Shown here: one piece after another, positions 1 through 64,000 of the stretch
Layout: each line of letters starts with the position of its first letter
Numbering within the stretch: the stretch's first letter is position 1
From: Candidatus Abyssobacteria bacterium SURF_17
GTDB taxonomy: Bacteria; Abyssobacteria; SURF-5
NCBI GenBank assembly: GCA_003598055.1
Contig: QZKI01000022.1
Coordinates: forward strand, 15,566 to 79,565
Reading direction: 5' to 3'
DNA: 64,000 nucleotides
The notes under the pieces: model-generated
The model's input: the letters and a program-made list of their open reading frames with translations, nothing else
Database searches by the model: none
What the model was told of the DNA's origin: nothing
Program-made: the position numbers and the translations under genes

Positions 1-285
1 GCTTTCCTCGCGGAGAATTGCACCCAGGACCATTGGTTGGCCGCCTGCCTGAGCCGCGCTCTTCTTCCGGGCCTCGGCGCGTTGCTCGTCGGTCTGCTCC
101 AGCGCCGCGAGTTGTTCGGCCACTTCTTTCTTCGTTTCGTGCCACATGAGATTGATAAAATCCCACGGTTTCTCATGCTCTCGTTCATCGTACTCCCTGG
201 CAATCGGCCGCATGTGGTTCTGTGCGAGCGCGCGCATTTTCTGCTGAGCGGCGACTATCTGTTCAGGCAATTCGAAGTCGATCAT
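1..285 (-). CDS. acyl-CoA dehydrogenase, N-terminal fragment; gene continues beyond the window start
   Basis: Minus-strand translation from the ATG at 285 gives MIDFELPEQIVAAQQKMRALAQNHMRPIAREYDEREHEKPWDFINLMWHE..., a typical ACAD N-terminus. A GGAGGTG Shine-Dalgarno sits 6 nt upstream. The frame is open to position 1. It is absent from the ORF track because it is incomplete. Confidence 0.55.
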   Translation of the reverse strand, partial: MIDFELPEQIVAAQQKMRALAQNHMRPIAREYDEREHEKPWDFINLMWHETKKEVAEQLAALEQTDEQRAEARKKSAAQAGGQPMVLGAILREES

Positions 286-354
286 TTCGGCACCTCCGGC
301 GGGAGACGAGCGTCCAATCGGCCAAACGGATTTCTCAGGGTGGTATTATAAGCG

Positions 355-386
355 CTCCTCTTTTCGCTTGCAAGCGAAAAGAGGAG
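355..386. promoter_or_regulatory. perfect 32-bp palindrome CTCCTCTTTTCGCTTG|CAAGCGAAAAGAGGAG in the divergent acd/glgC spacer; candidate operator
   Basis: The two halves are exact reverse complements. The palindrome lies upstream of both divergent starts (285 minus, 555 plus). No U-run follows it on either strand, so it is not a terminator. Confidence 0.35.
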
Positions 387-407
387 AGGGAACTCAGCAT
401 TAAGTCC

Positions 408-436
408 GTTGACGAACCACTGATGTTTTGTTAGAA
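408..436 (+). promoter_or_regulatory. candidate sigma70-type promoter for glgC (TTGACG-N17-TAGAAT)
   Basis: TTGACG at 408-413, a 17-nt spacer, and TAGAAT at 431-436, about 120 nt upstream of the glgC ATG. Confidence 0.35.
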
Positions 437-554
437 TTGAGGAGTTAGGAGGTACGGAGGGCGGATGTGAGGGACGCTGGCGGCCCCCGTTTACCTTACA
501 AAAGGTAGGGGTATATCTTATTACGGCCTCTTATTCATAGGAGTTGCGGCACAT

Positions 555-1826
555 ATGCGGAATGTTCTGGCGATACTCCTCGTCGGTGGCAAAGGGGAAC
601 GGCTCCATCCCTTGACGCTCGAGAGGGCGAAGCCCGCCGTGCCGTTCGGCGGAATCTATCGGCTCATCGACTTCACGCTGAGCAACAGCGTCAATTCAGG
701 CTTTCGCCGTATTTACATCCTGACTCAGTATAAATCCGACTCGCTCAATCGCCACGTGAGGAACGGCTGGAGCATTTTCCACCACGAATTCGGCGAGTTC
801 ATCGAGTTGATTCCGGCCCAACAGCGGGTCGGCGAGGAGTGGTATCAGGGAACATCGGATGCGGTGTACCAGAACTTGCATTTGCTCGAGCACGGCGCCA
901 TAAGCAGAGTCATAATCCTTTCGGGTGACCACGTTTATAAAATGGATTACTCGAAGATGCTCGACTTTCATGAGGCCAAAGGGGCCGACATGACCGTGGG
1001 CGCGCTCGAGGTCCCGCGCGCGGAGGGACATCGGTTCGGCATCCTGCGCGTGAACGAGGATGAGCGCGTCATCGATTTCCGGGAAAAGCCGACGGACCCG
1101 TGGCCGGTGCCGGGCAAAGCAGGTTTCGCGTTTGGGTCCATGGGCATCTATGTGTTCAATAAGGATGTGCTCGTGGATGTTCTCCGCAGCTCTCCCGAGG
1201 GGCGTCAGATGCAGGACTTCGGCAGGGACGTCATTCCCTCGATGCTCGATTCCTTTAAGGTTTATGCATACAACTTCATCGACGAGAACAAGAAGGAGGC
1301 GCAGTATTGGAAGGACGTGGGAACGATCGACGCCTACTACGATGCCAACATTGACCTTGTATCGGTCAGCCCGGTGTTCAACCTCTATGACCCGGAGTGG
1401 CCGATTCGCACGTATCAGCCGCAGAATCCGCCTGCAAAATTTGTGTTCGCCCAGGAGTTTGAAGGAGGCCGCATGGGCGTCGCGCTCGATTCGATTGTCT
1501 CCGGCGGCTGTATCGTCAGCGGAGGCAGGGTAAGGCGTTCGGTGCTCTCGTCCAAGGTGCGCATAAACAGCTTTGCCGAGGTGGAAGACTCCATCCTGTT
1601 CGACGGTGTCGATGTCGGGCGTTACTGCCGCATCAGAAGTGCGATAATCGATAAATACGTACAGATACCTCCACGGATGGAGATCGGGTTTGATCTCGAC
1701 AAAGACAAGGAACGGTTTACGGTCACTGATTCCGGCATCGTTGTCATAGCCAAGGGCACGAAGCTGAAGCCGCCACCCGTCCGTTTCTGGATGCCTTCGA
1801 TCGAGAGGGCGGGAAGAGAGCCATGA
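555..1826 (+). CDS. glgC: glucose-1-phosphate adenylyltransferase
   Basis: N-terminus LLVGGKGERLHPLTLERAKPAVPFGGIYRLIDFTLSNSVNSG is the NTP-transferase/GlgC signature. 423 aa. Its stop overlaps the glgA start by 4 nt (ATGA). Confidence 0.93.
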   Translation: MRNVLAILLVGGKGERLHPLTLERAKPAVPFGGIYRLIDFTLSNSVNSGFRRIYILTQYKSDSLNRHVRNGWSIFHHEFGEFIELIPAQQRVGEEWYQGTSDAVYQNLHLLEHGAISRVIILSGDHVYKMDYSKMLDFHEAKGADMTVGALEVPRAEGHRFGILRVNEDERVIDFREKPTDPWPVPGKAGFAFGSMGIYVFNKDVLVDVLRSSPEGRQMQDFGRDVIPSMLDSFKVYAYNFIDENKKEAQYWKDVGTIDAYYDANIDLVSVSPVFNLYDPEWPIRTYQPQNPPAKFVFAQEFEGGRMGVALDSIVSGGCIVSGGRVRRSVLSSKVRINSFAEVEDSILFDGVDVGRYCRIRSAIIDKYVQIPPRMEIGFDLDKDKERFTVTDSGIVVIAKGTKLKPPPVRFWMPSIERAGREP

Positions 1827-3283
1827 GAATCCTGCTTGCAGCGAGTGAAATGGTTCCCTTTTCAAAGACGGGCGGGCTTGCCGACGTGGCCGGGGCGCTC
1901 ACGAAGGCACTGAGCAGGCTGGGACACGAAGTGATTGCGGTCACCCCGCTCTACAAGAGTGTAAAAGAGAAGGGCTTCGCGATTGAGGACATTGACTGCC
2001 CCTTCGGCGTGCCGATTTCAAACCGGGAGGAATATGGAGAGATATTCCGCGCGACCCTTGACAATGGTGTGACGGTATATTTCATTGGAAAGGCTGCGTA
2101 CTACGACCGCGAACAGCTCTACCGCACGCAACAAGGCGATTACCCCGACAATGCCGAGCGTTTCATCTTCTTCTCGAAGGCCGTGCTGGAACTATGCAAG
2201 GTCTTGAAGATCAACCCCGACGTCATCCACTGCAACGATTGGCAGACAGGACTGGTGCCGCTCTATCTCCATACGCTTCAGAGCCGCGAGCCCGTTTTCC
2301 AGAATACGGCCACGGTGTTCACCATTCACAACATTGGCTATCAAGGATTATTCTGGCATCTTGATATGCACCTGACAAACCTGCCATGGGACCTGTTTAT
2401 GCCCGACGGGATTGAGTTCTACGGCAAGATCAACCTTCTGAAAGCCGGCATCATCGGAGCTGACATACTCAATACGGTCAGCCCGAGATATGCGCGGGAG
2501 ATTCAGACACCCGAGTTTGGCGCCGGCCTCGAGGGGATACTGCGGAAACGTTCTGACCGTTTGTTCGGAGTGCTCAATGGGGTTGACTATGACGAATGGA
2601 ACCCGGAAAGCGACAAGTATCTCGTTGCCAATTATGGGCCGGCCGACCTTTCCGGGAAGGCACAGTGCAAGAGAGACCTCGCCGAGCAATTCGGCCTTCC
2701 TGTGAGTGACCACATGCCGGTGATAGGAGTGGTCTCGCGGCTGGACAACCAGAAAGGATTTGACATTTTAGCTCCCGTGATGGATGATATTGTCGAACAA
2801 GGTTACCAGTTCGTGCTCCTGGGCACGGGTGACAAAGAATACCATGCGTTATTTGAAAAGCTGGCAAAGAAACATGCGAAACGGGTCGGCGTGAAGCTCT
2901 TATTCTCGAACGAACTGGCCCACAAGGTCGAGGCCGGCGCTGACATCTTCCTCATGCCTTCCCGCTATGAGCCATGTGGGCTGAATCAGATGTACAGCCT
3001 CAAATACGGGACCGTTCCTCTTGTACGCGCGACCGGCGGTCTCGATGATACCGTTGTAGATTACGCAGCGTCTCCCGCTAACGGCAACGGTTTCAAGTTC
3101 GAGGAGTACTCCTCCACCGCTCTCCTCGCCAAGCTCGCCGAGGCCCGGAAATTTTATGAAAATCCCGAGGAGTGGAATCGCATCATCCAGAATGGAATGG
3201 CATGCGATTTCTCATGGGACGCGTCTGCAGGAAGATATGAAGAACTTTACCAAAAGGCGCTGTCATTGAGCGCAAACAGATAG
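1823..3283 (+). CDS. glgA: glycogen synthase (ADP-glucose type)
   Basis: MRILLAASEMVPFSKTGGLADVAGALTKAL (KTGGL motif). 486 aa. Translationally coupled to glgC. Confidence 0.92.
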   Translation: MRILLAASEMVPFSKTGGLADVAGALTKALSRLGHEVIAVTPLYKSVKEKGFAIEDIDCPFGVPISNREEYGEIFRATLDNGVTVYFIGKAAYYDREQLYRTQQGDYPDNAERFIFFSKAVLELCKVLKINPDVIHCNDWQTGLVPLYLHTLQSREPVFQNTATVFTIHNIGYQGLFWHLDMHLTNLPWDLFMPDGIEFYGKINLLKAGIIGADILNTVSPRYAREIQTPEFGAGLEGILRKRSDRLFGVLNGVDYDEWNPESDKYLVANYGPADLSGKAQCKRDLAEQFGLPVSDHMPVIGVVSRLDNQKGFDILAPVMDDIVEQGYQFVLLGTGDKEYHALFEKLAKKHAKRVGVKLLFSNELAHKVEAGADIFLMPSRYEPCGLNQMYSLKYGTVPLVRATGGLDDTVVDYAASPANGNGFKFEEYSSTALLAKLAEARKFYENPEEWNRIIQNGMACDFSWDASAGRYEELYQKALSLSANR

Positions 3284-3320
3284 CTTCGTAGAACAGACCT
3301 CATACGAGGAGAAATATCAT

Positions 3321-4340
3321 ATGCCGGAACTGCGGAAAGACCCTGTGATTGGTCGTTGGGTTATCATTGCGACCGAGCGCGGAAAGCGGCCGATGGATTT
3401 TCATCCTGACCCCGTGACCGATGACGCGGGTTTCTGTCCTTTTTGTGAAGGACACGAGGACAAGACCCCTCCCGAGATCCTTGCGTTTCGGGACAACCAT
3501 CAGGCAGCGAACAGCCCGGGTTGGAATGTTCGCGTCGTCCCCAACAAATTCCCCGCCCTCCGCATCGAGGGCGACATGGGCAAGATGGGAGTGGGCATGT
3601 ATGACAAGATGAACGGCATCGGCGCGCACGAGGTCATCATCGAGACGCCTGACCACCTTCAGAAACTTCATATGCACACGCCCGAGAGCCTCACCAAGGT
3701 ATTTCAGGCGTACAAGAACAGACTGCTTGACCTGAACAACGACCAGCGGTTCAAGTATATTCTCATTTTCAAGAACGAAGGCCGTCAGGCGGGGGCGTCG
3801 CTGAGTCATCCCCATTCCCAGCTCATTGCCACTCCGGTCACGCCAAAGCGTGTGAGAGAGAAGCTCCTTGGCGCGAAGGACTATTTCAATTACAAGGATC
3901 GCTGCGTGTTCTGCGACATCATCAGGGAGGAGATTTCGCAGGAGGTAAGACTTATCTATGAGAACCGGGGATTCATAGGTTTTTGTCCGTTCGCCTCCCG
4001 GTTCCCGTTCGAGATCTGGATCATGCCGAAGCGGCACAATCCCGATTTCTATAGCATGGACCACGAGGAAATGATGCTGCTCAGCGACACCTTCATCGTC
4101 GTGATGAAGAAGCTCGCCGTCGCCCTGAACCGGCCGCAATATAACTTCATCCTCACCACCGGGCCGGTCCGTTGGGCGAGAATGGGTTACTGGGTCACCC
4201 TTGACGTGGACTTTCACTGGCATATCGAAATCATGCCGAAGCTCACCCAGGTTGCCGGATTCGAATGGGGCACGGGCTTCTACATCAATCCCACCATTCC
4301 GGAGGAAGCGGCCAAATTCCTGAGGGAGGTCGAGGCTTGA
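3321..4340 (+). CDS. galT: galactose-1-phosphate / hexose-1-phosphate uridylyltransferase (HIT family, GalT type)
   Basis: Zn-site FCPFCEGHE and catalytic HPHSQ (HxHxQ) motifs. 339 aa. AGGAG RBS upstream. Confidence 0.85.
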   Translation: MPELRKDPVIGRWVIIATERGKRPMDFHPDPVTDDAGFCPFCEGHEDKTPPEILAFRDNHQAANSPGWNVRVVPNKFPALRIEGDMGKMGVGMYDKMNGIGAHEVIIETPDHLQKLHMHTPESLTKVFQAYKNRLLDLNNDQRFKYILIFKNEGRQAGASLSHPHSQLIATPVTPKRVREKLLGAKDYFNYKDRCVFCDIIREEISQEVRLIYENRGFIGFCPFASRFPFEIWIMPKRHNPDFYSMDHEEMMLLSDTFIVVMKKLAVALNRPQYNFILTTGPVRWARMGYWVTLDVDFHWHIEIMPKLTQVAGFEWGTGFYINPTIPEEAAKFLREVEA

Positions 4341-6523
4341 GTTCCGCCTCCGTCGCTTTCCTCTGGCACATGCATCAGCCGTTTTACCTCGACCGCACCA
4401 CCGGAGAAATATCCATGCCTTGGGTGCGCCTGCATGCCGCCAAGGGCTACTATGACATGATCTCTCTCCTTGAAGACTTCCCGGAGGCGAGGGCAACGTT
4501 CAACCTCGTGCCTTCGCTCATCACCCAACTCCTGGCGTACCGGGACGGGACTGCCACGGACAGATTTTGTGAATGCAGCCGCATCCCGGCCGCCGAACTT
4601 ACATCCGACCAGAGGAAGTTTATCCTTCGCGAGTTTTTCCAGGCGAACTGGGAGAACATGATACGCCCGCACAACCGCTACTGGGAACTCATGCACGAGC
4701 GCGGATTCAAGCTGTATCCGGATACCGTAAACGAGTATACCATCGACAGATTCAACACTCAGGCCTATCGCGACCTTCAAGTATGGTTCAATTTGGCATG
4801 GTTCGGATACCGGGCTCGTAAGAGATTCCCCGTGCTGAAGGAACTCATCCGGAAAGGCCGCTATTTCACCGAGGACGACAAGCACGAAGTTCTCTCGATT
4901 CAGATGCAGGTCATTGGAGAGGTTATTCCTTTGTACAAACGGATGCAGGACCGGGGGCAGGTGGAACTGACGACAAGCCCATTCTACCACCCGATTCTTC
5001 CGCTCCTGTGCGATTCGGAAATCGCATGGCGCTCGATGCCGGGGGCGCGGTTGCCGGAACGTTTCCGTTATCCGGAAGACGCGCAGGCGCAGATTCGGGC
5101 GGCTGTCGCGTATCATGAGGAGACCTTCGGGAAGCCGCCGAAGGGAATGTGGCCGTCGGAAGGCTCCGTCTGCCCGGAAATCATTCCGGTGGTTGCCGCA
5201 GCAGGGATCACGTGGACGGCGACGGATGAGGCGATACTTGCGCATACGCTTAAGTGTCACAATATATATGAGCATCTCTACTTCCCATACAAGGCTTGCT
5301 ATGGCGGCGCCGAGGTTGACATGATCTTCAGGGACCGCGGCCTATCGGATATGGTGGGATTCTCATACTCACGGAACAAGCCGAAGGAGGCGAGTGACGA
5401 CTTCCTTTATCGGCTGCGTCAAATCGCGCGTGCCCACTGGCGGCCCGACCGGGAGCCTCTTGTGCCCATCATCCTTGACGGCGAGAACGCGTGGGAATAC
5501 TATGCCGACGGAGGTGAAGAGTTTCTTTCGCGGGTCTATGAGAACCTGAGCATGGGCGATTCATTGCACATGACCACCGTGGGCGATTTTCTTGCCCGGC
5601 ATGCGGACAGGCGCTACATCGACAACCTCTATTCGGGCTCGTGGATCGGCCACAACTTTGACATCTGGATTGGTGATCCGGAAGAGAATGATGCATGGAA
5701 CTGCATTAATCGCACACGGAAATTCCTGAAGCAGTATGAGGAAAGATGGGGGGATTCCGCGCCGCGACTCGCTCGTGCATGGGAGGAACTGCATGCGGCC
5801 GAGGGCAGCGATTGGTTCTGGTGGTATGGCCCCGATTTCACGACGGACAACGACCCTGAATTCGACCGCCTGTTCCGTATGCATTTGCAGAACGTCTACA
5901 AGGCGCTGGAAGAAGAAGTGCCCCACTATCTTTCGACGCCACTCCTGCGCAAGACGCCGGCGCCGGTCGGACACGTTCCCATGTCGCTTATTCGGCCGAG
6001 AATCGACGGTCGCATCACCGATTTCTTCGAGTGGCAGGGGGCCGGACGATACGAATGCGCCCGGGGCGACAAGGCAATTGCGCTGGGGTGCCGATACCTG
6101 GAACAAATACATTATGGCTTCAGCACCGAGAATCTCTACCTGCGATTCGACATTGACACGTTGAGCGGCATCAGGTCGGAAGACAACACCGTAAAGCTCC
6201 AAGTATACGTCATCGGGCCTCAACTGCACCGGCTCACCATGCCGCTGTATTTTGACGCGGCCGAACGGAAGACATTCACGATTGAACAAAGCCGCGATGG
6301 CGTCACGTTTGAAATGGTGCAGGAGTGCGAGACTGTTGGGTGGAAGAAAATCCTCGAGCTCTCTGTCCCGTTCGCGGCGCTCAGGCTTCAACCGGGACAG
6401 CGGGTGAAGTTCTTTGTGAGCCTGAAAAATGACAGGGTAGAAATGATGCGGTTTCCACGGGAAGGCCTGCTGAGCTTCACCGTGCCCGACGAACATTTTG
6501 AAGCGGAGATGTGGGTCGTGTGA
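4337..6523 (+). CDS. glycoside hydrolase family 57 protein (alpha-amylase / branching-enzyme-like). Start uncertain: TTG at 4337 or ATG at 4370.
   Basis: The LWHMHQPFY...GYYDMISLL N-terminal region is a GH57 hallmark (HxHQP). The longest ORF (start 4265) overlaps galT. The conserved block starts right at the galT stop, so the TTG at 4337 overlapping the galT TGA, or the ATG at 4370, is the more likely start. Confidence 0.8.
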   Translation: MSSASVAFLWHMHQPFYLDRTTGEISMPWVRLHAAKGYYDMISLLEDFPEARATFNLVPSLITQLLAYRDGTATDRFCECSRIPAAELTSDQRKFILREFFQANWENMIRPHNRYWELMHERGFKLYPDTVNEYTIDRFNTQAYRDLQVWFNLAWFGYRARKRFPVLKELIRKGRYFTEDDKHEVLSIQMQVIGEVIPLYKRMQDRGQVELTTSPFYHPILPLLCDSEIAWRSMPGARLPERFRYPEDAQAQIRAAVAYHEETFGKPPKGMWPSEGSVCPEIIPVVAAAGITWTATDEAILAHTLKCHNIYEHLYFPYKACYGGAEVDMIFRDRGLSDMVGFSYSRNKPKEASDDFLYRLRQIARAHWRPDREPLVPIILDGENAWEYYADGGEEFLSRVYENLSMGDSLHMTTVGDFLARHADRRYIDNLYSGSWIGHNFDIWIGDPEENDAWNCINRTRKFLKQYEERWGDSAPRLARAWEELHAAEGSDWFWWYGPDFTTDNDPEFDRLFRMHLQNVYKALEEEVPHYLSTPLLRKTPAPVGHVPMSLIRPRIDGRITDFFEWQGAGRYECARGDKAIALGCRYLEQIHYGFSTENLYLRFDIDTLSGIRSEDNTVKLQVYVIGPQLHRLTMPLYFDAAERKTFTIEQSRDGVTFEMVQECETVGWKKILELSVPFAALRLQPGQRVKFFVSLKNDRVEMMRFPREGLLSFTVPDEHFEAEMWVV

Positions 6524-6562
6524 CGATATCGAGAGGATAGTCCCCCCGACGGAAAGAGGACA

Positions 6563-8692
6563 ATGAAGCCACAGGTAAACTTGATGCTGGGAATTCATTC
6601 CCACCAGCCCGTCGGCAATTTCGACGGGGTGTTCAAACAGGCTTACGAGACATGCTACCGTCCTTTTCTGGAGACTCTTGCCCGCCACCCCGGTGTCCGC
6701 GTGGCGCTCCATTACTCCGGTCCCCTGCTCGAGTGGTTCGAGGGAAACGAGCCGGATTACATCGACATGATCGCAGACCTTGCCGAGCATGGGCAGGTGG
6801 AAATGCTCAGCGGCGGTTTCTATGAACCCATCCTTCCCATCATCCCGCGCGAGGATGCACTCGGCCAGATTGAGATGATGAACGCGTACATACGCAAGCG
6901 CTTCGGGCAAAAGGCGCGCGGCCTGTGGCTGACGGAGCGCGTGTGGGAGCCGCACCTGCCGTCGCTCATCGCGGATGCAGGCCTCAGTTACACGATCATA
7001 GACGAAACGCATTTCGTCTATGCCGGACTCGACGCGCAAGACATGTTCGGGTATTACTTGACTGAGGACAACGGCAAAGATGTGGCTGTATTCCCCATTG
7101 ACAAGCACCTGCGATACTACATTCCGTTCAAACTGCCGGAGGATACGCTTGAGTACTTGCGCACGGTCTCCGCGGGAACCGGCCCCAAAGACATAACCTA
7201 TGGAGACGACGGCGAGAAGTTCGGCGTGTGGCCGGAGACATACAAGTGGGTGTACACCGAGGGTTACCTCGAGAAATTTTTCGCGATGCTCGAGGCCAAT
7301 GCCGATTGGGTGACGATGCCCACGTTCTCGGAATTTGTCGAGTCGCACCCGCCGGTGGGCCGCATCTACTTGCCGACAGCCGCGTACGACGAGATGACGG
7401 AATGGGCGCTGCCCGCGCGCGCGTCAATCCGGTATCAGGACATACTTGACAAGCTGAAGGCTGACGGCGCGTATCAAAATTACCGACCGTTCCTGCGCGG
7501 CGGATTCTGGCGCAACTTTCTGGCAAAATATCCTGAATCCAACCGAATGCACAAGAAGATGCTGCTTGTCAGTCGCAAGGTGCACTCCCTGCGAGACAAA
7601 CGAGCGGCTGAGGCCAAGCGCCACTTATGGCAGGGGCAGTGCAATTGTCCCTACTGGCACGGCCTGTTCGGGGGCCTGTATCTGAATTACCTCAGGTTCG
7701 CAAATTACACACATCTGATCCAGGCCGAACAGTTGGCGGATGGGGCGGACAAGAAGTCTACGCCCGCACTCCGCGTCGAGAACGTCGATTACGATTGCGA
7801 CGGGCACGAAGAGACCATTGTCACCACACCCGTATACGGTGTTTGCTTCAGTCCCGGTTACGGCGGCTCGGTCGCCGAAATCGACTACATGCCGAAATGT
7901 TTCAATATAACGGATGTCATGAGCCGAAGGCCCGAGGCATATCACCGTAAGATAACCGAGGCTTCGACCGGTCATGGGTCAGCCGAGGTGAAATCGATCC
8001 ACGATATCGTTCGCGTGAAGGAAAAAGACCTCGAAAAAAAGCTGTCGTATGACTGGTACGAACGACGCTGTTTCCTCGACCATTTCATCCGGGCCGGAAC
8101 GACCCTGGACGAGTTCGCGCGCTCGCAGTATCTTGAGGAGGGCGATTTCGTCAATCAGCCTTACAATGTCGCGACAAAGAAGAAGTCGCGCGACACATTC
8201 GCGCTTACACTGAAGCGTGACGGTCACCTGTGGACGCCGCAGCGCGCAATACCGATTTCAATCGAGAAAACGTTCACAATCTCGAGCAAGGAAGGAATCG
8301 AAGCACGATATACCATTCAGAGCAGCGTTGAACCCGTCCCGCCGACGATGTTTGCCGTCGAGCTCAATCTCACACTGTTGGCGGGAGACAGCGAGGACCG
8401 CTTCTATGATATTCCCGGCTGTTCCCTGGAGCACAATCGAATGAACAGTATGGGTGAGCTTGAGCCCGTTTCGCTCGTCCGCCTCATTGACCGTTGGATG
8501 AACATCGCGATTGTCGTCGAGTACGAACCTTCGGCCATTTTCTGGAGATTCCCGATAGAAACCGTATCCCAGTCTGAAGGAGGCTTTGAGAGGACGTACC
8601 AGGGTTCAAGCCTCACGGCGCTGTGGTCGCTTTCACTTGATGCGCATGATGTGGTAGGATGCTCAGTCAAGCTAAGGGTGGAGCAGCTCTAG
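6563..8692 (+). CDS. glycoside hydrolase family 57 protein (4-alpha-glucanotransferase / amylopullulanase-like, long C-terminal extension)
   Basis: MLGIHSHQPVGNFDGVF...ALHYSGPLLEWFE is typical GH57 N-terminal catalytic region. 709 aa. Second GH57 in tandem with the previous one. Confidence 0.8.
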   Translation: MKPQVNLMLGIHSHQPVGNFDGVFKQAYETCYRPFLETLARHPGVRVALHYSGPLLEWFEGNEPDYIDMIADLAEHGQVEMLSGGFYEPILPIIPREDALGQIEMMNAYIRKRFGQKARGLWLTERVWEPHLPSLIADAGLSYTIIDETHFVYAGLDAQDMFGYYLTEDNGKDVAVFPIDKHLRYYIPFKLPEDTLEYLRTVSAGTGPKDITYGDDGEKFGVWPETYKWVYTEGYLEKFFAMLEANADWVTMPTFSEFVESHPPVGRIYLPTAAYDEMTEWALPARASIRYQDILDKLKADGAYQNYRPFLRGGFWRNFLAKYPESNRMHKKMLLVSRKVHSLRDKRAAEAKRHLWQGQCNCPYWHGLFGGLYLNYLRFANYTHLIQAEQLADGADKKSTPALRVENVDYDCDGHEETIVTTPVYGVCFSPGYGGSVAEIDYMPKCFNITDVMSRRPEAYHRKITEASTGHGSAEVKSIHDIVRVKEKDLEKKLSYDWYERRCFLDHFIRAGTTLDEFARSQYLEEGDFVNQPYNVATKKKSRDTFALTLKRDGHLWTPQRAIPISIEKTFTISSKEGIEARYTIQSSVEPVPPTMFAVELNLTLLAGDSEDRFYDIPGCSLEHNRMNSMGELEPVSLVRLIDRWMNIAIVVEYEPSAIFWRFPIETVSQSEGGFERTYQGSSLTALWSLSLDAHDVVGCSVKLRVEQL

Positions 8693-8754
8693 CGCGTAAT
8701 TCCGGAAATTCGCGGCATAGGTAAAATAGCCCTGAGGATGGTTGTTGTAGGGCC

Positions 8755-8812
8755 GAATTCATTCGGCTGGAGACCTGGAAGGCCTCATGCGAATAAATTC
8801 GCACCTACAGAC
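8755..8812. repeat. bipartite palindromic repeat element (GGGCCGAATTCATTCGGCTGGA ... ATGCGAATAAATTCGCACCTACAGAC)
   Basis: Two short palindromes (GCCGAAT/ATTCGGC and TGCGAAT/ATTCGCA) plus a CCTACAGAC tail. The same two modules recur at 44515-44586 and the second module twice at 51116-51187. Confidence 0.5.
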
Positions 8813-8873
8813 AGCTTGCGGACATGACGCGAAACTCTGCAAGTGAACACGAACTGAAAGCCAAGACGAATTT

Positions 8874-9827
8874 ATGCCTGCAGAAAGTCCCCGTTATGAG
8901 ATAGCCGTTGTCGGGCCGGGCGCGATCGGATGCCTCTTCGGCGGCCTGCTCAAAGAGGCGGGCCATCGGGTCATCATGCTCGACCATCGGCCCGAACGAG
9001 CTGAATCGATCAACCGCAAAGGCATCCACATCGAAGGCATTTCGGGCACGCGCGACATCGCCATGAAAGCAACCGCGAACCCATCCGATGTGGCAGGGTG
9101 TGATTTCGCCCTCATTGCGACCAAGTCCTACGATACCGGGGTGGCGGTCAACACCATTTCCGGAGTCCTTCGCCCGTCCACGCCGGTGATGACGCTGCAG
9201 AACGGCCTCGGAAACGTCGAATTGATAAGCAGAGCCGTCGGTGATGAAAGGACAATCGGAGGAATCACGTCTCAGGGCGCCACATTGCTCGGTGACGGCT
9301 CTGTCAGACATGCGGGCGCCGGGAAAACCGTCATTGGCACTCCGTCGAACCGACTCACCGAGAATCTCCGCCGGGTTAAGGGCATGCTCGATTCCTCGGG
9401 CTTCGCCCCGCAGATTTCCGACGACCTCGAAAGCACTATCTGGAGCAAGCTCCTCATCAACGTCGGCATAAACGCGCTCACGGCCATAACGAGACTGAAT
9501 AATGGAAGGCTTCTCGAATTCGGGGGAACTCGAAGCATCATGCAGGATGCGGTCAGAGAAGCAGTCGCTGTGGCGGATGCCCGCGGCATAGCGTTGGCTC
9601 ACGGTGACCCACTTGCACAGGTCGAGGAGGTGTGCCGCCTGACCGCCGCGAACGTCTCTTCGATGCTCCAGGATGTGCTCGCACGGAGAAGGACGGAGAT
9701 AGACGCCATCAACGGCGCCGTTGCGCGAATCGGATTGGAGTTGGGAATTCCAACGCCCGTGAATTCAGTTCTCGCCTCGCTCGTGCACACCATAGAATCC
9801 AGCTACCACCTTCAGGTAAGCCGCTGA
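8874..9827 (+). CDS. 2-dehydropantoate 2-reductase family (ApbA/PanE) oxidoreductase
   Basis: N-terminal Rossmann IAVVGPGAIGCLFGGLL, conserved LIATKSYDT lysine, and ketopantoate-reductase-like C-terminal domain. 317 aa. Confidence 0.6.
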   Translation: MPAESPRYEIAVVGPGAIGCLFGGLLKEAGHRVIMLDHRPERAESINRKGIHIEGISGTRDIAMKATANPSDVAGCDFALIATKSYDTGVAVNTISGVLRPSTPVMTLQNGLGNVELISRAVGDERTIGGITSQGATLLGDGSVRHAGAGKTVIGTPSNRLTENLRRVKGMLDSSGFAPQISDDLESTIWSKLLINVGINALTAITRLNNGRLLEFGGTRSIMQDAVREAVAVADARGIALAHGDPLAQVEEVCRLTAANVSSMLQDVLARRRTEIDAINGAVARIGLELGIPTPVNSVLASLVHTIESSYHLQVSR

Positions 9828-10014
9828 TACAGTCAAGGGTGCGTCACGACTCGGCGGGGTGTCGCCTGAACGCTCTCATCTGACAATGAACCTTAAAGGG
9901 CCTATTGCCGAAATAGTGTTCCTTCCGACAATTCCATAAGAACTGTCATTCTGACCATTTTCACCCCGCTGTTGGCGAAGGAGACTTGACCAAGAAGCAT
10001 TCCTTGCTCTCACT

Positions 10015-10173
10015 GTCATTGCGAGTCATGCCACGCCTGAGGCGGGGCATGACGAAGCAATCTCTGAGTGTGTATCCTCAACGTTGCCTATGAGATTGCT
10101 TCGGTCGCGTCGCTCCCTCGCAATGACGGCGCGGATGTTTCTTCCACGCATAACCCCGCCACAGGCGGGGTCG
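10015..10173. repeat. modular nested-inverted-repeat element, copy A (GTCATTGCGAG-hairpin-GAAGCAATCTC ... GAGATTGCTTCG-...-CTCGCAATGAC-tail)
   Basis: GTCATTGCGAG / CTCGCAATGAC and GAAGCAATCTC / GAGATTGCTTC are reverse-complement pairs. The inner hairpin TCATGCCACGCCTGAGGCGGGGCATGAC and the ~45-nt tail GGCGCGGATGTTTCTTCCACGCATAACCCCGCCACAGGCGGGGTCG are shared with other copies (20901-21047, 37730-37854 and others). Confidence 0.6.
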
Positions 10174-10283
10174 AAGGCTCAGAATGACATAAGTGGTTGC
10201 TCCTTTTTGGGCGACGTGCCGAAAAGAGCTGACCCCATTTGAGAAGTTGCCACCTTTTGCCCGGAGAGTTTCGCGGGAAGCGG

Positions 10284-12671
10284 TCACGGAGAGCGAAGGA
10301 ACGGGTTTCGACGAAAAGCGATGTAGGAGAGGGCGTACAGCAGGGCTGAAAGCACGAGAAGGCTCCGGAGTCCATAAACGAGCGATGCGTATTCGAGCAG
10401 TCCGCCGATGACAGCTCCGAGAAGATTGGAGCCGAACGCAATTTCGATTCGAGGGAACCGCTTGAGCAGCGTTGCAAATATGATTCCCGCAAAAAAGATT
10501 GGCAGGGACAGGAAGACGCCGCCAAGCGCGCCGCGAACCAGAATCGAGTATTTCAAGAAACTGCTTACGGGAATCAGGAAATTGAGCAGCAGAGATGCCC
10601 CCAGCAGGGCGTAAATGGGTGTCAGACTCTTGAACTCGAACCGGCTGCAGACATAGTTTGCGGCCAATATCATCAGGAGAATGCAGGAAATCACGAATGA
10701 GTTGACCAGCCAGGTGGAACCGAACATGAGCGCCATGTCGGTAATGCTCTTGAATTCAATCAGCAAGAACGCGCTTCCGAGGAGAAAGAACGGGGGGCTG
10801 ACTTTCTTGGATTCAGGGAATATCCACAAGATGAGGAGTAGAGACAACGCCAACGTGACAGCGAGCACCTTCCAGTAAGGAGCGGGTATTTTCTTTTCTT
10901 TGAGATACAAATATGGCCAATTATCCGTGGTCACGGACGGGGGGTTGACGGGCGCTGGAAGCACATTGGCCAAAATACGGTCTCTCACCGCTCGTGTCTT
11001 GGCTTCGGGAGCGGGATTTTCCAGCAATCGTTCGAGTCCCGGCCCGGCAATATACATGATTCCATTATCGTAGCCGGTTGCGAAGCTGAGCGGCTCGTGT
11101 TGAAAGACTTCCTCCAACATGTGGAACAGGCGATCAGCTATCCACTCGGTGTGCACTCCGAACGTCAATGCGATTATGCCGTTTTCTTTGAGGTGATTCC
11201 TGGCCTCGCGGAAGCTCTCGATGGTATACACATAATTGTCCAGCCTTAGGTTTGACATGCTCGAGAAGAGCGTGTGAGAGTCGAGCAATCCGTATATGAT
11301 GACATCGTACTTCTTATCCGCCTTTCGGAAGTAGGAGCGGGCGTCATCATTGATGAGGCGCACCCGGTCCGAACTATACGGGTCCTCGGGGTGAAGCTCG
11401 CGACCAAGGTCCAGAATGACGGGGTCTATCTCGACGGCATCCACCTCTTGTGCGCCGTATCGCAGGGCGGCCGCCACGTCGTTGCCGGTTCCGGCGCCGA
11501 CAACGAGGACATCATCCGCCGGGAACAACTCATACACAATGTTGTAGGCAAGGGCGCCCGACTTCAGTATCGGGAACTGTTGGCCATGCTCTTCCACGAA
11601 AGCTGAAGAAAGATTGATAATGTTCTGATGATAATCCTTGTTGACATCCAGTCGGTAACCAAGGAGAACTTCGCTGCCACTGGCTTCGACCGTAACGGGG
11701 AAAACATTGATGCGATAGTAGGGTGACCAATACCCCGGTTGTTGGAAGCAGGTCAGAAAGAGGATGAATCCGCCACACAACAGAGCAGTTGCTCCGAGAA
11801 TCACTTTCTCGCCGCGAACCATCCAGAGGAAAAGAACGAATCCAAAGGCAAACCAGACAACCGGGGGGAATTGAAAGAAAGAGATCGCCGAAAAAGCCCA
11901 GACCCCCAGAAAGCTGCCGGCGATATTTATCGAGTAGGCCGTCAAGGGAGAGAAGAACTTCATCATATGTCCTGTCAAGTGTCCGAGCGGAATGAAGCAG
12001 AACACGTTCATGAAGAAAAAGAACAGAACGACTCCGTAGAAAAGCGCCGTTTGCAGCCCGGGCACTTTGGAGAGTCCCCATATATACTCCTGTGAGGCTC
12101 CGGGATATGAAAGGAACGGAGTCAATAGTGTGACCACTATCACTAACGCCGAGAAGACACAGAAGAGCGGCGCAAAGACAACATGGAGGTGGCGGCGGCG
12201 GCTGGCAAGTGAAAAGCCTACACCCAGCCCCAGGAAACAGGAGATGAGCGGGAAGTTGGTGAAGTAGGCAAAAATGCGGAGTTCCGTCGAAAGCCATCGT
12301 ATAACAAGTATCTCGAAGTAAAGTCCCAAGAAGCTGATGAGAAAAAGAGTAAGCGCTTTTTGAGCATTCCCTTGGTTTGCCAGGAATTCGGTCTGCAGCT
12401 CCGCCCGCCTCCGCAGGAACTCCAGGAATCGCTCTCGATATATGAACGAAAGCGTCGACCACACAATGAAGCCTCCGCCCACTATCAGGAGAAACACCTG
12501 AAGGGCGCGAGCTTTCCGCTCTATGTCCGCAAGCTGCCCGCCGGCGGAGAGGTGCGATGCGACCCAGTCCGGTCTGATGATGAAGCCGAATGCGATTGCC
12601 GCGATTCCGCATCCCAGCAACAGCCACCTGAGCCACGGTCGTCGTCGTTGGGCGTTTGGGTAATTTTCCAT
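10284..12671 (-). CDS. spermidine synthase-like (class I SAM-MTase fold) domain flanked on both sides by polytopic membrane domains
   Basis: 795 aa. Central VLVVGAGTGNDVAAALRYGAQEVDAVEIDPVILDLGRE...LINDDARSYF is a SpeE/aminopropyltransferase-type Rossmann. About 8 predicted TM helices lie N-terminal and about 6 C-terminal. Confidence 0.6.
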   Translation of the reverse strand: MENYPNAQRRRPWLRWLLLGCGIAAIAFGFIIRPDWVASHLSAGGQLADIERKARALQVFLLIVGGGFIVWSTLSFIYRERFLEFLRRRAELQTEFLANQGNAQKALTLFLISFLGLYFEILVIRWLSTELRIFAYFTNFPLISCFLGLGVGFSLASRRRHLHVVFAPLFCVFSALVIVVTLLTPFLSYPGASQEYIWGLSKVPGLQTALFYGVVLFFFFMNVFCFIPLGHLTGHMMKFFSPLTAYSINIAGSFLGVWAFSAISFFQFPPVVWFAFGFVLFLWMVRGEKVILGATALLCGGFILFLTCFQQPGYWSPYYRINVFPVTVEASGSEVLLGYRLDVNKDYHQNIINLSSAFVEEHGQQFPILKSGALAYNIVYELFPADDVLVVGAGTGNDVAAALRYGAQEVDAVEIDPVILDLGRELHPEDPYSSDRVRLINDDARSYFRKADKKYDVIIYGLLDSHTLFSSMSNLRLDNYVYTIESFREARNHLKENGIIALTFGVHTEWIADRLFHMLEEVFQHEPLSFATGYDNGIMYIAGPGLERLLENPAPEAKTRAVRDRILANVLPAPVNPPSVTTDNWPYLYLKEKKIPAPYWKVLAVTLALSLLLILWIFPESKKVSPPFFLLGSAFLLIEFKSITDMALMFGSTWLVNSFVISCILLMILAANYVCSRFEFKSLTPIYALLGASLLLNFLIPVSSFLKYSILVRGALGGVFLSLPIFFAGIIFATLLKRFPRIEIAFGSNLLGAVIGGLLEYASLVYGLRSLLVLSALLYALSYIAFRRNPFLRSP

Positions 12672-12952
12672 ATTCCCCTTTCGCGAAAACGAGCCATTCT
12701 AACACCCTCTTGTTTCAGAGGTCAAGCGTGTCGAGCCGCCGCAGTCCCCTCATTGCATGGCAATTCCGATACCGCCGCGACTTTTTTGTGTGCGACATAA
12801 AGGGTGCTTTGCACATGAAGCGGCTGTGTGAATTGCCGCGCACCCGCATTTCTTATTGCTTGCACTTGCGAATCGTTCCCGCCTGTTGTAAGATTTGGGG
12901 GCAAGTCAAGGGATTGGCCGTTTGAACTCGAGCAGAAAGGAAAGGATAGAGA

Positions 12953-13477
12953 ATGCATATGGGAAGAGATTCAAGAAAACACGGAATTCTCTGCGGAGTT
13001 GCGCTTGCGTCGACCCTTCTGCTGCTGGCCACCGCTCTCTGTGCCTGCGCGAACAGCGCCAACAGGACGGGCTCGTCGCATGGCGGCAGCGAAGGGAAGC
13101 CCCTCACAGCAACGCCCGTGGCTCTCTCAGGAATACGGTCAATCAACGTACCGGAAGGGAATCACGTGATACGTGACGCGGAGCAATGGAGGGAATTCTG
13201 GTCGCGATACGCTACGGGGTCCGCGCCGGAAATCGATTTCGAAACGTTTACGCTTGTTGCCGTGTTCCTCGGCCAGAAGCCGAATCCGGGTTACTCGGTG
13301 AAGATTGTCGGAGCAACCGAGTATCGAAGCGAGGTTGTTGTTGATGTGGTCGAGTACTTGCCGTCGCCGGGAATGATGTATGCACAGGTAATCGTCTACC
13401 CGTACGATGCCGCCCTCATCCCGAAGACCGGGAAACCGATTCGTTTTGCGTCAATCGAGAAAGTGGGGCATCCCTGA
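12953..13477 (+). CDS. secreted/lipoprotein of unknown function
   Basis: N-terminal signal peptide ILCGVALASTLLLLATALCACANS with Cys near the cleavage region. 174 aa. Confidence 0.45.
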   Translation: MHMGRDSRKHGILCGVALASTLLLLATALCACANSANRTGSSHGGSEGKPLTATPVALSGIRSINVPEGNHVIRDAEQWREFWSRYATGSAPEIDFETFTLVAVFLGQKPNPGYSVKIVGATEYRSEVVVDVVEYLPSPGMMYAQVIVYPYDAALIPKTGKPIRFASIEKVGHP

Positions 13478-13525
13478 GACAACAGCCGTCAAGAACGTCG
13501 CTGCGCCCTCGCACACTCTTGTGAG

Positions 13526-14044
13526 ATGGAGGGTTTCCCTATGAATCAACAGCCCTCATGGATTGTCCAATACGCGATACGGACCGACGGGTCTGGACTT
13601 CAAGCGGAAATCGACATCCAATTATACCACAAACGGCTGGACGGCATCACCGATGAGCTGACGTATCATTCACATCTGAGAGAATTCGGAACAAAACAGG
13701 AGAATCCGCATTTTCACATCAGTCATCGAATCGTTTCGAGCCTCGACAAGTCCGCGTATGACAGGCTCATGATTGAGGTCGAGCGTCATCGACAGGCTCT
13801 GCGCGGTGAAGCGGACAGATGCAAGCTGTTCCTGAAGGATGGCGAATGGGAGCAGGTAGTCGACTATTCCGGCTTCTCGACGGCTCAAATCATTCAGCGG
13901 ATAGAGACCTATGAGGCCCGGTTCGGCATGTCGCTCGAAGAATGCCGGTCACATTTCACGTGTGAGAAAATGCCTTTCGGCGAGCTGTCGTTGATCATGG
14001 ACTGGGAAGGCCTCGTTGAAGAGCGCAACAGTCGCGCGCCATAG
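13526..14044 (+). CDS. hypothetical protein
   Basis: 172-aa ORF with reasonable codon usage following the lipoprotein gene on the same strand. I recognise no family. Confidence 0.35.
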   Translation: MEGFPMNQQPSWIVQYAIRTDGSGLQAEIDIQLYHKRLDGITDELTYHSHLREFGTKQENPHFHISHRIVSSLDKSAYDRLMIEVERHRQALRGEADRCKLFLKDGEWEQVVDYSGFSTAQIIQRIETYEARFGMSLEECRSHFTCEKMPFGELSLIMDWEGLVEERNSRAP

Positions 14045-14127
14045 CCGACGTCCGAAGGCCGTGCACGAGAGAATGAAGGGGCGCATATGCAATGCGCCCC
14101 TTCTTGGCTTCATGAGCGGGAGAATCT

Positions 14128-15642
14128 TCAGGGCATAGCCCCAGTATGACACTCGTTGCAGTTCGTTTCTTTCCAAGCCTCTCCGATATCCACCGGGTGC
14201 TTAAATTCCAGACCGTCCAATGAGACAGCCGTTTCAGCTTCGGTTCCCTGACTGATGATGACGTGACACGCGTCGCAATCTTTTCCGATGGTCTGACCGG
14301 CCTTGGTAACGTGTCGTTCATCGTGGCAGCGGAAGCAGCCTTCCCATATCAGGTGCCCCACGTTGTCCGGGTAGACGCTCCATTTCACCTTCATGTACGG
14401 GAAGAAATTGTTGCGATAAATATTTTCCAACTCGTCTATTGCCGCCTCGATGAGGGCGGTTTTCGTCCCGTATACGTCGGGGTACTCCGCCTTGTAGTAC
14501 GCTTTCAGCTCATCGGAGATTGTCTGCAGCGCTACGTCGGTCGAATCATATTCGTTCGCCAGCAGTTCCACGCCCTTCGCCTTGATGTATGGCAGGCTCG
14601 GGTCTATTCGCCGAGTCTGCAACGCGAGGTTCACGGCCGCGTTGGGCGAGCGGTATATGTGCGTGGGGCGGTCATGGCAATCGATGCAGTCCATCCTGCG
14701 AATCTCATAGGATTCGGGACTCTTATCGAGCGGCTCATCCTGCGATTCATAGACGGTGACTGTCCCATTTTCATCAGTCTTGCGAATCCAAGCAATGTTC
14801 TGGCGCTGTTTGTCCGTGGCAATGTATTCGATCTTGTTCTCTATGCTCATGTGCCAATGGATTCCGCCGACGGGCGCAAATGTCGGGTCTCCCCCGCCGA
14901 CCCTGATGAGCAGCCGGATGACCCACGGAGTATTCTGTTCATCCGAGAGGAAATGATGGTTCTCCTTTTGAACCGCTCCGTAGAACTGCTTGGGCCAATG
15001 GCATTGCTCGCACGTTTCCTGCGCGGGACGCAGATTCTTGACAGGCACCGGAATCGGCCGCGGATACTTATTGAAAACAGTCGCATAAATCTGATACATA
15101 CCGGAAAGCTTTGATTTCACGAACCAATCGGCGCCAGGTCCTATATGGCAGTCCACGCACGCAACGCGGGCATGGGGAGAATTCCTGTATGCCGTATATT
15201 CCGGCTCCATCACCTGGTGACACGTCTGTCCGCAAAACATGACGGAGTCACTGAAATGGTACGCTCGGTAACTTCCCACGCCGCTGAGCAGAAGGAAAAC
15301 GAGAGCCAGAAGCACGATTCGGGTCAGGATACGCCTGTTTTTCGGCGAATTCAGGTCCAGTGTGGGAAAAAGGGGCATTGCCTCCGGATGCTTAAGGTGA
15401 ATCCTGCGGCGCCTCAGGATTACGCCTATTATGACGAGCAGCAGGCCCACAATCAGAAAAATCGGCAGCACGAAATAGGTGACAATCCCGGTATAGGGGC
15501 TTCCTCCGCCGCCAAAGAAGTCCAAACCAAGGAAAAACAGAAAGAGAAAGAGCGCCGAGCCCCCGATAATCATTCCTGCGATGCTTGTTCTGTTAATGAT
15601 CAGAGGTTTCTTCGCCTTCTCCGGTTGCGAGTTTGAAGTCAT
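14128..15642 (-). CDS. membrane-anchored multiheme c-type cytochrome (7 CxxCH motifs, 3 N-terminal TM helices)
   Basis: Heme-binding motifs CGQTCH, CVDCH, CEQCH, CIDCH, CFRCH, CDACH, CNECH. Three hydrophobic helices lie in the first ~120 aa. 504 aa. Confidence 0.8.
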   Translation of the reverse strand: MTSNSQPEKAKKPLIINRTSIAGMIIGGSALFLFLFFLGLDFFGGGGSPYTGIVTYFVLPIFLIVGLLLVIIGVILRRRRIHLKHPEAMPLFPTLDLNSPKNRRILTRIVLLALVFLLLSGVGSYRAYHFSDSVMFCGQTCHQVMEPEYTAYRNSPHARVACVDCHIGPGADWFVKSKLSGMYQIYATVFNKYPRPIPVPVKNLRPAQETCEQCHWPKQFYGAVQKENHHFLSDEQNTPWVIRLLIRVGGGDPTFAPVGGIHWHMSIENKIEYIATDKQRQNIAWIRKTDENGTVTVYESQDEPLDKSPESYEIRRMDCIDCHDRPTHIYRSPNAAVNLALQTRRIDPSLPYIKAKGVELLANEYDSTDVALQTISDELKAYYKAEYPDVYGTKTALIEAAIDELENIYRNNFFPYMKVKWSVYPDNVGHLIWEGCFRCHDERHVTKAGQTIGKDCDACHVIISQGTEAETAVSLDGLEFKHPVDIGEAWKETNCNECHTGAMP

Positions 15643-15676
15643 CCTAATCCTCCTTGATTCTTGTACACAGCGTGTC

Positions 15677-16510
15677 TCACTTGTAGCCCTTAGCTCTTTG
15701 CGGCGCTTCAGTCAGTTTCAAAACCAGACATTTGGTGGCCCCGCCCGCTTTGATAAATTCAGACATATCGAACTCATGAATATGGTACCCTCTCTTTTCG
15801 AGTGCCGGCCTGAGCGTTTCCTGGCCGCCCTGGGCTTGAATATAATGATTTTCGATGACAATCGCGTTGCATACGAATTGCTCGGCCTCTCGTTCAGTCA
15901 CCTCGATCCGGTCGGAAAAGTTAGCCTTGATGACCTCGAGCGCATACGCATCGAACGCTCCCGGATAATACACCACACTGTCGGCGTTCAACGGACAGAA
16001 GCATGTATCAAGATGATAGAACCTCGGGTTAACAAGCTCGAGCGACACAATGCGTACGCCCAAACGCTCGGCAACGGCGGCATGCGCAGTCACATCCGAC
16101 CTGATGAGATAGCCGGCAAAGGCATTCTCGTCGTCCGAAAACAAGACGTCGCCCTCGCCCTCGAAATAATAGCTTGGCGGAAGGTGATAGACCGTGTACC
16201 CCTTCTCTTGAAACCATGCTTCATAGTGGGAAGCTTCTCCGCTGCGCTCCTTGTTCCGGAAATTGCTCGCGATAAATGTCTTCCCGCGCGCGAGGCCGGC
16301 ATTCGCCGTGAACACCATGTCGGGCAACCCGGAAACCTGCCTGATGAGCTGGACATCCAGCTTGAGCTCGGCCGTGAGAAACCGGTGAAGCGTCTCCCAC
16401 TCCGCTCGCGCAAGCCGCCGATCGGCCTGCCGCTTTAAACTCATCCATGGATTGATTTCGTACTCAATGCCGAAATAATCAGGCGCACACATGAAAAGGG
16501 ATTGGGTCAT
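15677..16510 (-). CDS. guanidino-group modifying enzyme superfamily protein (DDAH / amidinotransferase / arginine dihydrolase-like)
   Basis: N-terminal MCAPDYFGIEYEINPWM and C-terminal catalytic-Cys context KAGGATKCLVLKL are typical of the DDAH/arginine-deiminase fold. 277 aa; start possibly at the internal Met (16492). Confidence 0.6.
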   Translation of the reverse strand: MTQSLFMCAPDYFGIEYEINPWMSLKRQADRRLARAEWETLHRFLTAELKLDVQLIRQVSGLPDMVFTANAGLARGKTFIASNFRNKERSGEASHYEAWFQEKGYTVYHLPPSYYFEGEGDVLFSDDENAFAGYLIRSDVTAHAAVAERLGVRIVSLELVNPRFYHLDTCFCPLNADSVVYYPGAFDAYALEVIKANFSDRIEVTEREAEQFVCNAIVIENHYIQAQGGQETLRPALEKRGYHIHEFDMSEFIKAGGATKCLVLKLTEAPQRAKGYK

Positions 16511-16531
16511 ATGGTTCGGATTGTGGTCGGC

Positions 16532-17755
16532 TCACCCGCTTCCAAGCCTCAATTCTTCGCACAGTTCTCGGAAAAACGGCTCGACGTCGGTAACAATCCC
16601 GAGCGCCTGAAACGAGCCGCGGTCGGCCAGCTTCGTCACGACTGCCGGATTGATATCCACACAGATGGTCTTCACCGTCGCAGGCAGCAGGTTGCCGACG
16701 GCGATCGAGTGAAGCGTCGTGGCAACCATGAGCGCCACACGGACACCGCGAATCATTGCGCGCATTTGCTGCTGCGCCCGTATCACGTCGGTGATGACCT
16801 CGGGCAGCGGGCCGTCGTCACGGATGGAGCCCGCAAGCAAGAACGGCACGCCGTGGGTGACGCACGCATGCATGATCCCGCGTGTCAGCACACCCTTTTC
16901 GACAGCGCTCTTGATTCCTCCGCTTTTCCGGATGGTATTGATGGCGCGCATGTGATTCTCATGCCCGTGCTCGGCCGGAATCCCTTTGTCCAGATACACG
17001 CCGAGCGACGTGCCGTACAGCGCATACTCGATGTCATGCACGGCCAGCGCATTTCCGGCGAACAGCACATTGACGTAGCCCGATTCGATCAGGCGGACGA
17101 AGTGGGGCACAGCGCCCGTGTGCACGATCGCAGGACCCGCCACAACCAGTATCTTCTGCCCCCGATAGCGAACGTCCTGAAAGCAGCGCGCGACATCTTT
17201 GACGACCGCTCCCTTCGGCTTCTCGGTAGAGACCGAGCTTGACATGAAACCGAAGACGTCCTCCTTCGCCGGGCGTTCGAGCGGAGCGACTCTCACCCCT
17301 CGATGACCGACAACAATGAGGTCACCCGCGCGAGCCTCACTGATGGGCACGCACTCGGCGAGGGAGCAGTCGGCGGAGACGCGAATGCCGCAGTCCATCT
17401 CAGGCTGTTGCACCTCTATCCATCGGCCGCCGCACCTGATGAATGTCTGCTGGTTTGTCGTCGAATAGAAATTGTCGGGAAACACGCCGTCCTTCTCAAC
17501 GCGCTCCGACGCGCAGTCCTGCTCATCCACCGGAACGGCGCCGTGGTGTCGGATTCTCTTGAGAACATTCTCGAGTGTCGCCGCATCTTTGGCCGTCAGC
17601 CGTATCCGGGCGTAACTCGGGTCTTCCCTCTTCTTGCCCACTCGCAATTCTTCGATGTGGAAATCAATCCCATTTCGTACAATGTCATCGAGGATTTTGG
17701 GGAGCAACAGGGAATCAATGATGTGGCCGGAAATCTCGACGGTGTCACTGTACAT
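16532..17755 (-). CDS. TIGR00300-family protein (archaeal/cyanobacterial-type ornithine cyclodeaminase-like)
   Basis: 407 aa. The size and overall pattern resemble the TIGR00300 family that forms the C-terminal domain of cyanobacterial ArgZ/AgrE. Tightly linked between putA and the GME gene. Assignment from memory, not searched. Confidence 0.5.
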   Translation of the reverse strand: MYSDTVEISGHIIDSLLLPKILDDIVRNGIDFHIEELRVGKKREDPSYARIRLTAKDAATLENVLKRIRHHGAVPVDEQDCASERVEKDGVFPDNFYSTTNQQTFIRCGGRWIEVQQPEMDCGIRVSADCSLAECVPISEARAGDLIVVGHRGVRVAPLERPAKEDVFGFMSSSVSTEKPKGAVVKDVARCFQDVRYRGQKILVVAGPAIVHTGAVPHFVRLIESGYVNVLFAGNALAVHDIEYALYGTSLGVYLDKGIPAEHGHENHMRAINTIRKSGGIKSAVEKGVLTRGIMHACVTHGVPFLLAGSIRDDGPLPEVITDVIRAQQQMRAMIRGVRVALMVATTLHSIAVGNLLPATVKTICVDINPAVVTKLADRGSFQALGIVTDVEPFFRELCEELRLGSG

Positions 17756-17758
17756 CGC

Positions 17759-20700
17759 TCATAACTCCTCGATAGGAGCGAACCCGTGCCTCATGATATT
17801 TTCGCTCACTGTCTGCGGAAGCAAGAATTGGATGAGGTAGTCCGGCCCTCCGGCCTTCGAGCCGATACCCGACATCTTGAAGCCGCCGAAGGGTTGCCGC
17901 TGAACGACCGCCCCGGTTATCTTCCGGTTTATGTAAAGGTTGCCGACCATGAAGTACTGTTTGGCCAACTCAATATGTTTCGGACTCCGCGAATAGATGC
18001 CACCCGTCAGGCCGTATTGGGTAGCGTTTGCAATCTGTAGCGCTTCCACAAAATCACACGCGCGCAAAACGGCGAGCACCGGCCCGAAAATCTCCTCCTG
18101 CGCGAGCGCACTTCCGGGTGCGACATTGGCGAATATCGTGGGGCCGACAAAGAATCCTTCTGTGAGATGGGATACGTCAACCTCCAGCAGGAGCCGAGCT
18201 TCGCGCCGTCCTCTCTCGATGTATCCACGAACTTTCTCGAGCGCCTCCGCATCAATGAGCGGCCCCACGCGAGTTGACGGCTCCTCGGCCGGACCGACCC
18301 GGAGGCTCCGCGCCGCCTCGACCAGGCGAGGCACAAAAACATCATACACGCTCTCCGTCACAATCACCCGCGAAGCCGCCGAACACTTCTGCCCCTGATA
18401 GCCGAATGCCGACGCGACAACGCCGAGCACAGCCGCATCAAGGTCTGCGCTCTCATCCACGATAATCGCGTTCTTTCCCCCCATCTCGGCCACGACTTTC
18501 TTGATTCCGTTCCGGGACGGATGCTCAGCGGCCAGCAGGTTGATACGAGTGCCCACCTCGCGCGAGCCGGTGAAGGCGATGAAATCGGTCTCCGGACTCT
18601 TCACAAGATGCTCGCCGACAGTCTTACCCGGTCCGGGCACGAGATTCGCCACACCGGAGGGAATGCCGGCCTCCTCGTATATCTGCATCAGATGGACGGC
18701 AATCACCGGCGATTGAGGCGCGGGCTTCATGATGACGGCATTGCCCGCGGCAATCGCCGCCGAGGACATGCCGGTCAGTATCGCGAACGGGAAATTCCAC
18801 GGGGCAATGACGGCGCCCACTCCGCGCGGCAGGTACACATACTCATTTCGCTCGCCGGGCAGCCGGGCCGTCAACGTGTCCGCAGTGAGCCGGACTATTT
18901 CGCTGGAATAATATCTCAGGTAATCGATGGCCTCAGCGACATCAGCATCCGCCTCGCGCCATGTCTTGCCGACCTCGTACACCTCGAGCGCAGCAAGCTC
19001 GAAGCGCCGATGCTGCATGATGTCCGCCGCGCGCAGGAGCAATTCGGCGCGCTCCTCGGCTGTTGTCTGCCTCCACGCCTCGAATGCATCCCGCGCCCGA
19101 TTGAGCGCATCTTCAGCATGCTCGACTGAAGCCTCGGCGACCCGGCCGACAACCTGATGCGGATACGACGGATTTATTGATACTGCCGTCTTCTCTGTGT
19201 CAATTCGTTCGCCGCCAATGAGCATCGGATATGACTGACCCAGCCGCGAAGCCACTTCCTCGAGCGCATTCCGCATCCGACGCCTTGATTCTACATGTGA
19301 GAAATCGACGATCGGCTCGTTTTCAAACCCCGGACGCTTCCGCGCGGGCTTTGCCGGTGGGGCGACAACTCCCTTTCCTCTTTCCAGCGATATGACCTCG
19401 CGCGGGTCCCCAAGCAATTCTTCCGGTGACAACCCCATGAAGAAATCCTGGCGGAGAAATGACTCATTCGAGGTGTTCTCCAGCATCCTGCGCACGAGAT
19501 AGGCCATGCCCGGAAGCAGCTCTCCGAACGGCGTGTATATCCTAAGTGGATACGGCGTTTTCAAGATAGCGCTCTTTATCGGGTCGCCCATGCCGTAGAG
19601 CATCTGGAACTCGAGCTGTGACGGCTCGATGCCGAGCGCCTCGGCGCAGGCCATCGCATGGGCCATGCTTCTAATGTTGTGGCTGCCGATAGCCGTCCTG
19701 ACGGAGGGGAAATGACCCAGCAGAATCTCGGTCAAGCGCTCGAAGTTGGCGTCGGTCTCGGCCTTCGAGGTGAACACCGGTATCTGCCAGCCCATCTGCT
19801 TTGCATTGATAAGTTCATAATCCCAGTATGCACCCTTCACCAGCCGGACGGTGACAGGACACCCCCGACCGCCGACCCAGTCAAGCAGGCCGAGGAGCAT
19901 GTTCTCCGAGCCACGCAGATACGCCTGAATCACAATGCCCGCGCCGGGAAAGTCGCGAAACTCCTGCTCCCCGAAAAGGTCGCGGAAAATCTCGAGCGTG
20001 AGCTCGCCATACTCATACTGCTCCATATCCACGTACACGAACGCGCCGACCTCTCGCGCAACCCGCACTATCTCGCGAAGCCGTCGCTTGACGACCTCTT
20101 TGCTGCCGACTTCGTTCACCGGGTCAAACTGCGAGAAAAGTGAAGAGAGCTTGAGTGATATATTCGGGCCGTCATGCGCCAGCGCGTCTGCTTCGAGTTC
20201 CTTCCATGCGGACGCCAACGTGCGGAGCGCTTCCTTGTATGCGTTCATGTATCGGTCGGCTTCCGGTTCGCTCACCACCGCCTCGCCAAGCAAATCTAAG
20301 GTGAACGTCATTCCTTGCTTGCGGATTTCCCGCAGGACCGCCAAGGACTCCTGGACGTTTCCGCCGGCGATGAACCTGTGGGCCATCCGTGTCATCATCG
20401 AGCGGGTCTCTTGGGCGAGCAGCGAACGCGTGACCGCCGCAGGACTCGAAAGGTCTATCCCAACGCGGAGGAACGCCGGGAACTCCCTGTTCGAGCGGGG
20501 GAAATACTGCTGCAAGTGGCTGACAATTTGTCGCGGAGTCCGCAGCGCGGGGAAGACATCCACAAAACGCAGAAGTTGCGTCTTCATGGTGTTATTCTTC
20601 ATGCACCATTCCAGAAGCTGGTTCTCCCACCACTGCGACTTGAAGACCGAAGGCGTCTTCTCCTCCACCTCGGAGAACAGCTCGAAGCCGATTGTCTTCG

Positions 20701-20767
20701 TTCGCAACTCCACATGATTGCTGTCGAGAGGATGCGACCGCATCAAGAACGAAACTCCCCTGTGCAA
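17759..20767 (-). CDS. putA: bifunctional proline dehydrogenase / delta-1-pyrroline-5-carboxylate dehydrogenase (PutA, no DNA-binding domain)
   Basis: 1002 aa. N-terminal PRODH beta8alpha8 region. C-terminal ALDH domain with the FTGSREVG, EMGGKNAIIV and catalytic GQKCSAASR motifs. Confidence 0.9.
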   Translation of the reverse strand: MHRGVSFLMRSHPLDSNHVELRTKTIGFELFSEVEEKTPSVFKSQWWENQLLEWCMKNNTMKTQLLRFVDVFPALRTPRQIVSHLQQYFPRSNREFPAFLRVGIDLSSPAAVTRSLLAQETRSMMTRMAHRFIAGGNVQESLAVLREIRKQGMTFTLDLLGEAVVSEPEADRYMNAYKEALRTLASAWKELEADALAHDGPNISLKLSSLFSQFDPVNEVGSKEVVKRRLREIVRVAREVGAFVYVDMEQYEYGELTLEIFRDLFGEQEFRDFPGAGIVIQAYLRGSENMLLGLLDWVGGRGCPVTVRLVKGAYWDYELINAKQMGWQIPVFTSKAETDANFERLTEILLGHFPSVRTAIGSHNIRSMAHAMACAEALGIEPSQLEFQMLYGMGDPIKSAILKTPYPLRIYTPFGELLPGMAYLVRRMLENTSNESFLRQDFFMGLSPEELLGDPREVISLERGKGVVAPPAKPARKRPGFENEPIVDFSHVESRRRMRNALEEVASRLGQSYPMLIGGERIDTEKTAVSINPSYPHQVVGRVAEASVEHAEDALNRARDAFEAWRQTTAEERAELLLRAADIMQHRRFELAALEVYEVGKTWREADADVAEAIDYLRYYSSEIVRLTADTLTARLPGERNEYVYLPRGVGAVIAPWNFPFAILTGMSSAAIAAGNAVIMKPAPQSPVIAVHLMQIYEEAGIPSGVANLVPGPGKTVGEHLVKSPETDFIAFTGSREVGTRINLLAAEHPSRNGIKKVVAEMGGKNAIIVDESADLDAAVLGVVASAFGYQGQKCSAASRVIVTESVYDVFVPRLVEAARSLRVGPAEEPSTRVGPLIDAEALEKVRGYIERGRREARLLLEVDVSHLTEGFFVGPTIFANVAPGSALAQEEIFGPVLAVLRACDFVEALQIANATQYGLTGGIYSRSPKHIELAKQYFMVGNLYINRKITGAVVQRQPFGGFKMSGIGSKAGGPDYLIQFLLPQTVSENIMRHGFAPIEEL

Positions 20768-20900
20768 ACTTCAAAATCCCTCATGAATTTGCGAAGAAAC
20801 TACAGGAAGTCTAACAAAGATTGCCTTGCGCGTCAATGAGCAGCAGGGCTTCGACAAAGGGAGGAGACCCGGGTGGCACTCAAAGAATTCCTGAGGTTGT

Positions 20901-21047
20901 TTTTGCGAGAAGCGTAGCGATGAAGCAAACTCCATTTCTTCGGAGATTGCTTCGCTCGGGCCTACGGCCCTTCGCTCGCAATGACGGCTCGGATGTTCCT
21001 TTCACACATAACCCCGCCGCAGATGGGGTCGGATGCTCGCAATGACG
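20901..21047. repeat. modular nested-inverted-repeat element, copy B
   Basis: Contains GAGATTGCTTCG...TTCGCTCGCAATGAC and the tail GGCTCGGATGTTCCTTTCACACATAACCCCGCCGCAGATGGGGTCG, nearly identical to copy A. Lies in the putA-upstream intergenic region. Confidence 0.55.
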
Positions 21048-21083
21048 ATTCCCAGGCGGGTTGTCCTTTGACGCATTGGAGTG

Positions 21084-22181
21084 TCAGTATGCGCCGTATT
21101 CCAGGGCGCAGCGGAACATCATGCGGATGTTATCGGGATTGGCGTTCGGAGGCGCTTCGCATCCGGAACTCAGGATGAAGCCGCCGCCGTCGGCGCAGGT
21201 GTCGATGAGGCTCTTGCATGCCTTCTCGACTTCCGCCGGCGAGCCGAATGCGAGCAGTGTGGGGTCTACATTGCCTTTGATGCAGAGTTTTCCGCCGAGA
21301 ATTCGCTTCGCATGAGCCATATCGGAAATATCCAGCTCGACAACGGCAGAACCGACGGGAAGCTCGGTGAAGTATTCCATCAACGGGTCCCAATTGCCGT
21401 CAAGATGCAGGATGACGAGGTAACCGGCCTTGGAATATGCCATGACCTGCTCTTTCAACCACGGCCACGCGAACTTCTCAAACATCCGTGGCGACACCAT
21501 CGAGCTTGAGAACTTCAGACTGGGCATACAGATGTTCTTCGCCCGCAGGAGACGGGCAATACGGAGCGTATTCTGTATTATCGTGCGGTTGTGTCTTTCA
21601 TTAATAGCGGTCATCTTCTCGGGAGTGTCAAGCAAATCGGTGAACCCATCGCTCCCTCGATAAAAGAGCATCAGCTCGGCAGGCAGGTAGGAGATTGCTT
21701 CCTGCCAGGGGACCGTGTCACAGTGTTTCCTCCAGTATGCCATCCAGCGGAGATGCTTGAACAGATGCCAGCTCATGGTCTTGATGACCTCGCGGCGGCC
21801 TATGCGGGCATGCGAGCGCATTCTCGAAAAGCCTCTTTCCAGGACCGAATCGTATATCTCAGGCCCGGCCTGCACGCGCTCCATCATCTGAGGCATCTCG
21901 GTATCGAAGAAGCGCCAGTCGTAATAGAGCGCGCTGTAGAGAATGGGAACCGTCGCGGTGAATGCGAAGCGCATCGGGGTGAGGTTCATGGTGTCCGGGA
22001 GGCCGTCGTAGTATTCGAATGCCTTGAGCGAAGCCCGGTGGCAGGCATCGACATCCCAGATGAAATCATGCATGCGCGTGCCCGTCACGCTGGCGAAATG
22101 ATAAATCATGAACGGAGAGACGGGAACATAGTCAGGCTTTTTGAGGGCAATGGCGGCGGCCACGCGTTCGGCGGATGTCAT
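21084..22181 (-). CDS. uroporphyrinogen decarboxylase (URO-D) family protein, MtaA/CmuA-like methyltransferase fold
   Basis: 365 aa. The C-terminal half (VILHLDGNWDPLMEYFTELPVGSAVVELD...KLCIKGNVDP...GGGFILSSGCE) matches the URO-D TIM-barrel family. Confidence 0.55.
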   Translation of the reverse strand: MTSAERVAAAIALKKPDYVPVSPFMIYHFASVTGTRMHDFIWDVDACHRASLKAFEYYDGLPDTMNLTPMRFAFTATVPILYSALYYDWRFFDTEMPQMMERVQAGPEIYDSVLERGFSRMRSHARIGRREVIKTMSWHLFKHLRWMAYWRKHCDTVPWQEAISYLPAELMLFYRGSDGFTDLLDTPEKMTAINERHNRTIIQNTLRIARLLRAKNICMPSLKFSSSMVSPRMFEKFAWPWLKEQVMAYSKAGYLVILHLDGNWDPLMEYFTELPVGSAVVELDISDMAHAKRILGGKLCIKGNVDPTLLAFGSPAEVEKACKSLIDTCADGGGFILSSGCEAPPNANPDNIRMMFRCALEYGAY

Positions 22182-22196
22182 TTCTCCTCGGGTGGG

Positions 22197-22976
22197 TTAT
22201 GAGGCCGGACGCTTGACACACGAAAGACAGAACCGGCCGACTTCGTCAAATAAGATGTGGCGGTCTCTGTCGAGGGGAGCCTTATGGCGGCTGTTTTCGA
22301 GATGAACGAGCCTTTTTTCCGTGCTGCTCACGGAATCGAATATGTGTTTTCCGCTGTCTTTCCAGATAACATCGTCGCGGCGGGACTGAACGATGAGTAT
22401 CGGCGCGGTCACGCGCTTGAATATGGCGCGCGTCGCTTCCATCATTTCCACAAGTCGAAGCACGCTCTGGGAAGGATAACTCTTGTATCCGACGAGGTAT
22501 TCTGACAAGGTTTTGTCCGCAAGGCTGGTAAACCCAAGCTTCGGGATGTTTGCGCCGAGCACGGAGCCGAGCTTTGCGGCCAACTTCAGGGTTCGCTCAC
22601 CGGCAACGCCGCCCTTCGGGAAGGCCGGCGCACAGATGGTGACGACGCCGTCAACACCACGCATTGTCGCCAGTTGCAGCGCCAGTAATCCCCCCATGCT
22701 AAAGCCCACAATGACGGCCGCGTCATTATTCTCCTTCAGCCTTGCATATTCCATTTCGACCATTCCCAACAGCTTTTGGTTGGAAATGTTCGCGAAATCC
22801 TTCAACGATGTTCCGTGTCCGGGCAACGTTATGGCCTTGGTAATGACCCCTTGCGTGTTCAGGTGGACCCGCATAGGTTCCATGAGGGCTGCGGTATCAC
22901 CGAACCCGTGAACGAGCAGACAGCCCACATCTCCTCGGACGAACGAAAAAGCCGGGCTCTGCTTCTCTTTCACCAT
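22197..22976 (-). CDS. alpha/beta-hydrolase (carboxylesterase / lysophospholipase-like)
   Basis: GFSMGG nucleophile elbow, upstream HGFGD oxyanion region, C-terminal His. Start taken at the internal Met (MVKEKQ). Confidence 0.75.
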   Translation of the reverse strand: MVKEKQSPAFSFVRGDVGCLLVHGFGDTAALMEPMRVHLNTQGVITKAITLPGHGTSLKDFANISNQKLLGMVEMEYARLKENNDAAVIVGFSMGGLLALQLATMRGVDGVVTICAPAFPKGGVAGERTLKLAAKLGSVLGANIPKLGFTSLADKTLSEYLVGYKSYPSQSVLRLVEMMEATRAIFKRVTAPILIVQSRRDDVIWKDSGKHIFDSVSSTEKRLVHLENSRHKAPLDRDRHILFDEVGRFCLSCVKRPAS

Positions 22977-23079
22977 CGCGTCCCTATCAGTCACGTGTAA
23001 GCCCTCTATCTTCCATCACAGAATAGCCGGATTGTGCTTTTTTTGTCGAACCTGCCGACCATAGTTCAGGACGCTCGGC

Positions 23080-23313
23080 CTAATAGTAGTAATGCCCCTT
23101 GAATAGGCCGACGTTTCTCAGAAACCGATACGCGCCCGTAATGGCTGCGCCTAGGATGACCGCCATCGAGAACAGGCTTACTGCAACCGTGAATGTGAAA
23201 GCGGAAGTGGCATCCATCGCAATACCCCCATGTGTCAAGAACGCAAAGGCGACCGGCGCACCGAGCGCCGTCCCAACGGAAACCCTGACTGTGTTCTTAA
23301 CCGTCTTGCTCAT
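23080..23313 (-). CDS. small hydrophobic protein (possible; weak)
   Basis: 77-aa ORF with two hydrophobic segments and no recognisable family. Could be spurious. Confidence 0.2.
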   Translation of the reverse strand: MSKTVKNTVRVSVGTALGAPVAFAFLTHGGIAMDATSAFTFTVAVSLFSMAVILGAAITGAYRFLRNVGLFKGHYYY

Positions 23314-23556
23314 TCCATTCCCCCCCAGTCATTCAACTACCTGTTCTCTCTATATCCAAGAAGTATGCCACCCAACCAAGAAAGGCTCTATTTGTTGTCT
23401 ATCTTTTCTTATTGCAAAGACTTATGGAATGGTCTTGGGACGGGCGCTGGGCTGGGAAATGAATGATTTCCGCAATACCTGTCATGCAGCGGTGCAGTGT
23501 TTTTATTGCATCTTATGCCTCGGTCAATTTCCAAATCCGTATTGATAAAAAGAAAG

Positions 23557-23600
23557 CCCGGATTCCGTCCCTCGTGTTTCGAGTACAGGAATCCGGGCCG
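23557..23600 (-). terminator. rho-independent terminator downstream of the 23635-24084 gene
   Basis: On the minus strand, GCCCGGATTCC...GGAATCCGGGC forms an 11-bp GC-rich stem followed by CTTTCTTTTT. Confidence 0.5.
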
Positions 23601-23634
23601 ATCAGCGAAAATCTGTGGATGGAGAAGTCAGCGC

Positions 23635-24084
23635 TTATTGTTCTGCGGGGTTTTGTCCGTGCTCGCAGTCTTCGTGTGCCTTGCCAGCCGGCATTGCCGC
23701 ACAGCAATCGCCCGAGCCTGCGGAATGATTATCCATCGAGCATCCACTTGCAGAGGGAACAGTGATATTGACCGTCTTTTTTTCGCCGCCCGGCAGCGTG
23801 AATGTCAGGGCGGTTTCATTCTCATTTGCGGCGATCATCTTGAACGAGGAGTCGTACAGCAGCGCTCCCACCGCGCCGTCATTCATTGGAACGATACGAA
23901 GATACTGCTCGCCGACCTTGACGACGGGCACCTGCTCTTTCAGCATGCTCTTCGTTTCCGTTTGCTGGGTGTCTTCTGCCGTCGCGGCTCCGCTCGCGAG
24001 AACCCTTTGCGCCAGCGGCGTCCCGAGAATGAATACCGCTATCGCTATCCCTGCCAGCAGCCAATTTCTTACCTTTATGTTCAT
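23635..24084 (-). CDS. secreted protein with Cys/His-rich C-terminal tail (possible metal-binding)
   Basis: Start taken at MNIKVRNWLLAGIAIAVFILG (signal/anchor). C-terminal ...SASGCSMDNHSAGSGDCCAAMPAGKAHEDCEHGQ. Confidence 0.45.
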   Translation of the reverse strand: MNIKVRNWLLAGIAIAVFILGTPLAQRVLASGAATAEDTQQTETKSMLKEQVPVVKVGEQYLRIVPMNDGAVGALLYDSSFKMIAANENETALTFTLPGGEKKTVNITVPSASGCSMDNHSAGSGDCCAAMPAGKAHEDCEHGQNPAEQ

Positions 24085-24514
24085 CAAATTCCTCCTGTGT
24101 GTTAATTCCGGGGACATGATACCGATTCTCTTGGAAGGCGAAAGAAATGGCTACTCTTTCCGTCCGAGTATGCCAAGTTCAAATGGGTATCATGTCTCCG
24201 GAACACCGCTTCCTTGTAGCCACACGCACTCAAACGGGGACAATATGAGCAAATTCTGAGCCGACTGCAAAATCAATCTATAGAAATAGCATAACACCTG
24301 TGTTTCCAAGCTGCTATGGATTTTTCCATGATTTGTCCGTGGATCTCTATTCTGGGGCATTTGCCGAATTTCAACCTGAGCGCTGCGTGAAATGCCACAA
24401 CGGGATTCCGCAGGGGCGAACGGCCGCGGACCTTTCAACCACAAGATTGAGGCTTGGACAGGTTCTCAGATACTTCCCATCGGCGGATGGGTCTACTGAA
24501 GCACTAAAATAAGA

Positions 24515-24548
24515 CCGGACCGGCTTATGTGAATCGGCCGGTCCGGAG
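24515..24548 (-). terminator. rho-independent terminator of nrdJ
   Basis: CCGGACCGGC ... GCCGGTCCGG 10-bp stem. On the minus strand it is followed by TTATTTTAGTG, about 25 nt past the nrdJ stop. Confidence 0.5.
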
Positions 24549-24571
24549 CAATGGCCAAGCAGTCCATTTCC

Positions 24572-26902
24572 TTAATTACACTTCGAGTAGCCGCAGACGC
24601 GGCAGACGATGCAACCGCCCTCGCGCTCGATTTTCGCGCCGCAGTCCGGGCACGGTTTGGAGAGCGCCACGCTCGGTTCCGGGCGCTTTTCGGTCTCGAC
24701 CTCTCCGTTGACTTCTTCCTCGACGACCGGGCGGTTGGACATCTTTGTGTATTTCTCGATTGCTCGCCCGATGGCATCCGGACACGAGAGACAGCGTATC
24801 TCGGAGTTGCTCCTCTTCGACGCGACGGTTGAGAGGCAGCGGATTCCCTTTAGTTGCTCGATGAGCGCATCCACGCTGATACCCGACCTGAGCGCGAGCG
24901 AAACCAGCCGGCTCGTGGCTTCCGATTGCGACGGGCAGCCGCCGGCCCTTCCCGTGCTTGTGAACACCTCGCAGATTCCCAGCTCATCGGAATTGACGGT
25001 CACATACAGGTTGCCGCAGCCGATGACGACCTTCTCGGTCGTGCCGTGGGTGACGGTTTTGCGCGGGCGCGGTGTTATGGAGCCATCCTGCACATGCGCG
25101 TCGGACTTTCTGGTAATGCTTTTTGTCCACACTTGCTCGCTGCGGCTGCCGTCGCGGAAGATGGTGACCCCTTTGCATTCCAGCTTATAGGCCAATCGGT
25201 ACACCTTCTCGACATCAGCCTGGGTCGCGGTATTGGCAAAGTTGACGGTTTTCGAAACGGCGTTATCGGTATGCTTCTGGAATGCCGCCTGCATCTGGAC
25301 GTGCCACTCCGGCGAAACATCGTGCGCGGTCACAAATATCTTCTTGATGTCGGCGGGTACCTCCGCCAGTTCGCCGATTCCTCCCGCCTCGGCCATCTTC
25401 TTCATGACCTGCGGCGAGAAAAATCCTTGTTCCTTTGCCATTTGGCGGAAAATCGGGTGTACCTCGATGAGCTCGTCGTTATCGAGCACGTGGCGCGTGA
25501 ACGCAATCGCAAATATCGGCTCGATACCGCTCGAGCATCCGGAGATTATGCTGATGGTGCCCGTCGGCGCAATCGTTGTCACGGTCGCATTGCGCATCGG
25601 CTTGCCCGAGTTCGCATACGTGCTCTTGGCGTAGTTCGGGAACGAGCCGCGCGCCTCGGCAATCTTGGAGGATTCGTCGTGCGATTTATCCTGGATGAAC
25701 GACATCACTTCGTCGGCCACTTTGAGCGCCTCTTCGGAGTTATACGGGATGCCCATCCGGATGAGCATATCGGCAAATCCCATTACACCCAAGCCTATCT
25801 TGCGGTTGGCGAGTGTCATCTCCTTTATCTTCGAGAGTGGATAGTTGTTGATGTCGATGACATTATCGAGGAAATGGACGGCCATTCGTGCGGTACGCGC
25901 CAGCTTCGGGAAATCCACCTCATAGTGACTGTTGCGCTTCACGAGCATTTTCGCCAGATTGATCGAGCCAAGATTGCAGGACTCATACGGGAGCAGTGGC
26001 TGCTCGCCGCACGGGTTCGTGCTCTCCATTTTGCCGACCAGGGGTGTCGGGTTGGAAGCATTGATGCGGTCAATGAAAATGATGCCCGGATCCCCGTTCA
26101 GCCATGCATGCTCGACAATCATGTCGAAGACCTTACCTGCCTTGAGGCGCTCGACGGTCTTTCCGGTGCGCGGATTGACTAGCTCGTACTCTCCGTCGGC
26201 CTCGAGAGCCTTCATAAATTTCTCGGTGAGCGCTACGGAAATGTTGAAGTTGTTGAGCTGGCTCTCCTGCTCTTTGGCGACGATGAACTCGAGGATGTCC
26301 GGATGGTCCACGCGGAGAATGCCCATGTTGGCGCCGCGACGGGTGCCTCCCTGTTTTATCGTTTCCGTCGCCATGTCGAATACTTTCATGAATGAGATGG
26401 GCCCGCTTGATATGCCTTTGGTCGAGAGCACGGTGTCGTTCTTCGGGCGTATCTGCGAAAAGGAAAAGCCCGTGCCGCCGCCGCTCTTGTGAATGAGCGC
26501 CGTGTCTTTCACAGCCTCAAAGATGCTGTCCATCGAATCCCCCACGGGGAGCACGAAACATGCGGAAAGCTGCCCGAGCTCGCGCCCCGCATTCATGAGC
26601 GTGGGCGAATTGGGCATGAACTCCATGTTCGTCATAAGCGAGTAGAATTCCCTCGCTCTTGACAGCACATCGGCGGTTTCATTATAGATTCTATCTACAC
26701 CGGCGATGGTCATGGCCACTCGCCAGAACATGTCCTCTGGTCGCTCAACCGGCTTGCCGTCCTCGCTCTTCTTTAAGTACCGCTTCTCCAATACCTTAAG
26801 GGCATTCACCGTAAACTCGATTTCGGCTTTCGGCGGCGGAAGAAGGCTCGCCTTTGAAGTTCTCGTTACGCTGGCTCTCTTGCCACTTTTCACCGTCGGC
26901 AT
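24572..26902 (-). CDS. nrdJ: ribonucleoside-diphosphate/triphosphate reductase, class II, adenosylcobalamin-dependent
   Basis: 776 aa. N-terminal NALKVLEKRYLKK...FMPNSPTLMNAG and the later C-terminal cysteine pairs. C-terminal Zn-ribbon CPDCG...CIVCRVCG. Confidence 0.9.
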   Translation of the reverse strand: MPTVKSGKRASVTRTSKASLLPPPKAEIEFTVNALKVLEKRYLKKSEDGKPVERPEDMFWRVAMTIAGVDRIYNETADVLSRAREFYSLMTNMEFMPNSPTLMNAGRELGQLSACFVLPVGDSMDSIFEAVKDTALIHKSGGGTGFSFSQIRPKNDTVLSTKGISSGPISFMKVFDMATETIKQGGTRRGANMGILRVDHPDILEFIVAKEQESQLNNFNISVALTEKFMKALEADGEYELVNPRTGKTVERLKAGKVFDMIVEHAWLNGDPGIIFIDRINASNPTPLVGKMESTNPCGEQPLLPYESCNLGSINLAKMLVKRNSHYEVDFPKLARTARMAVHFLDNVIDINNYPLSKIKEMTLANRKIGLGVMGFADMLIRMGIPYNSEEALKVADEVMSFIQDKSHDESSKIAEARGSFPNYAKSTYANSGKPMRNATVTTIAPTGTISIISGCSSGIEPIFAIAFTRHVLDNDELIEVHPIFRQMAKEQGFFSPQVMKKMAEAGGIGELAEVPADIKKIFVTAHDVSPEWHVQMQAAFQKHTDNAVSKTVNFANTATQADVEKVYRLAYKLECKGVTIFRDGSRSEQVWTKSITRKSDAHVQDGSITPRPRKTVTHGTTEKVVIGCGNLYVTVNSDELGICEVFTSTGRAGGCPSQSEATSRLVSLALRSGISVDALIEQLKGIRCLSTVASKRSNSEIRCLSCPDAIGRAIEKYTKMSNRPVVEEEVNGEVETEKRPEPSVALSKPCPDCGAKIEREGGCIVCRVCGYSKCN

Positions 26903-27293
26903 TCCTTATTCCCCCCTCATCATAATTATGTATAAATCCTTAAAATATCGAAAGTTGCGCATTGCCGAAGCCTTGATGGCGCATGTCCCGAAGAGACAAC
27001 AACCCCCGTTTCTTCACTCATGATTCTTGAGATGGCTTACTGCAGGGCCGAAAACTATCTTACACCGCGAAGGCCGGAAAGTCAATCAATCTCATTTACG
27101 ATCGACAACTGAAAAAATAACTTCTACACCTGCGTATTCTTTGATATTCGGTGGATAATCGGAAGTTTTCAGGTCAATTCTTCGGGAGCTCTGCTGTTTC
27201 AGGTGTCTTGTGCCAGTATTTCAGAAGTCTGCACCGCGCAGAACGTTACCATCTCCTTCTAATCGTCTATCCTGTGGCATCCTTAACTATAGC

Positions 27294-27309
27294 ACACAAT
27301 ATGTAGTGT
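27294..27309. promoter_or_regulatory. candidate NrdR box (ACACAATATGTAGTGT) in the nrdJ leader
   Basis: 15/16 match to the published NrdR-box consensus acaCwAtATaTwGtgt. Palindromic. About 390 nt upstream of the annotated nrdJ start, inside a 1.16 kb ORF-free region. Confidence 0.4.
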
Positions 27310-27960
27310 TGTCAATAGGAAAATTCCGCCACCTTCTTCGTGTCCGACCTCCTGCGGTCGCAACTTTTGGAGTGGTCATTGGTTCCGAACTACCGGAGGC
27401 GGGCGTCGGAATTTCAATTTGTGAATACGGCGAGGTGTTCCCTCCCCTTCCGTGAGGACAACCCGGCGGTGAGTCTCCCTTCATCACACACGGTACCGCT
27501 AAATGTTTGTGTAGCAGCGGCAGTTTTCATACAGGAGCGCATGGCTTGCGCTCTAAGAAGAGAAGAAGCGGCCGCATCCCGACTTTTCGGCAGTATCAAG
27601 GCTGCAGTATTCTCTGCACGCAAGTTGGTGTCCGCATGTTTTACGGAAGCCTGTTACATCGGTGTGGTTTCCTGCACGCCTGCCCTTTCCGAATTCTTCG
27701 ATTCGCGTTGACTTGCCATTGCGAACTTTGTTAAACTAACACTGTGAGCAGGATTCGCCTTGAGGAATAGCGCTACAAAGCTTCCTTATGGGTTCCCATA
27801 TTCCTGACAGTCATTGTTTGGTTCAACTATGCTTGATTCCGGCTTCAAAGGAAATCTAGAGAAGGTGAGCGTCGCAGCTTTTCTCCGGCATCTTTCCATC
27901 ATAGATGGTTGTGCAGACGCGGCAGGAGTGAACAGCGCGGCGTAGACACAACCCCGGACT

Positions 27961-28023
27961 GTTATTGCGAGGGGGTCGAAAGCAATCTCTTTATCATAGG
28001 GGGATTGCTTTGCTGGCAACGAC
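27961..28023. repeat. modular nested-inverted-repeat element, short copy F
   Basis: GTTATTGCGAGGGGGTCGAAAGCAATCTC ... GGATTGCTTTG-CTGGCAACGAC is a degenerate version of the GTCATTGCGAG/GAAGCAATCTC module. Confidence 0.4.
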
Positions 28024-28063
28024 CTCGGTTCGGAGATCATGACAGGAATTCAAGGTTTCGAAA

Positions 28064-28798
28064 GTGAGTAATAGAAAGATGTCTGCACGGAAGTATGACT
28101 ACGTCTTTCTCGATGCCGGATACACGCTTTTCACGGCGAATCCGTCTCCCGCGAGGTTTTACCATCAGGTGTGCACGCGTCATGGAGCGGAGTTCACATT
28201 GGAGCGGTTGACTGGTGCTATGCGTGAAGTATGGGTGGAACACGTGATTCCCGAGATGACCGACCCCGAGGCTGACCTTGTGTGTTCCGACGAAGAAGAC
28301 CGCATGTGGTGGTGGAATTACGACAGAGAGGTATTCAAACGATTGGGAATCCTGGAAGAGAAGCAGGAAGGGATTTTCGCGGAGATCTACCGGTTCTTCA
28401 GTGACCCGGCGGCATGGGAACTGTATCCGGATACGCTCGAATCGCTTGAGCAGCTCAGAGCGAGCAACCTGTCGCTGGCTATCGTTTCGAACTGGAACTC
28501 CAGCCTCGGAAAGATAGTTGATGGGCTCAAACTGGCCGACTATTTCGACTTTGTCATCTCGTCGGCCGAAGCGGGATGGAAGAAGCCATCGCCACGCATA
28601 TTCGAACTGGCGCTCGAGCGCGCGGGAGCCGATGCCCCGCGCGTTGTTCACATCGGCGATACCTACCAGACCGATGTGCTTGGGGCACGGAAAGCAGGCA
28701 TCAGGGGTATCATGCTTGACCGGCGTGGCGGAACTCATCACGATCATGAGGTGATAACCTGCTTGACGCAACTCCATTCGCTGCTGGCGCACGGATGA
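28064..28798 (+). CDS. HAD-superfamily hydrolase (subfamily IA-like)
   Basis: Motif I FLDAGYT (the second Asp of DxDxT is absent), motif II IVSNW, motif III K in GWKKPSP, motif IV GDTYQTD. 244 aa. Confidence 0.7.
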   Translation: MSNRKMSARKYDYVFLDAGYTLFTANPSPARFYHQVCTRHGAEFTLERLTGAMREVWVEHVIPEMTDPEADLVCSDEEDRMWWWNYDREVFKRLGILEEKQEGIFAEIYRFFSDPAAWELYPDTLESLEQLRASNLSLAIVSNWNSSLGKIVDGLKLADYFDFVISSAEAGWKKPSPRIFELALERAGADAPRVVHIGDTYQTDVLGARKAGIRGIMLDRRGGTHHDHEVITCLTQLHSLLAHG

Positions 28799-28882
28799 CA
28801 CGAGGAAACGCAACAGAAGAGGACTGACGGCTCCACTCCGAGGAAGGACATGATAGTGCCGACTTCGCTGACGGGGGAATGA

Positions 28883-29716
28883 ATGAAGAAACAGATTGAC
28901 AACTATCAGATACTAGGCGTCATCGGGAATCCGCAGGAGAGCCGCGTGTTCCTCGTGGAAGAAGTGGGCACCGGCAGGAAATTAGCCCTGAAGGCCCTAC
29001 CGATGGACTTCTTCGACAGCGAGCGGGAATTCAACTCATTTGCGCAGGAGGTCGAAAAGGTAGCTCAGTTTCGGTGTCCCAATCTGGTCGCATATTACAA
29101 GCTTCTGGGGAAGTACACGGAAGGGCTCATTCTTACTGAATATGTCGAGGGGATGAATCTGAAGGCATATGTGGACAGCCAGCAGCATCCTTTCTCAGAG
29201 TTACTCCGCATAGCAATCCAGATCCTGAAGGGTGTTCAGTACCTTCATCATTTCAAGATGCTGCATCAGAATCTTAAGGCAACCAACGTATTGATAAATT
29301 CGAACCTGAGCATAAAGCTCTCTGATTTCTATTTCTCGAAATATTTCAACCGTTGGCGGAAGCGACGCGGTTATCCTTCCGTAGAAGCGGTCAAGTTTTT
29401 TTCGCCGGAACAGGTGAAGGATAAATCGCTCGACGCGCGAAGCGATTATTATTCGGTGGGCGTGCTGCTATTTTACCTGTTCACCCGTGTGCTGCCCATC
29501 AGGGGAACATCAATGCAAGAGATCATGCAGAAACATCTGCGGATGGGCGTCGTTGAGGTTCCATCGACGATTAATCCGGAGGTCCCGCCCGAGGTGAGCG
29601 GCGTCGTGATGAAGATGCTCCAAAAGAAGCCGAGGAAACGGCTGTCGTCGCTTTCGGAGCTTATCCTCGACCTCTCGCGGATGGAACAACGCCAGCAGAA
29701 ATCTGCGGGAATCTAG
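28883..29716 (+). CDS. protein-kinase-like domain protein, predicted pseudokinase (HRD->HQN, DFG->DFY)
   Basis: Glycine-rich loop LGVIGNP, beta3 Lys in LALKAL, hinge LTEYVEG. The catalytic loop HQNLKATNVLI lacks the catalytic Asp. Activation segment DFYFS...SPEQ. Subdomain IX SDYYSVGVLL. Confidence 0.6.
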   Translation: MKKQIDNYQILGVIGNPQESRVFLVEEVGTGRKLALKALPMDFFDSEREFNSFAQEVEKVAQFRCPNLVAYYKLLGKYTEGLILTEYVEGMNLKAYVDSQQHPFSELLRIAIQILKGVQYLHHFKMLHQNLKATNVLINSNLSIKLSDFYFSKYFNRWRKRRGYPSVEAVKFFSPEQVKDKSLDARSDYYSVGVLLFYLFTRVLPIRGTSMQEIMQKHLRMGVVEVPSTINPEVPPEVSGVVMKMLQKKPRKRLSSLSELILDLSRMEQRQQKSAGI

Positions 29717-29750
29717 AGTTTGTCCCGCGCTCGTGAGGATGGATATGTGC

Positions 29751-29859
29751 GGGGGCGCAGGGCTGTGCGCCCCTACAACAAGAATTGCGGCTGCTTCGCA
29801 AAGAGTTGACCGCATCTCGTGTGGAGGGGCGACCCGACGTCGGGTCGCCCCTACAATTG
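29751..29859. repeat. two REP-like GC hairpins with CCCCTACAA tail (GGGGCGCAGGGCTGTGCGCCCCTACAACA; GGGGCGACCCGACGTCGGGTCGCCCCTACAATTG)
   Basis: Members of the GTAG-headed hairpin family repeated through the window. They sit in the kinase-PilZ spacer. Confidence 0.5.
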
Positions 29860-29900
29860 CCAAAGGGCCGCGATACCGGTTTCAGAACGTTGGTACAGGG

Positions 29901-31019
29901 ATGATTCCGATTCCGCTTGCGATTGACCCCAACTATATCACGATTCTTGAGTATCTGAGGCCGCCCAGGCCAAGTGCAGCCACTCTGTGGTGGGTACTTG
30001 CGACAATTCTCGGTGCGGGCCTGGTATTCGCCCTGTTCGAAATAGTCTCCCGTTACATCCGCCGGAGTCGGCAAATGAAGAAAAGCCGCGACGATTTCAA
30101 TCAGCTCACCCTTGTTTGTCAGTTAGCTCCGGAAGAAGTGACCCTTTTGAGGCGGCTCATCCTCGTGTGCGGCATACGACGCCCCGACCGGCTCTTCACC
30201 TCATTCGAGCTCTTCAATAGATGCCTGGAGGAGCAGGGGCCGGCGGCATCGGGTCCGCTGAGCGAGTCCGACATTGCGAGGCTTCGCATCATTCGGAATA
30301 AGGTGTTCTTCGGAGAACGGTCCCGAGTGCCTCCGATACGGAGCACGCATGCGTTACGACCCAACCAATGGCTCCATCTGAGACGAATGGCAAACGGGAA
30401 GGTGTTTATGGCGCCCGTTATTGAAGCCGGCGACAGCGGGCTTCTTGTTGCGACGCCTCGCATAAAGGGGCAGTATATGGAAGTCAAACCGGGAGAACGG
30501 TTCGAAATTTATTTCTGGCGTGACAGAGACGCGAGTTATCATTTTGCATCCGAGGTGATCGGCCAGTCGGGGATGCACTATCTGATCACGATTTTCAAGC
30601 ATGTTGACGACGTGGAGCGGATTCAACGCCGCCAATACCACCGTGTTGAGACCTCGATACCCGTTGTCGCGTTTCCTCTTCCCCGGGAAGAACTCGACCG
30701 AATCGGACGGAACGAGCCCATCATTGACACCGAGCGCCCCGGCCTGCGTGGATATGTGGTTGATATCAGCGGAGCCGGGTTTGCGTTCGTCGCTCGCGCA
30801 GAGCTCAAGCCTAATGACCTGATATATATCGATCTGCCAAGCGAAGATGAAGATTCCCGGATTCCCGTCATCGGGAAGATATTGAGCGTGTCGAGGAGAG
30901 GAAGAACGGACGAGTTCATCATGCATGCCGAATTTGCCGGACTCACCACTGACGCCCACGAGAAGATATTCCGACTCATCTATTCACAGGCCAGACAAGA
31001 GGCACTGCCCGCTGTCTGA
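29901..31019 (+). CDS. membrane-anchored PilZ-domain protein (c-di-GMP receptor), YcgR-like two-domain arrangement
   Basis: C-terminal PilZ motifs RRQYHRV (RxxxR) and DISGAGFAF (DxSxGG). One N-terminal TM (WWVLATILGAGLVFALF). Start taken at Met 29901, downstream of the REP hairpins that occupy the upstream part of the longest ORF. Confidence 0.6.
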   Translation: MIPIPLAIDPNYITILEYLRPPRPSAATLWWVLATILGAGLVFALFEIVSRYIRRSRQMKKSRDDFNQLTLVCQLAPEEVTLLRRLILVCGIRRPDRLFTSFELFNRCLEEQGPAASGPLSESDIARLRIIRNKVFFGERSRVPPIRSTHALRPNQWLHLRRMANGKVFMAPVIEAGDSGLLVATPRIKGQYMEVKPGERFEIYFWRDRDASYHFASEVIGQSGMHYLITIFKHVDDVERIQRRQYHRVETSIPVVAFPLPREELDRIGRNEPIIDTERPGLRGYVVDISGAGFAFVARAELKPNDLIYIDLPSEDEDSRIPVIGKILSVSRRGRTDEFIMHAEFAGLTTDAHEKIFRLIYSQARQEALPAV

Positions 31020-31121
31020 CGCCAATTCCCTGCCGCCAACGGCACATCGTTGAACTGAAACGATATAGAATCGACTCTTGTTCTCAGTGAAGTCGATTTC
31101 GGCTGCACTCATATATGATGG

Positions 31122-31931
31122 TTACTTCCCTTTGAACTCCGGCGGTCGCTTCTGCATGAAGGCCTGAACTGCCTCGACGACGTCTTCGCACGGCAGGACC
31201 GCCGCGTTCTTCTGCGCCGCGTATTCGAGGCCGGGATACACGCCGTGCTCACGGCTGTACAGGAGCACTTCCTTTGTTCCCTGCACTGCGAGCGGGGAGC
31301 AGGCTGCGATTTCGGCTGCAAGCTGCTTTGCCTGTTCGTAGAGGCTGTCTTTGTCCTCGCAGAAACGGGTGATGAATCCAATGCGAAGGGCCTCTTCTGC
31401 GCTGAAGTTTCTTCCCGTCAATGCCAACTCGCGGAACCAGCCGTGGCCTATGATATGGGGGAGACGCTGGAGCGTGCCGAGGTCGGCGATGAGCGCCATT
31501 TTGGTCTCACGCACGGAGAAAATCGCGTCTTTGCTTGCCATGCGGATGTCGCACGCGCTGACGAGGTCCACGCCTGCCCCGACGCAATGGCTGTGAACCG
31601 CGGCGATGACCGGCTTTCGGCACTTCTCGATGGCGTTCATGCCTTCCTGAGCTTCAATGATTTTCCTGCGATTGTTCTCGCGCACATCCGCGGTCGGGGA
31701 TTCGGCGAACCAGCTTGCGGCTTCGACCAAATCGAGGCCTGCGCTGAATGTCTTTCCCTCGGCCTTGATGACGATTACGCGCACTTCGGGGTCATTGTCG
31801 AATCTTGGGAATAGTTCACGCAACCCGGAAAAGAAATCGAAGCCCATCGTGTTACGCTTTTCGGGTCGGTTGAATGTCAACCAGGTGATGAATCCTTCTT
31901 TCTCGACCTTGAAAGGGCTATTATCGCTCAT
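31122..31931 (-). CDS. enoyl-CoA hydratase/isomerase (crotonase) family protein
   Basis: ITWLTFNRPEKRNTM...FSAGLDL oxyanion-hole motifs. 269 aa. Confidence 0.85.
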   Translation of the reverse strand: MSDNSPFKVEKEGFITWLTFNRPEKRNTMGFDFFSGLRELFPRFDNDPEVRVIVIKAEGKTFSAGLDLVEAASWFAESPTADVRENNRRKIIEAQEGMNAIEKCRKPVIAAVHSHCVGAGVDLVSACDIRMASKDAIFSVRETKMALIADLGTLQRLPHIIGHGWFRELALTGRNFSAEEALRIGFITRFCEDKDSLYEQAKQLAAEIAACSPLAVQGTKEVLLYSREHGVYPGLEYAAQKNAAVLPCEDVVEAVQAFMQKRPPEFKGK

Positions 31932-32102
31932 GAATTTCCTCCGTTTGATGGTTTTCTATCGGGGTCAATGGTGCGCGTTGATTATACCATCGGGCTGAAC
32001 GATATCCAAAAAATCCTGCTGAAAGAAGAATGGGGCGGTATAGACGGAAAGGGCGACCCTGCGGGGCCGCCCTTTTGTTGCATGCCTCGGCGCGTTAGCT
32101 GC

Positions 32103-33233
32103 TCAGATTTTTTCCAGAGGCCGCTTCTGGCCGGCCATTTCGTTCTCCGATGCTACCTTCAATCGTAATTCCCTCGGGGATGCAAAAATCGGTTCGCGCT
32201 CGAGCCGTTCGAGCCTGAGGGCCTCGGTCGGGCACGTGACCGTGCACGCTCCACAGCCCATGCAGCGGGTTTCATCAATTTGGGCTTTGTCGGCGCCGTC
32301 GGGCAGGGAGATTGCCTTGAAGAAACAGCGGTCAACGCATGTGGCGCACGCGGCGCAATCGTCGCTCACCCGCGCGACGAAGTTGGAGCGAGCAAATGCC
32401 CTTGGATTGTCCCATCTCGTCAGGCCGCGCGTGATGGAGCAGCAGCAGCCGCAGCAGAAGCAGATGACGCCATCTTTCATCTCGACGGCGTTATCGGTCA
32501 TGACGACGAGCCCGAGGTCTCGCATTTCTTCGGCAAATTTTTTTGCTTCTTCCCGCGTCACCTGTTTGCCATCGCCGCGGCCGACCATGAGCATTGCAGG
32601 CATGCCCACGAACAGGCACGATCCCACGGGATACTTATCCTTGCACTCGCGGATTCCGAGCTTGTCGGTCCGGTTGCGGCACGGGCACGGTGCCAGCGCG
32701 AGCGCTCCCAAGTTGGCCTGGTCCAAGAACACATCGAGTTCCTCATGAGAAAGCACCTGCTGGCCCCCTGAAATTGACTGGTCCACGGGCACGGCCCGGC
32801 GCTGTGGAGTACCTTTCGCCGACGATTCATAATAGCGGTAGAAGCCGTCCTTAATGTAGTACTGCTGGTACAAACGGCCAGCTTTCATGGCATCTTCGTC
32901 ATCGGCATTTCGAAATGGGTGATAATTGACCAGAAGCGGGATTACCGGAAGCATGTATTGTCCGCCGAATCCGATAATTACGCCTCTTTCCGTCAGTCGC
33001 CCGAGAACTTCTTCGACTTCACTGACAGGTTTCCCGGCCCTCTCAGCGACCTCTTCCGCCGTCAAACGGTTCGGGTCGACCGAAAGGAACGAAGCCACCT
33101 CTGCTTCTTCGGGTTTCAAAAGAATCTGAAGATACTCGAGAAAAGCCGGAGAGAAATCTCCGTCTACCTTCGGCACGCCCGTGATGTTCATGTCAAGCTT
33201 TTCGGCGAGCGTTTTGTATGGAGACGTCGTCAT
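32103..33233 (-). CDS. Fe-S protein: N-terminal winged-helix-like domain + Cys-cluster (CPC..C..CFCCGCCC) + two CxxCxxCxxxCP ferredoxin motifs (paralog 1, divergent)
   Basis: 376 aa. Ferredoxin motifs CAACATCVDRC and CMGCGACTVTCP. Shares domain order and about one third identity with the next two genes. Confidence 0.6.
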   Translation of the reverse strand: MTTSPYKTLAEKLDMNITGVPKVDGDFSPAFLEYLQILLKPEEAEVASFLSVDPNRLTAEEVAERAGKPVSEVEEVLGRLTERGVIIGFGGQYMLPVIPLLVNYHPFRNADDEDAMKAGRLYQQYYIKDGFYRYYESSAKGTPQRRAVPVDQSISGGQQVLSHEELDVFLDQANLGALALAPCPCRNRTDKLGIRECKDKYPVGSCLFVGMPAMLMVGRGDGKQVTREEAKKFAEEMRDLGLVVMTDNAVEMKDGVICFCCGCCCSITRGLTRWDNPRAFARSNFVARVSDDCAACATCVDRCFFKAISLPDGADKAQIDETRCMGCGACTVTCPTEALRLERLEREPIFASPRELRLKVASENEMAGQKRPLEKI

Positions 33234-33309
33234 TACCTTCTCCTCCTGATACCATCAGTTTGCTTTGCGAGTTAGCCCATAGCCGTTTCGAGGGGCAACG
33301 CAATGGAGC

Positions 33310-34413
33310 CTAAATCAGCCCTTCGAGAGTGCGGCCCGTCTTCTGTGCCTTTTCCATTGTCCAGGTGATCATGTTTTCCGGCGGGACGTCGATGTGCTCT
33401 TCATCCTTGCGTACAAGTGAGAGCGCTCCGCTGGGACACGTGACCACGCACACGCCGCACCCGATGCAGCGGTCTTGGTTTACTTCATAGTATTCGCTCC
33501 GCGATTCGATGGCCCCAACAGGGCATCGCTCATCGGCGCAGACGCCGCATGCGACGCATGTTTCCGGGTCGATGTTTGCCAGGTAATTGGATTTCGCAAG
33601 CATATGAGGCGATTTCGCCATCTTCACGCCGCGCAGGATCGCGCAGCAGCACGTGCAACAGTTGCAGATGAACACGTGGTCGTCCTGCACATTCCACGAA
33701 TTGTGCACGAGGCCTTCTTCCTCCGCCTTCTTGAGCAGTTCGAGCACTTCTTGCTTCGTTGCTTTTCGCGCGCCGCGGTACTCGATGTCGAACCCGTGCG
33801 GGTCGGGCGAGAAGGCGATGCAGTTGTTCATCGTCCTGTTGCAGCCTTTGCCGATGATCTTCATTTCCTTGCGGCAGATGCAGTCGGAAACAGCCCATGA
33901 TTGGGCTTTCTCGACCATGTTTGAGACTTTCTCGAACGGGAGCACGGTGAGCTCGTTCGGAATCGCCTGCTCTACGGGATACACCCGTATTTGTGCCGGC
34001 GCTTCCTTTCCCACGTGCTCGATGAACGCCTCTTCAAGGTATTGCTCGAACAGCTCGACGTATTCCTTGTCGAGCCGCGCGAGCTGAAACTCGTGAATCC
34101 CGAGAATGAACGGGAACGCGCTGTACATGCGGCTTTCCGCCGGCCCCATTCCCATGAGCTGGCCCTTTGAGGTCATCCTTTCGAGGATTTCGGCCATTTT
34201 CTTCGGGTCGCGGCCCAACCGCTCGGTTACCTGCTCGGCTGTCTCCGGCACCAATTTCATTTGTGATGCGACTTCGGCCTCCTCCTCCGTGAAAATCTTC
34301 TTGAGGATTCTTATCTCGACACCGCTCTCGGTCTTCGGATACCCGTGCGGCATCGCTTCGAGATGTTCGGCTAATTTCTGATAACTCCCTTTGCTCATGA
34401 ATCGTCCCTCCAA
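33310..34413 (-). CDS. Fe-S protein, winged-helix + Cys-cluster (CNCCTCCC) + 2x[4Fe-4S] ferredoxin motifs (paralog 2)
   Basis: 367 aa. Motifs CVACGVCADERCP and CIGCGVCVVTCP. Very high identity to paralog 3, roughly 80% or more by eye. Confidence 0.6.
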   Translation of the reverse strand: MEGRFMSKGSYQKLAEHLEAMPHGYPKTESGVEIRILKKIFTEEEAEVASQMKLVPETAEQVTERLGRDPKKMAEILERMTSKGQLMGMGPAESRMYSAFPFILGIHEFQLARLDKEYVELFEQYLEEAFIEHVGKEAPAQIRVYPVEQAIPNELTVLPFEKVSNMVEKAQSWAVSDCICRKEMKIIGKGCNRTMNNCIAFSPDPHGFDIEYRGARKATKQEVLELLKKAEEEGLVHNSWNVQDDHVFICNCCTCCCAILRGVKMAKSPHMLAKSNYLANIDPETCVACGVCADERCPVGAIESRSEYYEVNQDRCIGCGVCVVTCPSGALSLVRKDEEHIDVPPENMITWTMEKAQKTGRTLEGLI

Positions 34414-34455
34414 GCAACAAAACTCTCGTTCCGTTACAATAAGAATTTTCGGTCG

Positions 34456-35571
34456 TTATATCAGGCCTTCCATGGTGCGGCCGGTTTTCTGCGCTTTTTC
34501 CATTGTCCAGGCGACAATGTTATCGGGCGGAATGTCGATTTCGGCCTCGTCTTTCCTGACGAGCGAGAGCGCGCCGCTCGGGCACGTGACCACGCACACG
34601 CCGCAGCCGATGCAGCGCTCGCGATTTACTTCATAATGCTCGTTGCGCGCGTCGATTGCCTGCATCGGACATCTCTCGTCGGCGCACACGCCGCAGGCAG
34701 CACAGGTGTCCGCATCAATCTGTGCGTAGTAATTCGACCTAGCCGCGAAATTAGGCGCCTTCTTTATTCCGCGAAGCACGAGGCAGCAGCATGTGCAGCA
34801 GTTGCAGACAAACACATGGCTGTCCTGCACGTTCCACGAAGTGTGCACGAGACCTTCCTCCTCCGCCTTCTTGAGCAGTTCGAGCACTTCTTCCTTCGAG
34901 GCCTTCCGCGCGCCGCGATAATCGATGTCGAACCCATGCGGGTCCGCTGAAAATGCGATGCAGTTATTCATCGTAGCGCCGCATCCCTCGCCCAATATCT
35001 GCTTCTCCTTGCGACAAATGCAATCAGCTACGGCCCAGGCCTGAGCCTTCTCGACCATGCTTGAAACTTTTTCGAAGGGGAGCACGGTGAGTTCGGCTGT
35101 TATTGCCTGCTCCACGGGATAAATACGGACCTGGGACGGCGCTTCCTTCCCCACTGCGTCGGCATAAGCCTCCTCGAAATACTGCTCGAACAACTCTGCA
35201 TATTCCCTGTCAACTCGCGGCAATTGAAACTCGTGGACGCCGGCAATAAAGGGGAATGCACTGTACATGCGACCATCCTTAGGGCCCATCCCCATAAGCT
35301 GCCCTTTGGACGTCATCCTTTCCAGTAACTCGGCCATCTCCTTCGGCTCACGGCCGAGACGCTCGGCCACCTGGTCTGCATTCTCCGGCATCAGCTTCAT
35401 CTGCGACGCGACTTCGGCTTCCTCTTTCGTGAAAATCTTCTTCAAGATTCTTATCTCAATCCCGCTCTTGGTCTTCGGAAACCCCTGCGGCATCGCGTTG
35501 AGATGTTCGGCTAGGTTCCTGTACGTGTCTTTACTCATAGCTGTCTCCCTCCAAAGGACACCAATGGCCAC
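34456..35571 (-). CDS. Fe-S protein, winged-helix + Cys-cluster + 2x[4Fe-4S] ferredoxin motifs (paralog 3)
   Basis: 371 aa. Near-identical architecture and sequence to paralog 2, suggesting a recent tandem duplication. Confidence 0.6.
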   Translation of the reverse strand: MAIGVLWRETAMSKDTYRNLAEHLNAMPQGFPKTKSGIEIRILKKIFTKEEAEVASQMKLMPENADQVAERLGREPKEMAELLERMTSKGQLMGMGPKDGRMYSAFPFIAGVHEFQLPRVDREYAELFEQYFEEAYADAVGKEAPSQVRIYPVEQAITAELTVLPFEKVSSMVEKAQAWAVADCICRKEKQILGEGCGATMNNCIAFSADPHGFDIDYRGARKASKEEVLELLKKAEEEGLVHTSWNVQDSHVFVCNCCTCCCLVLRGIKKAPNFAARSNYYAQIDADTCAACGVCADERCPMQAIDARNEHYEVNRERCIGCGVCVVTCPSGALSLVRKDEAEIDIPPDNIVAWTMEKAQKTGRTMEGLI

Positions 35572-35637
35572 CGGCGTTCTCTACCATCCACATGGCAAAC
35601 CACCGCGCTTGCAAGTCGGCCGGGCCAGAGGAACTCT

Positions 35638-36300
35638 TCATTCGAATCCTTCTGTCTTCGGCTCGGGTAGTGTCTCTCGTATTTCCTCCTGTCTGTTCGT
35701 TGCCTGTTTACCCTCGTGTGTCAACCATCCCTCTATCAATTGGTGCAGCATATCGATGTTGCGCTCCATGATTTGCGGGTCTTTGTGAGTTTTGCGGAGT
35801 AAGAACATTCCTTGAGTTTGGGCAAGCACGAATTCGGCAATCTGGCTTGAGGGCAATTGCTCCCGAAATATGCCTGCTTGCTTTCCCTCTTCAAAGCAAT
35901 GCTCGAGTCGGTCTGCGCCTGCGCGGAAGAACGCGCTCAACGCCTGCCGCAGTGGCTCATGGATCGCACTCATCTCCTGCGCCAGATTTCCGAATGGACA
36001 TCCGAGTTCACCCAGCGGAGAGGTTCCAAGGGCGAGGATTCCGTCGAGGAAAGCATATATTCGTTGGAGAGGATTGAGTGCTGGATTGTCGAGGGATGGC
36101 TCAATCACGCGACCATAAAACCACTGCATTCTCCCGGTGAGCACCTCGAAGCCGAGCTGTTCTTTGCTGTCGAAATGGTAGTAGAAGTTGCTCTTGGTGA
36201 CGGAAGCGATGTCGAGGATATCCTGGATGCTGGTGTTATTGAAGCCCTTGGTATGAATAAGCTTAGCGGCTTCGATGAGGATTTTCTGTTTGGCGCTCAT
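35638..36300 (-). CDS. TetR/AcrR family transcriptional regulator
   Basis: N-terminal HTH ILIEAAKLIHTKGFNNTSIQDILDIASVTKSNFYYHF. 220 aa. Confidence 0.85.
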   Translation of the reverse strand: MSAKQKILIEAAKLIHTKGFNNTSIQDILDIASVTKSNFYYHFDSKEQLGFEVLTGRMQWFYGRVIEPSLDNPALNPLQRIYAFLDGILALGTSPLGELGCPFGNLAQEMSAIHEPLRQALSAFFRAGADRLEHCFEEGKQAGIFREQLPSSQIAEFVLAQTQGMFLLRKTHKDPQIMERNIDMLHQLIEGWLTHEGKQATNRQEEIRETLPEPKTEGFE

Positions 36301-36370
36301 TGATGTCCTCGCGTGAGTAGTACTGACTGGTTGGTCCTAATGATATCACCCGTTCTGGAATCTGTCAAGT

Positions 36371-36456
36371 CTTTTTTTCATTCTTTTTTTCAGTCTTTTT
36401 TTCCGTGCCGCTTTCGTCCCGGGAATTTGCCCGGGAATTTGCCCGGGAATTTGATT
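36371..36456. repeat. three T7 tracts phased at 12 bp, followed by a 3x tandem 12-bp direct repeat (CCCGGGAATTTG)
   Basis: TCTTTTTTT occurs three times (36371-36401). CCCGGGAATTTG occurs three times head-to-tail (36416-36451), then TTGACG. Located in the divergent TetR/ADC-like intergenic region. Confidence 0.5.
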
Positions 36457-36481
36457 GACGAAGCATATGCATCGAGCGTAC

Positions 36482-36526
36482 GGGCGAACCTTGTGTTCGC
36501 CCATGGGCGCAATGAATTACGCCCCC
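36482..36526. repeat. pair of REP-like hairpins (GGGCGAACCTTGTGTTCGCCC; GGGCGCAATGAATTACGCCCC)
   Basis: GC stems with an AATGAATT loop, related to the TGCGAATAAATTCGCA and GGGCGCA...TGCGCCCC families. Confidence 0.4.
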
Positions 36527-36773
36527 CTGAGTCTGTCCCACAATTGCGCTTCATCCCCTTTCTCGCCTGACATTCTTTGCGCCCTTTGCGTCTTTGCGGT
36601 TAGAAAACTCCTTGGGCAAGAGCAGGTTCGCCCCCGCAACTGACCTCCTCATAATGTTTGATGCATTTTCCAGTCTCATCTATGAGCAATTTCGACGACT
36701 TAACATTGCATTCCGAAAAGGTTGCTGACAAACTTAGAGAAATTACATTCAGTCACGAATACTGTTCGGCGCT

Positions 36774-37583
36774 TTGGCGGAAGGAGAGGTCAGCATGGGT
36801 TTTGTGAAATCGTATGAGGAGATAGCGAAGGCGTACCGTGAGACAGGGGAATTCTATGATGCGGAGATGCTCGCGGTTGTGTGGGAGACGAAACCGGAAA
36901 TCGTCGCCAGGTTGCTGCCGCCGCCGCTCAAACCATCTTCCAGACCGCTGGCGCTCGCTTTTGTCGCGAATTATCCGAGGACCAACTTCGGCGTAACGTA
37001 CCTTGAGGCCGCGCTGTTTCTGCGGGCTGAGTTAAACGGCGAGGCAGGCGTTTACTGCCTTTCGATGCCGGTGACGAACGACATGGCGATGGCCGGCGGC
37101 CGCGAGGTATACGGGTATCCAAAGAAGATTGCCAGAATCGAGTTGAACCGCAACGGGCAGGATGTCGAGGGCTGGGCCGAGCGACATGGTGTCCGTTTCT
37201 TTGAAATAAGGGCAAAGCTGACCGGCAAGTTCAATGTTGAGGGAGCTCAGAACACCTTTTCAGAGATTCTGAGTGGTAACGGTGAATCTGTTGTGGTCGC
37301 ATACAACTTCAAGCATTTTCCCGCGCCCGAGGGTGGCGCATTCGATTATCATCCCCGTCTCATTCGCGAAGAGGTGGAGTTCCGCCCGAGCTCGATTGAG
37401 GGCGGCGAGGCTGAGATCGTGATGAAGCCGTCGGATTTCGACCCGTGGGCCGAGGTGGAGGTGGTCAAGCTTCTCGGCGCGATTCACACCAAAGGTAACA
37501 ACTCGATGCAAAAAGGCAAGGTTGTCGCCGAGGCAGACCCGGCCGAGTTTGCGCCGTATGCGTTTCTGAAATGGGATATGTAG
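36774..37583 (+). CDS. acetoacetate decarboxylase (ADC) family protein
   Basis: 269 aa. ADC-like beta-cone fold features including a GYPKK segment (candidate Schiff-base Lys) and a size typical of the family. Alternative start at 36792 (MGFVKSY). Confidence 0.55.
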   Translation: MAEGEVSMGFVKSYEEIAKAYRETGEFYDAEMLAVVWETKPEIVARLLPPPLKPSSRPLALAFVANYPRTNFGVTYLEAALFLRAELNGEAGVYCLSMPVTNDMAMAGGREVYGYPKKIARIELNRNGQDVEGWAERHGVRFFEIRAKLTGKFNVEGAQNTFSEILSGNGESVVVAYNFKHFPAPEGGAFDYHPRLIREEVEFRPSSIEGGEAEIVMKPSDFDPWAEVEVVKLLGAIHTKGNNSMQKGKVVAEADPAEFAPYAFLKWDM

Positions 37584-37729
37584 GAGACCGGCGAGCTTCT
37601 TGGCCGATGAAGTGAGTGAGGCCAACACCCATTATGTCAGCCTGAGCGAAGCGAAAGATCTCTTCTCCGCAACGAGGGTCCGCCCAATCAAGATTCTTTG
37701 CTCCACTTCAAAGAAACCGCGCCACCTTG

Positions 37730-37854
37730 GTCATTGCGAGGGAGCAGAGGGGCGCAGACCCGAGCGACCGAAGCAATCTCCTTGGCACATACAGGCTGGT
37801 GCAGAGATTGCTTCGTCATGCCCCGCCTCAGGCGTGGCACGACTCGCAATGACG
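37730..37854. repeat. modular nested-inverted-repeat element, copy C
   Basis: GTCATTGCGAG...GAAGCAATCTC ... GAGATTGCTTCG-TCATGCCCCGCCTCAGGCGTGGCACGAC-TCGCAATGACG. The inner hairpin is the reverse complement of the one in copy A. Lies in a convergent intergenic region. Confidence 0.6.
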
Positions 37855-37888
37855 ATTAGAACCTGCCGATTTCTAGGCAAAAGGCGCC

Positions 37889-39235
37889 TCACGCCGAGAA
37901 ATATCGTTCCTGTGATTCTTCGAGCGTTTCGCGCAGCACGCGCATGGCTTCGTCTATCTGCTTCTCGGTTATGATGAAGGGCGGCGCCATCATGATGTGG
38001 TCGCCGCGCCCTTGCTCGTCTTCGTAGTAACCCGGGTAGAAGAACACTCCTTTCATCATGCACTGCATGATGATGTCCATCTTCACCTTCTTCTCCTTCG
38101 GGAACGGCTCTTTCGTTTTCTTGTCTTTCACGAACTCGATGGCCCACAGCAATCCTTTGCCGCGCACATCGCCGACCATGGGCAGCGACATGAGCTGGAG
38201 CAGGCTTTCGTGGAGATAGTTGCCCATTTGCTCGGCGCGCGCGATGAGCTTCTCCTTCTCGATGATTTTCTGAACTTCATTGCCGACCGCGCAGGAGAGC
38301 GGATGCGCCGAGAATGTGTATAAATGCTGGAACTCGACCTCGTTGTTCTCGAACAACTCGACGAGCTCGCTGTGAACCGCCATGCCGGCGAGCGGCGCGT
38401 ATGCGCTGCCCACGCCCTTCGCAAACGTGGCGATGTCGGGCACGACGCCGAAATGGTCCATCCCCATGTTCCTGCCGGTGCGGCCGAAGCCGGTCACGAC
38501 CTCATCCGCAATGAAGACGACGTTGTGCTTGGTGCACGTCTCGCGGATTATGGGATAGTATTCGGGCGGCGGCACCGTTCCACCCGACGCCGAGGCAACA
38601 ATCGGCTCCGCAATGAATGCGGCGACCGTGTCCGGTCCCTCGGCGAGGATTTTCTTCTCTAGAGCGAGCGCGCAGTCGATGTCACAGTTCGGATATTCTT
38701 TGTCGAAGGGACAGCGGTAGCAGTAGCATGCTTCGATTTTCGGGTTGTTCCACAGCATCGGCGTAAAATCCCGCATGCGCGGCTTCACATCGCCGACGGA
38801 GAGCGTGGCAAATGTCATTCCGTGATAGCTCAGTTTTCGCGAAACGACCTTGTATTTCGACGTCCTCCCTGCGACGACGTGATACTGGCGCGAAAACTTG
38901 ATGGCCGCCTCGTTGGCCTCGGAGCCGCCCGAACAGAAGTAGATGCGGTTGAGATCCTTCGGCATGAGTTTCTTGATTCGCTTTACGAGTTCGATTCTCG
39001 CTTCCGACGCGAACACGGGCAGGATATATGAGACTTCCTCGAGCTGCTTCTGTGCGGCCTTCGCAACTTCCTTGCGACCGTGGCCGATGTTGACGGCCAT
39101 TGGTCCGCCGGAAAAATCAAGCAGCTTTCGCCCGTAGTTATCGTGCAGGTACACGCCTTCGGCCTTCGTGATGAGGATTGGCGGCACATGCGGGTGCTTG
39201 ATGAACATATTGTCTACAATGTCCTGCATCTCCAT
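37889..39235 (-). CDS. class III (PLP fold type I) aminotransferase
   Basis: 448 aa. The GGPMAVNIGHG, Lys-bearing FIADEVVTGFGRTG and TFAKG region are typical of omega-aminotransferases. Confidence 0.85.
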   Translation of the reverse strand: MEMQDIVDNMFIKHPHVPPILITKAEGVYLHDNYGRKLLDFSGGPMAVNIGHGRKEVAKAAQKQLEEVSYILPVFASEARIELVKRIKKLMPKDLNRIYFCSGGSEANEAAIKFSRQYHVVAGRTSKYKVVSRKLSYHGMTFATLSVGDVKPRMRDFTPMLWNNPKIEACYCYRCPFDKEYPNCDIDCALALEKKILAEGPDTVAAFIAEPIVASASGGTVPPPEYYPIIRETCTKHNVVFIADEVVTGFGRTGRNMGMDHFGVVPDIATFAKGVGSAYAPLAGMAVHSELVELFENNEVEFQHLYTFSAHPLSCAVGNEVQKIIEKEKLIARAEQMGNYLHESLLQLMSLPMVGDVRGKGLLWAIEFVKDKKTKEPFPKEKKVKMDIIMQCMMKGVFFYPGYYEDEQGRGDHIMMAPPFIITEKQIDEAMRVLRETLEESQERYFSA

Positions 39236-39460
39236 ATGGGTAAACCTCCATTGAAGCGGAGACAGCGTTCACGGCGAATCCGGATTCCCGGAATTACGAG
39301 GGATCCACGCCCCTTGTCAAACTAGAAAGTTATACTTGCTAGTTGTTCCATTCTAGCCGCAGCGTTTCCGGTTTGTCAAGAGCAGCATACCCCGTCGCGA
39401 GGGGGCATCAGCAAAAGAAATATCTTCAGGCGTTGACCTGTCTCGTCCTTGCGAGTATCT

Positions 39461-39910
39461 CTAGCCGCTTTCGATGAGTTCGAGGACAAACGGCTTCGTA
39501 TCCAGGTAGGCATAGCGCCGCAGCCCCTGACCTTGTTGGAGCACTCGAAACCCCTTCTTGCGGAACTCGGCGAGTCTGCCGTCGAAGTCGGAAACATACA
39601 TGGCGACGTGATGAATGCCCTCGCCGTGGTTCTTGAGAAAATCCAGGTGAATTGATGGTCCTTCCTGTATTTCGATGAGTTCTACCTGAACGGGGCCGAG
39701 CTGAAAGAAAGCGAGCTTGCCCTTTATCATGACCTCCTGGCCGTTACCCAGTCTTGCCGGGGCTTCACCCTCGACAACAACGAAGGAGCCTTCGCCGAAA
39801 ATCGGCTCGTAGCGGCGGACGCATTCGTCGACACTACGCACCACCACGCCTATTTGGTCAATACGGCTGAAGAGGGATTCATCGGGTTTCTGGTCAGCCT
39901 GTTCCATCAT
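39461..39910 (-). CDS. VOC/glyoxalase-family protein (methylmalonyl-CoA epimerase-like)
   Basis: 149 aa. IDQIGVVVRSVDE...GIHHVAMYVSD, two betaalphabetabetabeta modules. Confidence 0.7.
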   Translation of the reverse strand: MMEQADQKPDESLFSRIDQIGVVVRSVDECVRRYEPIFGEGSFVVVEGEAPARLGNGQEVMIKGKLAFFQLGPVQVELIEIQEGPSIHLDFLKNHGEGIHHVAMYVSDFDGRLAEFRKKGFRVLQQGQGLRRYAYLDTKPFVLELIESG

Positions 39911-39944
39911 CTCTTCCTCTCGGCTTGAGCCCGCGTTGATGGTG

Positions 39945-39975
39945 CAGGGCGCAGCATGTTGCGCCCCTACAACCT
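39945..39975. repeat. REP-like hairpin GGGCGCAGCATGTTGCGCCCCTACAACC
   Basis: Same family as 29751-29859, 51015-51040 and 61037-61067. Confidence 0.5.
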
Positions 39976-40067
39976 TCTATTGAGCGCTTCTTCGCAGAAA
40001 ACAAAAGACCCACGCCGCGTTGGGGATAACTTTTATGGGAGTGGTTCGCGAGCAGTCCCATTGGTTC

Positions 40068-41489
40068 TTAGTCGCACATCGCGTCGATTTCCGACAATAC
40101 TTTGTTGAGCACTTCGACGCCGAAGTCGATCTCCTGCTCTGTAATAGTGAATGGCGGCGCCACGCGGACGGTGTTCGGCACGGTTGAGCCGACCATTACT
40201 CCATTGAGCACGCATTTTTCGGAGATTAGCATCTCGGGATACTGAGAGATATCGCCTGTATACGTTGCGAACCGGTCGTCCTTGACGAACGGTTCCTTGG
40301 TAGCCTTGTTCTTGACCACTTCGAACCCGCCGAGCAAGCCTACGCTTTGGGCGAGCCCTACGCACTTATGCTCGCCCTCGAGTTCCTTGAGTTTCTTGTG
40401 GAGGTACGCCCCCTTTTGCGAGACGACGGCGGGAATGTTTTCCTCGAGCATGAATTCGACTGCCGCCGCAACGCTCGCGGCCACGACGGGATGCCCTGCA
40501 AACGTGCTTCCGGACCAGTAGCGGTATTTGTCAAGCTCACGGGCGATATCTTGCGAGATGACGATACCCCCCACCGGCAGCGCGCACCCGTTCATCCCTT
40601 TGCCAATGGTCATGATGTCCGGCGTGACTCCCTCATAGAGTTGATAGGCGAACCATTTGCCGCATCTGCCGAAACCGCAGATGACCTCGTCGTCAATCCA
40701 GAGAATTCCGTGCCGCCGCGTCATCGCGCGGAGCTGAGGGATGTACTCGGGCGGTGGATTGATGGCGGAGCCTCCGTAGAATATCTCGGTCACGAACGCG
40801 GCCACCGTCTCGGCCCCGATGGTTCGGATGAGGTTCTCAGATACCTTGATGCAGGCAAGTGTCCCATCGGCCTGCTTGCACGAGGGGTAGGTATGTCCGA
40901 GCGAGCAGCGGTAGCAATACGGAGCGGGAACGATGTGAAAGCCTCCGCCGGGGAAGTTCGGCACATCACGAATTTCGGCGGAGCCCGGCGAGGCCAAGGT
41001 CGCCCGATAGTAGCGGTTGCGCGACGCGCCCGCGGCGCCGCTCGTCGAGCCGTGGTAGGCATATTCGCGCGTGATGATGTTCGGCCGCCCCGTGATATTT
41101 TTGGCGATTGCAAATGCCTGCTCATTGGCTTCACTGCCCGTCGTGACGAATCGGACGCGGCCGGCCCATCCGTCGCCGCCGAGCAGGTCTTCCATGATGA
41201 GCTTCGCGGCGCGGGACCGGTATTCGGTGCAGAAGAGTTCCTGCACGTAGCCCACCTTGTCGAGGGCTTCCTTGATGGCAGCGGTGACGCGCGGATGCTT
41301 GTATCCGAGGTTGGCGGCGATCACCTGGCTGCAGAAATCGAGCAGCTTCATTCCGTTTGCCATGTGCACGTAATTGCCCTCGGTGTGGCTCACCGGCAGG
41401 TAGCGGTATTCATCTGCTGCCTGTTTGACATGGAGATAGTACTTGCTGTCCCATTCATAGATGCGTTCCCAATCGGTCTCGTGTTGCAT
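40068..41489 (-). CDS. class III aminotransferase (second copy)
   Basis: 473 aa. DFCSQVIAANLGY..., GxTxGSEANE, WIDDEVICGFGRCG motifs. Confidence 0.85.
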   Translation of the reverse strand: MQHETDWERIYEWDSKYYLHVKQAADEYRYLPVSHTEGNYVHMANGMKLLDFCSQVIAANLGYKHPRVTAAIKEALDKVGYVQELFCTEYRSRAAKLIMEDLLGGDGWAGRVRFVTTGSEANEQAFAIAKNITGRPNIITREYAYHGSTSGAAGASRNRYYRATLASPGSAEIRDVPNFPGGGFHIVPAPYCYRCSLGHTYPSCKQADGTLACIKVSENLIRTIGAETVAAFVTEIFYGGSAINPPPEYIPQLRAMTRRHGILWIDDEVICGFGRCGKWFAYQLYEGVTPDIMTIGKGMNGCALPVGGIVISQDIARELDKYRYWSGSTFAGHPVVAASVAAAVEFMLEENIPAVVSQKGAYLHKKLKELEGEHKCVGLAQSVGLLGGFEVVKNKATKEPFVKDDRFATYTGDISQYPEMLISEKCVLNGVMVGSTVPNTVRVAPPFTITEQEIDFGVEVLNKVLSEIDAMCD

Positions 41490-41516
41490 AATTCATTCTC
41501 CTCCCGCAAAAAGCTG

Positions 41517-42314
41517 TCAGGTTCCCGTTTCGCTGGGAGACCGCGGACTTTTCTTTTGACGCCTGCTTCGCGATTGAAACGTGAATTGCTCGCCGAGGTA
41601 GACGCGTCGGGCGTGAGGGTTTGAGACGAGCTCGTGCGAGCTTCCCGACACCTCTACCCTGCCCTCGTATATCAAATAGGCCCGGTCAACGACCTCGAGC
41701 GTTTCACGGACGCTGTGGTCGGTGAGGAGTATGCCGATACCCCGGTCGCGCAGCTTCCTGATGAGTTCCTGAAGGCTGAAGACGGAAATCGGGTCCACAC
41801 CGGAAAAAGGCTCGTCGAGCATGATAAAATAGGGTGAATTGACGAGCGCACGACATATTTCCAGTCTTCGGCGCTCGCCGCCGGAGAGCGTGTAGGCGAG
41901 TTGTTTGGCGAGGTGGCCGATACCGAACTCTTCGAGCAAGCTTGCGGCGCGTTCCCGGCGCTCTTTAGCGGGGCAACCGGAATGTTCCAATATCGCGAGC
42001 AAATTTTCTTCAACGGTGAGCTTGCGGAAGACAGAGGGCTCCTGCGGCAGATATCCGATTCCCATTCGCGCTCGTTTGTACATTGGCAGCCGGGTGATTT
42101 TCTCGCCATTGAGGGCCACCTCTCCTTTGTCTGGCGTGACCAGCCCAATGATCATGTTGAAAGTGGTGGTCTTGCCGGCCCCGTTCGGTCCCAGCAGCCC
42201 GACAATCTCTCCCGCGAGAATCTCAAGCGAGACCGAATCCACCACCTTGCGGCTCTTGAAATACTTCACGAGCGACCATGTGATGAGCGATGCGTTTGAA
42301 GCGGGAGCATTCAT
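41517..42314 (-). CDS. lptB: LPS export ABC transporter ATP-binding protein
   Basis: Walker A GPNGAGKTT, signature LSGGERRRLE, Walker B ILLDEPFSGVD. Position downstream of lptA/lptC. Confidence 0.85.
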   Translation of the reverse strand: MNAPASNASLITWSLVKYFKSRKVVDSVSLEILAGEIVGLLGPNGAGKTTTFNMIIGLVTPDKGEVALNGEKITRLPMYKRARMGIGYLPQEPSVFRKLTVEENLLAILEHSGCPAKERRERAASLLEEFGIGHLAKQLAYTLSGGERRRLEICRALVNSPYFIMLDEPFSGVDPISVFSLQELIRKLRDRGIGILLTDHSVRETLEVVDRAYLIYEGRVEVSGSSHELVSNPHARRVYLGEQFTFQSRSRRQKKSPRSPSETGT

Positions 42315-42862
42315 TCCGTTTTTGCTTTTTCGATAGCCTCGGGATACACGATGCCTCTCACATTGCCCTCTGCAACGACCTCGTCGGAGTCCATGAAAAT
42401 CGTGATCTTATTCGCGGCGAGTTCTCCACGCGAATCCTTCACGTGAGGATCTTTGAGAAGCTCGATGATGTTCCTGTCACCGCGGTAGACGGCCAGATCG
42501 GTGGTTGCTTCCGTGCCAAGCCGGTGCACTTTTACCCGGCCCTCAGCCTGGACTTTTTGAATCTTCTTGAGGTCTTGTTCATAATAGATGGTGATTCTTT
42601 CCGCCCGAATCCTTGTCTCATTATTCTGTTTGTCCACCATGATGATGTCAACCGCCCCGTCAAAGACCTGCGGCTTGCCTTTCTGTCTCGTGAGGGTCAT
42701 CGAGTCGGCATGGATGAGGCGGAACTCCTCGACCTCAGGCAGCCGGGGAACCAGGCCGGTCTCCTCATTCTGTTCCGACTTGGATGGCTCGTTTGCGCCG
42801 AAGGCGAGCGGCGCCCAATGCATCGCGAGTATGAAGACAGCGCACCACAAACACAGTCTCAT
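42311..42862 (-). CDS. lptA: LptA/OstA-N family periplasmic LPS transport protein
   Basis: Signal peptide. The beta-jellyroll OstA-like region (ADSMTLTRQKG...FDGAVDII...AERITIY) and the 4-nt overlap with lptB support the call. Confidence 0.7.
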   Translation of the reverse strand: MRLCLWCAVFILAMHWAPLAFGANEPSKSEQNEETGLVPRLPEVEEFRLIHADSMTLTRQKGKPQVFDGAVDIIMVDKQNNETRIRAERITIYYEQDLKKIQKVQAEGRVKVHRLGTEATTDLAVYRGDRNIIELLKDPHVKDSRGELAANKITIFMDSDEVVAEGNVRGIVYPEAIEKAKTE

Positions 42863-43449
42863 AGGTCCATGTCCCCCTGATGGATGGTTCCCTCAACCTT
42901 GAAGATCTTGAACGTCTCGGCTTCGGGCGAAAGCTCAAAACCCTTTCCTTTTATGATGGAATCGCCTCGGCTCATCGTCACGACGCCCTCTCCCCTGAGG
43001 ATCTCTTCAGCCTGGTTCCACGCGAGCGCATCAGTGGTCATGCGGTTGCCGTCGGACGTCGTAACGACGACGTTTCCTCGCAGCTTGGCGTTTCCGGTGG
43101 CGGCATTGTACATGGCGGAGTCAGCGGTTGCCTCGGTGACTCTGCCATTCTCGGCATAATACGTTATCTTGACCTTGCTGAGACGCGTCGGCCCGTCGCC
43201 CTCTTGCTCAACCGATTCGGCTGCCATCTCCCACTGGAGTTTCCCTCCCTTGCTCTGGGAGTACCTCACGTCCTGGAGCTTTTGGGCGAGCTTGTCGGGC
43301 TGCGCTGATTGCTCAATTTCCGTTTCGGCCGAATTCTCTTCAATGACAAGCTTCTCCGGCTTATTGCTGCACGACAAGGAAGACAACAGCAGACCCGAGC
43401 ATAGAACGAACAGAACTCGGGGCAGCAACTTCATTATCATAAACGTCAT
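42859..43449 (-). CDS. lptC: LptC-like inner-membrane-anchored LPS transport protein
   Basis: Single N-terminal TM. About 190 aa. Followed by lptA and lptB in the canonical order. Confidence 0.6.
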   Translation of the reverse strand: MTFMIMKLLPRVLFVLCSGLLLSSLSCSNKPEKLVIEENSAETEIEQSAQPDKLAQKLQDVRYSQSKGGKLQWEMAAESVEQEGDGPTRLSKVKITYYAENGRVTEATADSAMYNAATGNAKLRGNVVVTTSDGNRMTTDALAWNQAEEILRGEGVVTMSRGDSIIKGKGFELSPEAETFKIFKVEGTIHQGDMDL

Positions 43450-43547
43450 TTTAAACCAACACGGTGTGTTTTACAAGCCTGACTGACGCGCGGCGGGAAA
43501 AGAGGGAGGTATGGGATAGCCATGGCTCGCTTTGCTTGAGATTGCTT

Positions 43548-43576
43548 CGGTCACCGCGCTTCCCTCGCACCGACGA
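43548..43576. repeat. degenerate fragment of the GAGATTGCTTCG...CTCGCAATGAC module (copy D)
   Basis: GAGATTGCTTCGGTCACCGCGCTTCCCTCGCACCGACG. Confidence 0.35.
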
Positions 43577-43643
43577 TTGGCGGGCGTGTGCATCATAAGA
43601 GGAAAGCGTCGAAGGAGCTTTGGAGCGCTCCTACCCGCAGGTT

Positions 43644-44402
43644 TCACGCACGATTTTTTTCGTATATGATGCGGAGGCCGACGAGCGTGAGCATATGGTT
43701 CACTTCTTGAATCTCTTGAGAATATTTCGCAATCACTGCGGCAAGGCCTCCGGTCGCGATGACTTTCGGCAGGCCTTCCATTTCCTTTCGGATGCGCTTT
43801 ACCATGCCGTCGACCATTTCCGCATAGCCGTATATCAAGCCGGAGCGTATGCTCGAGTCGGTATCCTTCCCGATAACGCTTTTCGGAGCCGTCAGCTCCA
43901 CGCGTGGCAGCTTGGCGGTTCGCTGGAACAGGGCCTCTGCCGAGATGGTTATGCCCGGGAAGATTGCGCCGCCGAGGTACTGCGCTTTGGCCGACACAGC
44001 GTCAAAGGTTGTCGCGGTGCCGAAATCCACGATGATGAGCGGGGCTCCGTAGAGGTTGATACCTGCGACTGCATTTACGATTCTATCGGCGCCAACTTCC
44101 CGGGGGTTATCATAAAGAATTGAAAGGCCTGTTTTCACTCCCGGCTCGACACTTATCGGCTCGCATTTGAAATAGCGGTCGCATACTTCCTCAAGCATGC
44201 CTTGCAGCGGCGGAACGACCGAAGAGATGCATACTCCCTTCACCGCTTCCGTATCAAGGTCGGCTTCACGAAACAGATTTCTGAGAACGACCCAGAATTC
44301 GTCGCCTGACCTCCGGATGTCGGTGGATACGCGCCAGCTCACCAGGAGGTTCGTGTTGTCATAAACGCCCATCACCATCTGTGTGTTGCCGACATCTATG
44401 AC
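43644..44402 (-). CDS. coaX: type III pantothenate kinase
   Basis: MLLVIDVGNTQMVMGVY N-terminus (DxGNT phosphate-1 motif), ASKHA fold. Adjacent to birA, the Baf arrangement. Confidence 0.85.
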   Translation of the reverse strand, partial: VIDVGNTQMVMGVYDNTNLLVSWRVSTDIRRSGDEFWVVLRNLFREADLDTEAVKGVCISSVVPPLQGMLEEVCDRYFKCEPISVEPGVKTGLSILYDNPREVGADRIVNAVAGINLYGAPLIIVDFGTATTFDAVSAKAQYLGGAIFPGITISAEALFQRTAKLPRVELTAPKSVIGKDTDSSIRSGLIYGYAEMVDGMVKRIRKEMEGLPKVIATGGLAAVIAKYSQEIQEVNHMLTLVGLRIIYEKNRA

Positions 44403-44514
44403 GAGTAGCATATGTTGGCACCCCCATCGTTCGAACAAAAAATGTTTCTTTGAAACCGTGCCTGTGCACTTGCGCAAGTTAGGGACAGAGAATCAGTATC
44501 GTGGTCCTGTAGGG

Positions 44515-44586
44515 TCGAATTCATTCGACTGGATATGAGCGCAAAGTTGCTGAAAACATTATGCGAATAAATTCGCACCTACGAGA
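44515..44586. repeat. bipartite palindromic repeat element (GGGTCGAATTCATTCGACTGGA ... ATGCGAATAAATTCGCACCTACGAGAC)
   Basis: Second full copy of the 8755-8812 element; both modules are present. Confidence 0.5.
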
Positions 44587-44638
44587 CCGAAGCCAGGGTA
44601 GCAATTGCGAGACAGATTTTCTGTCCTTTCTTCCTCTG

Positions 44639-45610
44639 TCACCGCACTATGGTCACATCGCCGTGCGACACAGGCCGCAGGCTGCCATCCTTTTCCTCGA
44701 CGATGAGGGAACCGTCATCGTCCAGGTCGCGCGCGATTCCTTCCACGTATCCCTCACGCATTTGCACCCGCACATGTCTGCCCAGCGTGCACGAGAGGTC
44801 ACGCCATTGTTTCAGAACGTTCCCGCTGCCGTGCTGCTTGAAATGCACGTACTGGGTGTCAAACTCGCGCAAGACGCGCCGGAATACTTCCGGTCGGTCG
44901 AATTGCTCCCCTTTTTCGATTCTCATCGAGGTTGCTATCGCCGCCACCTCCGCCGGAAACATCGAGGGCGTCTGATTCACGTTGAGTCCAAAGCTCGCGA
45001 TAACATGTCGCACCGCATCTTGCTCGGCGACGAGTTCAGTTAGCGCTCCGCAAATCTTGCGGCCGTTTACCGTAACATCGTTCGGCCATTTTATTCGCGC
45101 ATCAAAAGTGTACTGTTCGCTGAGCACCTTTGCAACAGCCACGGCGGTAAGCAGTGTGAGTTTTGGTACATCCCTCGGCGGCATGGCCGGGCGCAAGACG
45201 ATGGAAGCCCAGACGCCGCAGCCGGAGGGGGAACTCCATTTCCTGCCGAGCCGACCACGCCCTCCGGTCTGAGATTCGGCGACGATTACGGTGCCCTCGG
45301 CGCACCCTTCGCTCGCGAGCGAGCCTGCAACGTCGATCGTCGAGGGAACAGAATCGAATGAAACGACCGACTGTCCGATGATGCGCGTGTCGAGGTCAGC
45401 CTCGATGTCAAGTCCGACGATGCGCTCGGGCGCAGCCTCGAATCGGTAGCCTCGGTTGGCGCATGAGCCGATGCGAAAACCCATCTTCCGCAGAGATGCA
45501 ACCGATTTCCATACCGCGGATCGCGACACCCCAAACGTATGGCTCATGGCCTGACCCGACACATATGCGCCCTCTGCATGACGGAGCAGCTTCAGAATTT
45601 CCTTTTCCAT
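44639..45610 (-). CDS. birA: bifunctional biotin-[acetyl-CoA-carboxylase] ligase / biotin operon repressor
   Basis: N-terminal HTH (MEKEILKLLRHAEG...), biotin-protein-ligase catalytic core (GRGRLGRKW = GRGRxGR motif), C-terminal SH3-like domain. Confidence 0.85.
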   Translation of the reverse strand: MEKEILKLLRHAEGAYVSGQAMSHTFGVSRSAVWKSVASLRKMGFRIGSCANRGYRFEAAPERIVGLDIEADLDTRIIGQSVVSFDSVPSTIDVAGSLASEGCAEGTVIVAESQTGGRGRLGRKWSSPSGCGVWASIVLRPAMPPRDVPKLTLLTAVAVAKVLSEQYTFDARIKWPNDVTVNGRKICGALTELVAEQDAVRHVIASFGLNVNQTPSMFPAEVAAIATSMRIEKGEQFDRPEVFRRVLREFDTQYVHFKQHGSGNVLKQWRDLSCTLGRHVRVQMREGYVEGIARDLDDDGSLIVEEKDGSLRPVSHGDVTIVR

Positions 45611-45673
45611 GGGGATTCGTTCGTGAAGAGTGTTATCCAGCGTGCCCGTCGCATATGCCATGTGGATATGTGG

Positions 45674-46540
45674 TTAAGCAGGCCGAAGCTCAAGGGCAAT
45701 ATCCAGAATAGGCGCTGAATGCGTCAGCGCGCCGATGGAAATGGCATCAACGCCGGCCGCGGCAACCTTGCGCACATTCCTGAGTGAAACGTTTCCGGAT
45801 GCCTCGAGCAGGATTGCCTTTTTCGACGCGCGGGCGATTGCGACTGCTTTGGCAAGCGTCTCGACGTCCATGTTGTCCAGCAGAATTGCGTCGGCCCCTG
45901 CTTCGACAGCTTCCTTCACCTGCTCGAGCGTCTCGGCCTCGACCTCCACCTTCTGAAGATGTCCCGCCCTCCGCTGGGCGGCGGTGACGGCCGCAACGAG
46001 AGCGGCCGGAGCGCCCTCAGCGGGAGTTTGAAATCGCAGGTGATTGTCTTTTATCAAGATGCCGTCGTAAAGCCCGAAACGGTGATTGAATCCCCCGCCT
46101 GCCCGCACCGCATACTTTTCGAGGATTCTGAGCCCTGGGGTAGTCTTCCGTGTATCCAGAATTCTTGTGGAATATTCTTTGACGGCTTCGACGAAGCTGG
46201 CCGTAAGCGTAGCGATTCCTGAGAGGTGTTGCAGAAAGTTGAGGGCCACCCTCTCGGCCTTGAGGACGGATGCTGCCGGGCCGGAGACTCGCGCGATGAC
46301 GTCGTTCCGGGACACCTTCACCCCGTCCTCGACCGCTTGCTCGAAAGTGACACGCGCATCGAGACGCCGGAAACACAAGCCCGCGACGGGAATGCCGGCG
46401 ACCATGCCCTTGGCCCGCGAAACAATCTTACCCTTCGCCGCCGCATTCGGGTCTATCACCGCGTCCGTGGTGATATCGCCGGACCCGATATCTTCGTTGA
46501 GAGCCTCATCGACGAGGCGGCACACTTCAAGAAGATTCAT
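45674..46540 (-). CDS. nadC: nicotinate-nucleotide pyrophosphorylase (carboxylating) / quinolinate phosphoribosyltransferase
   Basis: From Met at 46540: MNLLEVCRLVDEALNEDIGSGDITT...TRKTTPGLR...KDNH. Confidence 0.85.
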   Translation of the reverse strand: MNLLEVCRLVDEALNEDIGSGDITTDAVIDPNAAAKGKIVSRAKGMVAGIPVAGLCFRRLDARVTFEQAVEDGVKVSRNDVIARVSGPAASVLKAERVALNFLQHLSGIATLTASFVEAVKEYSTRILDTRKTTPGLRILEKYAVRAGGGFNHRFGLYDGILIKDNHLRFQTPAEGAPAALVAAVTAAQRRAGHLQKVEVEAETLEQVKEAVEAGADAILLDNMDVETLAKAVAIARASKKAILLEASGNVSLRNVRKVAAAGVDAISIGALTHSAPILDIALELRPA

Positions 46541-49208
46541 CCGTCGCCTGCTTCCGGAGGTCCCTCGCATCCTTATCTGGCTTCTTCTTCTGGGTCTTTG
46601 CCTGTCTGACATTCTGTCGCCTGCGCGAGAACAGTTGCTGCCAGACGAGAACAACAGGAGCGGCTATGAACACCGTCGAATATGTTCCGCTGATGAGGCC
46701 GATAAAGAGTGTGAAGGAGAAGTCTCGGGTGACCTCGCTTCCGACGAAGAAGAGAACGAGGACGACGAACAGCACCGTAAGCGATGTGATGATGGTACGC
46801 GAGAGCGTTTCATTTATACTCTCATTGAGCAGCTTAGTGAATTCCTGTCCACGGCGCAGGCGCATGTTTTCGCGGACCCGGTCGAATATGACTATCGTAT
46901 CGTTAATGGAGTAACCGAAGATGGTCAGAAGCGCGGCGACCACCGGCAGTTGTATCTGACGGCCCGTGAGCGCGAGCGCGCCCATTGTGATAAGCACATC
47001 GTGAAATAATGCAACGACGCCGCCGATACCGAACCGGAATTCGAACCGGAGCGCGACATAGATGAGAATACCGATGGTTGAATAGAGGATAGCAAGCAGG
47101 GCTTTGTTGCGCAGGTCTGCGGTTACGGCTGCACCGACCTCTTCCGTCCGCTCAACCTCGAAGGGGGTCTGAACGGCCCCCCGGAGCACATCGGCGATTT
47201 TCTGACCTACCAAAACCGCGCTATCATGCTCCTCGGCTGATTCGTCGGCTTCGGCTTCCACCGTGGTCCGGATAAGGATGTCCCGCGGGCTTCCGTACTG
47301 CTGGACCACGGTCTCTGTGAGCCCCCCGGCAGAGAGAGCGCTCCGAACCGCCTGCGTGGTGACTGGCTCGTCAAACCGGACGTGGAGGACCGTGCCGGGC
47401 GCAAAGTCGACGCCGAGGTTGTCGTTGCCGCGGACGACGAATGTACCCATCCCTATCAGGATGACTGCGAGCGATATCGCGATTGCCACATACCTCACCG
47501 AAATGAAATTGATGCTTGGTTTGGACAGTGCCTGCAGCATGGTAATCTGGCTTATCCACCGGCGCTGCGTGAGGAGGTCAAAGATTGTGCGAGTGACAAA
47601 CAGGGCGGTAAACAAGCTGATGATAAGACCGACGGTGAGCGTCACTGCAAATCCCTTCACGGGTCCCGTGCCGAACTGGAACAGAACCGCGGCGGTGATG
47701 AGGGTCGTGAGGTTTCCGTCGAATATCGGGAGGAACGCCTTCGCGTATCCCGTGTCGATGGCTGACCGCAATGTCTTCCCCTTGCGGAGTTCCTCGCGTA
47801 TCCGCTCGAATACGAGCACGTTTGCGTCAACGGCCATGCCGATGGTGAGGATGATTCCTCCGATGCCGGGCAATGTGAGCGTGGCGCGGAAATAGGCGAG
47901 GAACGCGACCAGCGTCACGAGGTTCAAGATGAGCGCCAAATTCGCAATTGCGCCCGCAACCCGGTAGTACACAATCATGAAGATTGCCACGATGAAAAGG
48001 CTAGCGAGCGCGGCCCTGAATCCGTACTTAATGGATTCGATGCCGAGCGTCGGGCCTACGGTGCGCTGCTCGATGATTCGCACCGGCGCGGGCAGAGCGC
48101 CCGAGCGCAACACGATGGCGAGGTCCTCGGCTTCCTGGGGCGTGAACTGACCGGTAATCTGGCCGTACGTGGTTATCTTCGACCTGATTGACGGAGCCGA
48201 CTCGACGACTCCGTCCAGCACGATGGCCAACTGCTTATGGAGGTTCGCTTCGGTGAGCTTCCCAAATGCCGAGGAACCCGTGCGACTCAGTTGAAAGTCA
48301 ACGGCGGATGACCCCAACTCATCCCTGCCGATGCGTGCGTCCACAAGGTCCGCGCCGGTGACCGAAGCTTCTCTCTCGAGGAGGTAGTACGCTTGTTGGC
48401 CTTCAATTCTCTCTGATTGCAGCGGCGCGAGGAACGTGTTGGCGGGAAGTCTCTGATTATACCGGCCGAGCAATACGTATTCGGGCGCAGGCCCGTCCAC
48501 CACAATGTGAAAGCTGAGTTGGGCTGTGCGGCCAATCAAATCGATGACACGCTCAGGGTCTTCCACGCCGGGCAATTGCACGAGGATCCTGTCGTTGCCT
48601 TGTCGCTGGATAACCGGCTCGGCCACCCCGAACTCATCGATGCGGTTGCGCATGGTCTCGAGCGCCTGTTTGACCGATATCGTTTTCAGATAAGAGAATC
48701 GGTCCGAGGACATGGAGACGAGCAGTTTGTCTCCGGCATCCTCAACGTCTAGGTCCGTCGAGTACTGATTGATTGATTTCTTGGCTTCTTCCTTCACCGA
48801 GGCCGTCACAGGGATGACAATCGTGTGGTTCTCGACCGAGAGCGAGCCCACGATCACTCGATTCTCGATGAAATACCTGCGGAGATTGTTCTTGAGGCGC
48901 ACCATCTCGTTGGTGATGGCGGCGTCTGCGTCAACCTGAAGCACGAGGTGCATGCCGCCCTGCAGGTCGAGCCCCAGATTGACCGCTTTGGTCTTATCGC
49001 CCTTGTACCAGCGGTAAAAGTACGTGTTAACGTCCTCGGAGAGCGTCGGTTTGGGATGCTCAGCGTCGTATTTCCGGTATTCCTCCATGAGCGCTTTGCG
49101 CTCGGTGTTGTCGAGCGTCGCCCATTTGATCGTCGGGTAAAGATACCATATGGCCAGCAGAACGACGACGCCAATGAGCGCGAACCGCCAGCCGAGTTTT
49201 TTCCGCAT
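46527..49208 (-). CDS. secDF: fused protein-export membrane protein SecD-SecF
   Basis: 893 aa. N-terminal TM plus a large periplasmic domain, two 6-TM modules, and a basic C-terminal tail. Confidence 0.9.
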   Translation of the reverse strand: MRKKLGWRFALIGVVVLLAIWYLYPTIKWATLDNTERKALMEEYRKYDAEHPKPTLSEDVNTYFYRWYKGDKTKAVNLGLDLQGGMHLVLQVDADAAITNEMVRLKNNLRRYFIENRVIVGSLSVENHTIVIPVTASVKEEAKKSINQYSTDLDVEDAGDKLLVSMSSDRFSYLKTISVKQALETMRNRIDEFGVAEPVIQRQGNDRILVQLPGVEDPERVIDLIGRTAQLSFHIVVDGPAPEYVLLGRYNQRLPANTFLAPLQSERIEGQQAYYLLEREASVTGADLVDARIGRDELGSSAVDFQLSRTGSSAFGKLTEANLHKQLAIVLDGVVESAPSIRSKITTYGQITGQFTPQEAEDLAIVLRSGALPAPVRIIEQRTVGPTLGIESIKYGFRAALASLFIVAIFMIVYYRVAGAIANLALILNLVTLVAFLAYFRATLTLPGIGGIILTIGMAVDANVLVFERIREELRKGKTLRSAIDTGYAKAFLPIFDGNLTTLITAAVLFQFGTGPVKGFAVTLTVGLIISLFTALFVTRTIFDLLTQRRWISQITMLQALSKPSINFISVRYVAIAISLAVILIGMGTFVVRGNDNLGVDFAPGTVLHVRFDEPVTTQAVRSALSAGGLTETVVQQYGSPRDILIRTTVEAEADESAEEHDSAVLVGQKIADVLRGAVQTPFEVERTEEVGAAVTADLRNKALLAILYSTIGILIYVALRFEFRFGIGGVVALFHDVLITMGALALTGRQIQLPVVAALLTIFGYSINDTIVIFDRVRENMRLRRGQEFTKLLNESINETLSRTIITSLTVLFVVLVLFFVGSEVTRDFSFTLFIGLISGTYSTVFIAAPVVLVWQQLFSRRRQNVRQAKTQKKKPDKDARDLRKQATDESS

Positions 49209-49339
49209 TTATTGCCTCCAACAGATTTGGGGTTGCCAGATTACAGGAGCCTTATGCATTCTCACGAATTCCGCCTTCTCCTCGCGTAACGATAATGAAC
49301 AATGAACCTATCCGGCGACGGTAGCCTCGGGAATATATT

Positions 49340-49369
49340 GCAGGGGCACGGCACGCCGTGCCCCTGCAG
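49340..49369. repeat. perfect 30-bp palindrome TGCAGGGGCACGGCACGCCGTGCCCCTGCA (REP-like)
   Basis: Exact reverse-complement halves. GC-stem family similar to GGGCGCA...TGCGCCCC. Sits in the secDF-yajC spacer. Confidence 0.45.
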
Positions 49370-49508
49370 GCAAACGAGCAAACTATTGACTTCATATCAC
49401 GTTCGTTCACAATGGCATGGTTTCGTAAGGGCGGCCCTGTGTGACGGTCGGTAGCAAGCCATGCCGGGCGCCCCACTGAACTGCAAACGTGACCGGCTGA
49501 AGCAACCG

Positions 49509-49847
49509 CTACTCCTCCGCCCTCTTCCCAACTTCTTCTCGTTCGCGCACAGTCGCGATTGCGCCGAGGGTGAAGCGAAGGTTTACCTTCTCAGCGACCT
49601 CAACGATAACGTCTTTGTCGCTTACTTTGACGACGACGCCGTACAGGCCGCCGGTCGTTATCACCTTATCGCCCTTTTTCAAGCTTTTCAGCATTTCCTG
49701 ATGCTGACGCTGCTTCTTTGATTGGGGACGAATGAGGAGGAAGTAAAAGACCACGAACATCAGGATGAGCGGAACGAACATGCCTCCGAGGGGGCCAAAA
49801 GGTCCGCCGCCCTGCTGTGCCTCAGCCGCATATGCCAGAGATTCCAT
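49509..49847 (-). CDS. yajC: preprotein translocase subunit YajC
   Basis: 112 aa. Single TM plus the conserved LKKGDKVITTGGLYGVV motif. Confidence 0.85.
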   Translation of the reverse strand: MESLAYAAEAQQGGGPFGPLGGMFVPLILMFVVFYFLLIRPQSKKQRQHQEMLKSLKKGDKVITTGGLYGVVVKVSDKDVIVEVAEKVNLRFTLGAIATVREREEVGKRAEE

Positions 49848-49870
49848 AGTCCTCCGCCGTTCGGTTGTCG

Positions 49871-51040
<1,170 letters not shown>

Positions 51041-51115
51041 TTCTTGGCCTACCTCTCGGCCCGCGTCTTTCGTCTTTCCCAATTCCCCTTCAGCGATTGT
51101 TTCCTGCTTGTGTAG

Positions 51116-51187
51116 GTGCGAATTTATTCGCATGCGGATGACGAAAACAAGCCGGAAAAACCATGCGAATGAATTCGCACCTACAGA
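51116..51187. repeat. inverted pair of the TGCGAAT-AA-ATTCGCA / CCTAC element (BIME-like)
   Basis: GTAGGTGCGAATTTATTCGCAT at 51116-51137 is the reverse complement of the ATGCGAATGAATTCGCACCTACAGAC unit at 51161-51186. Confidence 0.5.
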
Positions 51188-51243
51188 CAAACATACCAGA
51201 TTGCGAATTAGGGGACAGATTCCGCTTCCCCTTTTCCCCCTTT

Positions 51244-52278
51244 TTACAGGATGAGCATGGCATCGCCGTAACTGTAGAACCGGAATTGTTCTTTGACCGC
51301 CGTTTCGTATGCCCGCATGATGAGGTCGCGGCCTGCAAAGGCGCACACGAGCAGGAGCAGCGAGCTGCGCGGCAGGTGAAAATTCGTTATGAGCGCGTCG
51401 GCGGAGCGGAACGTATGGCCCGGATAAATGAAGATGTCGGCAATCCCTTCGCCCGCCTCATATTCGCCTTTTTCCGTGACCACCGTCTCGAGGAGCCGGA
51501 GCGTGGTTGTGCCGACTGCTATCACTCGTCCTTCGCGTCGCCGCACCTCGTTCAGACGACGAGCGGTTTTTGCAGTCATCCGGTAGCGCTCCGGGAAAAT
51601 CGTGTTCTTCTCAACCTCCTCGTGCTCGAGCGGCTGAAAAGTTCCCAGGCCTATATGTAAGGTGACGAACTCGACCGAGACACCCTTGTCGGAAAGCTCC
51701 TTCAGGAGTTCCGAGGTGAAATGGAGCCCCGCGGTCGGCGCGGCGGAGGCCCCTTCCCTTCGCGCAAACACCGTCTGGTATCTATGAATGTCGTCTGATT
51801 CGGCCTCGCGCCTGATGTACGGAGGAAGCGGAATCTCACCTACCCGCCAGCAGAGGCGCCTGACGTCACCTACGGAAAATTTGAGCGTCTTTATCGCGCC
51901 CCGGTCCTCTACGACTTCCACGGTATCGGCCTGTCGCGCGCCTTCTATCGAAAGAAGTGTTCCCGCCTTCAGGCGGCGGCCCGGGCGCGCCATCGCTTCC
52001 CACGTGCCCTTCTCAATCTCGTTCAACAGAAGCAGCTCAACGTGAGCTCCCGTTTCCACTTTTCGCGCACGGAGACGTGCAGGAAACACTTTGGTGTCAT
52101 TCAGGACCAGAGCATCCCCGCTTCCGAAATGACCGATGATTTCCGGGAATGTTCCGATGCGGATACTGTTGGATGCGCGGTCGACGACCATCAGGCGTGA
52201 ATGCCCTCTGCGCGGAGCAGGATGCTGGGCTATAAGCTCCGGCGGCAAGTCATAGTCGAAATCTGAAAGTTTCAGCAT
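51244..52278 (-). CDS. queA: S-adenosylmethionine:tRNA ribosyltransferase-isomerase
   Basis: MLKLSDFDYDLPPELIAQHP N-terminus is highly characteristic of QueA. About 345 aa. Confidence 0.9.
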   Translation of the reverse strand: MLKLSDFDYDLPPELIAQHPAPRRGHSRLMVVDRASNSIRIGTFPEIIGHFGSGDALVLNDTKVFPARLRARKVETGAHVELLLLNEIEKGTWEAMARPGRRLKAGTLLSIEGARQADTVEVVEDRGAIKTLKFSVGDVRRLCWRVGEIPLPPYIRREAESDDIHRYQTVFARREGASAAPTAGLHFTSELLKELSDKGVSVEFVTLHIGLGTFQPLEHEEVEKNTIFPERYRMTAKTARRLNEVRRREGRVIAVGTTTLRLLETVVTEKGEYEAGEGIADIFIYPGHTFRSADALITNFHLPRSSLLLLVCAFAGRDLIMRAYETAVKEQFRFYSYGDAMLIL

Positions 52279-52383
52279 CGGATGGTTCACCGGTCTGTAC
52301 TACTATCGTTCAATTTCATGATCTTCGTCGCGATTTTCCGGCGACATGCTGTATAGTAACCATGCAAACGAACTTGCACATGC

Positions 52384-52431
52384 AAGGGCGCAATAAATTA
52401 CGCCCCTCTGCGCCTGCCGTAGGGGCGCGAT
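52384..52431. repeat. REP-like GC hairpins with AATAAATT loop (GGGCGCAATAAATTACGCCCC ... GTAGGGGCGCGATTCATCGCGCCC)
   Basis: Links the GC-stem and AT-loop families: GTAG head, GGGCGC stems, AATAAATT loop. Confidence 0.4.
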
Positions 52432-53019
52432 TCATCGCGCCCGATCTGTTTGGTTGCGGCCGTGCCGCTCTATGCGAGCTTGAGACGAACCGGGCGAGTG
52501 GAATCGCTCCTTCTCGCTGTAAATGCAGCCGCAGTATTTCTGCCGGTACAGCCCCATTTCGCGCGACAGTTGGCGGGTCTGCGGCCAACCCGGCCGAAAA
52601 TCCTCGTAATAGAATTCGATTCCGTACTGCAATCCGGCGCTCTGGCCGACTTCGCGAATGAGGTCGTGCTTCTGATACGGGCTTACAAGGAGGGATGTGC
52701 TGAATGCATCGAACCCCTGGGCCGACGCTTCGCGAGCCGCTCGTGACAAGCGCAGGTGGTAGCATGCTACGCAGCGATTGCTTTCACGGTATGCGACAAG
52801 TCTGAAATACTCCTCCACATCGTACTCATTGCAAATCGTTGCCGGTATGGCCTCGATTTCGAGCAATTTCCTCGCCGAATCCAGCCGGAGGTTATGCTCG
52901 GCCAGCGGATGGATGTTGGGATTATAAAAGAATCCGTGCACATTGTGGCCTCGTTCCCGCAAAGTCTTCACGGGATAGGTGGCGCACGGTCCGCAGCAGA
53001 TGTGGAGAAGAAGCTTCAT
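52432..53019 (-). CDS. queH: epoxyqueuosine reductase QueH (DUF208)
   Basis: N-terminal MKLLLHICCGPCATYP (CCGPC signature of DUF208/QueH). 195 aa. Adjacent to queA and tgt. Confidence 0.8.
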   Translation of the reverse strand: MKLLLHICCGPCATYPVKTLRERGHNVHGFFYNPNIHPLAEHNLRLDSARKLLEIEAIPATICNEYDVEEYFRLVAYRESNRCVACYHLRLSRAAREASAQGFDAFSTSLLVSPYQKHDLIREVGQSAGLQYGIEFYYEDFRPGWPQTRQLSREMGLYRQKYCGCIYSEKERFHSPGSSQARIERHGRNQTDRAR

Positions 53020-53106
53020 GCGTAACTCGTAAGACTGTGCATTTCGACACAGGAGAATCCGGCTTGAAAAATGCAGGATTATAAGGCGCTGCCGATGGCC
53101 CTGAAA

Positions 53107-54129
53107 CTAAAACAGTTCTTTCTGCCGGCTGCCACGTTTGAAACCGAGGTGCTCGAATGCTCGGTCGGTCGCGACCCTTCCCTGCCGCGTGCGATTGACG
53201 AATCCGATTTTGAGAAGGTAGGGCTCGACCATATCTTCCAAGGTGTCCGCTTCCTCGTTCAACGTGGCCGAGAGCGCATTGATTCCGACGGGTCCGCCTC
53301 CGTAATGCTCGATAATCGTGTGGAGGAATTTTCTATCCAACTCGTCCAGCCCGCGGGCATCTATGCCCTCGAGATCGAGCGCCTCGACAGCGACTTGTTC
53401 TTCCACTCTACCGTCGCGTTTGACCTCGGCGAAATCGCGCACTCGCCTGAGCAATCGATTTGCCACTCGCGGGGTTCCGCGCGAGCGCTTCGCTAACTGG
53501 TCGACGGCCGGCGCTTCAATTTCTATTCCCAGGATACGGGACGAGCGCCAGATAATTTGTGCAATCTCTTCGGGAGGATAAAAATCGAGATAGTGATAGA
53601 TGCCGAATCGCTCGCGGAAGGGCGCTGTCAGAAAGCCTGCGCGGGTGGTTGCGCCGACGAGGGTGAAATGCTTGAGCTGCACCTTGATGCTCTTCGCGAA
53701 TGCCCCTTTGTCCACGAGGAAGTCCACCTGAAAATCCTCCATGGCCGGGTAGACGAACTCTTCGATTACTCTGGGGAGCCGATGGATTTCGTCGATAAAG
53801 AGCACGTCGCCGTGCTCGAGGTTCGTGAGAAGCCCCATGAGGTCGCCCGTTCGCTCGAGGGCAGGCCCGGAGGTGGCGACGAGGTTTGTGCCCATCTCGT
53901 GCGAGATCACGTTCGCGAGCGTCGTCTTGCCGAGACCCGGCGGGCCATAGAAAAGGACGTGTTCATGCGGCTCGCCGCGTCCGCGCGCCGCCTGAATCGA
54001 GATGGACAATTTCTCGACGATGTTCTTCTGGCCGATGTATTCGGAGAGCGTCTTCGGCCTGAGACTCCAACTGAAGGTCTCATCGACCTCGGAGAGCGGC
54101 CTGCCGTCAACGATGCGTTCGCGCGTCAT
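53107..54129 (-). CDS. ruvB: Holliday junction branch migration DNA helicase
   Basis: Walker A GPPGLGKTT, sensor motifs, C-terminal winged helix. 340 aa. Confidence 0.93.
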   Translation of the reverse strand: MTRERIVDGRPLSEVDETFSWSLRPKTLSEYIGQKNIVEKLSISIQAARGRGEPHEHVLFYGPPGLGKTTLANVISHEMGTNLVATSGPALERTGDLMGLLTNLEHGDVLFIDEIHRLPRVIEEFVYPAMEDFQVDFLVDKGAFAKSIKVQLKHFTLVGATTRAGFLTAPFRERFGIYHYLDFYPPEEIAQIIWRSSRILGIEIEAPAVDQLAKRSRGTPRVANRLLRRVRDFAEVKRDGRVEEQVAVEALDLEGIDARGLDELDRKFLHTIIEHYGGGPVGINALSATLNEEADTLEDMVEPYLLKIGFVNRTRQGRVATDRAFEHLGFKRGSRQKELF

Positions 54130-54773
54130 GATGTCATCTTTTCAGTGTGTGTCTCTCGCTGCTGCTTGAAAATCTCGCGGATGAGTTCTTCGGCGGTCTC
54201 CGCGTGCACATCCGAGGAAAGCGCACGGCGGAGGAGGATTTCCGATTCGGCGGCTGAGTAGCCGAGCTGGAGCAAAACGTCGATAACTTCGTCCTTGAAG
54301 TCGGGCTCATGCACCGGCCTGCTGGTCTCTTCATGGTCGCGGAGCAGCGCAAATTTCGCCAGTTTTCCGTTCAGCTCGGCGATGATTTTCTCTGCAGTAC
54401 GCCTGCCAATGCCCGGAAGCGAGATGAGCGCAGGAACGTCCTTGCACTCTATCGCCTTCGCAATCGACGGGACGGGAGCTGCAAGCGCCCTAAGCGCGAC
54501 ACGGATGCCCATGCCCTGCACGGTTATGAGTTTCTCGAAGAACTCGCGTTCGAGGTCGCTTAAGAACCCCGCGAGACGCGGAATCGGATTCGAGACGCCC
54601 ATTCCTCCTTCGAGGTAATGGAAGGTGAAGAACGTGACTTCCTTGCCGCGCAAGTTTCGCAGGCGGTGAACGATTCCGCTCGGGATCAGGAGGTCATAGG
54701 CGATGCCGTTGTGCTCGACAGTGGCCTTGTCTTCACGCAGTTGAATGAGCTTGCCCGTAATTCTCGAAATCAT
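54126..54773 (-). CDS. ruvA: Holliday junction DNA helicase subunit RuvA
   Basis: From the internal Met MISRITGKL...; two HhH motifs (LISLPGIGRRTAEKII). About 215 aa. 4-nt overlaps with ruvB and ruvC. Confidence 0.85.
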   Translation of the reverse strand: MISRITGKLIQLREDKATVEHNGIAYDLLIPSGIVHRLRNLRGKEVTFFTFHYLEGGMGVSNPIPRLAGFLSDLEREFFEKLITVQGMGIRVALRALAAPVPSIAKAIECKDVPALISLPGIGRRTAEKIIAELNGKLAKFALLRDHEETSRPVHEPDFKDEVIDVLLQLGYSAAESEILLRRALSSDVHAETAEELIREIFKQQRETHTEKMTS

Positions 54774-55285
54774 TGAGCAGTTGACTTTACTGGGGGCGAT
54801 GACAAACATCCGTGCATGAGCACATTGTGATGGCACAGCGCGACCGCGAGAGCGTCGGCCACGTCGGGCGGATGCGGCGCCTGGCGGAGCCCGAACACAT
54901 GCTGCACCATTCGCTGAACTTGCTCTTTGCTCGCTCGCCCGTGGCCGGCGAGCGAGTTCTTGATCCTTGTCGACGCGTAGCTGACAACGGGTATCCCTGC
55001 CTGGGCGGCCGTCACGCAGACGACGCCGCGCGCGTGCCCCATGAGAATCGCCGTGCGGGGATGCGCGTACTTGCTGTACAGCTCTTCGACAACCACAACG
55101 GTGGGAGCAAATTCGCGAATGACTTCCGTCATGCCGCGATGAATTTCAAGAAGTCTTGTTTCCAGAGGGTCTTTGTCACGACTGCGAAGCACTCCGGCCT
55201 CGACGAGGAGCGGTTGTCGTTCCGCCACATTGATGATTCCGTAGCCGGTGGCCGAGAGGCCGGGGTCAACCCCCATGATTCTCAC
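54770..55285 (-). CDS. ruvC: crossover junction endodeoxyribonuclease
   Basis: MRIMGVDPGLSATGYGII (RNase H-like DxG...), 171 aa. Confidence 0.88.
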   Translation of the reverse strand: MRIMGVDPGLSATGYGIINVAERQPLLVEAGVLRSRDKDPLETRLLEIHRGMTEVIREFAPTVVVVEELYSKYAHPRTAILMGHARGVVCVTAAQAGIPVVSYASTRIKNSLAGHGRASKEQVQRMVQHVFGLRQAPHPPDVADALAVALCHHNVLMHGCLSSPPVKSTAQ

Positions 55286-55341
55286 GGTGTCGGGGGATTC
55301 GCCGCCGGAGATTGGGCTGCTCTTTTTTCCGCGAATGCCGT

Positions 55342-56091
55342 TCAGCCTCCAATCTTTGCCATCACTTCTTCAGGAATATCGAAGTTGGAGTATACGTGCT
55401 GGACGTCGTCTTGCTCCTCGAGCGCATCCATAAGCCTCAGAGCCGACTCGGCGGTTTTTCCGTCCACACGCACCGTATTCTTTGGAAGCATCGTGATTTC
55501 CGCGCTCGCGACGGGAATGCCCTTCTTTTCGAGCTTTTCCTTCACATCTATCACTTCGTTCGGCGCTGTGACGATTTCGTGCGTATCGCTCTCGGACCGG
55601 ACATCTTCCGCGCCTGCCTCGAGGGCCGCGTCAAGCATCAGGTCCTCGGATGCATCTACGGCATTCACCAGTATGAGACCCTTTTTCTCAAAGTTCCAAG
55701 CGACGCATCCGGTTTCGCCGAGATTTCCGTTGTTTCGGCTCATAACGTGGCGGATTTCCGCAACGGTTCGTTTCTTGTTATCGGTGAGCACATCTATCAT
55801 GATGGCGACGCCGCCCGGGCCGTATCCTTCGTATGTCACTTCTTCAAAGGATATTCCGCCGAGCTCGCCCGTGCCCTTCTTGATTGCACGGTCGATGTTA
55901 TCATTGGGCATATTAGCGGCCTTGGCGGCATTGATGATGGTGCGCAGACGAGGATTAAAGTTGGGGTCGCCTCCCGCATCGCGAGCAGCAACCATGATCT
56001 CGCGAATCAGCTTGGAGAATATCTTTCCGCGTTTTGCGTCCTCTTTCGCTTTGATGTGCTTGACTTTACTCCATTTGGAATGGCCAGACAT
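55342..56091 (-). CDS. yebC: YebC/PmpR family DNA-binding transcriptional regulator
   Basis: [28 protein letters not shown] is the canonical N-terminus. Confidence 0.85.
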
Positions 56092-56303
56092 AGACGTGCC
56101 CTTTCCCACGACGGCAGACAATCGCGCATTGTCTGATGCTCCGTCGCCCGCGCCGCAGTGATTACATCTACACCGTAACTCCTTAAATTATAACAGAAGA
56201 AGTCGTGTTTTTCAATGCGGTCGAGACCTCTGTAAGCGTCTCAATTTGCGGGTATTGCCGCTGTTATTCACTCCGGGGTCACCCGTAGGCCGCAAGCACC
56301 ATG

Positions 56304-57092
56304 TCACTTCGGTTTGCTGCAGCGGAAGATGAGGAAGTAAGCGATGGTGCGCGTGTCGGCCAGTTGGGGATATCGCCTGATAGTCTCCTCATCGGCATAT
56401 GGCTCTTCCATCCGCTCCAGAACAAAGCCTGCATCAACGAGCAGGTTGACCCAACTGCTGAGGGTTCGCCGGAAAACGGGAATCCTGAACTTCCCGAACT
56501 GCCGCTCCACTTCCGGCGGCGCGGCGCTGTGCATCCACTCTTCGACTTCATGTTCGGGGGGAAAGAAATAGTCGCCGCATTCGATTGCAACCTTTTTCCC
56601 TGATTCATCGTATATCCACTTCCAGCGTGGAGTTTGGAAGCACGGATGCGTGATAGAAAACTGAAAGGAACCGCCGGGCTTGATGATGCGCCAAATCTCG
56701 CGTATGACCTTTTCATGATCGGGAGTGTCCATCAGGCTCATGGTAGCAATCGCGAAGTCGAAGCAGGCGTCGGGAAAAGACAGGTCTGCGGCGTTCGCGC
56801 AGAGGTAGCGAATGCCGAGGGGCTGCTCCTTCTCTTTCTCACGCGCATGGGCCAGAAATTTTCCCGATATGTCGAGCGCGGTCATCCGGGCGCCGCGTCG
56901 GGCGACGAGGCGCGTATTATGCCCTTCGCCGCATCCTATGTCCAGGCCGCTGAGACCCGAAATGTCGGGGAGCATCTTTAAGAACGCCGGCGTGTTCACA
57001 TGGTCGCGATAGACGTCATACCCTCCGCGTGCAAGTCTGGTCCACACCTCGGCGTTTTCATCCCACCTCTTGCCTACATCTTTGTGGTCCAT
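56304..57092 (-). CDS. class I SAM-dependent methyltransferase
   Basis: Motif I LDIGCGEGHNT, motif post-I LDIS. 262 aa. Confidence 0.8.
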   Translation of the reverse strand: MDHKDVGKRWDENAEVWTRLARGGYDVYRDHVNTPAFLKMLPDISGLSGLDIGCGEGHNTRLVARRGARMTALDISGKFLAHAREKEKEQPLGIRYLCANAADLSFPDACFDFAIATMSLMDTPDHEKVIREIWRIIKPGGSFQFSITHPCFQTPRWKWIYDESGKKVAIECGDYFFPPEHEVEEWMHSAAPPEVERQFGKFRIPVFRRTLSSWVNLLVDAGFVLERMEEPYADEETIRRYPQLADTRTIAYFLIFRCSKPK

Positions 57093-57178
57093 GTGATACT
57101 CACCCTATCAGGAAGACCGTTTAAGAAAACGTTCGGCATCAGGCAGAATGAGAAGCCTCGGAAAAGCAGGCCCTAAAA

Positions 57179-58321
57179 TCATTCCTGCTGTTTGCTTTCC
57201 TTCCTGCCCTGCTTTTCCAGCAAATAAAGTCTGTGTATGTCGCCGAATCTGTTTGTGAGCTTGAACATTTTTCGCTTCAGGGGGCTTCCGGAATAAAAAT
57301 AAAGACCGCACGGTTCAACGGAATCAATAAGGCGCAGCTTGGTATAATTGTCAATCAAGCTGTAGTGAACACGCTTAATATTGTTCTTAATCGCGTAATC
57401 AAGCGAAGCTACTATTACGCGTTCATAGGCAAAGCTCTTCTGGGAATAATCACGGTTGAAACCTCCGAGGACTCCTCCCATATCTGAACCGCTGACCTGA
57501 AATGTATGGAACCCGGCGATCGTGCCATCCACACGCACAAGGAAATGAACATATTTATGTGAATTGAACACGTCTGTCTCAAAGATATTGTCCTCAAAGA
57601 ATTTCTGACAGGGAGTGTTGACTCGACTATTTTCGACTGAGCATTCAACACAGGACTTCATCTGTTTTCTATCCGGGTCAGAAACGGGGCCCTGCTGAAC
57701 CTCGGACGTGACATCCTTCCTCCTTCTTGCCAGGTTCTTCTTGAGACTCCGATGTTCAGCGAGATATTCGGATATGTCCTTATACCTTGTCGCATCGAGC
57801 CAGGCTTCTGAGGAAGAGGGATATTTAAGAAACCCTTCAGTTTGGTAGATATCATCATGAATCGACGTGTCCACGACTATGACCATATCGGCTTCTTTTT
57901 CATTCTTCAAATAGGCGAGAAACGCTTTCATGATATCATTTGCCATTGCCGGTTCTTGGTAGAAAAAGGGCCTCGTAAGATTTGACGTGATTAAATTGCG
58001 AAAGGATAAATAGACACAGTTGTTGGCAAGTACTGATAGACTCCCCGCCAATTGCCTCAGAAATCGGTTATTTCTTAAGGCTGAATAGGAAGTCCGGAGG
58101 TCAAATGGCCTGGTCCTTACGAAAAGCCCCAGCCCTATCAATTCATCATCCCTATAAACCTTCAAATAGAAGAAGCTCACTCGCGAAGTTGATCTTGCAA
58201 TCCATTCACCAAAGAGATCCCAGACATTATCGGACAGCTCCTGCTGTTTGAGATGTCTCGAGAATACCTCTTTCTCTTGTTCCGTCAGTGTTATCTCTTT
58301 TCTGCAGCATGTGGTATTCAT
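57179..58321 (-). CDS. FemAB / BioF2-like (GNAT superfamily) acyltransferase-family protein, in a lower-GC segment
   Basis: 380 aa. The SLKKNLARRRK segment resembles the S(K/R)xxRRxIRKA motif of the FemAB/Acetyltransf_6 family. The C-terminal half is GNAT-like. Local GC is visibly lower than in the flanking genes. Confidence 0.4.
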   Translation of the reverse strand: MNTTCCRKEITLTEQEKEVFSRHLKQQELSDNVWDLFGEWIARSTSRVSFFYLKVYRDDELIGLGLFVRTRPFDLRTSYSALRNNRFLRQLAGSLSVLANNCVYLSFRNLITSNLTRPFFYQEPAMANDIMKAFLAYLKNEKEADMVIVVDTSIHDDIYQTEGFLKYPSSSEAWLDATRYKDISEYLAEHRSLKKNLARRRKDVTSEVQQGPVSDPDRKQMKSCVECSVENSRVNTPCQKFFEDNIFETDVFNSHKYVHFLVRVDGTIAGFHTFQVSGSDMGGVLGGFNRDYSQKSFAYERVIVASLDYAIKNNIKRVHYSLIDNYTKLRLIDSVEPCGLYFYSGSPLKRKMFKLTNRFGDIHRLYLLEKQGRKESKQQE

Positions 58322-58519
58322 TGCCAGGCGTCTCCTAACCAGCTAGGGTCATGCGATGTGCTTGAGCAATTCGTCAGGAAAGAATGCTCCGTGAGAGAAA
58401 GTATATCAAAAGGTGTTGGCTTTTTCATGAAAGCCGGAAACGCGGGTCGGAGACACGATCTCCGAACAGTAACAAAAGGGATGGAATGCGTTCTTGGATT
58501 GAGACGGGGCAGCTACGGT

Positions 58520-59254
58520 TTATTTCCGCCGTTTGGAGGGTTTGGCGCGAGCCGTTGAATCGGTAAGCTCGTGAAAACGGAGCGCGGCTTCGGGCGCGTT
58601 GGCCTCTTCTTCGTGCTTGAAGAAGACGAATGCCTTCTCCCAGTTCTGCGAGAGGATTCTCTCCATCCATTGAGACAGGTCGGCATCGGTGTAATCGGAG
58701 CGGCGCAGGCGGAGGTATCCCCATGTGGCCGTGCTGATGATTTCATTGGCCGGACTCTCATCGGCGTCGGCAGTGCACAGGCTGCATCCTCGTTCACGAA
58801 GCAGGTCGGGGATTCCGGCATCGAGCCAGGATGGGCTGCGGAACTCGAATGCACAGGTCACATTGCCATGAATCTGATTGAGAAAATCTTCCAATGCGGA
58901 GCGGTCTGCGCGAAAACTCTTGGGAAACTGAAAGAGGACCGGCCCCAGTTTCCTGTCGAGAACCGACAGAGTCGTGAAAAGGTAGCTGGTCTCCTCGCCC
59001 ACATCTTTCAGACGTTTCACATGCGTTATGACCTGCGGCGCCTTGAGCGCAAAGATGAAATCGTCGGGGACCTGTTCCGCCCAGGATGTGAGGACGCTCT
59101 CTTTGGGCATGCGGTAGAACGTGTTATTGATTTCCACCGTGTTGAAGCGTTCCGAATAAGCGCGAAGCATTTCCTTGGGCGAGATTTTTTCAGGATAGAA
59201 TTTCCCTTTCCACTCCTTGTATGCAAACCCGCTTGTGCCGATATAGATTTTCAT
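58520..59254 (-). CDS. DUF72 (UPF0759) family protein
   Basis: MKIYIGTSGFAYKEWKGKFYP...FNTVEINNTFYR is the DUF72 signature N-terminus. 244 aa. Confidence 0.8.
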   Translation of the reverse strand: MKIYIGTSGFAYKEWKGKFYPEKISPKEMLRAYSERFNTVEINNTFYRMPKESVLTSWAEQVPDDFIFALKAPQVITHVKRLKDVGEETSYLFTTLSVLDRKLGPVLFQFPKSFRADRSALEDFLNQIHGNVTCAFEFRSPSWLDAGIPDLLRERGCSLCTADADESPANEIISTATWGYLRLRRSDYTDADLSQWMERILSQNWEKAFVFFKHEEEANAPEAALRFHELTDSTARAKPSKRRK

Positions 59255-59329
59255 GGTTCACGCTCCTTCGCCCCTCTGCGAATGAGTTCGCAGTTACACA
59301 ATTACGAGAGAGAGTCCCTGTCCTGCAAA

Positions 59330-59388
59330 TCCCCCCTACCCCCCTTTGCCAAAGGGGGATTGGTGGTTCCCCTTTGTGAAGGGGGTGA
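59330..59388. repeat. two tandem similar GC hairpins (CCCCCTTTGCCAAAGGGGG; CCCCTTTGTGAAGGGGG) just after the ligD stop
   Basis: Inverted repeats seen directly. No U-run follows, so their role as a terminator is uncertain. Confidence 0.3.
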
Positions 59389-61005
59389 TCACGTTTCGTT
59401 TTTCATCCCCGGCTTCCTTTTCGGTTTTTCGCGCGCGACATCGCGGGCGGCTTTGTCCTCGCGCAGTCTCACGAAGACTGGCTGTCTCATGACCGCATCT
59501 TCTGTCCAGCCGGGAAAAGAGACTTCGCAGACCAGTTTCGGCTTCAGCCAGGTGACCGCGGCATTGGTTTCCGGTTCCACTCCAAAGGGGCACTTTTTTC
59601 GGATTAGCGGGTCCATTTTTTCGCGGATTGCCTTCAGGTCTTTCGCAGAGAATCCGCTCCCGCAATGACCGATGGAAATCAGATCGTTCCCGTCGTACAC
59701 GCCTAAGACGAGGGCGCCGAAATGTCTTCTTCTCCCCCTTGGTTCCGTGAATCCTGCGATGACGGCCTCCTGCGTGAGATGCGTCTTGACTTTCAGCCAC
59801 TGCCGGCTTCTTTTGCCCATCCGGTACGTGCTTTGAGAATGCTTGGCGATAATTCCTTCGAGACCCTTTTCTCTGGCGGCATGGAAAAACGAAACGCCTT
59901 CTTCCCATACGTGGTCGCTGAATCTGATGTTCGAGCCCGCCGGGAGGATTTTCTTCAGGAGTTCTTTTCTCCTGAGCAAGGGCAGGTTTGTGAGGTCATG
60001 TCCCCGGAAGTACAGCAGGTCAAAGACATAATAGAGCAAATGACCGCTTCCGGATTTTTGGTGATGCCTCAACATCTGGAAATTGGGGCGTCCCTGGTCG
60101 TCTACGACAACGATTTCGCCGTCCAGGACGGCCTCGAATCCGAATTCGCGAAGCGAGTCTGCGATAGGAGCGAATCTTTTGTTGAAAGAAATCTGGTTTC
60201 GGGAATAGAGCGAGACGTTTCCGTTGCGGATATCGGCAATGGTGCGGTATCCGTCCCATTTCACCTCAAAAATCCAATCGGGATGGTCAAACGGTTTCTT
60301 GATGAGCGTCGCGAGCATCGGCTTTATGGCCGACGGCACTTTCTTAACGGGCGCATCCCTCAGGTCTTCGCTTTCCATTGCTTCGCGAAGACGAATCCGG
60401 CTTACTCTCTTTTGTTCTGAGGATTTCGTCGGTTTTGCTTCGGAGATATCCTCCAGAGTCTTGTGCGACACTATGGAACGGTTCTTCTTGAGGATTTCAT
60501 CTTTCGTCGCATATTGGTCTTTTTTCTTCAAAAGCAGCCACGACTTCCCGTCCTTCCCCGTTTTCACTAGTGCAAATTCACCACGAAGCTTTTCGCCCGC
60601 GACAACGAACTTCACATTTCCTTTTCTCAATCCGTCGAGAAGAAGTTTCTCACTTTCTTTTCTGTCTTTGGCGGAAGGATGTTGATAAAAGCCCCTGTCC
60701 CAGATGATAACGCTTCCTGCGCCGTAATTGCCCTCCGGGATGACTCCCTCGAAGTCCTTGTAATCAAACGGATGGTCTTCTACCATAACGGCGAGTCTTT
60801 TCACGGAAGGATTCAGCGAGGGCCCTTTGGGGACAGCCCAGCTCTTCAGCACGCCCTCGAGCTCGAGTCTGAGGTCATAATGAAGGGCACGTGCCGCGTG
60901 CTTTTGAACAACGAAAATGAGATGGTCCGCCTTGCGACCACGAGCCGGCTTCGGTTCGGGCGTCTTCTCAAATTTCCGTTTGGATTTGTATTCTTTCAGT
61001 GCCAT
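59389..61005 (-). CDS. ligD: ATP-dependent DNA ligase LigD, phosphoesterase (PE) + ligase domains
   Basis: N-terminal PE domain HYDLRLE...SWAVPKGPS. Ligase motif I EVKWDGYR (KxDG) with downstream nucleotidyltransferase/OB motifs. Start placed at MALKEYKSKRKF (61005), downstream of the REP hairpin. Confidence 0.85.
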   Translation of the reverse strand: MALKEYKSKRKFEKTPEPKPARGRKADHLIFVVQKHAARALHYDLRLELEGVLKSWAVPKGPSLNPSVKRLAVMVEDHPFDYKDFEGVIPEGNYGAGSVIIWDRGFYQHPSAKDRKESEKLLLDGLRKGNVKFVVAGEKLRGEFALVKTGKDGKSWLLLKKKDQYATKDEILKKNRSIVSHKTLEDISEAKPTKSSEQKRVSRIRLREAMESEDLRDAPVKKVPSAIKPMLATLIKKPFDHPDWIFEVKWDGYRTIADIRNGNVSLYSRNQISFNKRFAPIADSLREFGFEAVLDGEIVVVDDQGRPNFQMLRHHQKSGSGHLLYYVFDLLYFRGHDLTNLPLLRRKELLKKILPAGSNIRFSDHVWEEGVSFFHAAREKGLEGIIAKHSQSTYRMGKRSRQWLKVKTHLTQEAVIAGFTEPRGRRRHFGALVLGVYDGNDLISIGHCGSGFSAKDLKAIREKMDPLIRKKCPFGVEPETNAAVTWLKPKLVCEVSFPGWTEDAVMRQPVFVRLREDKAARDVAREKPKRKPGMKNET

Positions 61006-61036
61006 GTGTGCGAATGATTCCCAAACATCGGCGTTG

Positions 61037-61067
61037 TTTGTAGGGGCGCACGGCCGTGCGCCCCTGC
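61037..61067. repeat. REP-like hairpin in inverted orientation TTGTAGGGGCGCACGGCCGTGCGCCCCTGCC
   Basis: GTAG head plus GGGCGCA/TGCGCCC stem. Confidence 0.45.
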
Positions 61068-61109
61068 CACGCGACAGATTCATAATCCGAAATAATTCAA
61101 CCAAAGACC

Positions 61110-61214
61110 GTCATTGCGAGCGAAGGGCCGCTTGCCCGAGCGAAGCAATCTCTGCACGCATTCTCAACTGCCTCCAACGAGATTGCTTCGGTCGCTTTGC
61201 TCCCTCGCAATGAC
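61110..61214. repeat. modular nested-inverted-repeat element, copy E
   Basis: GTCATTGCGAG-CGAAGGGCCGCTTGCCCGAGCG-GAAGCAATCTC ... GAGATTGCTTCGGTCGCTTTGCTCCCTCGCAATGAC. Confidence 0.6.
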
Positions 61215-61307
61215 TGCACCGGAGGAACGTCACTAGTACAGTCCTCTTTGCCCGGAGACGGGGATAGAGCCCTACCATGGCTCTGTCCCCATCTGTTCAA
61301 TTCCATG

Positions 61308-62213
61308 TTATAGATGAGGAAGCTTCTGCTTTTTCACGATCACATCTTGAAAGAGGTCACCGTTCTTTTCGGCTTTGCTCACAGCTTCTGAATACATGAC
61401 TTGCAGCTTTTCCGGGTCGTTCTGGCCGACTGATTCCTCCAGTTCCTCCCATGCAAGGGGAAACGAAACGACTGGTTTCTCGCCCCCCCGCAAGGAATAC
61501 ACGCATATCATCGTCTTTGCAGAATCGTTTTGAGACCAGTCGATGAATACCTTTGTTTCCCTCTGTTTCTTCGCCATTCTTGCAGTCACAAGTTCCGGAT
61601 AATTTTTCTGCATGATTTCCGCCACGGCCTTCGCGAATGTCTTCGTGTCCTCAAAGGTGGTCTCTTTGCGGTTCAAGGGGACATAGAGATGGAGTCCCTT
61701 TTTGCCGGAGGTTTTCACATAACTTGAGAGCCGCAACTGAGAGAACAAGTCGCGAAGTATCAACGCCACGCGCGCGCAATCGATGATGTTTGCCCCATCG
61801 CCCGGGTCCAGGTCGAAGACCACGGAATCAGGCGTTTCCCGGGAAGCGGCCTTCGCCAGCGGCACATGCAGTTCAAGAGACGCAAGGTTCGCCACCCACA
61901 TCAGCGTTTCAAGGTCATCGACGAGGCACATGGTCATTGGCTCTCCGTCGTCAAGGCGAATCTCCGCCGTCTTCACCCAGGGCGGACGGTGAGAAGGACA
62001 TCGCTTCTCGAAAAAGGGCTCTTTTTCCACTCCTTCGGGATACCGCTTCAAGGTCAATGCCCGGTCTCTCAAATGGGGCAGAATGAACTGTGCAATCCGG
62101 CGGTAATACTCGAGGATATGCGCCTTCGTGAAACCGTACGATGGATAGAGGTCCTTTTCAAGGTTCGATAAAGCGAGTCTTTTCCCGCTGATCTCGACAA
62201 TTTTTCGGCTCAC
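61308..62213 (-). CDS. LigD polymerase/primase (Prim-Pol) domain protein (stand-alone NHEJ polymerase)
   Basis: 301 aa. Archaeo-eukaryotic primase-like motifs (VFDLDP...; KTSGKKGLHLYVPL; SQNDSAKTMICVYSLRG). Stop and start overlap the Ku gene by 4 nt. Confidence 0.85.
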   Translation of the reverse strand: MSRKIVEISGKRLALSNLEKDLYPSYGFTKAHILEYYRRIAQFILPHLRDRALTLKRYPEGVEKEPFFEKRCPSHRPPWVKTAEIRLDDGEPMTMCLVDDLETLMWVANLASLELHVPLAKAASRETPDSVVFDLDPGDGANIIDCARVALILRDLFSQLRLSSYVKTSGKKGLHLYVPLNRKETTFEDTKTFAKAVAEIMQKNYPELVTARMAKKQRETKVFIDWSQNDSAKTMICVYSLRGGEKPVVSFPLAWEELEESVGQNDPEKLQVMYSEAVSKAEKNGDLFQDVIVKKQKLPHL

Positions 62214-63055
62214 CGGTTCTTCTTCACCTTGCGCATGCTCTTCTCCAGAGCCGCGACCAGATCGGCCGGACTTTCCCCTTCTTCTACCTCTACTTCCGGA
62301 GCCTCGACCGGGGCTTTCTCCTTCGTCTTCTTCTTTATAAGCTCCATGATTTTTTCCCGGCGCTCGTCCGCATATTTCTCCGGGTTGAAGTCCGCCATCA
62401 TTTTTTTGATGCTCTTCTTCATACGGCTTTTGTGTTCGGCTTCGACCTTTTCTTCTTTCGGCAAAATGTCTTCATGGGGAAGTATTTCTTTGCTGTAATG
62501 AAGCGTAAACAAGGCCAGTGCCCCATCCCTGCTCTTGACGGCTACGAAGTATTCGCGCTCACCGAGCACGAATTTTGCCAACCCGGCTTTGTTTGTCCGT
62601 TGCATCACCTCGACCAGCAAACGATACGATTTCTCTCCGCCTTTCAGAGGAACGAGATAGTACGGATGGTCATAATAGATGGAATCCACTTCCTTCATAT
62701 CGATGAATTCGACGATCTCGATGGTGCGGCTGCGTTCGGGCGATACGGATTCCAGTTCTTCCTCCGTTATCTCGATGTATTTGTCCGGCTCGATTTCGTA
62801 TCCCCTGATAGTCTCCTCCGGAGTGACAATCTTCTCTCCACTCGGGCAGAACATTTTTCTCGCGAGTGGAGAATAGTCCTCGCTGTGGAGCATGCGAAAA
62901 GAGACACGGCCGGTTTCCACGGCCTTAACCAACTGCACGGGAATCGCAACCAGGCTGAAACTGATTGTTCCGCTCCATATTCCGTGCGGGGATATTTCAT
63001 CACCCCTGACTGACGGCGACCTCGACGGCGTGCGGTCAGAGCGCGATTTTCTCAT
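62210..63055 (-). CDS. ku: Ku protein (paralog 2, basic N-terminal extension)
   Basis: IWSGTISFSLVAIPVQLVKA...YYDHPYYLVPLKGGEKSY is the Ku beta-barrel core. Its ATG follows the Ku-1 stop immediately (TGAATG). Confidence 0.85.
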   Translation of the reverse strand: MRKSRSDRTPSRSPSVRGDEISPHGIWSGTISFSLVAIPVQLVKAVETGRVSFRMLHSEDYSPLARKMFCPSGEKIVTPEETIRGYEIEPDKYIEITEEELESVSPERSRTIEIVEFIDMKEVDSIYYDHPYYLVPLKGGEKSYRLLVEVMQRTNKAGLAKFVLGEREYFVAVKSRDGALALFTLHYSKEILPHEDILPKEEKVEAEHKSRMKKSIKKMMADFNPEKYADERREKIMELIKKKTKEKAPVEAPEVEVEEGESPADLVAALEKSMRKVKKNR

Positions 63056-63835
63056 TCAGGCCACCTTCTTCAGGCTCGCTTCAAGAGCTTCAAGCAGCTT
63101 GTCCGATGTTGTGGGCTTCAAGCGCTTGGGGCGCGCGACCACGACTTTTTCTCCGCGCGCTTTTTTCTCGATTAAATGGCGCAGCTCCTTCTGGTGTTCG
63201 TCCTCGAATTTCTCCGGCTGAAAAGGAGCCGCCAACTGATTCACGAGGTCGCACCCGATTTTCAGCTCTTTTTCCGACAAAGGAATCTTATGAACTTCCT
63301 GCAGTTCAAGAACCTTCACCGGAATCACTTCATCGGCATACCGCAACGTATTCAGGCGAAGAATCTTCCCACTCGCCTGCAACGCCCCGAGATATGACCG
63401 CTTTCGCATGGTCCAGGTGCAGACAGCTTCCACTTCCATCTCCTTCAACGCTCCGACAAGCGCATTATATTCTCTCGAGGACGCATCCGGCTCGAGGTAG
63501 TAGGCACGGTCAAAGAAGATGGGGTCGATTTGGTCGATTTCGACGAATTCGTGGACTTCGATTGTGCGGCTGCTTTCAGGAGCGGCTTGTTCGAGTTCCT
63601 CAGGGTCGACGATGATGTATTTCCCCTCCTCCACCTCGAACGCCTTGACCTGCGCTTCCGTCGGCGTCGGTTTCTTCTCATATGCGCAGACCATCTGTTG
63701 GCGCAGTCTCACGTGGTCACGCTTGTGAAGGAGGTGAAACTGAATCCGCTCCTCCTTGATTGCGGTATGCAGTTTCACCGGCACACTCGTATCCCCAAAG
63801 TGGATGTATCCTTTCCACATTGCTCGTCCCGCCAT
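63056..63835 (-). CDS. ku: Ku protein (paralog 1)
   Basis: MAGRAMWKGYIHFGDTSVPVKLHTA...FFDRAYYLEPD, canonical bacterial Ku. 259 aa. Confidence 0.88.
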   Translation of the reverse strand: MAGRAMWKGYIHFGDTSVPVKLHTAIKEERIQFHLLHKRDHVRLRQQMVCAYEKKPTPTEAQVKAFEVEEGKYIIVDPEELEQAAPESSRTIEVHEFVEIDQIDPIFFDRAYYLEPDASSREYNALVGALKEMEVEAVCTWTMRKRSYLGALQASGKILRLNTLRYADEVIPVKVLELQEVHKIPLSEKELKIGCDLVNQLAAPFQPEKFEDEHQKELRHLIEKKARGEKVVVARPKRLKPTTSDKLLEALEASLKKVA

Positions 63836-64000
63836 TGAGGTCCTCCGTACCCCCTAAGAAATAGGGATAAAAGGGAAATAAGCACCCGTTCGGTTCCTCG
63901 TTTTCCCGCCGTCACGGGCGCACTTAAGAGCAGATGATCTGTTTCGCCCTTGTACTTGTTTCACTTATATAAGTATCGCACAAAATACCCCGCCAGCAAA

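Follow-up and report, generated by a model that had tools for sequence, protein, structure and literature searches.

Three probable REPINs built of CGAAT hairpins in Candidatus Abyssubacteria SURF_17, and the RAYT genes flanked by the same repeat in other bacteria

Background

IS200/IS605 elements carry a subterminal hairpin and a 4-nt guide, and their Y1 HUH transposase acts on single-stranded DNA without generating a target-site duplication. Their hairpins end an autonomous insertion sequence carrying tnpA, whereas the hairpins described below are dispersed and non-autonomous. In the GTAG-tagged REP superfamily, HH dimers with outward GTAG are the preferred arrangement and may be homo- or heterodimers; they have spacers of 20-100 bp, lie between unidirectional ORFs and downstream of coding regions, and flank RAYT genes (PMC3733652). 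In the Pseudomonas REPIN-RAYT system (Bertels & Rainey 2011), two inverted REPs and their spacer constitute the replicating unit, and REPs flank the RAYT gene, which codes for about 150 aa (PMC3116915). Studies of the E. coli TnpA-REP protein (RayT/YafM) demonstrated that both GTAG and the hairpin are required for RAYT binding and cleavage (Messing 2012, PMC3479197).

Candidatus Abyssubacteria SURF_17 is a 4.6-Mb metagenome-assembled genome (MAG) of 54.8% G+C, 91% complete, recovered from 1.5 km depth, in whose published description the words 'repeat', 'transposase' and 'palindrom' are absent from the text (PMC6121073). Here we analyze a 64-kb stretch of this genome (the window), in which an initial annotation had noticed short AT-rich palindromes at three loci, and compare these elements with the systems above.

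Architecture of the window elements

A scan of both strands for hairpins adjacent to GTAG revealed a single design at all three loci, GTAGG-NNCGAATnnATTCGNN, spacer, NNCGAATnnATTCGNN-CCTAC. The elements and one degenerate relative are as follows.

REPIN 1 (8747-8808), GTAGG-GCCGAAT-tc-ATTCGGC, 20 nt, TGCGAAT-aa-ATTCGCA-CCTAC
8747-8767, plus strand: REP unit, left arm, GTAGG-GCCGAAT-tc-ATTCGGC (GCC stem variant); 6-7 bp hairpin with GTAGG unpaired
8768-8787: spacer of 20 nt, containing its own small hairpin GAGACCTGGAAGGCCTC
8788-8808, minus strand: REP unit, right arm, GTAGG-TGCGAAT-tt-ATTCGCA on that strand
REPIN 2 (44509-44582), GTAGG-GTCGAAT-tc-ATTCGAC, 32 nt, TGCGAAT-aa-ATTCGCA-CCTAC
44509-44529, plus strand: REP unit, left arm, GTAGG-GTCGAAT-tc-ATTCGAC (GTC stem variant)
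44530-44561: spacer of 32 nt, right end GAAAACATTATG
44562-44582, minus strand: REP unit, right arm, GTAGGTGCGAATTTATTCGCA on that strand
REPIN 3 (51112-51184), GTAGG-TGCGAAT-tt-ATTCGCA, 31 nt, TGCGAAT-ga-ATTCGCA-CCTAC
51112-51132, plus strand: REP unit, left arm, GTAGGTGCGAATTTATTCGCA
51133-51163: spacer of 31 nt, ending GGAAAAACCATG
51164-51184, minus strand: REP unit, right arm, GTAGGTGCGAATTCATTCGCA on that strand
59277-59292: degenerate untagged relative TGCGAATGAGTTCGCA, intergenic, with one stem mismatch and neither GTAG nor CTAC

All six units in the three doublets have a GTAGG head, a perfect 7-bp stem and a 2-nt loop, and they always face GTAGG> ... <CCTAC. Their stems occur in three variants (GC..GC, GT..AC and TG..CA), which differ by compensatory changes at the two outer positions. 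At the spacer of REPIN 3 the sequence (repeat family D5) is 77% identical to the right half of locus 2. The density is six REP units, or three doublets, in a 64-kb window of a 4.6-Mb genome. The copy at 59277-59292 is probably a decayed REP remnant. Another match, TGGGAATTCATTCCCA at 6588, was rejected as a family member because it lies inside the GH57 coding sequence, lacks the GTAG tag and has two mismatches; we regard it as a chance match.

The repeated strings reported by the initial annotation are present and non-random. In particular, TGCGAATNNATTCGCA has four exact copies in the window (8788, 44562, 51117 and 51164), and at up to two mismatches it has six matches against 0.48 expected, a number reached in none of 100 shuffles; similarly, CGAATTCATTCG at up to one mismatch has seven matches against 1.02 expected. 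The limits of the elements had to be revised, since the GTAGG head (8747-8751 and 44509-44513) precedes the left module and the true starts are 8747 and 44509, not 8755 and 44515. The proposed division into a 'bipartite' type and an inverted pair gives way to the one head-out GTAGG...CCTAC design, and the spacer at locus 3, put at 25 bp, measures 31 nt. The description of the cores as perfect palindromes holds for the stems, which are perfect inverted repeats, but not for the 2-nt loops, which read TC or TT on the GTAGG strand and are not self-complementary. Likewise, the tail said to be common to the loci, CCTACAGAC, is found at loci 1 and 3, but locus 2 reads CCTACGAGAC.

At the level of sequence, the window element shows every defining feature of GTAG REPs and their HH dimers (PMC3733652) and of REPINs (PMC3337134, PMC3116915). 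We are highly confident that the three loci are REPINs, i.e. head-out inverted pairs of 21-nt GTAG-tagged REP hairpins. They resemble the GTAG REPs of Di Nocera, De Gregorio & Rocco (2013) in stem-loop, tag, HH dimers, location and RAYT flanking (PMC3733652). Nevertheless, CGAAT-tc/tt-ATTCG could not be matched to any of the 24 GTAG families of that study, where the consensus is given only in a figure and 'CGAAT' and 'ATTCG' are absent from the text, and the host lineage, Ca. Abyssubacteria/Hydrogenedentes, is outside the phyla listed there (PMC3733652). A literature text search for the REP sequence string returned unrelated chance matches only.

The E. coli REP/BIME elements likewise have a 5' GTAG beside a hairpin and a transposase with HUH and Tyr motifs (Messing 2012, PMC3479197; Ton-Hoang 2012). 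However, the palindromes of E. coli REPs are longer and imperfect and include a bulge that is recognised, whereas the window stems are perfect and those of the RAYT clade described below are 7-8 bp long. The E. coli BIMEs combine Y, Z1 and Z2 units with IHF or gyrase sites, to which the window heterodimers GCC+TGC and GTC+TGC correspond by analogy only.

The same 21-mer in other bacteria

The pattern GTAGGTGCGAATNNATTCGCA, with 19 specified bases, was scanned once against the GTDB species-representative genomes. It was found at 115 or more loci in many taxa, adjoining unrelated genes, against a chance estimate of about four for the whole collection. Hosts of the GTAGGTGCGAAT REP among the matches listed are mainly Beta- and Gammaproteobacteria, including Gallionella, Sideroxydans, Sulfuricella, Thiopseudomonas, Methylobacter, Methylomonas, Thiocapsa and Halothiobacillus; a few others among them are Desulfobacteraceae (Desulfobacterota), Pelotomaculum (Firmicutes) and Chloroflexota assemblies. 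A second Abyssubacteria MAG, CAYVDS01, carries the 21-mer at no fewer than nine loci.

Units of the form GTAGG-NN-CGAAT-NN-ATTCG-NN number 214 in the matches listed together with the window. The head-out doublet is the predominant arrangement in this set, with 57 head-out pairings versus 7 tail-out and 13 tandem, besides 58 singletons, and the modal spacer is 16 nt. The loop is polar: 201 of the 214 units have T[C/T] there when read along the GTAGG strand.

Association with RAYT genes

Among the 3,571 ORFs of the motif-selected loci, a probe picked out two candidate RAYTs, at loci L007 and L041. The probe was a rough RAYT consensus and served for the search only, its matches being verified with curated models. 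Against NF047646, 'REP-associated tyrosine transposase', the two proteins score 155.8 and 142.8 bits (cutoff 80), and both pass PF01797; their scores against the IS200 model are weak (29-30 bits, cutoff 55). Both contain the HUH motif as PDH[LI]HW and the catalytic Tyr motif as ARY..ANP. The L041 gene separates a REPIN from a cluster of four tandem units and one inverted unit, and the L007 gene lies between GTAGGTGCGAATTTATTCGCACCTAG and GGGTCGAATAAATTCGACCCTAC, the latter being the GTC variant of window locus 2. Blind all-against-all clustering of the ORFs at the 115 listed motif loci yielded no RAYT cluster.

The association was also approached from the independent direction, with 80 metagenome loci chosen by RAYT protein similarity alone. 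GTAG-tagged perfect hairpins lie within 200 nt of the RAYT at 67 of these loci, and on both sides of it at 51. Units of the CGAAT type occur at 30 of the 80, and all three window stem variants are represented. The commonest RAYT-flanking CGAAT units are GGTCGAAT (27), GTGCGAAT (23), GGCCGAAT (19) and GGGCGAAT (18), and these four types include all three variants of the window; the first of the four is the GTC variant seen in the left arm of REPIN 2. The GGCCGAAT variant, which forms the left arm of REPIN 1, occurs beside RAYTs at L123, L125, L135, L136, L144, L161 and L166. Two further RAYTs that the protein search supplied, P0126 and P0142, each lie between TGCGAAT REPINs, and at L201 the RAYT stop codon falls within the GTAG head. 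Pairs of variants co-occur around single RAYTs, mirroring the window heterodimers. The RAYTs at loci with CGAAT-type units are slightly closer in identity to the query RAYT than those at the other loci (Mann-Whitney p = 0.0009; 80 loci). Altogether, RAYTs flanked by the same sequence were found at L007, L041, L201 and L203 and at those 30 loci, all of them in other genomes. Where the flanking 21-mer is identical, the RAYTs at the loci inspected are about 55% identical to each other and the G+C content of the host loci ranges from 36 to 66%.

The exact window sequence thus flanks RAYTs elsewhere, which, together with the GTAG-tagged hairpins, head-out dimers and extragenic location, strongly supports the REP interpretation offered by the initial annotation. 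As part of this interpretation, REPs of the CGAAT class are very probably the cognate substrates of a clade of RAYTs of about 150 aa, which are HUH/Y1 single-strand transposases. RAYTs roughly 50-55% identical to the L007/L041 type are flanked by GTAGGAGCGAGCTTGCTCGC or GTAGGAGCGGGCTTGCCCGC units, which we take to be the Pseudomonas REP type. Pseudomonas-type REPs go with RAYT Group 3 (PMC5581495). The stem sequence of the window units differs from that of the Pseudomonas REPIN-RAYT system.

The stems flanking this RAYT clade form a graded series: GTGCGAAT, GGTCGAAT, GGCCGAAT, GGGCGAAT, GGCCGACT, GTCGGCCT and GAGCGAGC. This bears on the suggestion that the AT-rich elements and the GC-rich GTAG REPs of the same window (29752, 29826, 39947, 51015, 52419 and 61040) form a continuum. 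A relationship is plausible from the sequences, because the stems are graded, both groups have the TC loop and GGGCGAAT falls between them; however, no RAYT flanked by the GC-rich GTAGGGGCGC type of the window was seen among the RAYT loci examined. The form GGGCGCAATAAATTACGCCCC, which had been cited as an intermediate, is indeed present, at 52386-52406, with a second copy at 36505-36525 (repeat family D9), but it has one stem mismatch and no GTAG tag.

A search of the 64-kb window and of some 190 kb of DNA from Abyssubacteria found no RAYT gene. In a profile search, none of the best 120 of more than 7,500 RAYT homologs was attributed to Abyssubacteria, and two RAYT candidates from it, picked for an NCBI+JGI source profile, belong to other organisms. 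A 329-aa Y1_Tnp protein beside tgt in another Abyssubacteria genome (L118) was considered as the cognate RAYT and rejected, since it scores 67.5 bits against the RAYT cutoff of 80 and no GTAG hairpins surround its gene. The SURF_17 REPIN population could therefore be orphaned of its RAYT, and its current mobility is a proposal.

Folding and covariation of the hairpin

Single window units folded as single-stranded DNA have free energies of -5.3 to -5.9 kcal/mol (z about -4.4) and leave the GTAGG head unpaired. For the heterodimers (loci 1 and 2) the fold consists of two small hairpins that GTAGG/CCTAC pairing closes off, and REPIN 3, a near-homodimer, forms one long hairpin (-26.8 kcal/mol, z = -9.2).

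For the analysis of covariation, the commonest GTAG-starting 22-mer was taken from each RAYT locus by repetition alone, giving 35 distinct sequences in which the invariance of GTAG is by construction; independent support for the tag comes from the hairpins beside the protein-selected RAYTs. Counted against the fold ....((((((((..)))))))), all eight stem pairs show compensatory changes with both sides varying. Paired cells amount to 80%, versus 53% in shuffles and 30-45% with the 3' partners slid, and the covariation score is 0.624 versus 0.200, a value that none of 500 shuffles reaches. Similarly, 35 members of the set of 214 carry something other than TG/CA at the two outer stem positions, and in 26 of them these positions are perfectly complementary, against about two expected by chance. 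Judged from this pattern of substitutions, the REP hairpin is under selection that keeps its structure and not its stem sequence, which fits recognition of a folded single strand.

As a point against the present reading, stems in the window are 7 bp long with T after their inner end, and most RAYT-flanking copies have 8-bp stems (G...C).

Genomic context

The flanking ORFs, identified by Pfam, are listed here for each element.

REPIN 1: GH57 amylase/glucanotransferase, 6563-8692, plus strand; then PanE, 8874-9827, plus strand
REPIN 2: BirA, 44639-45661, minus strand; then CoaX, start about 44411, minus strand
REPIN 3: QueA, 51244-52290, minus strand; then Tgt, start 51004, minus strand

The three doublets and the remnant at 59277-59292 are intergenic, and the doublets lie between co-directional housekeeping genes. 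REPINs 1, 2 and 3 follow the stop codons of GH57, birA and queA by 54, 56 and 59 nt, respectively, and no sigma-70-like promoter was found beside any of them. The initial annotation had asked whether copies go with promoters or with 3' ends, and in the window they go with 3' ends.

This uniform position past a stop codon, between co-directional genes, would also suit locally evolved RNA elements, such as terminators, attenuators or 3'-end stabilisers, that are not mobile DNA. On the sense (minus) strand, a T-rich tail, TGTTTT or GGTTTTT, follows the first hairpin of REPINs 2 and 3, in each case the right arm, and this arrangement is weakly terminator-like. E. coli REPs, for their part, affect mRNA decay and termination. 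However, the stems are weak (seven pairs, three of them G-C, about -5 kcal/mol), only two of the six units are flagged as terminator-like, both as weak matches, and locus 1 has no T-run and no flagged unit. The two heterodimers, at loci 1 and 2, face opposite ways with respect to transcription, and no Rfam family matches anywhere in the window at gathering thresholds. Above all, a local origin cannot explain an identical 21-mer at the 115 or more foreign loci or its association with RAYTs. We consider such an origin very unlikely; secondary co-option of a REPIN for an RNA role is possible and compatible with the REPIN interpretation.

The elements could alternatively be regarded as MITEs of 62-74 nt, whose 21-bp terminal inverted repeats would be read as duplex by the DDE transposase of a conventional IS. 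They are short, intergenic and present in multiple copies, and they end in the inverted repeats GTAGG...CCTAC. Nevertheless, no target-site duplication is visible at the flanks of the three window copies, and the arms are hairpins in their own right, whose stems show compensatory changes. Obligatory pairs of terminal repeats are difficult to reconcile with the 58 singletons among the 214 units of the listed matches and the window, or with the tandem and tail-out pairs. Moreover, the only recurrently flanked gene is the HUH/Y1 RAYT, and the blind ORF clustering mentioned above contained no recurrent DDE transposase beside the 21-mer motif, all of which makes a MITE origin highly improbable.

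Comparison with other Abyssubacteria genomes

The gene order queH-queA-tgt-yajC-secDF-nadC-birA-coaX is retained in SURF_5 (L120). Its orthologous gaps measure 17 nt between queA and tgt and 2 nt between birA and coaX, which leaves no space for a REPIN, and no CGAAT-type unit was found across the 21 kb of this locus. In CAYVDS01 (L117; GCA_964450145.1) the same two gaps are 357 and 260 nt long and are filled by other repeats. Its Tgt is 87% identical to that of the window, and those of other Abyssubacteria 82-87%; the Tgt recorded for SURF_17 matches the window protein at 100%. The window BirA also occurs on a JGI contig of 1.8 kb that breaks off at the birA stop codon. Since they are missing from the SURF_5 gaps, the REPINs are insertions and not conserved operators, and such a pattern of presence and absence is what mobile insertions produce.

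It is therefore extremely unlikely, and already largely refuted, that the 16-bp palindrome TGCGAAT-NN-ATTCGCA is a duplex operator for a dimeric transcription factor regulating panE, coaX and tgt, as its perfect inverted-repeat arms, 2-bp centres and position upstream of three cofactor or tRNA-modification genes might suggest: besides its absence from SURF_5, the 21-mer adjoins unrelated genes in dozens of unrelated taxa and brackets RAYTs; stem complementarity is kept under changes of sequence (GC/GC, GT/AC, TG/CA and others), a hairpin signature that base-specific recognition of a duplex would not leave; dyad symmetry is broken by the polar GTAGG tag and the polar T[C/T] loop; and no sigma-70-like promoter adjoins the units, whose distance to the start codons at loci 2 and 3 is 97-107 nt but whose distance from the preceding stop codon is 54-59 nt in every case. 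The conserved protein-binding palindrome that the initial annotation had entertained beside the REP interpretation finds no support, for the same reasons, namely the SURF_5 spacers, the lack of a nearby promoter and the conservation of complementarity in place of sequence.

Proposed mechanism of REPIN movement

The proposal that the window elements are REPINs moved by a RAYT builds on what was observed here, namely the anatomy of the elements, selection on structure, the link with RAYTs, insertion outside genes and the lack of target duplication; the transposition chemistry would be that of E. coli TnpA-REP and IS200/IS605, by homology. The REP unit, 21-22 nt in all, consists of GTAG, a 7-8 bp stem on CGAAT, a T[C/T] loop and the return stem. 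In transiently single-stranded DNA each unit would fold into a hairpin, and by analogy the RAYT would bind this hairpin (e.g. GTAGGTGCGAATTTATTCGCAC) together with the unpaired 5' GTAG, which should be essential for binding and cleavage. The catalytic tyrosine would then cleave and rejoin the single strand through a 5'-phosphotyrosyl intermediate with strand transfer, so that the doublet may be excised or copied and inserted at a new site without target-site duplication. Three such insertions in SURF_17 would have landed 54-59 nt past the stop codons of GH57, birA and queA, where they are presumably co-transcribed and tolerated. A host-level effect, such as partial termination or protection of mRNA 3' ends, would be putative and secondary.

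A lineage-specific spacer signature and companion motif

Four CAYVDS01 copies resemble window loci 2 and 3 in being 72-74 nt long overall and in having a spacer that ends in (G)AAAACATTATG at the right unit. Among the 204 loci examined, the spacer end GAAAACATTATG was found only in the window and at the CAYVDS01 loci L065, L100, L103 and L105. The remainder of the spacer is divergent between the copies sharing this end, and the 20-nt spacer of locus 1 is different.

A companion motif, AATT[AG]CG[AG]GACAG, is located 2-22 nt outside many REPIN copies and is restricted to Abyssubacteria DNA among the same 204 loci. Its four best matches in the window all lie beside REP-like hairpins. Two copies adjoin the REPINs described here.

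44603-44615, plus strand: companion motif AATTGCGAGACAG, lying 21 nt beyond REPIN 2 towards the birA stop
51206-51218, plus strand: companion motif AATTAGGGGACAG, lying 22 nt beyond REPIN 3 towards the queA stop

These sequence features, seen only in Abyssubacteria among those loci, may reflect propagation of a doublet master copy within the lineage.

Implications

The palindromes of the window are essentially explained, as REPINs of a known class. The enlarged GH57-panE, birA-coaX and queA-tgt spacers are accounted for by mobile-element insertions, and no regulator need be sought for them. The analysis adds a REP/REPIN family to a candidate lineage that was described without mention of repeats or transposases (PMC6121073).

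What retains interest is the identical 21-mer across phyla, the companion motif and the cognate RAYT in Abyssubacteria. Vertical inheritance is stressed in the literature on the Pseudomonas REPIN-RAYT system, whereas the identical 21-mer described here spans several phyla, and on sequence grounds this seems to sit uneasily with predominantly vertical inheritance. We tentatively propose, as a scenario that is possible but rather less than probable, that a REPIN-RAYT type of Beta- and Gammaproteobacteria with the identical 21-nt REP crossed phyla into Ca. Abyssubacteria and diversified there into a lineage-specific subfamily, with a spacer of 30-32 nt ending AAACATTATG and habitually beside AATT[AG]CG[AG]GACAG, possibly persisting without a RAYT. 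If this were true, it would provide a counter-example to the inheritance of REPIN-RAYT systems as almost purely vertical, and the REPINs would be nested in, or would target, a second repeat. The 21-mer shared across phyla is a small data point on the conservation of RAYT-REP specificity and on horizontal movement.

GC-rich REPs and other repeats

In addition to the REPs with the CGAAT stem, the window contains a second family of GTAG-tagged REPs, which are GC-rich, have the form GTAGGGGCGC...GCGCCCC and frequently end in the tail CCTACAA. Its members are in most cases singletons, with one tandem pair.

GC-rich REPs in the window, all GTAG-tagged
29752-29776, minus strand, in tandem with the copy at 29826
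29826-29854, minus strand, in tandem with the copy at 29752
39947-39970, minus strand
51015-51038, minus strand, beside the tgt start
52419-52442, plus strand
61040-61064, plus strand

Among the loci examined, no RAYT gene (REP-associated tyrosine transposase) has REPs of this GC-rich type on its flanks. Two RAYT genes with flanking TGCGAAT REPINs (head-out inverted REP pairs) were observed inside clusters of N6_N4 methyltransferase and ResIII helicase/nuclease genes in other genomes, namely in locus L201 (4301-9232) and in loci L203 and L204 (6001-11589). The clusters resemble type III restriction-modification systems, and in L201 the methyltransferase and ResIII genes directly border the RAYT gene, one on each side.

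The hairpin described as 'intermediate', GGGCGCAAT[GA]AATTACGCCCC, occurs twice in the window (36505-36525 and 52386-52406) as part of the 54-nt repeat D9, whose copies are 74% identical; both hairpins have one stem mismatch and lack the GTAG tag. The first is followed by a copy of the motif AATT[AG]CG[AG]GACAG, which is separated from neighbouring REPs or REPINs by 2-22 nt.

Copies of the companion motif in the window
36533-36545, minus strand
44603-44615, plus strand
51206-51218, plus strand
59300-59312, plus strand

Outside the window the motif was found in L065, L100, L103, L105, L048 and L117, and among all loci examined it is confined to Abyssubacteria DNA. In L100 and L105 it stands on either flank of the REP or REPIN in inverted orientation. 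Possible readings are that it forms an outer palindrome, serves as an insertion target or is a companion repeat.

A further intergenic repeat family, GAGATTGCTTCGGTCGC...GCTCCCTCGCAATGAC together with inverted repeats of the GTCATTCTGAGCGTAGCGAAGAATC type, is common to SURF_17 (window 10087-10188, 20972-21046, 43537-43563 and 61174-61217) and the second Abyssubacteria genome CAYVDS01, with copies in L105 (2091-2182) and L117 (2340-2430 and 9230-9260). It is MITE-like and has no relation to the REPs. The window also carries three tandem paralogous genes of ~370 aa each (32103-35571, minus strand; repeat families D1-D3, period ~1,140-1,200 nt, 74-80% identity).

The tgt region in SURF_17 and its relatives

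The REP motif is also present in L097 (JACRIR010000209.1), from an assembly labelled 'Candidatus Poribacteria'. The Tgt protein P0008, under the same label, is 84% identical to that of the window, and therefore its source is probably an Abyssubacteria relative under a different label. A relationship of the SURF_17 16S gene to Poribacteria has been reported (PMC6121073).

In the tgt region of CAYVDS01 (L117 1353-2525), queA is called at a truncated length of 271 aa (vs ~345), and a 357-nt gap full of repeats separates it from tgt. Another Abyssubacteria genome (BAAHGW010000007.1, L118 8944-9933) encodes directly upstream of tgt, in the place occupied by queA in other genomes, a 329-aa Y1_Tnp protein, whose score with the RAYT model (67.5 bits) does not reach the cutoff of 80; no GTAG hairpins were found around its gene.

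In the window, the tgt ATG (start 51004) lies only 10 nt downstream of the end of the GC-rich hairpin 51015-51038, which is in the expected ribosome-binding site zone and, if folded in the mRNA, could block initiation of tgt translation.

Follow-up and report, generated by a model that had tools for sequence, protein, structure and literature searches.

In Neisseria meningitidis, the GIY-YIG protein SsnA (94 aa; Y6, Y17 and E64) binds the oriented, dRS3-containing NTS repeat as single-stranded DNA (ssDNA) only, and not as RNA or double-stranded DNA, and makes its cut a few bases upstream of the repeat (Chenal et al., Nat Commun 2025, PMC11893778). The GTC that precedes the NTS palindrome matters for cutting and the C that follows it for binding, and transformation by NTS-bearing DNA is lowered by SsnA (PMC11893778). 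Across phyla, Ssn homologues are flanked by Ssn-related motifs (SRMs), on at least one side in 71% and on both sides in 42%, and Chenal et al. likened this repeat-gene-repeat arrangement to an insertion sequence (PMC11893778). The NTS itself, CGTCATTCCCGCGMAVGCGGGAATCYRG, is the type example of an SRM (PMC11893778). A second described group is the CGTC-tagged REP superfamily (Di Nocera, De Gregorio and Rocco, BMC Genomics 2013, PMC3733652), to which Neisseria dRS3 and the Rickettsia elements RPE-4 and RPE-6 belong. Its members have a C/TGTC tag, a stem whose first two positions are A-T, a 3-nt tail and paired units (PMC3733652).

Here we analysed a window of 64,000 nucleotides (64 kb) from Candidatus Abyssobacteria bacterium SURF_17, in which housekeeping genes flank the copies of a hairpin repeat. 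The window holds 10 hairpin modules at six intergenic sites (copies A to F), well above chance: GTCATTGCGAG has 12 matches at ≤1 mismatch where 1.7 are expected, a count reached by 0/100 shuffles, and GAAGCAATCTC has 11 matches versus 2.1 expected, with no shuffle as high. These counts, together with strong folds, bear out the initial annotation, which had described a dispersed repeat in at least six copies rather than random similarity. The modules follow the formula (T/C)GTC-ATTGC-GAG-(variable inner segment)-CGAA-GCAAT-CTC. Most are arranged as inverted pairs with their heads (GTC) outward and a 20-30 nt spacer; in copies A, D and F the tails of the inverted pair face a spacer of 23-27 nt. 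Folded as ssDNA, the whole elements form branched hairpins with z-scores from -4.9 to -7.4. We consider it highly probable that these elements are Ssn-related hairpin repeats, and specifically gene-less copies, mostly inverted pairs, of a minimal ssn cassette. Their parts are as follows.

10015-10064, plus strand: copy A left module, GTCATTGCGAG with a 28-nt inner hairpin (TCATGCCACGCC-TGA-GGCGGGGCATGA) and CGAAGCAATCTC
10065-10091, no strand: copy A spacer between the tails, at the position of the ssn gene in gene-bearing cassettes elsewhere
10092-10127, minus strand: copy A right module, reverse complement of GTCATTGCGAG-GGAGCGACGCGAC-CGAAGCAATCTC
10128-10188, minus strand: copy A tail, a lineage-specific 50-nt segment with a CCCCGCC/GGCGGGG hairpin, pairing with 9944-9972
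10178-10188, minus strand: degenerate extra head closing the copy A tail, CTCAGAATGAC
20899-20932, plus strand: copy B left module, degenerate, GTTTTTGCGAG..GAAGCAAACTC
20943-20985, minus strand: copy B right module, with inner CGAAGGGCCGTAGGCCCGAGC on the reverse strand
20986-21046, minus strand: copy B tail and a second intact head (CTCGCAATGAC at 21036-21046), a "head stutter"
27961-28023, no strand: copy C, a short decayed dimer, GTTATTGCGAG..AAAGCAATCTC / GGGATTGCTTT..CTGGCAACGAC
37730-37780, plus strand: copy D left module, inner GGAGC..GCGAC with a nested GGG.CGCAG.CCC hairpin
37804-37853, minus strand: copy D right module, with the inner hairpin of copy A left (93% over 59 nt)
43538-43574, minus strand: copy E, a solitary module in the coaX/lptC spacer, degenerate head CTCGCACCGAC
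61110-61152, plus strand: copy F left module, inner CGAAGGGCCGCTTGCCCGAGC
61179-61214, minus strand: copy F right module, in the 302-nt primpol-ligD intergenic region

By itself, the left module of copy A folds at -17.8 kcal/mol (z -5.6), and copy C, whose two modules (27961-27989 and 28001-28023) are both degenerate, folds weakly (z -3.3). The window pairs are heterodimers drawn from three inner types, and therefore the interchangeable inner hairpins of the initial annotation were correctly seen, apart from small errors of label and coordinate. Type 1, a 27-nt GC hairpin, is found in A-left and D-right; type 2, GGAGCnAnGCGAC, in A-right, F-right, B-left and E, with D-left nesting a further hairpin inside it; and type 3, CGAAGGGCCG..GCCCGAGC, in F-left and B-right. 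The hairpin TCATGCCACGCC..GGCGGGGCATGA, previously assigned to copies A and C, belongs to the copies at 10015 and 37730, the second of which is the fourth listed and not the third. Copy E does contain a module, although its limits had been given as 43548-43576. The tail that copies A and B had been said to share is genuine (84% identity over 75 nt), and this tail and the window's inner hairpins were absent from all other fetched loci, making them specific to the window. The lone GAGATTGCTTC at 21691, within the URO-D ORF, probably matches by chance. A literature search with the raw repeat sequence matched only primers.

The genes adjoining the copies are panE-like, putA, URO-D-like, class II RNR, HAD and acetoacetate decarboxylase genes, aminotransferases, coaX, lptC and the Ku-Ku-primpol-ligD operon, an NHEJ operon within which copy F sits. 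Copies A and D occupy convergent spacers and copies B, E and F tandem ones, as had been described; of the divergent placement also claimed, only a possible case was found (copy C). The elements do generate spurious ORFs, and examples of spurious or over-extended frames that cross them are 10088-10525(-), 37600-37974(+), 37731-38147(-) and the ligD ORF 59389-61104, whose TTG start makes it 33 codons too long, the true ATG being at 61005. Module density is high, with 10 in the 64-kb window versus about 4 in 409 kb of related DNA that was not selected by pattern. No ssn gene was found by tblastn within the 64-kb window, and relatives showed no conserved synteny for the aminotransferase near copy D. 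Elsewhere in the window, 32103-35571 holds a tandem run of three paralogues (~370 aa), all with 4Fe-4S dicluster domains at the C-terminus and with 74-80% DNA identity over 300-nt stretches.

The module can be written as the pattern YGTCATTGCGAG-N(4-60)-CGAAGCAATCTC, and its anatomy was derived from 308 unique copies. Across these copies GTC was preceded by T in 68% and by C in 23%, G was scarce in the ten bases upstream of the module, the last inner base was C in 96%, and nothing was conserved beyond the CTC tail. Modules end in CTC or CCC and fold as hairpins 28-70 nt long, in keeping with the imperfect palindrome of 20-50 nt expected of an SRM. The inner segment, 4-60 nt in length, occurred as more than 200 different sequences. 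Inner segments were assessed by stem and pair counting, the energy z-score being uninformative for very short hairpins, and perfect stems of ≥5 bp were present in 20% of them versus 3% of shuffles, with 54 different stem sequences. Covariation of the nested stems, which the initial annotation had proposed to check, was observed in the apical helix: in two length-matched alignments 0/500 shuffles reached the observed score, slid controls collapsed, and four of the five or six apical pairs changed on both sides. Many of the non-standard cells in the apical helix are tandem G.A/A.G, and the apical loops are mostly GNA triloops with a C-G closing pair. Such C-G-closed triloops are noted for their stability in DNA mini-hairpins, for example d(GCGAAGC). 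Unlike the apical helix, the basal stem is conserved in sequence; its variants mostly reflect one-sided decay, and a few sub-families are fully compensated, such as ACTGC/GCAGT, ACCGC/GCGGT and ATTCT/AGAAT.

In a scan of species-representative genomes, the exact 22 conserved bases were present in at least 119 contigs from many bacterial phyla. The matches came from Chloroflexota, Patescibacteria, Planctomycetota, Omnitrophota, Atribacterota, Bacteroidota, Nitrospirota and Elusimicrobiota, as well as several proteobacterial classes, a Sporomusa isolate and others. A scan of IMG/VR placed them in at least 120 viral contigs, many of them from related tailed phages that carry genes for the portal, head decoration and the tail. 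About half of all modules are single; the pairs had their tails facing in 103 cases, were in tandem in 45 and had their heads facing in 27, and in Chloroflexus modules form arrays that repeat every ~50 nt. Of the bacterial modules, 59% fell within the ~14% of DNA that a crude gene caller assigned as non-coding. Modules that seemed to lie inside a 700-aa phage ORF were traced to read-through of the portal/MuF linker (L137, L183 and L230). In these viral contigs the linkers of the portal-MuF ORF contain in-frame modules that yield peptides like SLRGAE..EAIS..PRNDM, and these recall the in-frame Rickettsia palindromic elements.

To survey the neighbours of the modules, ORFs from 239 loci were clustered all against all and the 150 nearest neighbour proteins were compared with Pfam. 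Two small GIY-YIG proteins were among these 150. Phage structural genes and generic ABC ATPases (including UvrA) also emerged from the clustering, a false lead that did not represent specific neighbours. Using tblastn, we identified three GIY-YIG genes, each touching modules. In a Planctomycetota locus (L018) the order is module, 8 nt, gene, 33 nt, inverted module; an Omnitrophota locus (L046) has the same type of layout with the ATTCT module variant; and in L083 modules stand at either end of the gene. A weak GIY-YIG match in the relative L241 was a UPF0213-like gene adjoining a tRNA, without flanking modules. Of the genomic contexts selected by the protein, 9/9 had modules ~100 nt or less from the gene at each end, in addition to the three loci selected by the repeat. 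These nine contexts were GatB/IF-2B, a type II secretion pseudopilin operon, HepT/MNT, Cas_APE2256, Cas4 (Roseiflexus-like), N6-methylase/ResIII, uvrB/uvrA, one viral contig and a Planktothrix plasmid, where the cassette lies between MmeI and DISARM drmA. Three of the nine share a layout of GTCATTGCGAG-hairpin-CGAAGCAATCTC, 11-20 nt, ATG...95 codons...T-GA-GATTGCTTCG..CTCGCAATGAC, in which the first bases of the right module are the stop codon of the gene. The complete cassette (hairpin, 95-aa ssn gene, hairpin) is ~370-400 bp long.

The GIY-YIG protein family comprises at least 7,994 matches and 4,564 clusters at 50% identity (E ≤1e-10). NCBIfam contained no model specific to the module-flanked nuclease, and in the PDB only a distant UPF0213 relative was found (1zg2, E 3e-5). 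Many database homologues (P0241-P0301 and others) carry false N-terminal extensions of 40-75 aa that are translated modules (SLRG..EAIS, VIAR.., LAMT). Of the viral contigs with modules, at least 120 in all, only one was found with a nearby ssn gene. Ssn cassettes or module clusters often lie beside defence or toxin-antitoxin genes (L355, L358, L356, L348, L344 and L040), namely MmeI with DISARM drmA, N6-methylase/ResIII, Cas4, Cas_APE2256 and HepT/MNT. Module neighbours also gave HEPN and nucleotidyltransferase (NTP_transf_2) matches, one pair probably being in L040. The proximity to defence genes could reflect a defence role or just common insertion hot spots.

The module-flanked nuclease matches Pfam GIY-YIG, and one representative (P0175) has 43.8% identity (E 3e-19) to its single N. 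gonorrhoeae match, a 94-aa ORF with Y6, Y17 and E64 and an NTS beginning two bases past the stop codon. Judged by its sequence, this gonococcal ORF matches the published SsnA in size, in Y6/Y17/E64 and in the adjoining NTS. The comparison was possible because PLSDB files a gonococcal chromosome as a plasmid: NZ_CP119140.1 (L354) is a 2.17-Mb Neisseria gonorrhoeae replicon. The module-flanked protein and SsnA share the same spacing of the three residues that were mutated in the published study (PMC11893778). By the Pfam GIY-YIG match and the 44% identity, putative genes of the Ssn (cd10448) type are flanked by modules in other genomes. Since the module-flanked protein is homologous to SsnA, which cuts beside a hairpin repeat, the elements very probably belong to the Ssn-related motifs, and because the same two modules bracket the ssn gene elsewhere, the window elements would thus be the gene-less form of the cassette.

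The architecture of the modules agrees with that of SRMs in several respects. Both are oriented hairpin repeats with an unpaired (C/T)GTC head upstream, a stem beginning ATT and a C directly after the palindrome, which in the modules reads (T/C)GTC-ATTGC...GCAAT-C(T/C)C. Both occur in many intergenic copies, often as inverted pairs, and bracket a gene for a single-domain GIY-YIG protein of ~95 aa (repeat-gene-repeat); the protein encoded between modules is 44% identical to gonococcal SsnA with equal Y..Y..E spacing. Unlike SRMs, however, modules of the window type conserve no more than 5 bp of stem (ATTGC/GCAAT); above it come a purine internal loop, GA/GAA, which is likewise conserved, and an apical hairpin free in sequence and length (4-60 nt). 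Their tail is CTC where SRMs have CYRG. Their distribution differs too, being centred on Chloroflexota, Planctomycetota, Omnitrophota, Patescibacteria, other non-proteobacterial lineages and the contigs of tailed phages. The published SRM pattern, HGTCWYN(0-2)YYVSBRHN(0-5)WNVSBRGN(0-2)RNCYNB (PMC11893778), matched 0/376 modules and nothing in the window, whereas it recovered 7 NTS in a gonococcal control locus. Membership therefore rests on the architecture and the associated protein, and not on the published motif.

The modules likewise resemble the CGTC-tagged REPs, here compared through the text descriptions of those families. They share the unpaired CGTC/TGTC tag, the A-T first stem positions and the 3-nt unpaired tail, as well as paired units, often heterodimers, with 20-100 bp spacers. 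Further common traits are placement mostly in tandem or convergent spacers, occasional in-frame intragenic copies and the lack of a nearby transposase. The difference lies in stem and loop: CGTC REPs have an uninterrupted 8-9 bp stem, a 4-5 nt loop and a CCA tail, whereas in the modules the stem is interrupted, the apical part is variable and the tail is CTC/CCC. The initial annotation had allowed that the modules might be parts of a known element, and this is so in part, with the modules falling within the Ssn-related motifs (2025) and the CGTC-tagged REPs (2013). The Ssn/SRM kind of system is already described, and the modules are a distinct sequence class of it that the published search missed.

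We propose the following mechanism. The parent unit, as it appears elsewhere, consists of a module, ~13 nt, a 95-aa GIY-YIG gene of the Ssn family and an inverted module overlapping the stop codon. When DNA becomes single-stranded, during replication or transformation or in phage and conjugative intermediates, the purine-rich module strand would fold into the 5-bp ATTGC/GCAAT basal stem, the GA/GAA internal loop and an arbitrary apical hairpin, as predicted by the folding and covariation computed here. The basal stem and the unpaired bases on either side of it (5' GTC and 3' C) may then be read by a cognate Ssn, which would nick the ssDNA a few bases upstream; this is known for Neisseria SsnA on the NTS, and homology and the conserved flanking bases suggest the same for the modules. 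Cutting would restrict or trim motif-bearing ssDNA, and break repair or copy-paste would probably spread the cassette and its gene-less derivatives through intergenic DNA, sometimes into hairpin loops. The window copies would be passive substrates or relics, any ssn gene lying elsewhere in the genome. We infer that a cognate Ssn acts on the SURF_17 copies and that the cassette, with its gene-less derivatives, owes its spread to Ssn activity.

A bolder version, which we regard as possible though on balance doubtful, is that the hairpin/ssn/hairpin unit is itself a self-mobile element in which a GIY-YIG ssDNA nickase replaces the transposase, the gene-less pairs are its miniature derivatives, and the TTGCGAG class forms a pan-bacterial lineage. 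This class is conserved to the base across many phyla and is present in tailed phages. If the version were true, recognition by Ssn would be confined to the 5-bp stem, the GA loop and the flanks, and any apical hairpin would be tolerated. Three loci (L344, L348 and L349) encode an identical Ssn protein with identical modules and have differing flanks: in L348 the downstream divergence starts right after ..CTCGCAATGAC, and in L349 the upstream divergence begins ~30 nt before the head. Mobility of the element or recombination at it would produce such flanks, and so would chimeric metagenome assembly at repeats.

We also considered whether the modules are host-selected RNA or DNA signals, such as terminators, mRNA stabilisers, sRNAs or riboswitches, with no link to a nuclease. 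Strong hairpins with a covarying inner helix would suit such a role, as would their position mostly downstream of genes or inside operons; 76 bacterial modules were in tandem, 30 in convergent and 11 in divergent spacers, the last being under-represented. However, no Rfam family matched at gathering score anywhere in the window, with only chance-level matches to copy A at E ≤10. Lone bacterial modules had no orientation bias (17 sense vs 14 antisense), and dimers show both strands equally. The identity of 22 bases across many phyla and phages is unlike a host regulatory signal, and the loops are mostly the C-G-closed GNA triloops that are stable in DNA. A host signal is thus an unlikely explanation, and the structured-RNA family suggested by the initial annotation found no backing in Rfam or in module orientation, although the modules may have secondary effects on transcripts.

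Evidence of insertion came from the primpol-ligD junction. Among loci L244-L323, six metagenomic orthologues have a stop-N-ATG junction there, versus 302 nt (61006-61307) in the window, and the whole intergenic region, which contains copy F, a GTAG-type repeat and another hairpin, is missing from the six orthologous loci. Other lineages carry unrelated hairpin repeats of 120-510 nt at this junction, among them a canonical CGTC REP pair (L309) and a GTCATTGCCAG..GCAATCTC variant (L316), and hairpin repeats seem to have a hot spot of insertion here. Target-site duplications, for which the initial annotation had proposed a check, were not detected: direct repeats of 2-8 nt did not exceed the permutation expectation in any of the isolated dimers (0/48). 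The flanks of 6/48 dimers formed inverted repeats of ≥8 nt, versus ~2% expected, which suggests that dimers are sometimes inserted into existing hairpins. The window elements are inserted, yet they are without classical-transposon character.

Some modules are accompanied by a "head stutter", consisting of tandem partial 5' heads with the upstream pyrimidine-rich flank and without the 3' half of the module, which recurs in unrelated lineages. It may have been left by cuts made upstream of the head and then repaired. The sites are listed below.

L004, 1280-1380: head stutter
L355, 925-990: head stutter
L018, 5022-5050: head stutter
Window, 10128-10188 and 20986-21046: head stutters in the tails of copies A and B

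REP/REPIN-type elements, which in Pseudomonas and E. coli are moved in trans by a RAYT (Y1 HUH) enzyme, offer another comparison. REPIN/BIME-RAYT and IS200/IS605 systems likewise involve DNA hairpins in single-stranded form, inverted doublets, no target-site duplication and a small enzyme gene flanked by repeats, and a REPIN would account for intergenic, heterodimeric hairpin pairs of ~100 nt. The window also contains genuine GTAG-headed REP-like families. However, the module head is (T/C)GTC and not GTAG, and the enzyme is a GIY-YIG nuclease, the recurring gene near modules, and not a Y1 HUH protein. No recurrent transposase was found among the 150 nearest neighbours or the ORFs of the 239 loci, and no RAYT lay near modules in those loci. 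Di Nocera et al. likewise saw no tyrosine transposase adjoining CGTC repeats (PMC3733652). Mobilisation by a RAYT is accordingly very improbable for the modules.

The other repeats of the window are distinct families. One, of the classical REP-like, RAYT-associated kind, has a GTAG head and the form TGTAGGGGCGCA-N5/6-TGCGCCCCTACAA. Another, also GTAG-headed, reads TGTAGG(G/T)NCGAAT(T/A)NATTCGNC and occurs as inverted pairs ~27-30 nt apart.

29749-29778: second family (GTAG)
39946-39972: second family (GTAG)
51012-51040: second family (GTAG)
61038-61067: second family (GTAG), in the same intergenic region as copy F
8746-8809: third family (GTAG-headed)
44507-44582: third family (GTAG-headed)
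51111-51186: third family (GTAG-headed)
36502-36555 and 52383-52436: a 54-nt repeat pair, 74% identical, with a GGGCGCAAT.AATTACGCCCC hairpin

Least credible is a classical MITE, a deletion derivative of a DDE-transposase IS that moves by cut-and-paste through terminal inverted repeats: the 11-nt perfect terminal inverted repeats, the 100-125 nt size, the many copies and the presence and absence at one orthologous site all recall one, and the initial annotation was right to the extent that inverted modules bracket a small protein gene elsewhere that is missing in the window copies, but the 48 isolated dimers lack target-site duplications, inverted pairs account for about half of the modules, the others being single or in tandem arrays, and no DDE transposase recurs among the 150 neighbours or in the 239 loci.

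The reading of the window elements as gene-less derivatives of an ssn cassette would explain a repeat that litters intergenic DNA and causes spurious ORFs and wrong start codons in many uncultured lineages. It would extend the Ssn/SRM system to a class that the published pattern does not detect, in phyla and phages not previously described for it. The modules and their nuclease form a candidate nuclease-motif pair of new specificity, and the apparent tolerance of any apical hairpin may be relevant to the ssDNA tools proposed for Ssn. With compact repeat-gene-repeat units and clean empty sites available, the spread of the repeat becomes directly testable.

Follow-up and report, generated by a model that had tools for sequence, protein, structure and literature searches.

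A HAD hydrolase, a predicted pseudokinase and a membrane-anchored PilZ receptor encoded by a conserved gene trio in Candidatus Abyssubacteria and relatives

A kinase fold is classed as a pseudokinase by sequence when at least one of the β3 Lys, the HRD Asp and the DFG Asp is missing. In pseudokinases of the HER3/ErbB3 type, an Asn replaces the HRD Asp, and such proteins are expected to bind nucleotide with little or no phosphotransfer and to serve as allosteric partners; with Asn as the catalytic-base residue, activity drops but is not lost in every case. Bacterial pseudokinases have been catalogued and are described as almost wholly uncharacterised in a review (PMC12599244) that presents the families ActPs1-3, GLW, CP1, DYD and DLHK. 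According to its family descriptions, DYD proteins have Arg for the β3 Lys and no αC Glu, DLHK proteins keep the HRD Asp with degraded Lys and DFG motifs, CP1 is a COG3899 fusion, and the ActPs and GLW proteins are grouped under a heading for families that diverge in all three motifs; the genomic context given in those descriptions offers no clear functional clue. A functional tie between a Hanks kinase fold and a PilZ domain has precedent in kinase-PilZ fusions, namely M. xanthus Pkn1, which is listed as such (bioRxiv 10.1101/814665), and a fusion protein found in this analysis (P0076). Among c-di-GMP receptors, YcgR, MotI (DgrA) and PlzD (VCA0042) share a PilZNR-like barrel, a canonical PilZ barrel, an RRxxxR linker and a [D/N]hSxxG site.

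The locus described here lies in a 64-kb stretch of DNA (hereafter the window) from the deep-subsurface Candidatus Abyssubacteria, in which three adjacent genes on the + strand encode, in this order, a HAD hydrolase, a predicted pseudokinase and a putative membrane-anchored PilZ c-di-GMP receptor. A sequence-only reading had previously proposed that the three form a signalling module. The gene positions it gave were borne out by the ORFs, and its observation as a whole held with three corrections. That is, the loss of the catalytic Asp and the conservation of the trio stood, whereas its views on the DFG motif, on motif I of the HAD protein and on the place of the REP hairpins had to be revised.

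The middle gene (positions 28883-29716, + strand) encodes a standalone protein of 277 aa with a Hanks-type kinase fold. The Pfam Pkinase model (PF00069) matches it with E=1e-39 and 137 bits (cut-off 31.7), and its AF2 model (pLDDT 92.8), in which the activation segment is predicted to be helical, resembles Stk1 and MEK1 with TM values of 0.82-0.84, MEK1 entries being among the best structure matches. Alignment to S. aureus Stk1 (4eqm) and across 45 family sequences located the changes in the catalytic motifs. The HRDIK..N of Stk1 corresponds to HQNLKATN (HQN at 29264-29272), in which, as the sequence-only reading had claimed, the catalytic Asp is gone, while the Lys and Asn are retained. Asn130 stands at this position in 45 of 45 family members, the HRD Arg is replaced by Gln in all 42 trio-associated sequences, and no alternative Asp or Glu, which that reading had named as evidence against catalytic loss, was found in the catalytic loop. 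The β3 Lys (ALKAL) and the subdomain IX Asp are present as had been stated, together with the αC Glu, the SPE motif and the subdomain XI Arg. The supposed replacement of the DFG motif (DFY, 29324-29332) is true of the Gly, which is Tyr or Phe in the family, but not of the metal-binding Asp148, which is found in all 45 sequences. The nucleotide and metal ligands Lys37 (43 of 45, Arg in the other two), Glu49, Asn135 and Asp148 are thus kept in 43-45 of the 45 sequences, and only the HRD Asp, one of the three defining motifs, is degraded. Furthermore, the GxGxxGxV of the Gly loop reads GNPQESRV (28925-28948) and is invariant across the family as GNPxxSRV, with Pro and Ser replacing the second and third Gly and with an added acidic residue; the basic activation-segment helix RWRKRRG (29351-29371) is invariant as well. 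Judged on these motifs, the protein looks like a pseudokinase of the nucleotide-binding but transfer-impaired kind rather than a fully degraded one, and it may have weak or atypical activity.

The likeness to HER3/ErbB3 consists in the Asn at the catalytic base, with the β3 Lys, the catalytic-loop Asn and the DFG Asp kept, and in a related subfamily (P0055/57/58) the motif reads HRN. The relationship is limited to the kinase fold, however: the window protein is bacterial, comprises a kinase domain only, and has the invariant GNPxxSRV and RWRKRRG segments and Tyr/Phe for the DFG Gly. Its best matches in both sequence and structure are Stk1/PknB kinases (Stk1 4eqm/9ymt, 27-28% identity, TM ~0.82), from which it differs by the absence of PASTA or other extra domains and of a TM segment. 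It shares with the reviewed bacterial families (PMC12599244) a conserved kinase fold in which a catalytic motif is degraded, but, going by their descriptions, it does not fit DYD, DLHK or CP1, because Lys37, Glu49 and Asp148 are present, an Asp at position 130 is absent and there is no extra domain; from ActPs1-3/GLW it is set apart by the section headings of that review. In the P0076 fusion, HRD and DLG of the kinase are intact and a single PilZ domain is attached to it, whereas the kinase fold of the window is probably impaired and forms a polypeptide of its own, accompanied by a HAD enzyme and by a two-barrel receptor anchored in the membrane.

The first gene (28079-28798, + strand, 239 aa) encodes a REG-2-like HAD-IA hydrolase. 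Its start at ATG 28079 follows a database protein of 100% identity, 'HAD family hydrolase [Candidatus Abyssobacteria bacterium SURF_17]', the in-frame GTG ORF covering 28064-28798. The protein matches HAD_2 (E=1.5e-19) and, marginally, TIGR02252 ('REG-2-like HAD-IA'; 159.7 bits, cut-off 155.2), and a search with the family profile gave human HDHD3 (3k1z) as the best PDB match (E=8e-28); a literature search on HDHD3 turned up nothing of use on the substrate of this subfamily. As in REG-2-like enzymes, the nucleophile Asp is present and motifs II-IV are complete: D17, S142 (motif II), K173/K174 (III) and D199 with D204 (IV) are invariant in nine orthologues, making up the complete superfamily set of nucleophile Asp, Ser/Thr, Lys and acidic pair. 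The differences are an invariant CSDEEDRxWWWxYD segment in the cap and the DAGYT of motif I (FLDAGYT, Asp at 28112-28114), where Gly occupies the Asp+2 position of the DxDxT general acid/base. This missing second Asp had been reported correctly, but as a sign of degeneration it fails: since DAGYT is invariant in the nine orthologues, and the solved relative ST2620 (2zg6) likewise has DFGNT, the loss is not decay and is uninformative on inactivity. The HAD protein is the only one of the three predicted to be an active enzyme.

A different assignment of activities would make the kinase fold a genuine phosphotransferase, though a weak or atypical one, which phosphorylates the PilZ protein or some other target and has the HAD protein as its opposing phosphatase, in a c-di-GMP-gated pair. 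The retained nucleotide and metal ligands would allow this, and the base could be replaced by the substrate or by Glu168, which takes the place of the Gly of the activation-segment 'GT' in 44 of 45 sequences. A kinase gene beside a phosphatase-type gene would moreover be a natural antagonistic pair, and active kinase-PilZ fusions exist (P0076; Pkn1). We nevertheless regard this reading as rather unlikely, given the fixed Asn for the catalytic Asp, the Gln for the HRD Arg and the remodelled Gly loop. In addition, C1-capped HAD-IA enzymes act mostly on small molecules, and the usual phosphatase partners of bacterial Hanks kinases are of the PP2C type.

The third gene (29901-31019, + strand) encodes a predicted membrane-anchored receptor of the YcgR/MotI type. 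Its start, ATG 29901, gives a 372-aa protein with 100% identity to database protein P0082; a longer ORF from GTG 29733 was rejected, as it crosses the hairpins described below and is without orthologue support. The protein has the two-barrel arrangement of YcgR and MotI, with PilZNR (PF12945, E=3e-8; 30372-30569) followed by a C-terminal PilZ domain (PF07238, E=5e-12; 30624-30983), and by Foldseek its model matches MotI (5vx6, E=7.8e-12), PlzD, PP4397, MrkH and YcgR (5y6f, E=2.4e-7), 2rde being matched with E=2.3e-10. These matches include c-di-GMP-bound PilZ structures, and both binding motifs, RRxxxR (RRQYHR, aa 243-248; 30627-30644) and [D/N]hSxxG (DISGAG, aa 288-293; DxSxxG at 30762-30779), are found in the β-barrel context. 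Across 40 PilZ sequences, R243, R244, R248, S290 and G293 never vary, and position 288 is D or N. A single hydrophobic helix (~aa 27-50; ~29979-30050) is followed by RYIRRSRQMKKSR and by a helical domain (~aa 55-140), so that the description of a TM-anchored PilZ protein with intact motifs proved accurate. Compared with YcgR, MotI and PlzD, the window protein has about 150 extra N-terminal residues, made up of the TM helix, a basic stretch and the helical domain, and this conserved domain contains three nearly invariant Cys; the N-terminal extension had no match among solved structures. A further difference is that the family is encoded stop-to-start behind the pseudokinase gene.

In nine relatives, the distance from the kinase stop to the PilZ start is -4 to +2 nt. 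Comparison of the junctions identified in the window a lineage-specific spacer of 184 nt (29717-29900), which has a counterpart of 180 nt in the closest relative (L017, 94% identical). The spacer contains two REP-like hairpins on the + strand, both followed by TACAA: hairpin 1 (29752-29778; stem-loop 29752-29773, GGGGCGCA-N6-TGCGCCCC) and hairpin 2 (29826-29856; stem-loop 29826-29851, GGGGCGACCCGAC/GTCGGGTCGCCCC), the latter found in L017 as well. They are GC-rich imperfect palindromes with a conserved tail and are intergenic here, and the motif GCGCCCCTACA has seven copies in the window where 0.75 would be expected (0 of 100 shuffles reached seven). The + strand of the spacer showed no T-run terminator. 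The two hairpins noted earlier are present, but they are not part of a conserved design; they are a recent insertion into an otherwise tightly coupled junction. This insertion may have uncoupled translation of the receptor from that of the pseudokinase in the window genome and its nearest relative.

The PilZ protein could alternatively be a plain membrane-tethered flagellar brake or clutch of the YcgR/MotI type, with the HAD and pseudokinase genes as co-transcribed passengers. Consistent with this, MotI/DgrA- and YcgR-type proteins are its best structural matches, its orthologues carry the JGI label 'c-di-GMP-binding flagellar brake protein YcgR', and Abyssubacteria genomes reportedly have genes for flagellar machinery (PMC6121073). 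However, the TM helix and helical domain are without counterpart in the matched YcgR/MotI structures, and no flagellar genes occur in any flank examined. The tight junction at nine loci and the identical narrow distribution of the kinase and PilZ families moreover suggest more than chance co-transcription. We therefore find this explanation unlikely, and favour a receptor that works together with the pseudokinase.

Each of the 12 related loci on a sufficiently long contig, from MAGs of Abyssubacteria and Hydrogenedentota, shows the trio, a result that answers in the affirmative the question of co-occurrence raised by the sequence-only reading. It is complete in eight of these loci (L001-L004, L006, L007, L016 and L019) and visible as far as the contig reaches in the others (L005, L008, L017 and L018). 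Database matches have identities of 67-94% for the kinase fold, 55-73% for PilZ and 66-100% for the full-length HAD protein, with a large gap after each, and the lengths of the longest contigs agree for 24 kinase/PilZ and 20 kinase/HAD matches. All three families share the same narrow range; the kinase-fold family amounts to only two 50% clusters among 1.84 billion representatives. All three genes are under strong purifying selection (dN/dS against the closest relative is 0.040 for the kinase fold and 0.10 for HAD). Since the three genes stand together in all relatives examined, a joint function is probable. The HAD-to-kinase spacing, 51-138 nt in most loci, is looser, and the HAD link is therefore weaker than the kinase-PilZ link. 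Moreover, the loci of the HRN subfamily (L014, L015) have neither a HAD nor a PilZ neighbour, which indicates that the kinase fold can function without either.

The trio is best explained as a vertically inherited operon specific to the Abyssubacteria/Hydrogenedentota lineage. As the loci all belong to a single lineage of class to phylum rank, the trio can have been retained independently only a limited number of times, and inherited synteny of functionally unrelated genes, without selection for adjacency, might be invoked. This is very unlikely, however, since synonymous sites are saturated between most loci and both flanks have been rearranged several times (upstream an AMP-binding enzyme, a LysR/SBP pair, a 172-aa membrane ORF or RNR; downstream DUF166, a TPR protein or ECH), whereas the trio has stayed together, with its order and the 1-2-nt junction unchanged. 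The disfavoured idea of an anti-phage defence module akin to the kinase-based PD-T4-6 and MADS mad6 systems, suggested by matches of the kinase fold to PADLOC mad6 (E=2e-53) and PD-T4-6 (E=3e-49), is remote, because these matches are generic to kinase domains (NCBIfam MAD6 reaches 100 bits where its cut-off is 460, and is outscored by PknB-type models), the catalytic Asp is absent, PADLOC matches neither the HAD nor the PilZ protein, and the genes behave as single-copy orthologues with dN/dS of 0.04-0.1 among metabolic neighbours rather than in a variable defence island.

The reading that we prefer, and hold to be moderately probable, is that of a membrane-associated complex of c-di-GMP receptor and pseudokinase with the HAD protein as catalytic partner. 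Co-transcription of the trio implies a shared pathway, not a physical complex. In the proposed mechanism, the pseudokinase and the receptor would form a stoichiometric complex at the cytoplasmic face of the membrane. Binding of c-di-GMP to the RRxxxR linker and the [D/N]xSxxG site of the receptor would shut its two barrels, as in YcgR, MotI and PlzD, and this closure would alter the receptor's hold on the pseudokinase. The latter could then serve as an allosteric adaptor, with the RWRKRRG helix and the remodelled nucleotide pocket as likely interfaces, and could control the HAD hydrolase or its access to a phosphorylated substrate. It is rather improbable that the pseudokinase is the direct output of the c-di-GMP receptor, recruited or released upon binding and switching the HAD phosphatase on or off; in a stronger variant, the remodelled Gly loop and the RWRKRRG segment might conceivably bind a ligand other than ATP.

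Although the module is confined to an uncultured Abyssubacteria/Hydrogenedentota lineage, its pseudokinase family stands out as a 277-aa kinase domain alone, under strong purifying selection and in a fixed operon. Within this operon, c-di-GMP is a candidate input, the PilZ receptor a candidate partner and the HAD protein a candidate enzymatic output. If the link is true, PilZ receptors would have a new kind of downstream effector, and the role of a dead kinase fold in bacteria could be studied in a tractable system. Should the pseudokinase be the direct output of the receptor, the module would be the first case in bacteria of a second-messenger pathway acting via a pseudokinase, and a minimal standalone model of pseudokinase allostery.

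Three ORFs, all on the + strand, were found at 28064-31019 in the window, as the sequence-only reading had claimed: a HAD hydrolase gene (28079-28798), a kinase-fold gene (28883-29716) and a PilZ receptor gene (29901-31019). The HAD start was set at ATG 28079 from a 100%-identical entry ('HAD family hydrolase [Candidatus Abyssobacteria bacterium SURF_17]'), and the PilZ start at ATG 29901 rather than at the upstream GTG 29733, because a 100%-identical 372-aa database entry begins there. SURF_17, which NCBI places in class Candidatus Abyssobacteria, phylum Candidatus Hydrogenedentota, has a genome sourced from mine fluids at 1.5-km depth (PMC6121073). Between the HAD gene and a divergent class II ribonucleotide reductase gene (24572-26902, - strand) lies a 1.18-kb region (26903-28078) that holds no convincing ORF. 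Rfam matched nothing in it, even with hits up to E<=1 admitted, and nothing in the whole window at gathering thresholds. Its DNA shares about 74% identity with that of L017, the locus of the closest relative (94% identical), where a gene has been called whose protein sequence is not conserved. It also carries a near-consensus promoter-like site on the - strand (TTGACA-18-TATAGT with TG, 27315-27286), which would give the reductase a leader of about 380 nt.

The kinase-like protein matches Pkinase at E=1e-39 and, among proteins of solved structure, is nearest to S. aureus Stk1 and M. tuberculosis PknB. In the alignment with Stk1, HRDIKxxN is replaced by HQNLKATN, such that the catalytic Asp is lost while the Lys and Asn are kept, and GxGxxGxV has become GNPQESRV, with loss of the second and third Gly. 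The β3 Lys (ALKAL), the αC Glu (EREF), SPE, the subdomain IX Asp and the subdomain XI Arg are all kept. The proposed loss of the HRD Asp and retention of the β3 Lys and subdomain IX were thereby borne out, whereas the proposed replacement of DFG was overstated: in DFY the Gly is indeed lost, but the metal-binding Asp remains. Residues were counted over 42 members of the HQN family (the trio-associated proteins, named after their catalytic loop) and 3 of a sister subfamily, whose catalytic loop reads HRN. Asn130, at the position of the catalytic base, and Asp148, the metal-binding residue, are present in 45/45 sequences, Lys37 in 43/45 (Arg in the other two) and Glu168, where the activation-segment 'GT' has Gly, in 44/45; G15, N16, P17, S20, R21 and V22 of the Gly-loop and the R157-W158-R159-K160 stretch are invariant. 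In the AF2 model (pLDDT 92.8, pTM 0.91), the basic activation segment (residues 153-162) is predicted to be helical, and the model's top Foldseek matches were Stk1, PknB and MEK1 entries, with TM up to 0.84. The alignment thus upholds the pseudokinase call: with a degraded catalytic base and a remodelled glycine loop, the protein is a pseudokinase by sequence definition, not a wholesale-degraded one, and the predicted loss of the catalytic base is established as fixed in the kinase-fold family. More distant kinase-fold relatives, P0061 and P0063, are degraded differently (HRG; GFG for DFG), and in P0065 roughly the 75 N-terminal residues of the pseudokinase family are joined to a glycosyl-hydrolase-38 C-terminal region, probably as an assembly or gene-calling chimera.

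The HAD protein matches Pfam HAD_2 and Hydrolase at E about 1e-19 and narrowly exceeds the cut-off of NCBIfam TIGR02252 (REG-2-like, HAD-IA; 159.7 bits against 155.2). Its top solved relative is human HDHD3 (PDB 3k1z), for whose substrate a literature search yielded nothing useful. Nine orthologues show no variation in motif I (F-x-D-A-G-Y-T-L-F), at S142, K173/K174, D199 or D204, or in the cap segment CSDxEDRxWWWxYD. Motif I lacks the second Asp of the classical DxDxT, as had been noticed, with Gly standing at Asp+2. The solved related HAD ST2620 (DFGNT) also lacks this residue, so its loss is neither unique to the protein in the window nor evidence of inactivity. An unlikely alternative is that the kinase fold has weak or atypical activity and that the HAD protein acts as the phosphatase opposing it.

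In the PilZ protein, Pfam recognizes PilZNR (aa 158-223) and PilZ (aa 242-361). The claim of intact c-di-GMP motifs held up among orthologues: R243, R244, R248, S290 and G293 are invariant in 40 of them, and residue 288, read in eight of them, is either Asp or Asn, giving RRxxxR and [D/N]hSxxG. The AF2 model (pLDDT 82) starts with a long helix that is hydrophobic over about aa 27-50, with RYIRRSRQMKKSR after this part; next come a helical domain up to about residue 137, two β-barrels and a C-terminal helix. Taken together, these establish that the protein has all the sequence and fold hallmarks of a predicted membrane-anchored, c-di-GMP-binding receptor of the YcgR/MotI type. The helical domain, predicted to be cytoplasmic, had no match among solved structures. 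Its three nearly invariant cysteines (C73, C90 and C108), along with two invariant cysteines of the HAD protein (C37 and C74), could form a redox or metal site. That the receptor is a membrane-tethered flagellar brake whose co-transcribed genes are unrelated to it seems improbable, given how closely its gene travels with that of the pseudokinase.

A kinase profile search of GTDB representative genomes identified eight orthologous loci, and single-protein look-ups added four (L016, from a complete Hydrogenedentota genome; L017; L018; and L019, from Abyssubacteria SURF_5). Co-occurrence was checked by tblastn with the window proteins, and within the reach of each contig all the loci proved to keep the HAD, kinase, PilZ order and orientation. 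In nine loci the kinase stop is separated from the PilZ start by -4 to +2 nt; the HAD-kinase spacing is looser (-4 to 138 nt). Synonymous divergence from most loci has reached saturation or is very large (dS at least 1.7 where estimable), and in the comparison with L017 the kinase gene has a dN/dS of 0.040 and the HAD gene one of 0.10. The flanks vary. The neighbours in the window (ribonucleotide reductase, enoyl-CoA hydratase, Fe-S proteins) are missing from related loci, with the sole exception of L017, which has the upstream reductase. Upstream, the related loci otherwise have an AMP-binding enzyme, a LysR/SBP pair or a membrane ORF of 172 aa. Downstream, a convergent DUF166 gene lies directly 3′ of the PilZ gene in eight loci (L001-L004, L006-L008 and L016; e.g. 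L016 9952-10773, - strand), a TPR protein in SURF_5, and the enoyl-CoA hydratase gene (31122-31931) at the matching position in the window. DUF166, absent from the window and from L019, was rejected as a core member. So was the hydrophobic 172-aa ORF, which is absent from the window and ends a few bases 5′ of the HAD gene in four relatives (L001 4641-5156, L004 4707-5216, L005 845-1357, L016 6622-7140); it has no significant Pfam match and may be a fourth operon gene in part of the lineage. Further along the window are three tandem paralogues of about 370 aa each with a C-terminal 4Fe-4S dicluster domain (32103-35571, - strand; two are 77% identical) and then a TetR regulator gene (35638-36300), all unrelated to the trio in relatives.

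The three families are each tight, with identities of 67-94% (kinase), 55-73% (PilZ) and 66-100% (full-length HAD) followed by a large gap, and the searches gave many matches on contigs of equal size. When 1.84 billion 50%-representatives were searched exhaustively with HMMER, just two clusters belonged to the family, an HQN and an HRN one; the other matches were one fragment and multi-domain kinases with inflated summed scores. Neither of the HRN relatives P0055 and P0057 has a HAD or PilZ neighbour in the loci checked for the same partners, which makes the trio a feature of the HQN family only. These results establish the trio as a conserved, lineage-specific operon; neutral synteny of the three genes is very improbable. 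Because of the near-universal stop-start junction and the identical narrow distribution of pseudokinase and receptor, a shared function of the two is likely and a physical complex plausible.

The window departs from this tight junction. Its kinase-PilZ spacer is 184 nt long and contains the two hairpins proposed earlier, both GC-rich and each followed by TACAA. They belong to a REP-like element, [A/G]GGGCGCA-N6-TGCGCCCCTACAA, with 7 matches in the window against 0.75 expected; copies elsewhere are at 14074-14084(-), 39961-39971, 51029-51039, 52418-52428(-) and 61039-61049(-), with a variant at 49343. A simple terminator scan detected no T-run after the spacer hairpins, which by that scan are therefore not intrinsic terminators. 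Among the loci compared, only L017 shares the insertion, which is 180 nt long there and has kept the second hairpin intact while the first has degenerated. The REP-like insertion is recent, in the SURF_17 lineage, and should uncouple receptor translation from the pseudokinase.

HER3-type pseudokinases carry Asn at the catalytic base and retain the Lys and the DFG Asp, and in these general features they are nearest to the motif pattern of the kinase fold. The bacterial pseudokinase families DYD, DLHK and CP1, as described in PMC12599244, do not fit, and the ActPs/GLW group is placed there under families in which all three motifs have diverged. Known links between kinases and PilZ are fusions in which the kinase is active: M. 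xanthus Pkn1, listed in bioRxiv 10.1101/814665, and P0076, a database protein with intact HRD and DLG and a C-terminal PilZ. A full-text literature search for 'pseudokinase' with 'PilZ' gave nothing relevant among the 15 top-ranked of 50 matches. Since neither the family descriptions, nor the fusions, nor this search show an equivalent, the trio consists of known domains in a conserved combination hitherto undescribed. An anti-phage defence module, the least probable reading, was dropped, as PADLOC gave nothing beyond generic kinase matches.

We somewhat favour an operon in which a c-di-GMP receptor acts via a pseudokinase on a HAD enzyme. That is, c-di-GMP would close the two barrels of the receptor, this closure would alter its hold on the pseudokinase, and the pseudokinase would in turn modulate the HAD enzyme.

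What the first reader, a model, noticed from the sequence alone, without database searches (positions are those of the whole stretch)
29751..29859. REP-like GTAG-headed GC-hairpin family scattered through the window
Short hairpins of the form (TT)GTAGGGGCGCA-loop-TGCGCCCCTACAA occur in both orientations at 29751-29780, 29826-29859, 39945-39975, 51015-51040, 52384-52431 and 61037-61067, with relatives at 36482-36526 and 49340-49369. Several lie exactly at gene boundaries and explain N-terminal over-extension of the longest ORFs of tgt, ligD and the PilZ gene. The conserved GTAG/CTAC tetranucleotide next to a GC palindrome is the hallmark of REP elements mobilised by RAYT (TnpA-REP) transposases. 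No RAYT is present in this window.
Basis: partly seen in the sequence, partly recalled or inferred. Interest (0 to 1): 0.5.

Follow-up and report, generated by a model that had tools for sequence, protein, structure and literature searches.

The report
GTAG-tagged REP repeats, two families
The short GC-rich hairpins are genuine REP elements, the small palindromic repeats that a RAYT transposase spreads through bacterial intergenic DNA; this kind of element is already well described, so the case is real but ordinary.

Summary
GTAGGGGCGC occurs 5 times exactly (0.11 expected). All five copies fit GTAGGGGCGC-N8-GCGCCC (0.03 expected).

It has four exact copies plus variants and forms three inverted dimers of about 62-74 bp.

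About 18 units lie at 11 sites, all between genes. They occur as head-head, tail-tail and tandem dimers. Translated through, they explain the over-long ORFs of tgt, ligD and the PilZ gene.

Four relatives have a compact queH-queA-tgt-yajC operon with none of these repeats, so the repeats are lineage-specific insertions.

The window holds no RAYT. In other genomes the same repeat sequences flank, and sometimes sit inside, REP-associated tyrosine transposase genes. Family B flanks a RAYT scoring 145 bits against NCBIfam NF047646 (cutoff 80). Family A accompanies RAYTs that resemble the published subclass 2.4.

The source is a Candidatus Abyssobacteria MAG. I could not reach the rest of its genome, so its own RAYT and its genome-wide copy number remain untested.

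GTAG-tagged REPs, their dimers, "double-foot" forms and REP copies inside RAYT genes are all published. This is a new member of a known kind, of low to moderate interest.

The parts
29752..29778 (-). Family A REP unit: TTGTAG + GGGGCGCA/TGCGCCCC hairpin. It is the first unit of a tandem (head-tail) pair between the Ser/Thr kinase gene and the PilZ gene.
   Evidence: Exact match to GTAGGGGCGC-N8-GCGCCC; 8-bp stem; intergenic.
29825..29856 (-). Family A variant REP unit: TTGTAG + 12-bp stem AGGGGCGACCCG. It is the second unit of the tandem pair.
   Evidence: The region folds with z = -5.0.
39947..39972 (-). Family A REP unit, a singleton between the glyoxalase-family gene and the aminotransferase gene.
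   Evidence: Exact pattern match; intergenic.
51013..51040 (-). Family A REP unit 12 nt upstream of the likely tgt start (ATG 50998).
   Evidence: Fold z = -5.1.
52386..52411 (-). Degenerate family A unit (foot GCAGA, stem with a G-T wobble). It is the left half of a tail-tail dimer, with the feet facing inwards.
   Evidence: It differs by one base from 36505-36525.
52419..52442 (+). Family A REP unit, the right half of the tail-tail dimer. It overlaps the last 11 nt of queH, including its stop codon.
   Evidence: The same GATTCATC upper stem occurs in Thermoanaerobaculia locus L033, beside a second, oppositely oriented unit whose upper stem is AATTCATT.
61038..61067 (+). Family A REP unit with two feet (GTAG ... 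CTGC), 32 nt upstream of the likely ligD start (ATG 61005).
   Evidence: fold z = -3.9.
36482..36529 (-). Two adjacent GC hairpins without an intact GTAG (GGGCGAAC... and GGGCGCAATGAATTACGCCCC). I read them as decayed family A copies in a divergent promoter region.
49339..49368 (.). Palindrome TGCAGGGGCACGG-cacg-CCGTGCCCCTGCA, a two-footed variant with GCAG/CTGC feet, between yajC and secDF.
   Evidence: 13-bp stem. It is hit by the REP-derived peptide of RAYTs P0341 and P0325.
14075..14103 (.). Palindrome GAAGGGGCGCAT-atgca-ATGCGCCCCTTC between convergent genes. It has the same GGGGCGCA core but no GTAG. It could be a family A relative or a terminator; membership is uncertain.
8747..8808 (.). 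Family B head-head dimer (REPIN-like). The left unit is the variant GTAGGGCCGAATTCATTCGGC and the right unit is GTAGGTGCGAATTTATTCGCA.
   Evidence: Fold z = -4.8.
44509..44582 (.). Family B head-head dimer. The left unit is the variant GTAGGGTCGAATTCATTCGAC and the right unit is an exact family B copy.
   Evidence: Fold z = -3.2.
51111..51185 (.). Family B head-head dimer with 24-nt arms that are 96% complementary and 27 nt between them, lying between queA and tgt.
   Evidence: Fold -26.9 kcal/mol, z = -8.2.
59277..59297 (-). Degenerate family B unit (GTAACTGCGAACTCATTCGCA) between the DUF72 gene and ligD.
   Evidence: 3 mismatches.

Best explanation
These are repetitive extragenic palindromes (REPs) of the GTAG-tagged superfamily. 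The window holds at least two families.
- Family A is (TT)GTAG-GGGCGC-variable upper stem-GCGCCC.
- Family B is GTAGG-TGCGAA-TTYA-TTCGCA.

They occur as single units and as head-head, tail-tail and head-tail dimers.

Shown here: they are short, non-coding, hairpin-forming elements inserted between genes in this lineage.

Inferred: they were spread by a REP-associated tyrosine transposase (RAYT, also called TnpA-REP). This HUH/Y1 enzyme recognises the single-stranded hairpin together with the GTAG foot, then cuts and rejoins the DNA. The enzyme would be encoded elsewhere in the genome, or may since have been lost.

Once in place, the units lie between co-directional genes and so probably within operon transcripts. 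There they could act as RNA hairpins that affect mRNA stability or translation. This is inferred from work on E. coli REPs and was not tested here.
For: 1. Over-representation. Family A is exact 5 times against 0.11 expected. The 24-nt pattern occurs 5 times against 0.03 expected. Family B has 5 hits against 0.00 expected.
2. Location. All 11 sites are intergenic, although 88% of the window is coding (P about 1e-10).
3. Dimers. There are three family B inverted dimers with the feet outside, one family A dimer with the feet inside, and one tandem pair. They fold far better than shuffled sequence, with z down to -8.2.
4. Hairpin under selection.
   - The family B variant arms GCCGAA/TTCGGC and GTCGAA/TTCGAC are changed on both sides, so the stem is kept.
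   - In 82 family A instances from other genomes, the unconstrained N8 positions pair in 79%, 93% and 77% of cases and use several pair types; chance would give 25%.
5. Insertion in this lineage. In four relatives the queH-queA, queA-tgt and tgt-yajC spacers run from an overlap to 47 bp and carry no such hairpins. The window has about 140 bp and 240 bp spacers filled with REPs.
6. Link to a transposase.
   - In an all-against-all ORF clustering of 120 family A loci, one cluster of ORFs overlapping or within about 300 bp of the motif in four genomes (L039, L045, L060, L081) proved to be a Y1/RAYT protein.
   - In L045 REP copies flank the gene and one lies inside it.
   - In L213 exact family B units bracket a RAYT that scores 145.5 bits against NF047646, cutoff 80.
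7. Lineage signature. Five of six family A copies in the window have TT before GTAG. Copies in other genomes do not share this. This points to spread within this genome.
Against: - No RAYT is in the window, and the rest of the source genome could not be searched.
- The five exact family A copies all differ in their upper stem and loop. That is not what a recently expanding population with one master sequence would look like; they may be several old sub-families.
- Several units are degenerate and lack GTAG (36482-36529, 49339-49368, 52386-52411, 59277-59297).
- Genome-wide copy number is unknown.
- No cleavage or transposition was observed.
Confidence: 0.85

Rival explanations
1. The hairpins are factor-independent transcription terminators or mRNA 3'-end stabilisers that evolved in place. 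They are not mobile elements.
For: They are stable GC hairpins in intergenic DNA. 14075-14103 lies between convergent genes. Three units appear in the terminator-like scan.
Against: - The terminator scan shows no enrichment: 24 found against 19.5 expected.
- Most units lack a T-run.
- The same 21-24-nt sequences recur at unrelated loci with a conserved GTAG foot.
- They occur in both orientations relative to transcription, inside an operon that is compact in relatives, and in a divergent promoter region (36482-36529).
Confidence: 0.04
2. The palindromes are operator sites for one DNA-binding regulator; that is, they mark a regulon.
For: They are palindromic, and some lie just upstream of gene starts (tgt, ligD, PilZ gene).
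Against: - The neighbouring genes have unrelated functions.
- Many units lie downstream of genes.
- The stems vary while keeping their pairing, which fits a folded single strand rather than a duplex binding site.
- Identical sequences occur in many phyla next to RAYT genes.
Confidence: 0.02
3. They are REPs, but an orphan and decaying population. The cognate RAYT has been lost, so the copies are fossils that no longer move.
For: No RAYT is in 64 kb. Several copies are degenerate. The family A copies all differ in the upper stem. The literature reports that REP-RAYT units (REPtrons) are missing in some REP-bearing strains (PMC3733652).
Against: The family B right-hand units are identical over 21 nt at three sites, which suggests fairly recent copying. 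A RAYT is typically single-copy, so its absence from 64 kb says little.
Confidence: 0.25

Closest known systems
GTAG-tagged REP superfamily (Di Nocera, De Gregorio and Rocco 2013, PMC3733652)
   Same: A terminal GTAG next to a 6-13 bp stem with a short loop. Extragenic location, mostly between co-directional or convergent genes. Head-head, tail-tail and head-tail dimers 20-100 bp apart. Several families co-exist in one genome. Reported in Proteobacteria, Cyanobacteria, Chloroflexi and the PVC group.
   Different: The host is a Candidatus Abyssobacteria MAG, which is not among the phyla quoted there. The figures are not held, so I could not match these units to one of that paper's 24 numbered families.
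REPs of TnpA-REP subclass 2.4 (Quentin et al. 2018, PMC6006769)
   Same: [quoted passage not shown] Family A has the GGG/CCC base. 61038-67 and 49339-68 have two feet. The RAYTs next to family A in L039 and L045 carry an internal REP.
   Different: No subclass 2.4 gene was found in the window. Calling the L045-type RAYTs subclass 2.4 rests on shared features, not on the authors' own profiles.
REPINs of Pseudomonas fluorescens (Bertels and Rainey 2011, PMC3116915)
   Same: Two inverted REPs separated by a short spacer form one long hairpin. That doublet is thought to be the unit a single-copy RAYT mobilises. The three family B dimers (62-75 bp) have this form.
   Different: The left arms of two of the dimers are sequence variants. 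Population structure (a master sequence with many copies) could not be assessed.
E. coli REP/BIME and TnpA-REP (structure PDB 4ER8, as cited in PMC6006769)
   Same: A GTAG foot plus an imperfect palindrome, recognised as single-stranded DNA by a HUH/Y1 enzyme.
   Different: The E. coli stems are longer and bulged, and their sequence is unrelated.
Subterminal hairpins of IS200/IS605 elements
   Same: They are recognised by a related Y1 transposase as folded single strands.
   Different: Those hairpins bracket a transposase-carrying element. Here the hairpins stand alone, with no coding cargo.

Membership tests
REP (GTAG-tagged repetitive extragenic palindrome) | A short (20-40 bp) palindromic unit able to form a stem-loop | tested here: met
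   Stems of 7-13 bp with loops of 4-6 nt. Units and dimers fold better than shuffles, z from -2.0 to -8.2.
REP (GTAG-tagged repetitive extragenic palindrome) | A conserved GT[AG]G tetranucleotide at one foot of the hairpin | tested here: met
   GTAG is present in 6 family A units and 6 family B units. It is degenerate (GCAG, GAAG, GTAA or absent) in about 6 further units.
REP (GTAG-tagged repetitive extragenic palindrome) | Extragenic location | tested here: met
   All 11 sites are intergenic in a window that is 88% coding. One unit overlaps the last 11 nt of queH.
REP (GTAG-tagged repetitive extragenic palindrome) | High copy number across the genome (tens to hundreds) | not testable with these tools
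   About 18 units in 64 kb, spread from 8.7 to 61 kb.
REP (GTAG-tagged repetitive extragenic palindrome) | Arrangement in dimers or clusters (BIME/REPIN; head-head, tail-tail, head-tail) | tested here: met
   Three head-head family B dimers, one tail-tail and one head-tail family A dimer. Head-head dimers with a 16-nt spacer dominate family B in metagenomes.
REP-RAYT system | A cognate RAYT gene in the same genome, flanked by the same REPs | not testable with these tools
   None in the window (best tblastn E = 0.035, and several of the weak hits are only REP-derived peptides). In other genomes the same REPs flank RAYTs: L045, L039, L060 and L081 for family A; L213 and L196 for family B.
REP-RAYT system | Evidence of insertion or mobility (presence/absence at orthologous sites) | tested here: met
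   queH-queA-tgt-yajC is compact and free of REPs in L121, L242, L243 and L245. In the window the same spacers hold 6 units. These relatives are distant (71-76% QueA identity), so this shows gain in the lineage, not recent movement.
Intrinsic terminator | A GC-rich hairpin followed directly by a T-run, at the 3' end of a transcription unit | tested here: not met
   No enrichment in the scan (24 against 19.5). Most units lack a T-run, and several lie upstream of genes or inside an operon.
Known structured RNA family (Rfam) | A match to a curated covariance model at its gathering score | tested here: not met
   No matches in the whole window.

The most novel reading that the evidence does not exclude
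Both REP families are shared almost base for base with very distant bacteria. The family B 21-mer is identical to the REPs bracketing a Methylococcaceae RAYT, and it occurs in metagenome contigs of 37-71% GC. Family A, including its commonest upper stems, recurs in Chloroflexota, Acidobacteriota, Cyanobacteria, Omnitrophota and others. The most novel reading is that complete REP-RAYT systems move between phyla and colonised this candidate lineage recently. That would run against the view that REPIN-RAYT systems are inherited almost only vertically. A second novel reading is that this genome keeps its REPs with no RAYT at all.
Probability: 0.3. Interest if true: 0.4.

Novelty: new member of a known kind. 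Interest (0 to 1): 0.25.

Why it matters
- **Annotation.** Knowing these are REPs corrects the starts of tgt, ligD and the PilZ gene, removes spurious small ORFs such as 36313-36570, and flags the queH stop codon as supplied by a repeat.
- **Host range.** It extends the recorded hosts of GTAG-tagged REPs to a Candidatus Abyssobacteria genome.
- **Markers.** It gives two sequence tags for testing copy number, for finding the cognate RAYT, and for asking whether REP-RAYT systems cross phylum boundaries.

It does not reveal a new kind of element.

Tried and rejected
- **Reaching the source genome.** Exact-protein look-ups for YajC, QueA (P0001) and a 90%-cluster member (P0362) found nothing on record. 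The rest of the 99-kb contig and the other contigs stayed out of reach.
- **Collection scans.** They give no copy numbers and did not return the source genome.
- **Finding an Abyssobacteria RAYT by protein search.** I queried with the L213 and L045 RAYTs. The best 120 hits of each search named no Abyssobacteria protein. This is not informative, because thousands of hits were not listed.
- **Literature search for the motif.** A search for the DNA motif returned only unrelated papers, and a search for the REP-derived peptides returned none.
- **Known RNA families.** Rfam gave no match.
- **Terminators.** The terminator reading was rejected.
- **CRISPR, integron attC and TIR/TSD-type MITE readings.** I considered these from the anatomy and dropped them: there is no regular spacing, no attC-like R/L boxes, and no terminal inverted repeats or target duplications beyond the REPs themselves.
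- **Orientation bias.** The family A feet show no bias relative to transcription (3 against 3).

Full report
**Observation**

The signal is well above chance:
- GTAGGGGCGC occurs five times exactly, against 0.11 expected from dinucleotide-preserving shuffles.
- All five copies fit the fixed-length pattern GTAGGGGCGC-N8-GCGCCC, against 0.03 expected.

Copies lie on both strands. A sixth unit (29825-29854) has the same TTGTAG foot on a longer stem, AGGGGCGACCCG.

One is a degenerate minus-strand copy at 52386-52411. The other is a full plus-strand copy that runs to 52442.

The two 'relatives' at 36482-36526 and 49340-49369 are GC hairpins without an intact GTAG. 36505-36525 differs from 52386-52406 by a single base and shares its G-T wobble, so these two descend from one variant.

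A scan for GTAG followed by a hairpin, together with an inverted-repeat search, revealed a second family, GTAGGTGCGAATTYATTCGCA. It has four exact copies and one degenerate copy, against none expected.

These units form three inverted dimers with the GTAG feet on the outside: 8747-8808, 44509-44582 and 51111-51185.
- The last has 24-nt arms that are 96% complementary. It folds at -26.9 kcal/mol, z = -8.2.
- In the other two, the left arm is a variant (GCCGAA/TTCGGC, GTCGAA/TTCGAC) changed on both sides of the stem, so pairing is kept.

A further palindrome at 14075-14103 shares the GGGGCGCA core but has GAAG/CTTC feet and lies between convergent genes. Its membership is uncertain.

**Setting**

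QueA in the window is 100% identical to a protein of a Candidatus Abyssobacteria MAG (RJP73961.1).

With corrected gene starts the window is 88% coding. Even so, all 11 repeat sites are intergenic (about 1e-10 by chance). One unit overlaps the last 11 nt of queH, including its stop codon.

The longest ORFs of tgt, ligD and the PilZ gene read through the repeats and yield repeat-derived peptides. Plausible true starts lie just downstream, at ATG 50998, ATG 61005 and ATG 29901. The tgt start agrees with the 375-residue Tgt of most relatives.

**Are they insertions?**

Four relatives (71-76% QueA identity) keep the same ruvB-queH-queA-tgt-yajC-secDF order.
- In the relatives, queH and queA overlap or are 12 bp apart, and queA-tgt is 13-47 bp. 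None of these hairpins is present.
- In the window, the queH-queA spacer is about 140 bp and the queA-tgt spacer about 240 bp. Together they hold six units.

The repeats were therefore gained in this lineage. One relative (L245) carries a family B unit elsewhere on its contig.

**Link to a transposase**

The window has no RAYT. tblastn with 54 RAYT queries gave nothing better than E = 0.035. Several of the weak hits were only the REP-derived peptides of RAYTs matching the window's REPs.

The hits came from many phyla, including Chloroflexota, Cyanobacteria, Acidobacteriota, Omnitrophota, Planctomycetota and Bacteroidota.
- In 82 non-redundant instances the unconstrained N8 positions pair in 79%, 93% and 77% of cases, using several pair types.
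- 22% of instances continue into CTAC.
- Most of these are therefore real hairpins and not chance matches.

I clustered all ORFs of these loci against each other. One cluster of ORFs, overlapping or within about 300 bp of the motif in four unrelated genomes, proved to be a Y1 transposase. It matches NCBIfam NF047646, REP-associated tyrosine transposase, at E 1e-12 to 1e-22; one member reaches the curated cutoff. In L045 the gene is bracketed by two copies and has a third inside it.

Most units there sit in head-head dimers with a 16-nt spacer.
- In L213 exact family B units bracket a RAYT. In L196 an exact family B unit lies about 250 bp downstream of a RAYT.
- Both RAYTs score about 145 bits against NF047646, cutoff 80.
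- The L213 protein is a Methylococcaceae RAYT.

**Comparison with the literature**

Di Nocera et al. (PMC3733652) define a GTAG-tagged REP superfamily with these features:
- stems of 6-13 bp;
- head-head, tail-tail and head-tail dimers;
- several families in one genome;
- association with RAYT genes;
- reported in Proteobacteria, Cyanobacteria, Chloroflexi and the PVC group.

Quentin et al. (PMC6006769) describe TnpA-REP subclass 2.4. Its REPs have three G-C pairs at the stem base, or two feet (GT[AG]G ... C[TC]AC). Its distribution across phyla is patchy. [quoted passage not shown]

This matches what I saw in passing. In most of the 120 homologues of the L045 RAYT, a peptide follows the HUH motif that reads like a translated family A-type REP. 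Examples are VGAQHAAPLQ, GRGTACRAPT and VGATHASPLQ, and they fall in different reading frames. That feature is therefore already published.

**Rival readings**

- Intrinsic terminators. The consensus scan shows no enrichment (24 against 19.5). Most units lack a T-run. They occur in both orientations relative to transcription and inside an operon.
- Operator sites. The flanking genes are unrelated, and the stems co-vary as folded single strands do.
- Known RNA families. No Rfam family matches.
- Orphan REPs. This remains open: several copies are degenerate and the five exact family A copies all differ in the upper stem, so the cognate RAYT may have been lost. Against it, three family B units are identical over 21 nt. 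A RAYT is usually single-copy, so its absence from 64 kb means little.

**Mechanism**

*Shown here:*
- short hairpin-forming repeats with a GTAG foot;
- strictly intergenic position;
- paired arrangements;
- insertion in this lineage;
- sequence identity to repeats that flank RAYT genes elsewhere.

*Inferred from established work on TnpA-REP and IS200/IS605 enzymes:*
- A HUH/Y1 RAYT binds the folded single strand, reads the GTAG foot, and cuts and rejoins the DNA to copy the element.
- Once transcribed within operons, the hairpins may alter mRNA stability or translation.

*Not shown:* that this genome has a RAYT, or how many copies it carries.

**Verdict**

It is a new member of a known kind and should be scored low to moderate.

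The one point of wider interest is the near base-for-base sharing of both REP families with very distant phyla. This hints at horizontal movement of REP-RAYT systems. Testing it needs the whole genome and a RAYT phylogeny.

Noticed in passing
window 8747-8808, 44509-44582, 51111-51185, 59277-59297: A second REP family (GTAGGTGCGAATTYATTCGCA) that is not in the finding. It forms three inverted dimers with the feet outside. The exact 21-mer is widespread in metagenomes of 37-71% GC and brackets a Methylococcaceae RAYT.
   Followed up: yes
L045:2107-2646(-), L039:3789-4367(+), proteins P0241-P0360: Most RAYTs of this clade carry, 5-25 residues after the HUH motif, a peptide that reads like a translated GTAG-GGGCGC-type REP (VGAQHAAPLQ, GRGTACRAPT, VGATHASPLQ), in different reading frames. 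So the DNA hairpin appears to be what is kept. Quentin et al. 2018 already describe this for subclass 2.4.
   Followed up: partly
window 52432-52442: The family A unit at 52419-52442 supplies the last three codons and the stop codon of queH. QueH is 195 residues here and 184-191 in relatives, so the insertion may have altered its C-terminus.
   Followed up: partly
window 24106-24203: An inverted repeat with 22-nt arms (TTCCGGGGACATGATACCGATT / AATGGGTATCATGTCTCCGGAA, 91% complementary) separated by 54 nt, just downstream of the ribonucleotide reductase gene. It is unrelated to the REP families.
   Followed up: no
window 355-386: A perfect 16-bp palindrome, CTCCTCTTTTCGCTTG/CAAGCGAAAAGAGGAG, directly after the first ORF (37-351). 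It is possibly a terminator.
   Followed up: no
window 59332-59385: A cluster of overlapping short palindromes built from CCCCTTTG/CAAAGGGG, preceded by CCCCCTAC, in the spacer between the DUF72 gene and ligD and next to the degenerate family B unit.
   Followed up: no
window 36313-36570: The 85-residue ORF here overlaps the two decayed hairpins at 36482-36529 and is probably spurious.
   Followed up: no
L033:609-673, L005, L034, L048, L079, L084, L090: In other phyla, family A units form inverted pairs 20-80 bp apart. The Thermoanaerobaculia pair in L033 has upper stems AATTCATT and GATTCATC. The second is identical to the window unit at 52419-52442. The first resembles its degenerate partner at 52386-52411.
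   Followed up: partly
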